Positions 1-32,000 of a stretch of 32,000 bases of DNA are shown here, one piece after another. Position 1 is the stretch's first letter. Every line of letters begins with the position of its first letter. Both the position numbers and the translations under genes were made by a program. The stretch comes from Nostoc sp. DedQUE08. GTDB taxonomy: Bacteria > Cyanobacteriota > Cyanobacteriia > Cyanobacteriales > Nostocaceae. The notes beneath the pieces are model-generated. The model was not told the origin of the DNA. It was given only the letters and a program-made list of their open reading frames with translations, and did no database searches. Where the stretch lies: NCBI RefSeq assembly GCF_034530895.1, contig NZ_JAVRCD010000005.1, positions 27,908 to 59,907 on the forward strand. Direction: 5' to 3'.

Positions 1-7903: not shown

Positions 7904-10345
7904 TTAACACTCCAAGTATTTTTTTATCACTAAATTTACTGGGCAATCAGGGTGTAAACAATGACGATGGCATTGCAACTTTTGTTGTTCGGCACGAATT
8001 TCATTAACGTGTTTCCTCAGTAACTTCCAAATGGTTTTTAGGCGTTCAGTTGGTGAGGTAACATTATCATCATCTTCGTTCAACAAGTCTTCCTTAATCT
8101 TACCAGAAGGTAGGAGAAATTCTACCCTGCCACTGTGTTCAATAATGCCAAAATCTACGTCTGCTGCTTTAATTACAGCCTGAACCACACACTTAGAGCC
8201 GCATTCTGCACCAAAGCTGGTTTGAATCTCCTCTAAATATTCATATCCTTCCTGATATCTTGAAGGGTAGAAAGGTTCAAAACGTTGAAAGTAGGCGCTG
8301 TCTTTTTGAAGAAATGTTAAATACTCGTCGTAGTTAAACAAGAAGTCTTTACGCCGATAAACTGTTTGACTGACACTCCCTTTGAGACGGCGTAGTATAG
8401 TTAACTCCATCCATGTAGCAAATCCTTCATTCAGGATAATACTACTTTGATGCAGAGCTTCAATTTCTGACTTGTATTCCTGATGCAGAAGTCTAGGATA
8501 GGGAGATTTCAATCCTTCGCTATCCACTTTACGAAGCAATCCATGACTGTATAAGATTGCTAGTTGCTGTCCTACTTTTGTATGCTTGTAGAAAAATCCG
8601 TGACCGTACTTTTCATGTAAAAGTAAGGCTGCAATATTACCTTCTAGCCATGTTTGACCGTAATGCTCATCTCCCTCTATACCCTGGAAATTATACGCTA
8701 ACTGTTGCTCAAAAAATTGATGTTCTTTGACAAGATGTGCTGCTAATTTTGGATCGTAGGGAATACAACAACCATATAGGGGTGAATAAGTAGGCGCAAT
8801 CCACTGTAGTAATTTTTCAACTAGTGGTGAAAAACGCTTAGTTTCAGCTCTGGCTGCTTGTAGAGCTTCTAGGAGTTGCTCTTTGGTACTGTAGTTATAA
8901 AGGCGATTGACTTGTTCTTCAGGAGTCAACAATTCAAAGGGAATTTCTCGTATTTCTTCACTATCAAACTCTTGGCGTATTTGAGATACTTGATAATGAA
9001 TTTCTGCTGCTAAGGGTGTCACTACGTCGCGTTGTATTTTTTCAATTTTGGTCTTTGCAGATGGATATGCATGAACCAGGCGAGTAATTTTTTGATTAAT
9101 ATAGCTGATATGGAGAGTAATTAACCAATCCCCTGGATCTAAGACTGTCAAATACCATCGTTCTGTTGATATTTGTTCTACTTTAATATGAGTTAGGGGA
9201 CACTCTAGCTGCATTCTTAAGGGAACAGCTTTTGCATGATTCTTCCAACGAGCGATCGCCTGTACTTCAAAAGTAACTCCAGTTTCGACAATTTCTTGAG
9301 CTTTTCCTTGAGGATTGAGGAATACAAGGTCAAATTCTGCATCTGGTATACACTGGAATTGAGCAACTGGAGCGAGAAACAAAGATGAGGTTTTACTAGT
9401 TTCTGAATTACCTGGTTCGGGAATATCTATAGTTAATCTGAGAGTTTGCTGTCCTATTTGCTGAGGAATAACAGTCCATTGCAATTGAGTTTTTCCGTTC
9501 CCTGGAAGAAAACGAATTTTTTTGCTTGGTTCTTGAATTAGAATATCTGTATCTGACTCTAACACACAAGTTATATTCTCTAAACGTTGCAATTTGGGGT
9601 TAGCAATAACAATTGAAAATTTTGCACTTTGTTTGTAATTTACTTCTGTAGCAATACGAGCATCACGACAGTCTAAGGAATTTTGATGAGCTAGCCAACA
9701 AAGGATATTTGATGCTAGTTTTCTGTTATTACCAGTATCAATATATTTATCGCTAAAGATTAAATAATTTCCTAAAATTGCTACTCGTCCTGATTGATTA
9801 CTTCCATCCACTTCCAGCGCAGCGAGTAAAGTTTTGCCAGTATCAGGCAAAGTAGCAATTATATCAACTGGATAAGGAGAATTGGATAGTGTTTTGATAT
9901 AAACAGGCTCTCTAATCTTTAATTGAGATACTTCAGAACTAATATAGTGTGGTAATAAGTTAAATACTTGTTCTGGAGGATGATTTAATAACTCTTCAAA
10001 GCGTAATCCTAAAGATTCTAAGACAAAATTTATGCTGTCATCTTTTATAACAAGCGATTCCTGGTCACTTGCAATTAGAAGTGAGTTTCCTTGTTTGACA
10101 AAACTAACTATTGCTTTCACTTCCTCTGCACTCAAAGGAGATTTAGGAGCAGCCAGAATTAGCATCTGAAAATCTTGAAGTACCTGACGAGTCAGCAGTT
10201 CCTTTTTAAAGGAGATTGCATTATCACCAAATAACTGTTTTACCTGACTGCACAGGATTGTCCATGCTTCTTTTGGAGTATTGTCTCCCTGCGACTGTGA
10301 ACAGGACAACTGGTCATGAGATTCATCAAATAGAATTTTTATCAC
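7904..10345 (-). CDS. Large multidomain protein: DUF4350/GldG-like N-terminus, Ig-like middle, zincin-like (HExxGH ... NEGFA) C-terminal region, terminal Cys/His cluster
   Basis: 813-aa ORF with a GTG start. 'ILFDESHDQ...MLILAAPKSPLSAEEVKAIVSFVKQGNSLLIASD' resembles the DUF4350/GldG N-domain. 'HEKYGH' lies at nt 8600-8617 and 'NEGFA' at 8417-8431. 'CHRHCLHPDC' lies at 7943-7972. I saw no signal peptide and no Walker A motif. Confidence 0.75.
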   Translation of the reverse strand: MIKILFDESHDQLSCSQSQGDNTPKEAWTILCSQVKQLFGDNAISFKKELLTRQVLQDFQMLILAAPKSPLSAEEVKAIVSFVKQGNSLLIASDQESLVIKDDSINFVLESLGLRFEELLNHPPEQVFNLLPHYISSEVSQLKIREPVYIKTLSNSPYPVDIIATLPDTGKTLLAALEVDGSNQSGRVAILGNYLIFSDKYIDTGNNRKLASNILCWLAHQNSLDCRDARIATEVNYKQSAKFSIVIANPKLQRLENITCVLESDTDILIQEPSKKIRFLPGNGKTQLQWTVIPQQIGQQTLRLTIDIPEPGNSETSKTSSLFLAPVAQFQCIPDAEFDLVFLNPQGKAQEIVETGVTFEVQAIARWKNHAKAVPLRMQLECPLTHIKVEQISTERWYLTVLDPGDWLITLHISYINQKITRLVHAYPSAKTKIEKIQRDVVTPLAAEIHYQVSQIRQEFDSEEIREIPFELLTPEEQVNRLYNYSTKEQLLEALQAARAETKRFSPLVEKLLQWIAPTYSPLYGCCIPYDPKLAAHLVKEHQFFEQQLAYNFQGIEGDEHYGQTWLEGNIAALLLHEKYGHGFFYKHTKVGQQLAILYSHGLLRKVDSEGLKSPYPRLLHQEYKSEIEALHQSSIILNEGFATWMELTILRRLKGSVSQTVYRRKDFLFNYDEYLTFLQKDSAYFQRFEPFYPSRYQEGYEYLEEIQTSFGAECGSKCVVQAVIKAADVDFGIIEHSGRVEFLLPSGKIKEDLLNEDDDNVTSPTERLKTIWKLLRKHVNEIRAEQQKLQCHRHCLHPDCPVNLVIKKYLEC

Positions 10346-10588
10346 TGGAGTTTTAAGTGCATCAATGAGCTTTTATTGTATTGTCTTAAGTGCCATCTGA
10401 AACACTTAGTATAGTAGATTTTATGAGCTTGGCAAGTAGTTTATAAAAAAGTCCATATTGAGTGAAATCAATGACTTTATAGCCACCGTCAACAACTTCA
10501 CCCTTGTGGCTGCTATTAAAGCCTTAAACTCTACCCATACTAGGTGTTTACACCTTTGGCGATCGCTCTTACAGGAAAACAAATGAAT

Positions 10589-11302
10589 TTAACCCAATGC
10601 AGATAACAAAAGTTTTTGCCAAATAGGCGCTAGAACCGCTTTCACAACGATATCCGCAATCACAAAACCAATTCCAATCAACATATAAGTTTTCGCAAAG
10701 GGAGACTTTGGAACTTCGCCTCTGATGCGAGTTATTAGATTTAATCCTAAAGCAGCTAAAGCCACCCCAGTTGCAATAAACCCGATTATCCGCAAAATTG
10801 ACCACGGATACCACCCTAAAATAGCTGCTAGCCAGGGTTTAGCACTGATTTTTACTAATTCTGCAACATAAAAATTCATGTAGTTTAGCATCCAAGTGCC
10901 GAATATCAATGCCGCACTACTTAAGGTGATAACGCAGAGAATACAAAAAATTCCGTAGTGCAATAAATGGTTTGGTAAAAATAAACGGATTGTTCCTTCC
11001 ATACCTTCTCCCGTGCGAATCCAGTGGAACATCTCTGTAGTGTATGACTGTCCGCGGAGAATGACTTTTGCTGCTGTTTGTGGCGCGATTGTTGTTGCTA
11101 TAATCACGGCAATACTCTGCAAAACTCCCCACAATAACATCCACCAAAAAGCACTTTTATATTCTTGACGACGCACTTGTAAAAAGAAAATGGGATAGGG
11201 GACAGCAGCACCTAAAATTGGCATCAACCAAGGAACTTCAAAAACAAAACTCGCAGTTGTGCTGAGGATAACACCAATCACTAAAAAGGTTAGTATCATC
11301 AT
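10589..11302 (-). CDS. Polytopic integral membrane protein (about 6 TM helices), unknown family
   Basis: 237-aa ORF made almost entirely of hydrophobic helices ('MMILTFLVIGVILSTTASFVF', 'WMLLWGVLQSIAVIIATTI', 'IFCILCVITLSSAALIFGTWM' and others). Confidence 0.75.
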   Translation of the reverse strand: MMILTFLVIGVILSTTASFVFEVPWLMPILGAAVPYPIFFLQVRRQEYKSAFWWMLLWGVLQSIAVIIATTIAPQTAAKVILRGQSYTTEMFHWIRTGEGMEGTIRLFLPNHLLHYGIFCILCVITLSSAALIFGTWMLNYMNFYVAELVKISAKPWLAAILGWYPWSILRIIGFIATGVALAALGLNLITRIRGEVPKSPFAKTYMLIGIGFVIADIVVKAVLAPIWQKLLLSALG

Positions 11303-11844
11303 AAGTTATTCAAAAATAAGAAATATTTTGTAGTCTTTATTATCCTCAATACTTGCGTTATAAAAATAATTATTTAACAAGTTATAAATTTTTCAAAATC
11401 TTGTATCTATGCTAAAAAAGTTTCTCGTAATTCTGCAATAGTGTGGAAATATTGCAACTCAATAAGCCGAGACCTCAATAGCTTGTAGCCATCTATCGCC
11501 CTGATATTTGCAATCCTCTATGTAAAGAAAAATCTATAGGGAAGACATATTAATTAAATGCATACATATGAAATTTAGTCAATAGAATTATTGGCATTTG
11601 TCCGGGAAAAGGGTAAAGAAACTTAAAATCCTTTCCCTTTAACCTTTACCCTTTCCCCTAAGAGTGCAAAAATATATTTTTGCAAGAGGTCTAATAGTTT
11701 TTACCTCTTTTTCGTCCCTTATCCGAAAGCGCTGACAACCTAAAATTTTGTTTCAAACTGCTAAACTCCGACTGGGAAATAGGGGTTTTATGTCATGATG
11801 GCATACTAGAATATATATGCTTTTCTAACTACAGGGAATCTCAC

Positions 11845-12483
11845 ATGGCTCTCCGTCTAGGTGACACAGTACCCAACTTTACGCAAGCCTCAACACACGG
11901 CGACATCGATTTTTACCAATGGGCAGGTGACAGCTGGGTTGTGCTGTTCTCTCACCCTGCTGATTTTACACCTGTTTGTACAACAGAACTCGGCACAGTT
12001 GCCAAGCTAAAACCAGAATTTGATAAGCGCAATGTCAAAGCGATCGCACTCAGCGTTGATGACGTAGAATCCCATAAAGGCTGGGTGGGAGACATTGAAG
12101 AAACTCAAAGCACCACTCTTAACTACCCGATTTTGGCAGATGCAGATCGCAAGGTTGCCGATCTGTACGACATGATCCACCCCAATGCTAATGCGGCTGT
12201 GACAGTGCGATCGGTTTTCGTGATTGACCCCAATAAGAAACTCCGCCTGAGTTTCACCTATCCTCCCAGCACAGGACGCAATTTTGATGAACTTTTGCGG
12301 GTAATTGATTCTCTGCAATTGACTGATAATTACAGCGTGGCAACACCAGCTGACTGGAAAGATGGAGAGGATGTTGTAATTGTCCCTTCATTGAAAGATC
12401 CAGAAGTACTCAAACAGAAATTCCCCAAAGGTTATGAAGAAATCAAACCCTATCTGCGGATGACTCCTCAGCCTAACAAGTAA
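11845..12483 (+). CDS. 1-Cys peroxiredoxin (Prx6-type)
   Basis: 'MALRLGDTVPNF...WVVLFSHPADFTPVCTTELG' carries the peroxidatic Cys motif. 212 aa, with the long C-terminal extension typical of 1-Cys Prx. Confidence 0.93.
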   Translation: MALRLGDTVPNFTQASTHGDIDFYQWAGDSWVVLFSHPADFTPVCTTELGTVAKLKPEFDKRNVKAIALSVDDVESHKGWVGDIEETQSTTLNYPILADADRKVADLYDMIHPNANAAVTVRSVFVIDPNKKLRLSFTYPPSTGRNFDELLRVIDSLQLTDNYSVATPADWKDGEDVVIVPSLKDPEVLKQKFPKGYEEIKPYLRMTPQPNK

Positions 12484-12510
12484 ATCTGAAAATGATTTCT
12501 GATAAAAAGC

Positions 12511-12548
12511 AAGGGCGCAAAGATATAATTTTGCGCCTTTGTTTTTTT
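12511..12548 (+). terminator. Intrinsic terminator of the peroxiredoxin gene
   Basis: The stem AAGGGCGCAA (12511-12520) pairs with TTGCGCCTTT (12531-12540), with one G-U pair. It is followed by GTTTTTTT, about 30 nt after the stop codon. Confidence 0.7.
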
Positions 12549-12599
12549 GCGTGAGAATATAGTCATTGGGCTAGGTATCTGAAGCTGGAGGAAATCCTT

Positions 12600-13184
12600 A
12601 TGTTCTCATCTCCTTTGGTTTTGCAAATTCCGTCATCAATGCAAATGACAGACGAACAATTTTTTGAATTCTGTCAGGTGAATCGTGACTTACGCATTGA
12701 GCGCAATAAATTTGGAGAATTGGTAATTATGCCTCCTACTGGTTCAGAGACAGGAAATCGAGAAGGTAACATATTTGGGCAATTGTGGGTTTGGTCAGAA
12801 CAAGATGGCACAGGTATAACTTTTAGCTCTAGTACTGGGTTTAAGCTATCAACAGGTGCAGAACGCTCTCCAGATGCTTCCTGGATTAAACTAGAACGCT
12901 GGAATGCTCTGTCTCCAGAACAGCAGCGAAAGTTTGCTCCCATTTGTCCAGATTTTGTAGTCGAACTCAAATCTCCTAGCGACAACCTCCAGACTTTAAA
13001 GGAAAAAATGGAGGAATATATGAATGAGCCAGGAATACAGTTAGGCTGGTTAATTGACCGTAAGCAGCGTAAAGTTTATATTTATCGTCCTGGATTGCCA
13101 GAAGAATGTTTAGATAATCCTGCTAGTGTAAGCGGCGAGTTGGTATTGCCTGGGTTTATTTTGAATATGAGTAAAATTTGGTGA
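12600..13184 (+). CDS. Uma2-family (DUF820) PD-(D/E)xK endonuclease
   Basis: 'MTDEQFFEFCQVN...ELVIMPPTG...ERSPDASW...CPDFVVELKSPSD...KVYIYRP' is the pattern of the highly expanded cyanobacterial Uma2 family. Confidence 0.88.
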   Translation: MFSSPLVLQIPSSMQMTDEQFFEFCQVNRDLRIERNKFGELVIMPPTGSETGNREGNIFGQLWVWSEQDGTGITFSSSTGFKLSTGAERSPDASWIKLERWNALSPEQQRKFAPICPDFVVELKSPSDNLQTLKEKMEEYMNEPGIQLGWLIDRKQRKVYIYRPGLPEECLDNPASVSGELVLPGFILNMSKIW

Positions 13185-13213
13185 GAAAATTTTATCGAAC
13201 AGAATACATAATA

Positions 13214-13912
13214 TTACTTGTTGTACCAAGCTTTTCGCCACTGTTGCATTTGTTTAATTTCTATATCTTGGGCTTTAACAATTTCTTGGGCTAATTTCTT
13301 GATTTCAGGGCGTTTCGACTTACTTAAGGCATCTTGCACCATTGTTACAGCCCCTTCATGGTGAGGAATCATCGCATTGATAAAGCGCAGATCGAATTCC
13401 GCATCAGCTGCACCTAAATCTTGACTCATCATCATAGTTTTCATTTGGTCAGATGACATTTCCATCATGTGGCCCATTTGACTGTTGTAAGCCATTGGTT
13501 TATCTCCCGCTTTGGGATACCAAGTTTGTCGCCACTGCTTCATCTGAGTGATTTCTTGGTTTTGCGATTTGATGATATTGTCTGCTAGCTTTTTGATTTC
13601 AGGACGTTTTGATTTCTGTTGCGCAACATTCGCCATTTCCACAGCCCCTTGATGGTGCGGTATCATAGCGTCGATAAATCGTAAATCAAAATTAGCATCG
13701 GCTGGGCCTAAATCCATTCCCATACTGTGATTCGTCATGCCACCACCGTGATTCATCATCTGCTTGTCATTAGCATTGCTGGTGGTTTCCTTTGGCGCTT
13801 GGCTTTGGTTCTGGGAAGCAGTATTGTTACAGCCTGTAATTAACCCACCAGTTGAAGCGATCGCAACAAAAGTTAACGCTAAAAAGCCATTCCTTAAAAA
13901 TAGCAGTTGCAT
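13214..13912 (-). CDS. DUF305-family lipoprotein (two DUF305 half-domains, Met/His-rich linkers)
   Basis: Signal peptide with a lipobox ('GGLITGCNN'). It contains duplicated 'FDLRFI(D/N)AMIPHH(Q/E)GAV.M' and duplicated 'SKRPEIKKLA..I(I/V)K.Q..EI.QM.QWR..WY' segments. Confidence 0.88.
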   Translation of the reverse strand: MQLLFLRNGFLALTFVAIASTGGLITGCNNTASQNQSQAPKETTSNANDKQMMNHGGGMTNHSMGMDLGPADANFDLRFIDAMIPHHQGAVEMANVAQQKSKRPEIKKLADNIIKSQNQEITQMKQWRQTWYPKAGDKPMAYNSQMGHMMEMSSDQMKTMMMSQDLGAADAEFDLRFINAMIPHHEGAVTMVQDALSKSKRPEIKKLAQEIVKAQDIEIKQMQQWRKAWYNK

Positions 13913-14363
13913 AAATCTTACTTAACATATTTCTAATTTTAACGATCTAATAATCCAATGAAATTAAGATAAAATCTAAAGATTCCCGACAACTTATTTT
14001 TATAAAACCAGGGATTTTGTTTCTCATTGCACTGGTTGCTCATGCCTATACTCGGTACATAGGAGATTTATCGGGTTTACGAGCGATCGCTAATGTCTGA
14101 ACCTGCTACTGTAAAATCGATTACTGACGGTATTTCAGAAAACTAAGTTATTTTGAACAAGAACGTTTACGTGCCGAAGAGGCAGAAGAACGCGCTAAAC
14201 AAGCAGAGCAAGAAATTGCTCGACTGCGGGAGGCTTTACGTATACAGGGCATCGACCTAGAGAATATTATGATGACACGAGGAAATTAATTAAATACATT
14301 TTCAAGTTAAGATCTAGTTATCAATGTGTAAAAAAGTGTAATCTTCTGAAAGTAGGGCATCGT

Positions 14364-15053
14364 TTGCAAGCAACAGAAATTAAGGATCGGTTAAAGTCCC
14401 TTATCGAGCAAGCCTCCTCGATAGATCATAATCTAGCGAGAAGATTAGAAGAAATCAATCGTTGGGTAAAAGACATCAAGCCAGGTTCTCTGACTGCAAA
14501 ACCCTTTGTAATTGCCTTTCTGCTAGAGGTGATTACAGATTCCACGATTTGGCTGATGATTAAATCCTTACCTTCAGAAGAGGAACAAAAAGCAAAGTTC
14601 GAGCTGATGACGCCGATTGAGAGATATTGGTATGGTTATTTATTTCCCAGATGGTTCAATGCAAGTGACTCCAAGTTTTATATTTGGAAACAAAAATTAA
14701 TGGCAGGCGAGTTTAATCAGGTTGATGATGATATCATTAGATCGATAGCCCAAGATATTGTTCAGCGAGAAGGTAGTTTTTGGCAGCGTTATATAGCCGA
14801 CCTTTCAATGGCAACAGATTTAATTGTTAGTCGTAACAATCAACCACTGTGCATTCAAGTTACCAGTGTTAGTGAAGAACTTAATCACCAAAAGTATGAA
14901 GCTTGGCAAAATACACTGCGATCGTGGGAAATCGAGAGGGGGCTGTTCTTAAGTTACAATCCCAAAGATGCTAATTTTGTCAACCAGTTAGTCAACGTGG
15001 CCCTGTATAACAGTGATTACCTTTCTGGTGGCAAATATTTAAAATTTTCGTGA
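14364..15053 (+). CDS. Hypothetical protein (229 aa)
   Basis: Open frame with only a TTG start available. I recognise no family. The C-terminal 'DLIVSRNNQPLCIQVTS' has the spacing of a degenerate PD-(D/E)xK core but lacks the acidic and Lys residues. Confidence 0.5.
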   Translation: MQATEIKDRLKSLIEQASSIDHNLARRLEEINRWVKDIKPGSLTAKPFVIAFLLEVITDSTIWLMIKSLPSEEEQKAKFELMTPIERYWYGYLFPRWFNASDSKFYIWKQKLMAGEFNQVDDDIIRSIAQDIVQREGSFWQRYIADLSMATDLIVSRNNQPLCIQVTSVSEELNHQKYEAWQNTLRSWEIERGLFLSYNPKDANFVNQLVNVALYNSDYLSGGKYLKFS

Positions 15054-15081
15054 TTTTTCAGGAATTTCATATTTCAGATTT

Positions 15082-15543
15082 GTGTCTAGCCTATATACTT
15101 ACGTGCTAATTACAGCTTTTATGCCTAATAAAAGAGAAACTCACTGCAACAATCAAGTAGATACATTTGCTGAGGCTTTAGCGACGGCGCGACAAATGCA
15201 GCAAAACTGGCTAACTTATGGGGTTGATTTTGTGAATATTTACGTTGAAGATGTGGAGGGAGACTGGCTAGAAACGTGGGGACATGATGAAATATTAGGT
15301 AATTTTCAATTAGATACTATCAAAGAATTTCTGGTAAGTAATGATAGTGTAGCTGTGAAAGTAAGAGAGCATTTAGGAGAGCGATCGCTGTTTGATTTTG
15401 CCGTAAACTTAGATGAATCTTGGAGAATTTCTGAAGTAGATGACAGGCTATCTGCTGTGATAAACTTGTTAGCTGGTGAAGAAAATAGTATTGATACAGA
15501 TTTAGCAAATAGTCTGCTGGTAAAGTTGGCAGAGATTTTGTGA
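15082..15543 (+). CDS. Hypothetical acidic protein (153 aa)
   Basis: Same strand as, and 28 nt after, the previous ORF. GTG start at 15082, or ATG at 15121 (MPNKRETH...). I recognise no family. Confidence 0.5.
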   Translation: MSSLYTYVLITAFMPNKRETHCNNQVDTFAEALATARQMQQNWLTYGVDFVNIYVEDVEGDWLETWGHDEILGNFQLDTIKEFLVSNDSVAVKVREHLGERSLFDFAVNLDESWRISEVDDRLSAVINLLAGEENSIDTDLANSLLVKLAEIL

Positions 15544-15684
15544 AATTTGGAATTAAATTGTAGTAAATTGCTTCCAGATGCTATTTACATCTGTCCTATT
15601 TAAATCCTCAACGTAGATTTGGGATAAAAATCTTACGTAGAAACGAGGTAGGATAAGCAAAGGCTGGGGCGGCTCATAATTATA

Positions 15685-15915
15685 AATATCGAAGCATTTG
15701 TGATAAACATTCAAATGTTTCTTATCAATGTTCAAGCAATTGTGACTAACATTCAAACATTGATAAAAAACGTTTAAGCATTTGTGGTAAACACTCAAAT
15801 ATTGCTTATCAATGTTGAAACAATTGTGACTAACATTTAAGCATTTATTACGAACATTCAAATGTTGCTTATCAATGTTGAAACAATTGTAACTAATGTT
15901 GAAAGTTTTCCCTGA
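15685..15915. repeat. Tandem array of eleven 21-bp units (consensus about AAYRTTNAARCAWTTGTRAYN) with a 63-bp higher-order period
   Basis: Splitting the region by hand into 21-mers gives 11 aligned units. Units 2/6/9, 3/7/10 and 1/5/8 are near-identical triplets. Units contain short inverted repeats such as AACATT-N2-AATGTT and CAATTG. A 127-aa minus-strand ORF (15553..15936) reads through the array as a 7-aa repeat. Confidence 0.9.
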
Positions 15916-16028
15916 CAGCCTACCTTCAACTTTCACCAGAGAAACTGGATTAGCCTCTATCTATCTGGAATCTAAACATCTGTTATTGTATCCATCAGTG
16001 AAGATGTCGCCAGATAAGGTAGGATAAT

Positions 16029-16445
16029 TTGGAACCAATTACAGCTAGTGCGATCGCAACTCTCGCTTTTACCAAAGCATTTGAGAAAACTATCGAGAAA
16101 TTCACTGAAGCAGCCCTTGGTAAAATGGATGAGCTGCGAAAAAAGATTTGGGGTAAGTTACGGGGAAATTTAAAAGCAGAAACAGCCCTCGTTGCTGCTG
16201 AAAAAGGCTCGAAACCCGATTTAGACAGGGTTGCTGCTTACTTGCAGATAGTTTTACATAAAGAACCGGAGTTTGCGAAAGAAGTAGAAACACTGGCTCG
16301 TGAAATAGAGGCTGGTAAGATAGTAGACAAAAGCACTATGACCCAAATCAATCAAGATAATGCCAGGGGATGGCAAACTAAGGTTGAGGGTGGAACAGTT
16401 TATCAAGGCGATATTAACATTCATCATGCACGCCCCAATTCTTGA
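16029..16445 (+). CDS. Bell-like helical effector protein with a C-terminal amyloid-signalling-type motif (BASS-like)
   Basis: 138-aa ORF. TTG is the only start, preceded by an in-frame TAG at 16020. It has a hydrophobic/amphipathic helical N-terminus ('EPITASAIATLAFTKAFEKTIEKF'). The C-terminal 'NQDNARGWQTKVEGGTVYQGDINIH' (16350-16424) is repeated at the N-terminus of the next gene. Confidence 0.75.
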   Translation: MEPITASAIATLAFTKAFEKTIEKFTEAALGKMDELRKKIWGKLRGNLKAETALVAAEKGSKPDLDRVAAYLQIVLHKEPEFAKEVETLAREIEAGKIVDKSTMTQINQDNARGWQTKVEGGTVYQGDINIHHARPNS

Positions 16446-16456
16446 ATTGAGCCATC

Positions 16457-18586
16457 ATGAACCAAAGCAACCAAGACAATGCCAAGGGCTGGCAAACTCA
16501 GGTTGAGGGTGGAACAGTTTATCAAGGCGATATTCGTATCTACAATTCCCCTACTGGGCAGTTACACTCATCTCCTCCAAATAATATTCCTTATCGGGGT
16601 GTCGCCAACTTTGTCGGGCGGGATGAGAAACTTGTAGAACTACATAAAAAGTTGCTGCAAAATGACAACGCGGCAATTTTGGCTGTGGCTGGGATGGGAG
16701 GAATGGGTAAAACTGAACTGACGACACAATACGCACAGCGCTACAAAGTCAATTATCCTGGTGGGCTTTGCTGGTTAGATGCCAGAAAACCAGATTTAGC
16801 AGCAGAGATTGTGGAGTTTGCCCGGTTTTACATGAAACTGGAAGTACCGCAAACCTTATTGACTTCCCAGGAACAAGCAAAATGGTGCTGGCATAATTGG
16901 CAACCACAAACAGGACTAGTCTTGGTAGTATTGGACAATGTTGACGATGAGACTAACTGGAATAATTGTCGCCAAGTCCTGCCAACAGATAACCGCTTCT
17001 GTATATTGACGACAACTCGGTTGCGAAATCTCGGTTCAACAGTTCAACAGATAACTTTGGATGAACTCTTACCAAAGGATGCTTTGAATTTGTTGACAGC
17101 TTTGTTGGGCGAGAATGATAGGCGAGTGCAACGGGAACCACAAACGGCAGCAAATTTATGTAAATGGCTGGGATATCTGCCTTTAGGTTTGCAATTAGTG
17201 GGTGCGTATTTGGCAGAAGATCCAAATTTGTCTTTGGCAGAGATTTTACAGCGATTACCAGCCCAGCAAAAATCTCAATTGGAAGCCGTATTTGAATTAA
17301 GCTGGCAACAACTCGATTATATGACACAGTGTGTCGGTGAATTATTGAGTTTATTTGCCCCAGATATAATTCCTTGGCAAATAGTTGAATCTGTCAGTCA
17401 GCAGTTAAATTGGGCAAAGGCAGATGTTGACGAGGCGAGAAAGCAACTTTATCAGCGCCATTTAATTCAAAGCGTAGTAGAAGGAGAAAGTTGCTATAAA
17501 ATTCATCCTTTAACTAGAAAGTTTTTGCAAGGGAAACTGGTAAGGTCAAACACAGCTGATGACCTCAAAAAAGCCTTTGCCGCAGCATTAGTAGAAATTG
17601 CTCAGAAAATACCTCAATCTCCTACCCTTGAGGATATCAAGTCAGTGCAACTGGCAATTCCTCATTTAACCAAGGTGGCACAAAATTTGATTGATGTTGT
17701 GCAGGATGAAAATTTAACATCGGTTTTCACTGGCTTGGGCAAATTCTATAAAGGACAGGGTTTGTATACCCTTGCAGCACCTTGGTATCAGCAAGGATTA
17801 TCAACAGTTCAAACCCGTTTGGGAGAAACACATCCCAATGTTGCCGCCAGCCTGAACAACCTGGCATTACTCTACAATTTTCAAGGACGCTACGACCAAG
17901 CCGAACCCCTGTTTCTGCAAGCTTTAGAACTGAGTAAACGCCTGCTGGGAGATGCACATCCCGATGTTGCCACCAGCCTGAACAACATGGCAAATCTCTA
18001 CAAATCTCAAGGGCGCTATGACCAAGCCGAACCCCTGTATCTGCAAGCTTTAGAACTTTATAAACGCCTGCTGGGAGAAGCACATCCCAATGTTGCCACC
18101 AGCCTGAACAACCTGGCAAAACTCTACGATTCTCAAGGACGCCACGACCAAGCCGAACCCCTGTTTCTGCAAGCTTTAGAACTGAGAAAACGCTTGCTGG
18201 GAGAAACACATCCCGATGTTGCCGCCAGCCTGAACAACCTGGCAAATCTCTACAATTCTCAAGGACGCTACAACCAAGCCGAACCCCTGTTTCTGCAAGC
18301 TTTAGAACTGAGAAAACGCCTGCTGGGAGAAGCACATCCCGATGTTGCCACCAGCCTGAACAACCTGGCAAATCTCTACAATTTTCAAGGACGCTACGAC
18401 CAAGCCGAACTCCTGTATCTGCAAGCCTTAAAAATTTGTCAGCAGGTGCTTGGGGTAAATCATCCCAATACGGTTACTGTTCGGGAAAATCTAGAAAATC
18501 TTCAAGCTCAAAAGAGTGCTAGCCGTAAAGTTAAGAATAATGCTAACAATTCCTGGTGGGAAAAGCTTTTAGGGTTATTTGAGTGA
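16457..18586 (+). CDS. STAND NTPase (NLR-like): N-terminal BASS-like motif, NB-ARC domain, TPR repeats
   Basis: The N-terminus is 'NQDNAKGWQTQVEGGTVYQGDIRIY' (16469-16543). Walker A 'GMGGMGKT' (16691-16714), Walker B 'LVLVVLDNVDD', 'CILTTTR' and GLPL-like 'GYLPLGLQLVGAYL'. These are followed by about 7 tetratricopeptide units of 42 aa ('HP.VA.SLNNLA.LY..QGRY.QAEPL.LQALEL.KRLLGE'). Confidence 0.92.
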   Translation: MNQSNQDNAKGWQTQVEGGTVYQGDIRIYNSPTGQLHSSPPNNIPYRGVANFVGRDEKLVELHKKLLQNDNAAILAVAGMGGMGKTELTTQYAQRYKVNYPGGLCWLDARKPDLAAEIVEFARFYMKLEVPQTLLTSQEQAKWCWHNWQPQTGLVLVVLDNVDDETNWNNCRQVLPTDNRFCILTTTRLRNLGSTVQQITLDELLPKDALNLLTALLGENDRRVQREPQTAANLCKWLGYLPLGLQLVGAYLAEDPNLSLAEILQRLPAQQKSQLEAVFELSWQQLDYMTQCVGELLSLFAPDIIPWQIVESVSQQLNWAKADVDEARKQLYQRHLIQSVVEGESCYKIHPLTRKFLQGKLVRSNTADDLKKAFAAALVEIAQKIPQSPTLEDIKSVQLAIPHLTKVAQNLIDVVQDENLTSVFTGLGKFYKGQGLYTLAAPWYQQGLSTVQTRLGETHPNVAASLNNLALLYNFQGRYDQAEPLFLQALELSKRLLGDAHPDVATSLNNMANLYKSQGRYDQAEPLYLQALELYKRLLGEAHPNVATSLNNLAKLYDSQGRHDQAEPLFLQALELRKRLLGETHPDVAASLNNLANLYNSQGRYNQAEPLFLQALELRKRLLGEAHPDVATSLNNLANLYNFQGRYDQAELLYLQALKICQQVLGVNHPNTVTVRENLENLQAQKSASRKVKNNANNSWWEKLLGLFE
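17831..18460 (+). repeat. Five near-identical 126-bp in-frame tandem repeats (TPR units) inside the NLR gene
   Basis: Units start at 17831, 17957, 18083, 18209 and 18335. A more diverged unit lies on each side (17705 and 18461). Nucleotide identity between units is visibly very high. Confidence 0.95.
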
Positions 18587-18710
18587 AGCGAAAGTCCTGA
18601 TTATAGCAAGGAACTGGGTACACTGCGACAAGCTCAGTGCATCGCTGGGGACTGGGTGAAAAGTCTTTTTGTGTTTCGGTTTTATCCGACTCAAATTAAA
18701 ATTGAACAAA

Positions 18711-18854
18711 AATAATAAACGACAACCCGAATTCAATAAACGACTCCCCGAATTCAATAAACGACTTCCCGAATTCGATAAATGACTCCCCGAATTCAAT
18801 AAACGACACCCCGAATTCGATGAACGACACCTCGAATTCGATGAACGACACCCC
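18711..18854. repeat. Tandem array of 21-bp units (GAATTCRATRAAYGACWYCCC), six full copies plus one partial
   Basis: Full units start at 18729, 18750, 18771, 18792, 18813 and 18834, and each begins with an EcoRI site. The array lies about 125 nt downstream of the NLR stop codon. Confidence 0.95.
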
Positions 18855-19467
18855 CCTTAATCCCCCCTCTACGGTGTACACACATGTTGGTAATCAAGCA
18901 CAAATCCCGATTTACCCCCCTTAACAAACTTCGGCGGGTTGAAGTCCCCGGCTTCTAACAAGCCGCAAGTTTTGTGGTGGGGTCTAAATCCTCGTTACAA
19001 AACTTAATTGCGAATTGCGAATTGTTTTAATCCCCCCGATGCATTGGGGGGAAATGTCCGGTTCTCCCCCTTTATAAAGGGGAGTTAGAGGGGGTCAGAA
19101 AGACTTGTCTCTACACCGTAGCCTTGGTAAGGGGAGGGTGCGCGATCGCGCGGGTGGGGTATTTCTGTACGTCACAAAGTTGAAATCTCCTGTAAGTAAT
19201 GCGTTGTAGAAGTGTTTTATTCATAAAAAAATATTCATAAATTATGACGATATTTTTGTTTTTATAAGTTAGTTATAGATGCCAAATAACGACAGCAAAA
19301 AAATAATTATAGCTACAAATAAATACTTTTAACTGTTAATTTATTTTTGTTTTAGGGCTTTACAAGTATAAAGTTATACTTTAATATACAAATAAGAAAG
19401 GCGATCGCCCTCTGCCAAGAATCTGCGATCGCCTTTCTGTAAACCCCCATTCTGGGAGACAATTACA

Positions 19468-19767
19468 ATGATGACACAAGTACAAAAGTTTGTAAAAAAT
19501 CAGAAGTTCGCCGAATCAGAATTACAACAGTACTTAGATGGCGAAAACTTAAATACACTCATCCTGAATCAATCTTCTGAAAATCAATTATCGAAAAGAG
19601 AACCGATTAAACATCTATTAATAGGTTCTCCAAAAGCAGTTACTAGCACAATTCACTATCTGCAAGTGATTGGCTACGCCAGCATCGGCGATTGGAGTCC
19701 GCTACTACCAACCGCCAACCCAGGCGAGGTAATGAGTATTTTAATCCGTCAGATTTTAATGCAATAG
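19468..19767 (+). CDS. Small conserved hypothetical protein (99 aa)
   Basis: ATG-initiated ORF. The C-terminal 'LLIGSPKAVTSTIHYLQVIGYASIGDWSPLLPTANPGEVMSIL' resembles a small protein family I recall as widespread in cyanobacteria. Function unknown. Confidence 0.6.
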   Translation: MMTQVQKFVKNQKFAESELQQYLDGENLNTLILNQSSENQLSKREPIKHLLIGSPKAVTSTIHYLQVIGYASIGDWSPLLPTANPGEVMSILIRQILMQ

Positions 19768-19920
19768 GACATATCAAGATGGTGCGTTGCGCCCTTGCGA
19801 CAATGCACCCTATTTGAACTTCACTCTGTCGTAGAAGTTTAGTACATTGCTAAACCCAAAAAGCAGTGATTTTAATCAGAAAATAGCGCCTGACTTTTCA
19901 CGTTATCTAGAAAAGTCCAC

Positions 19921-20015
19921 GAAAACCTAACCCCCTAACCCCCTTCCCAACACCGGAAGGGGGAAAATTCAAAGTCTCTCTCCTAAAAGGAGAGAGATTT
20001 AGAGAGAGGTTTTTC
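19921..20015. repeat. Small palindromic element with two 9-bp-stem hairpins, flanked by a short inverted repeat
   Basis: CCCCCTTCC (19939-19947) pairs with GGAAGGGGG (19955-19963). TCTCTCTCC (19975-19983) pairs with GGAGAGAGA (19989-19997). The outer arms are GAAAACCT ... AGGTTTTTC. Confidence 0.7.
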
Positions 20016-20196
20016 AGATGTCCATTGCGATCGCACTAAACTAGATGTTAAAACTTTGGGTGTATTGACTTATACGCAAATTACCCCACTCATAGGGCGA
20101 TCGCACACATTCAACCCTCTTCAAAATGCACCCCAACCACGTTAAGCTGAATTAGAGTGGCAATTTATTGCGCTTTTAATATGCAAATCTCTGTTC

Positions 20197-20958
20197 TTGT
20201 CAAATTTTAATTTTTTTCTGCTTGAGAAACCCGGAATGCTAGACCGAATTTTTGATTACCTCGACTTTCATTTCACCATTGAAGCCCCTATAGTTCTGCT
20301 GATCCTGGTGCTTTTAGAGGCGCTGTTATCTGCTGACAATGCCATCGCTCTGGCTGCGATCGCTAGGGGGCTGGAAGACGAAGAACTTGAGCGTAAAGGA
20401 CTCAACTTTGGTTTAGTCGTTGCTTATGTGCTGCGAATCACCCTGATTCTCACTGCTACTTGGGTACAACAATTCTGGCAATTTGAATTATTGGGCGCTG
20501 CTTATCTGCTGTGGTTGGTATTCCAACACTTTACCTCACAAGAAGCCAACGACGACCGCCATCACGGGCCGCGTTTTAATTCATTGTTGCAAGCCATACC
20601 CGTGATTGCATTTACAGATTTGGCATTTTCTTTGGATAGCGTGACAACTGCGATCGCAGTTTCTCAAGAAAAATGGCTAGTGCTAACGGGTGCAACAATT
20701 GGTATTATTACGCTGCGATTCATGGCGGGATTGTTTATCCGTTGGCTAGACGAATATGAAAACCTAGAAGACGCAGGCTATGTAACTGTCGCCTTGGTAG
20801 GCTTGCGCCTGTTGTTGAAAGTGGTGAACGATAGTTTAGTTCCACCAGAATGGATCATGATTGCTGCTATCTTCCTAATTTTAGGCTGGGGATTTTCCAA
20901 GCGTGTTGACACTGAACTGCCCCAAGTAGAACCGGAAAAGAGCGAAGTCTCTAAGTAA
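20197..20958 (+). CDS. TerC-family integral membrane protein
   Basis: 'LEALLSADNAIALAAIA' and a second 'FSLDSVTTAIAVS' half-motif within a multi-TM protein. The ORF opens at a TTG (20197); the ATG at 20236 (MLDRIFDYL...) is the likelier start. Confidence 0.85.
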   Translation: MSNFNFFLLEKPGMLDRIFDYLDFHFTIEAPIVLLILVLLEALLSADNAIALAAIARGLEDEELERKGLNFGLVVAYVLRITLILTATWVQQFWQFELLGAAYLLWLVFQHFTSQEANDDRHHGPRFNSLLQAIPVIAFTDLAFSLDSVTTAIAVSQEKWLVLTGATIGIITLRFMAGLFIRWLDEYENLEDAGYVTVALVGLRLLLKVVNDSLVPPEWIMIAAIFLILGWGFSKRVDTELPQVEPEKSEVSK

Positions 20959-20961
20959 AAA

Positions 20962-21105
20962 GAGGGGACAAGGGGACAAGGGGAGCAGGTGAGCAGGTGA
21001 GCAGGGGAGCAGGGGAGCAGAGGAGAAGTTACAGTAAGTTTTTCCCCTCTGCCCCCCATCGCCTCTGCCTGTTTTCAATGCCCCATGCCCCATGCCCCAT
21101 TCCCT
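20962..21105. repeat. Composite STRR element: G-run heptamer/octamer array, hairpin core, then a (CCCCATG)n array
   Basis: It fills the whole spacer between the convergent TerC and ndk genes. Its core (21012-21057) matches about 41 of 45 nt of 28833-28877. Confidence 0.9.
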
Positions 21106-21111
21106 ACTGTC

Positions 21112-21561
21112 TTACTCGTGCAACCAAGGCGTTAAGTGTGGTTGCCAGCTGACTAATTCTTCATCCTTAAACCATAGGGCTATTTCCCGTTGCGCGGTTT
21201 CTTGAGCATCAGAACCGTGGATTAAGTTGCGACCAATATTCAGACCAAAATCGCCCCGAATCGTTCCCGGCTCTGCTGTTAAAGGGTTCGTCGCACCAAT
21301 AATCTTTCTAGCAGATGCAACGACACCATCACCTTCCCATACCATTGCTACCACTGGGCTAGAAGTGATAAATTCGACTAGACCAGCAAAAAAGGGACGT
21401 TCTCGGTGAACATCATAGTGTTGTTCAGCCAATTCCCGACTGACTTTTAGTAACTTTAAACCAACTAGGGTAAAACCTTTAGTTTCAAAGCGACGGATAA
21501 TTTCCCCCACTAGTCCCCGCTGGACGCCATCAGGCTTAATTGCTAAAAATGTGCGCTCCAT
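21112..21561 (-). CDS. ndk: Nucleoside diphosphate kinase
   Basis: 149 aa. '[28 protein letters not shown]' and the active-site 'NLIHGSD'. Confidence 0.97.
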
Positions 21562-21603
21562 TGCTATCTCCCAAAGCTTAATAAAGTTTTTATCTAGTCA
21601 ACT

Positions 21604-21714
21604 GTCCTTTGTCCTTCGTCCTTTGTCCTTCGTCCTTTGTCGTCCTCTGTCTTGAGTACAAGGGTTTTGCACTAATGACCAATGACCAATGACTAATGAC
21701 TAATGACTAATGAC
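21604..21714. repeat. STRR heptamer arrays (CCTTTGT/CCTTCGT, then AATGACC/TAATGAC)
   Basis: Two adjacent heptamer arrays lie in the divergent ndk/speA spacer. Confidence 0.9.
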
Positions 21715-21830
21715 ATACGACTCTTGACCAATCAGAGTTTATCTCAGAAATTATCCTTGGGTGCATATACGTTCCTAAATGAATGCGCTAAATTGTTAAC
21801 TCATGGGTGAAAAACAGAGGTTAGGAAGAA

Positions 21831-23852
21831 ATGGGTGTTGAGTCAACTGCTACATCTGACGAGGTGGTACAAGTACCGTCCAATGGACAAAAATCTGAAG
21901 TGAAAAATCATAAACAAAAAAAACTGTTACCACCGAGTCCTACTACCACAGGAGATTTACCTCGCTCCTGGAAAATTGAGGATAGCGAAGCTTTGTACCG
22001 CATTGAAGGATGGGGACAACCTTATTTTTCCATTAGCGCTGCTGGTCACGTTACCGTGTCACCCAAGGGCGATCGCGGGGGATCTCTTGACTTGTTTGAA
22101 TTGGTCAACTCCATGAAACAGCGCAACTTGGGACTTCCCATGTTGATTCGCTTTTCCGATATTTTGGAAGACCGGATTGAGCGGTTGAATGCTTGTTTTG
22201 CCAAAGCGATCGCTCGTTACAATTACCCTGGTGTTTATCGTGGTGTATTTCCTGTCAAATGCAATCAAGAACGGCATTTGATTGAGGATTTAGTGAAATT
22301 TGGCAAGCCCCATCAATTTGGTTTAGAAGCAGGTTCCAAGCCAGAATTAATGATTGCTCTAGCTGTGTTGGATACACCAGGAGCATTGTTAGTTTGCAAC
22401 GGCTACAAAGACCGAGAATACATCGAAACGGCAATGTTAGCCCAAAGACTAGGGCAAACACCAATCATCGTCTTAGAACAGATTGAAGAAGTTGATTTGG
22501 TAATTGATGCCAATCGCCAGTTAGGTATTAAGCCGATATTAGGTGTTCGTGCTAAACTCAGTACCCAAGGTATGGGACGTTGGGGAACCTCTAGTGGCGA
22601 TCGCGCTAAATTTGGTTTGACAATGCCTGAAGTCATCGAGGCTGTTGACAAGTTACGCGAAGCTAACCTGCTCGATTCTTTGCAGTTGATGCACTTCCAT
22701 ATCGGCTCACAAATCTCTGCCATTAATGTAATTAAAGATGCTATCCAAGAAGCCAGCCGCATTTATGTGGAATTGGCAATGCTGGGGGCGGATATGAAAT
22801 ATTTGGATGTTGGTGGCGGCTTGGGCGTAGATTATGATGGCTCTCAAACCAACTTCTATGCATCGAAAAATTACAACATGCAGAACTATGCCAATGACAT
22901 CGTGGCAGAGTTAAAAGATACCTGTGCAGAGCGGCAGATTCCCGTACCAACACTGATTAGTGAAAGTGGACGAGCGATCGCTTCCCATCAGTCGGTGCTG
23001 ATTTTTGATGTTCTTAGTACTAGTGATGTCCCTCTCGACAACCCAGAACCTCCACAAGAGGGAGAATCCCCGATTATTAATTATCTTTGGGAAACTTACC
23101 AATCCATTAACAAAGAGAATTATCAGGAGTTCTACCACGACGCTACACAATTCAAAGAAGAAGCCATCAGCCGCTTCAACTTAGGAATTTTACGCCTCAG
23201 AGAACGAGCTAAAGCCGAACGTCTCTACTGGGCTTGTTGTCAAAAAATTCTTACCATCACTAGACAGGAAGAATACGTACCCGATGAACTAGAAGACCTA
23301 GAGAAAATCATGGCTTCCATCTACTACGTGAATATGTCAGTGTTCCAATCGGCACCAGATTGCTGGGCGATCGACCAACTATTCCCGATCATGCCAATCC
23401 ACCGCTTAGATGAAGAACCAACACGGCGGGGAATTTTAGCAGACCTCACCTGCGACAGTGATGGTAAAATCGACCGCTTTATTGACCTGCGCGATGTCAA
23501 GTCGGTTTTAGAATTGCACACCTACAAGCCCGGAGAACCCTATTATTTGGGAATGTTCTTGAATGGAGCTTACCAGGAAATCATGGGCAATTTGCACAAC
23601 CTGTTTGGCGATACCAACGCCGTTCACATCCAATTAACGCCCAAAGGCTACCAAATTGAACACGTTGTCAAAGGTGACACGATGAGCGAAGTAGTAAGCT
23701 ACGTCCAGTATGACTCCGAAGATATGGTAGAAAACATTCGCCAGCGTTGCGAGAAAGCATTAGAAGAAAAGCGCATCACCCTAGCAGAATCTCAACGACT
23801 ACTGCAAACCTACGAGCAGAGTCTTAGAAGATATACGTACTTAAATAGTTAG
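21831..23852 (+). CDS. speA: Biosynthetic arginine decarboxylase
   Basis: 673 aa. 'WKIEDSEALYRIEGWGQPYFSI', the PLP-lysine motif 'GVFPVKCNQ', 'HFHIGSQ' and 'LDVGGGLGVDYDG'. Confidence 0.95.
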   Translation: MGVESTATSDEVVQVPSNGQKSEVKNHKQKKLLPPSPTTTGDLPRSWKIEDSEALYRIEGWGQPYFSISAAGHVTVSPKGDRGGSLDLFELVNSMKQRNLGLPMLIRFSDILEDRIERLNACFAKAIARYNYPGVYRGVFPVKCNQERHLIEDLVKFGKPHQFGLEAGSKPELMIALAVLDTPGALLVCNGYKDREYIETAMLAQRLGQTPIIVLEQIEEVDLVIDANRQLGIKPILGVRAKLSTQGMGRWGTSSGDRAKFGLTMPEVIEAVDKLREANLLDSLQLMHFHIGSQISAINVIKDAIQEASRIYVELAMLGADMKYLDVGGGLGVDYDGSQTNFYASKNYNMQNYANDIVAELKDTCAERQIPVPTLISESGRAIASHQSVLIFDVLSTSDVPLDNPEPPQEGESPIINYLWETYQSINKENYQEFYHDATQFKEEAISRFNLGILRLRERAKAERLYWACCQKILTITRQEEYVPDELEDLEKIMASIYYVNMSVFQSAPDCWAIDQLFPIMPIHRLDEEPTRRGILADLTCDSDGKIDRFIDLRDVKSVLELHTYKPGEPYYLGMFLNGAYQEIMGNLHNLFGDTNAVHIQLTPKGYQIEHVVKGDTMSEVVSYVQYDSEDMVENIRQRCEKALEEKRITLAESQRLLQTYEQSLRRYTYLNS

Positions 23853-24039
23853 GAGTTAGGAGTGAAGAGTTAGGAATAAAGTTAAAAGTTAGAAGTGAAG
23901 AGTTAGGAATAAAGTTAAAAGTTAGAAGTGAAGAGGGAAATATGAAATAATAACTCCAAACTCCAAACTCCAAACTCCAAACTCCTAACTCCTAACTCCT
24001 AACTCCTAACTCCTAACTCTTAACTCCTAACTACTAACT
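23853..24039. repeat. Repeat-filled convergent spacer: AGGAGTT units, 33-bp direct repeat x2, (AACTCCA)4, (AACTCCT)n
   Basis: 33-bp units start at 23862 and 23895, with a third partial copy at 23928. The left AGGAGTTAGGAGT arm is complementary to the right AACTCCTAACTCCT array. Confidence 0.9.

Positions 24040-32000: not shown

What the first reader, a model, noticed from the sequence alone, without database searches (positions are those of the whole stretch)
16029..18586. Effector / amyloid-signalling motif / NLR pair: the same 25-residue motif ends the small helical protein and begins the adjacent NB-ARC-TPR NTPase
Seen in the sequence:
- The 138-aa protein ends 'NQDNARGWQTKVEGGTVYQGDINIH' (16350-16424).
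- The NTPase, starting 11 nt after that protein's stop codon, begins 'NQDNAKGWQTQVEGGTVYQGDIRIY' (16469-16543).
- 21 of 25 residues are identical, including a 34-nt stretch that is identical at the DNA level.
- The motif is rich in Gly/Gln/Asn with alternating hydrophobics.
- The small protein's N-terminus is a hydrophobic/amphipathic helix bundle candidate.
- The NTPase has full Walker A, Walker B and GLPL motifs plus TPR repeats.

Established knowledge:
- In filamentous fungi (the HET-S/NWD2 type), an NLR templates the amyloid fold of a matching motif on a separately encoded membrane-targeting effector.
- The same arrangement has been described by comparative genomics in multicellular bacteria, as Bell-domain effectors with BASS motifs.

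Inference: this is a prion-like signal-transduction cell-death or defence cassette. The ligand sensed by the TPR array and the killing mechanism of the helical domain are unknown.
Basis: partly seen in the sequence, partly recalled or inferred. Interest (0 to 1): 0.8.

Follow-up and report, generated by a model that had tools for sequence, protein, structure and literature searches.

The report
Amyloid-motif effector and NLR gene pair
Two adjacent Nostoc genes, a small helical "Bell" protein and an NB-ARC/TPR receptor, carry the same 25-residue motif, which makes them an unannotated member of the published BASS9 amyloid-signalling class, so the pair itself is ordinary for that class.

Summary
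ORF 16029-16445 (138 aa) ends with a motif that recurs at the start of ORF 16457-18586 (709 aa, NB-ARC plus TPR). They share 21/25 residues, 64/75 nt and a 35-nt identical run.

The small protein is 69% identical to Calothrix PCC 6303 AFZ02241.1, which Dyrka et al. 2020 list as a Bell/BASS9 effector. A profile built from their nine BASS9 rows hits both window proteins (48 and 42 bits) and nothing else in the window.

About 18 Nostoc genomes keep the pair at the same chromosomal locus. Their TPR arrays differ by whole 42-aa units. Amyloid formation, toxicity and the trigger remain untested. Verdict: new member of a known kind, modest interest.

One side result goes beyond the finding. In about 35 related loci, plus 29 metagenome loci, only one motif copy exists. 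These include the syntenic Scytonema locus and pCC7120gamma of Anabaena PCC 7120. There the effector ORF ends in a conserved TGA-C followed by a covarying hairpin. The NTPase continues in frame with no usable start codon. This suggests programmed stop-codon readthrough, which I did not find described.

The parts
16016..16024 (+). Shine-Dalgarno-like AAGGTAGGA, ending 4 nt before the TTG start of the effector gene
   Evidence: Read from the sequence. The same sequence precedes the start codon in Nostoc orthologues.
16029..16445 (+). [quoted passage not shown] It equals MDZ8064969.1 / WP_322699453.1, annotated 'hypothetical protein', Nostoc sp. DedQUE08.
   Evidence: ORF list. The TTG start corresponds to ATG or GTG at the same codon in Calothrix, Scytonema and Nodularia. 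There are 271 homologues, those named by a source being cyanobacterial and most about 134-150 aa. The exact sequence is in NCBI.
16029..16337 (+). Bell-type helical domain, residues 1-103. It has a hydrophobic N-terminal helix (MEPITASAIATLAF) with Glu at position 2.
   Evidence: AF2 model: helices 6-18, 27-44, 48-58, 62-78 and 80-95, with pLDDT about 70-85 over residues 1-99. It is conserved across 35 aligned homologues. It is 69% identical to the published Bell protein AFZ02241.1.
16338..16424 (+). Effector-side BASS9 motif, residues 104-132: MTQINQDNARGWQTKVEGGTVYQGDINIH
   Evidence: BASS9 profile, 48.1 bits. Identity with the NLR N-terminus. The AF2 model is disordered or low-confidence here.
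16446..16456 (+). 11-nt spacer between the effector stop codon and the NLR ATG. The pair is probably one transcript (inferred).
   Evidence: Read from the sequence. The same 11-nt spacing occurs in 17 of 18 Nostoc orthologous loci.
16457..18586 (+). NLR-type STAND NTPase gene, 709 aa: BASS9 motif, NB-ARC domain, TPR array
   Evidence: ORF; Pfam; NCBIfam TPR/AfsR-like partial hits.
16457..16543 (+). NLR-side BASS9 motif, residues 1-29: MNQSNQDNAKGWQTQVEGGTVYQGDIRIY
   Evidence: BASS9 profile, 41.5 bits; BLASTP against the effector C-terminus, E 3e-14.
16625..17251 (+). NB-ARC nucleotide-binding oligomerisation domain. Walker A is at 16691-16714, Walker B at 16916-16948, ILTTTR at 17003-17020 and GYLPLG at 17171-17188.
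   Evidence: PF00931, E 7.4e-18, residues 57-265; motif positions.
17822..18451 (+). Five near-identical 42-aa TPR units (residues 456-665) inside a longer TPR region (about residues 419-692). This is the presumed ligand sensor.
   Evidence: TRF finds period 126 nt, 4.8 copies, 90% matches. Units are 85-94% identical at the DNA level, and the closest pairs differ mostly at first codon positions. The full-length orthologous NLRs run from 583 to 1088 aa, differing from 709 aa by about 126, 85, 169 and 379 aa, close to whole 42-aa units.

Best explanation
This is a two-gene, NLR-controlled cell-death or defence module of the Bell/BASS/NLR class, motif family BASS9, on the chromosome of a lichen-associated Nostoc.

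Proposed working, with shown and inferred steps marked:

1. The two genes are co-expressed. Adjacency, the same strand and an 11-nt spacer are shown; co-transcription is inferred.
2. The TPR array of the NB-ARC protein binds a still unknown ligand. The TPR array and its rapid repeat-number turnover are shown; the ligand is unknown.
3. Ligand binding releases NB-ARC-driven oligomerisation. This is inferred from STAND/NLR biology.
4. Oligomerisation brings the N-terminal BASS9 segments together so that they adopt a cross-beta fold. This is inferred by analogy with NWD2/HET-S and with tested BASS1, BASS3 and BASS11 motifs.
5. That fold templates the matching C-terminal BASS9 segment of the free 138-aa protein. 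The matched motif is shown; templating is inferred.
6. Conversion releases the N-terminal hydrophobic helix of the Bell domain, which attacks the membrane and kills or arrests the cell. This is inferred from HET-S and Bab.

The biological trigger (phage, other non-self, or a developmental cue in the filament) is unknown.
For: - The shared motif is real and far above chance. The two copies also share codons beyond what protein-level selection explains: 17/21 against 9.6 expected, P = 5e-4.
- Both copies match a profile built from published BASS9 rows at 48 and 42 bits; nothing else in the window exceeds 4 bits.
- The effector is 69% identical to AFZ02241.1, a listed Bell/BASS9 protein.
- The receptor has NB-ARC with intact Walker A/B and GLPL, plus TPRs.
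- The pair is kept, with the motif on both partners, in about 33 of 80 Bell loci from other cyanobacteria. These include Calothrix, Nodularia, Scytonematopsis and Crocosphaera.
- Across divergent pairs the cognate effector/NLR motifs score higher than non-cognate ones: 85.2 against 68.7, permutation p = 3e-4, n = 13.
- The Bell domain stays conserved while the C-terminal motif is exchanged among at least three types. This shows the modular build expected of a signalling tag.
- TPR units are 85-94% identical and their number varies between orthologues, as described for diversifying NLR sensors.
- A related Bell-like/BASS11 pair (Bab/Agp) has been shown experimentally to be an abortive-infection system that works through amyloid conversion.
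Against: - No experiment exists for BASS9 or for any Bell/NLR pair.
- The helical domain has no Pfam, NCBIfam or PADLOC match and only a marginal hit to a PHROG of unknown function (E 0.0036).
- Its AF2 model (pLDDT 68) finds no significant structural neighbour in the PDB: best E = 1.1, and HeLo, MLKL or Bab folds were not retrieved. The link to pore-forming domains therefore rests on the published family assignment, not on my own fold test.
- Within the closely related Nostoc set, cognate motifs are not significantly better matched than non-cognate ones (p = 0.085). Mismatched VYQ/AYV combinations also occur.
- The locus lies among housekeeping genes, not in a defence island or prophage.
- Part of the cognate signal across distant pairs may reflect shared phylogeny.
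Confidence: 0.75

Rival explanations
1. The shared segment is a homotypic adaptor that only mediates stoichiometric binding of the small protein to the NTPase. It would act like a Death-fold or EAD-type docking tag, or as an inhibitor/chaperone interaction, with no amyloid or prion-like templating.
For: - Aravind-type conflict systems couple effectors and NTPases through shared adaptor domains, and a CHAT-EAD7 protein lies in the same window.
- BASS9 has not been tested for fibril formation.
- AF2 gives no confident fold for the motif.
Against: - The segment is only about 25 residues, G/N/Q-rich with alternating hydrophobic residues, and has no globular fold. Known adaptor domains are 60-100-residue folded modules.
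- All BASS motifs tested so far (BASS1, BASS3, BASS11) formed amyloid and behaved as prions.
Confidence: 0.12
2. The motif identity is a neutral by-product of a local duplication or gene conversion between the 3' end of one gene and the 5' end of the next, and it has no signalling role.
For: - There is a 35-nt identical DNA run and an excess of identical codons.
- Some relatives carry a longer duplicated piece of the Bell 3' half at the NLR N-terminus.
Against: - The motif is retained on both partners across genera whose Bell domains are only 50-70% identical and whose motif DNA has diverged.
- Different motif families show the same paired arrangement.
- Duplication explains the origin of the second copy, not its long-term maintenance.
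Confidence: 0.04
3. The module is a real Bell/BASS/NLR signalling pair, but its role is not immunity. It would instead control filament development or regulated cell death, for example necridia or hormogonium release, or symbiosis-related signalling in this lichen cyanobiont.
For: - The locus is chromosomal and syntenic across many Nostocales, among housekeeping genes. It is not in a mobile defence island.
- No PADLOC system matches.
- The class is restricted to multicellular prokaryotes.
Against: - TPR repeat-number turnover between close strains, and non-synonymous differences between units, are the signature of arms-race sensors.
- The one tested relative is antiphage.
- This rival differs from the best explanation only in the trigger, not the mechanism.
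Confidence: 0.09

Closest known systems
BASS9 Bell/NLR pairs of Dyrka et al. 2020, e.g. Calothrix sp. PCC 6303 AFZ02241.1 / AFZ02242.1 and Microcystis aeruginosa PCC 7806 CAO90856 / CAO90857
   Same: - The Bell domain is homologous (69% identity to AFZ02241.1).
- The motif is the same (DNAKGWQTKVEGGT.Y).
- The motif sits at the effector C-terminus and at the N-terminus of the NLR.
- The genes are collinear and adjacent, and the receptor is NB-ARC/TPR.
   Different: - The two copies match more closely here (21/25) than in the Calothrix pair; the 'lcs' column of Table S2 reads 12 for that pair.
- The motif core is VYQGD where the listed members have AYIGE.
- The spacer is 11 nt against 17-31 nt.
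- The Microcystis and Pseudanabaena NLRs carry about 50 extra N-terminal residues before the motif; this one does not.
- This genome is not in the published table.
HET-S / NWD2 of Podospora anserina (HeLo effector, HRAM motif, NACHT-WD NLR)
   Same: - The logic is the same: adjacent genes, a short amyloid motif at the effector C-terminus and the NLR N-terminus, and a helical membrane-targeting effector with an N-terminal hydrophobic helix.
- The sensor repeats are highly similar to one another.
   Different: - There is no detectable sequence or fold match to HeLo in my searches.
- The receptor is NB-ARC/TPR rather than NACHT/WD.
- The effector carries one motif copy, whereas HET-S has two pseudo-repeats.
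- The host is a bacterium.
Bab / Agp of E. coli ECOR25 (Bell-related 'Babybell' effector, BASS11 motif; Ibarlosa et al. 2024 preprint)
   Same: - A small helical effector carries a C-terminal amyloid motif that is repeated at the N-terminus of the adjacent TPR-containing sensor.
- The system was shown to act by amyloid conversion and to cause abortive infection.
   Different: - The sensor there is TPR-GreA/B-C-PIN, not a STAND NTPase.
- The motif family differs (BASS11).
- Bab/Agp lies in prophage defence hotspots, whereas this pair is in a stable chromosomal context.

Membership tests
Bell-domain effectors (Dyrka et al. 2020) | Sequence homology to proteins assigned to the Bell family | tested here: met
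   69% identity, E 6e-56, full length, to P0006 = AFZ02241.1, a Bell-side entry of Table S2.
Bell-domain effectors (Dyrka et al. 2020) | Short protein (about 120-140 aa) with an N-terminal alpha-helical domain of about 100 aa | tested here: met
   The protein is 138 aa. The AF2 model has helices spanning residues 6-95 and a disordered tail at 100-138.
Bell-domain effectors (Dyrka et al. 2020) | Hydrophobic N-terminal helix with an acidic residue at position 2 or 3 | tested here: met
   The sequence begins M-E-P-I-T-A-S-A-I-A-T-L-A-F. M1, E2 and P3 are nearly invariant in 35 homologues.
Bell-domain effectors (Dyrka et al. 2020) | Helical-bundle fold related to HeLo / Hell / MLKL / Bab pore-forming domains | tested here: inconclusive
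   The AF2 model has mean pLDDT 68. Foldseek against the PDB gives a best E of 1.1; an RPW8-like NRG1 CC-R domain appears only at E 5.3. A profile search against PDB sequences gives nothing below E 0.2.
Bell-domain effectors (Dyrka et al. 2020) | Membrane-targeting, cell-killing activity | not testable with these tools
   This needs expression and toxicity assays.
BASS9 amyloid signalling motif | Match to the BASS9 (nlr_20) motif profile | tested here: met
   An HMM built from the 9 published rows scores 48.1 and 41.5 bits against a background maximum of 3.9 bits. This is my rebuild, not the authors' own pHMM.
BASS9 amyloid signalling motif | The same motif at the C-terminus of the effector and the N-terminus of an NB-ARC/NACHT protein encoded within 5 kb, usually collinear | tested here: met
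   Residues 104-132 of the effector and residues 1-29 of the NLR. The genes are on the same strand with an 11-nt gap.
BASS9 amyloid signalling motif | About 25 residues, enriched in G/N/Q/V/I, depleted in P/L/K, with beta propensity | tested here: met
   The 25-residue effector motif has G4 N3 Q3 V2 I2, no P, no L and one K. AF2 places only short, low-confidence strands at 118-123.
BASS9 amyloid signalling motif | Forms amyloid fibrils or prion-like aggregates, and the NLR-side motif converts the effector-side motif | not testable with these tools
   The paper's section headings and abstract show that BASS1 and BASS3 were tested, and the 2024 preprint tested BASS11. BASS9 is not named in the main text.
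NLR-like STAND NTPases (NB-ARC + TPR) | NB-ARC domain with Walker A, Walker B and GLPL motifs | tested here: met
   PF00931, E 7e-18. GMGGMGKT at 79-86, LVLVVLDNVDD at 154-164, GYLPLG at 239-244.
NLR-like STAND NTPases (NB-ARC + TPR) | C-terminal superstructure-forming repeats with high internal conservation | tested here: met
   TPR_12, E 5e-104. There are five 42-aa units at 85-94% nt identity, and copy number varies among orthologues.
Catalogued antiphage defence systems (PADLOC 2.0) | Match to a defence-system protein model and location in a defence island | tested here: not met
   The only PADLOC matches are to the TPR region: a generic TPR model (PDLC01169) and a weak hit to candidate model PDC-S39 (E 0.0016); the effector has no hit. 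The neighbours are housekeeping genes.

The most novel reading that the evidence does not exclude
The window's two-gene form, with the motif duplicated, may be one of two interchangeable solutions to the same problem.

In many relatives there is only one motif copy. These include the syntenic Scytonema locus and plasmid pCC7120gamma of the model strain Anabaena/Nostoc PCC 7120. In them the effector ORF ends in a conserved UGA-C, followed 8 nt later by a covarying hairpin. The NTPase continues in the same frame with no ATG/GTG/TTG before its P-loop.

The reading this allows is programmed stop-codon readthrough. One mRNA would give abundant free Bell-motif effector and rare Bell-motif-NLR fusion, so sensor and effector would share literally the same amyloid motif. 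The pair in this window would then be the 'resolved' descendant, in which a duplication of the effector 3' end replaced the recoding signal.

I found no description of this in the papers I searched.
Probability: 0.45. Interest if true: 0.8.

Novelty: new member of a known kind. Interest (0 to 1): 0.35.

Why it matters
For the window itself, the result gives a name and a testable mechanism to two genes that NCBI annotates as 'hypothetical protein' and, at best, a generic TPR/NB-ARC protein. It also adds a well-matched BASS9 pair (21/25 identical). This pair has many natural orthologous variants, with VYQ/AYV motif alleles and NLRs of 583 to 1088 aa that differ in TPR-unit number. Those variants could serve as a natural mutant series for cross-seeding and specificity studies. 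The function of Bell/NLR pairs in multicellular bacteria is still open.

The comparative by-product matters more. If the in-frame UGA junction is a real readthrough signal, it would be a rare case of programmed readthrough in a bacterial chromosomal or plasmid gene. It would also explain how an NLR and its effector can share one amyloid motif and be made at a fixed low-to-high ratio. It can be tested directly in Anabaena PCC 7120.

Tried and rejected
- **Family libraries, effector:** Pfam, NCBIfam and PADLOC gave nothing for the 138-aa protein, and PHROGs gave only a marginal hit to a family of unknown function (E 0.0036). Three homologues carry a precomputed PF20701 tag; I re-scanned two of them and it was not reproduced.
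- **Fold comparison:** the AF2 model searched against the PDB with Foldseek, and the alignment profile searched against PDB sequences, gave no significant hit. I could not confirm a HeLo- or Bab-like fold.
- **RNA families:** Rfam gave no family in the window, and none at the junction element of relatives. The junction element is absent from the window.
- **Promoter and terminator scan around the pair:** not above the shuffled expectation. There are only weak terminator-like sites at 15513-15533 and 18949-18965.
- **Co-variation within close Nostoc orthologues:** not significant, p = 0.085.
- **Partner for the CHAT-EAD7 protein:** a search for a second protein sharing its C-terminus found nothing in the window.
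- **Fused Bell-NLR proteins:** a search for proteins with a sense codon at the junction found none among 169 hits.
- **Alternative readings of the in-frame stop, considered and judged unlikely:**
  - Reinitiation at a start codon inside the junction. No ATG/GTG/TTG is present, and the first codon is CTA as often as CTG.
  - Pseudogenes. The stop is TGA in 61 of the 64 in-frame junctions (32/35 and 29/29), and the downstream ORFs are long and intact.
  - Selenocysteine. There is no catalytic context, and to my knowledge Nostocales lack Sec machinery; I did not test this.
- **Thermodynamics of the hairpin:** weak, with z scores of -0.2 to -1.7 against shuffles.
Full report
**1. The observation**

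The window holds two adjacent genes on the + strand.

- The first runs 16029-16445. It has a TTG start preceded by AAGGTAGGA, encodes 138 aa and ends ...MTQINQDNARGWQTKVEGGTVYQGDINIHHARPNS.
- After its TGA (16443-16445) and 11 nt, the second gene starts at ATG 16457 and runs to 18586 (709 aa). It begins MNQSNQDNAKGWQTQVEGGTVYQGDIRIY.
- BLASTP of the two proteins gives 23/31 identities, E = 3e-14.
- Identical residues use the same codon in 17 of 21 cases, against 9.6 expected from window codon usage (P = 5e-4). The two copies therefore also share DNA-level ancestry, by duplication or gene conversion.
- The TTG start is supported by homology. Nostoc orthologues have TTG at the same codon with the same upstream sequence. 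Calothrix and Scytonema have ATG there, and Nodularia has GTG.

**2. The two proteins**

- The 709-aa protein has an NB-ARC domain (PF00931, E 7e-18, residues 57-265) and six TPR_12/TPR_10 matches.
- Its motifs are Walker A GMGGMGKT (79-86), Walker B LVLVVLDNVDD (154-164), ILTTTR (183-188) and GYLPLG (239-244).
- Residues 456-665 are five 42-aa TPR units. They form a 126-nt tandem repeat with 90% matches and pairwise DNA identity of 85-94%. The most similar units differ mainly at first codon positions, for example 7, 0 and 1 differences at codon positions 1, 2 and 3.
- The 138-aa protein has no match in Pfam, NCBIfam or PADLOC, and only a marginal PHROGs hit to a family of unknown function.
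- An AlphaFold2 model built with 35 homologues predicts helices at 6-18, 27-44, 48-58, 62-78 and 80-95. Block-mean pLDDT is 69-71 over residues 1-30 and 82-85 over residues 31-90, and the tail at 100-138 is low-confidence.
- The N-terminus, MEPITASAIATLAF, is hydrophobic with Glu at position 2 and is nearly invariant among homologues.

**3. Which family**

- A database search found 271 homologues. Those named by a source are cyanobacterial, and most are about 134-150 aa.
- One of them, P0006, is 69% identical (E 6e-56). It is AFZ02241.1 of Calothrix sp. PCC 6303.
- Supplementary Table S2 of Dyrka et al. 2020 (bioRxiv 10.1101/2020.01.06.895854) lists AFZ02241.1 residues 104-126, MTQINQDNAKGWQTKVDGGTAYI. 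It is the Bell side of a 'bass_09 / nlr_20' pair with the adjacent NLR AFZ02242.1. Pairs from Microcystis, Pseudanabaena and Leptolyngbya are listed alongside it.
- I built a profile HMM from the nine published motif rows. It scores the window effector at 48.1 bits (E 1.9e-14) and the NLR at 41.5 bits (E 2.2e-12). The next best of 464 six-frame segments of the window scores 3.9 bits.
- The published description fits this locus point by point. It specifies Bell proteins of 120-140 aa, an acidic residue at position 2-3, motifs of about 25 residues rich in G/N/Q, collinear genes a few bases apart, NB-ARC/TPR receptors, and TPR units 80-90% identical to each other.
- The window's exact protein is in NCBI as 'hypothetical protein', Nostoc sp. 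DedQUE08.

**4. Comparative evidence**

A scan of one genome per species returned 79 loci that encode relatives of the effector.

- *Synteny.* Eighteen Nostoc loci are collinear with the window. The same two hypothetical genes lie upstream (14364-15543), and TerC, ndk and speA lie downstream. In 17 of them the same 11-nt spacer separates the two genes.
- *Receptor length.* Full-length orthologous receptors are 583, 709/710, 794, 868/878 and 1087/1088 aa. They differ from 709 aa by about 126, 85, 169 and 379 aa, close to multiples of the 42-aa TPR unit. This is the repeat-number turnover expected of a diversifying sensor.
- *How often the motif is paired.* In about 33 of 80 Bell genes the motif recurs at the N-terminus of a neighbouring P-loop NTPase.
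- *Cognate against non-cognate motifs.* Across divergent pairs, cognate motifs match better than non-cognate ones: mean score 85.2 against 68.7, permutation p = 3e-4, n = 13. Within the close Nostoc set the difference is not significant (p = 0.085). Phylogeny may contribute to the first figure.
- *Coordinated variants.* Individual cases show coordinated change. In Nodularia, STGYQIGTATGTNYFG pairs with STGYQVGKATGNNHFG. In L008, both partners read GWQTQVKGG.
- *Modularity.* The Bell domain is conserved while the tail switches among at least three motif types.

**5. Mechanism**

What is shown:

- two co-oriented, almost abutting genes;
- a matched G/N/Q-rich tag of about 25-29 residues at the effector C-terminus and the receptor N-terminus;
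- an intact STAND NTPase;
- a fast-evolving TPR array;
- a helical effector with a hydrophobic N-terminal helix.

What is inferred, by analogy with NWD2/HET-S and with the experimentally characterised Bab/Agp system, is this sequence:

1. A ligand binds the TPRs.
2. The NB-ARC domain oligomerises.
3. The clustered N-terminal tags adopt a cross-beta fold.
4. This fold templates the effector's tag.
5. The Bell domain is released to damage the membrane, and the cell dies or arrests.

The trigger is unknown. The locus is among housekeeping genes: glycosyltransferases, peroxiredoxin, DUF305, TerC, ndk, speA and ScpA. It is stably syntenic, which differs from the prophage-hotspot location of Bab/Agp. 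A non-immune role in filament biology therefore cannot be excluded.

**6. What I could not confirm**

- I could not confirm the fold relationship of the Bell domain to HeLo, MLKL or Bab. Foldseek against the PDB gave no hit better than E = 1.1, and a profile search of PDB sequences gave nothing below E = 0.2.
- BASS9 has not been tested for amyloid formation. BASS1 and BASS3 were tested in the 2020 paper and BASS11 in the 2024 preprint.
- The 2024 preprint states that the biological function of Bell/NLR pairs remains to be elucidated.

**7. A second architecture in relatives (outside the window)**

While pairing effectors with receptors I found that 35 of the 80 Bell genes have no second motif copy.

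- *The junction.* In these genes the effector ORF ends in a single stop codon: TGA in 32, TAA in 2 and TAG in 1. The same reading frame runs straight on into a P-loop NTPase. An example is ...ITFN*LQSPERERAKLNPPNNIPYRGVGNFVGR...GMGGVGKTELA.
- *No usable start codon.* The first in-frame ATG/GTG/TTG usually lies 37-54 codons downstream. In many loci the first in-frame ATG is the Met inside the P-loop itself.
- *Conserved element.* The junction is conserved at the nucleotide level: TGA CTN NAG YCG YCC GNN NGG GAA CGG RCA AAG TTA AAT CCC. The base after the stop is C in 37 of 39 distinct junctions.
- *Hairpin.* A 5-bp hairpin starts 8 nt after the stop.
  - 91.4% of cells are paired, against at most 40% in slid controls.
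  - One pair is C-G in 17 sequences and U-A in 15. Another is C-G in 25, G-C in 4 and U-A in 2.
  - 0 of 500 shuffles reach the observed covariation score.
  - RNAalifold finds the same helix, but with weak energy.
  - Single-sequence folds are not better than shuffles, with z from -0.2 to -1.7.
- *Nature of the conservation.* The 13 codons after the stop show no extra third-position variability. The conservation is therefore at the RNA or DNA level.
- *Independent sample.* A metagenome scan used a pattern that excluded the stop codon and returned 29 further loci. The codon 6 nt upstream of the pattern is TGA in 29 of 29. The upstream ORFs end in several different BASS-like motifs. The downstream in-frame ORFs are NB-ARC or other STAND NTPases, or in a few loci other proteins; three of the 29 are cut short or degenerate.
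- *No fused form.* A protein query spanning the junction found no fused protein with a sense codon among 169 hits.
- *Orthologous locus.* Scytonema loci L038 and L039 have this architecture and share TerC and ndk downstream with the window. The two architectures therefore occur at an orthologous locus.
- *Model organism.* Anabaena/Nostoc PCC 7120 has an example on plasmid pCC7120gamma. RefSeq starts the NB-ARC gene at an ATT codon, 21 codons after the TGA and in the same frame.
- *Prior description.* No Rfam family matches. I found no mention of readthrough in the 2020 paper or in full-text searches.
- *Reading and caveats.* The simplest reading is programmed UGA readthrough, giving both free effector and an effector-motif-NLR fusion. 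Because the junction cassette is homologous across loci, 'in frame' is not 64 independent trials. Non-canonical initiation has not been excluded experimentally. I put this reading at about 0.45.
- *Possible origin of the window's form.* Some receptors with a duplicated motif also carry a copy of the last Bell helices. P0234 aligns to effector residues 54-122, E = 6e-6. This fits an origin of the window's form by duplication of the effector 3' end.

**8. Verdict**

- The pair is a new, well-matched member of a known kind (Bell / BASS9 / NB-ARC-TPR), not a new kind.
- Interest for the window itself is modest, at 0.35.
- The readthrough-type junction in relatives is the part a specialist might find surprising, and it deserves its own follow-up.

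Noticed in passing
Related loci, not the window: e.g. L038 6430-6475, L037 6418-6463, L063 6418-6463, L109 (Nostoc sp. PCC 7120 pCC7120gamma, NC_003267.1) 4415-4483; metagenome loci L080-L108: In these loci the Bell+motif ORF ends in a conserved TGA-C. A covarying 5-bp hairpin follows 8 nt downstream. The NTPase continues in frame with no ATG/GTG/TTG before its P-loop, and there is no second motif copy. This is a candidate programmed stop-codon readthrough. In the PCC 7120 example RefSeq had to use an ATT start for the NB-ARC gene.
   Followed up: partly
window 5631-7019 (+): A 462-aa protein with a CHAT caspase-like protease domain (E 1.5e-21) and a C-terminal EAD7 effector-associated domain (E 4e-5, below the Pfam cutoff). 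It would be a second, separate NTPase-coupled conflict effector about 9 kb upstream. No partner sharing its C-terminus was found in the window.
   Followed up: partly
L025, L026, L027, L028, L032 (NLR N-termini); protein P0234: In some BASS9 receptors the motif sits at residues about 50-73. It follows an extension that aligns with the last helices of the Bell domain (P0234 against the window effector residues 54-122, E 6e-6). This suggests the receptor's tag arose by duplicating the effector's 3' half.
   Followed up: partly
L033 (Symplocastrum torsivum) 5995-10200; L027 (Anabaena minutissima) 6001-9584: L033 has both an in-frame-stop NTPase directly after the Bell gene and a second P-loop NTPase with an N-terminal BASS9 motif 1.8 kb downstream. 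L027 has two Bell-BASS9 genes in tandem before one receptor. One effector may therefore serve several sensors, and the reverse may also hold.
   Followed up: no
window 15692-15896 and 18714-18854: Two different tandem arrays with a 21-nt period lie in the intergenic regions on either side of the pair. The upstream array has consensus TTCAAGCAATTGTGACAAACA, also scored at periods of 42, 63 and 84 nt. The downstream array is AATAAACGACACCCCGAATTC x6.7. Both are conserved in several Nostoc orthologous loci. Their function is unknown.
   Followed up: no
window 14364-15053 (+) and 15082-15543 (+): Two hypothetical proteins (229 and 153 aa, with no significant hit in Pfam, NCBIfam, PADLOC or PHROGs) stay directly upstream of the pair in all Nostoc orthologous loci and in Nodularia. 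They are also nearby in Spirirestis (L043). Whether they belong to the system is unknown.
   Followed up: no
window 12600-13184 (+) and 2404-3591 (+): An Uma2-family putative endonuclease (E 3e-44) has a weak PADLOC PDC-S03 hit. A GT4 glycosyltransferase also matches the Pfam 'GT4-conflict' family (E 5e-14). These are minor hints of conflict-system genes in an otherwise housekeeping region.
   Followed up: no
L017 (Nostoc sp. CCCryo 231-06) and L045 (Nostoc sp. S13): In L017 the orthologous receptor lacks its central part: window 17086-18394 has no counterpart. In L045 the match to the window stops within the effector gene (at window 16276) and resumes only at the TerC region about 5 kb further on. 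These may be decay or assembly collapse of the locus in some strains.
   Followed up: no
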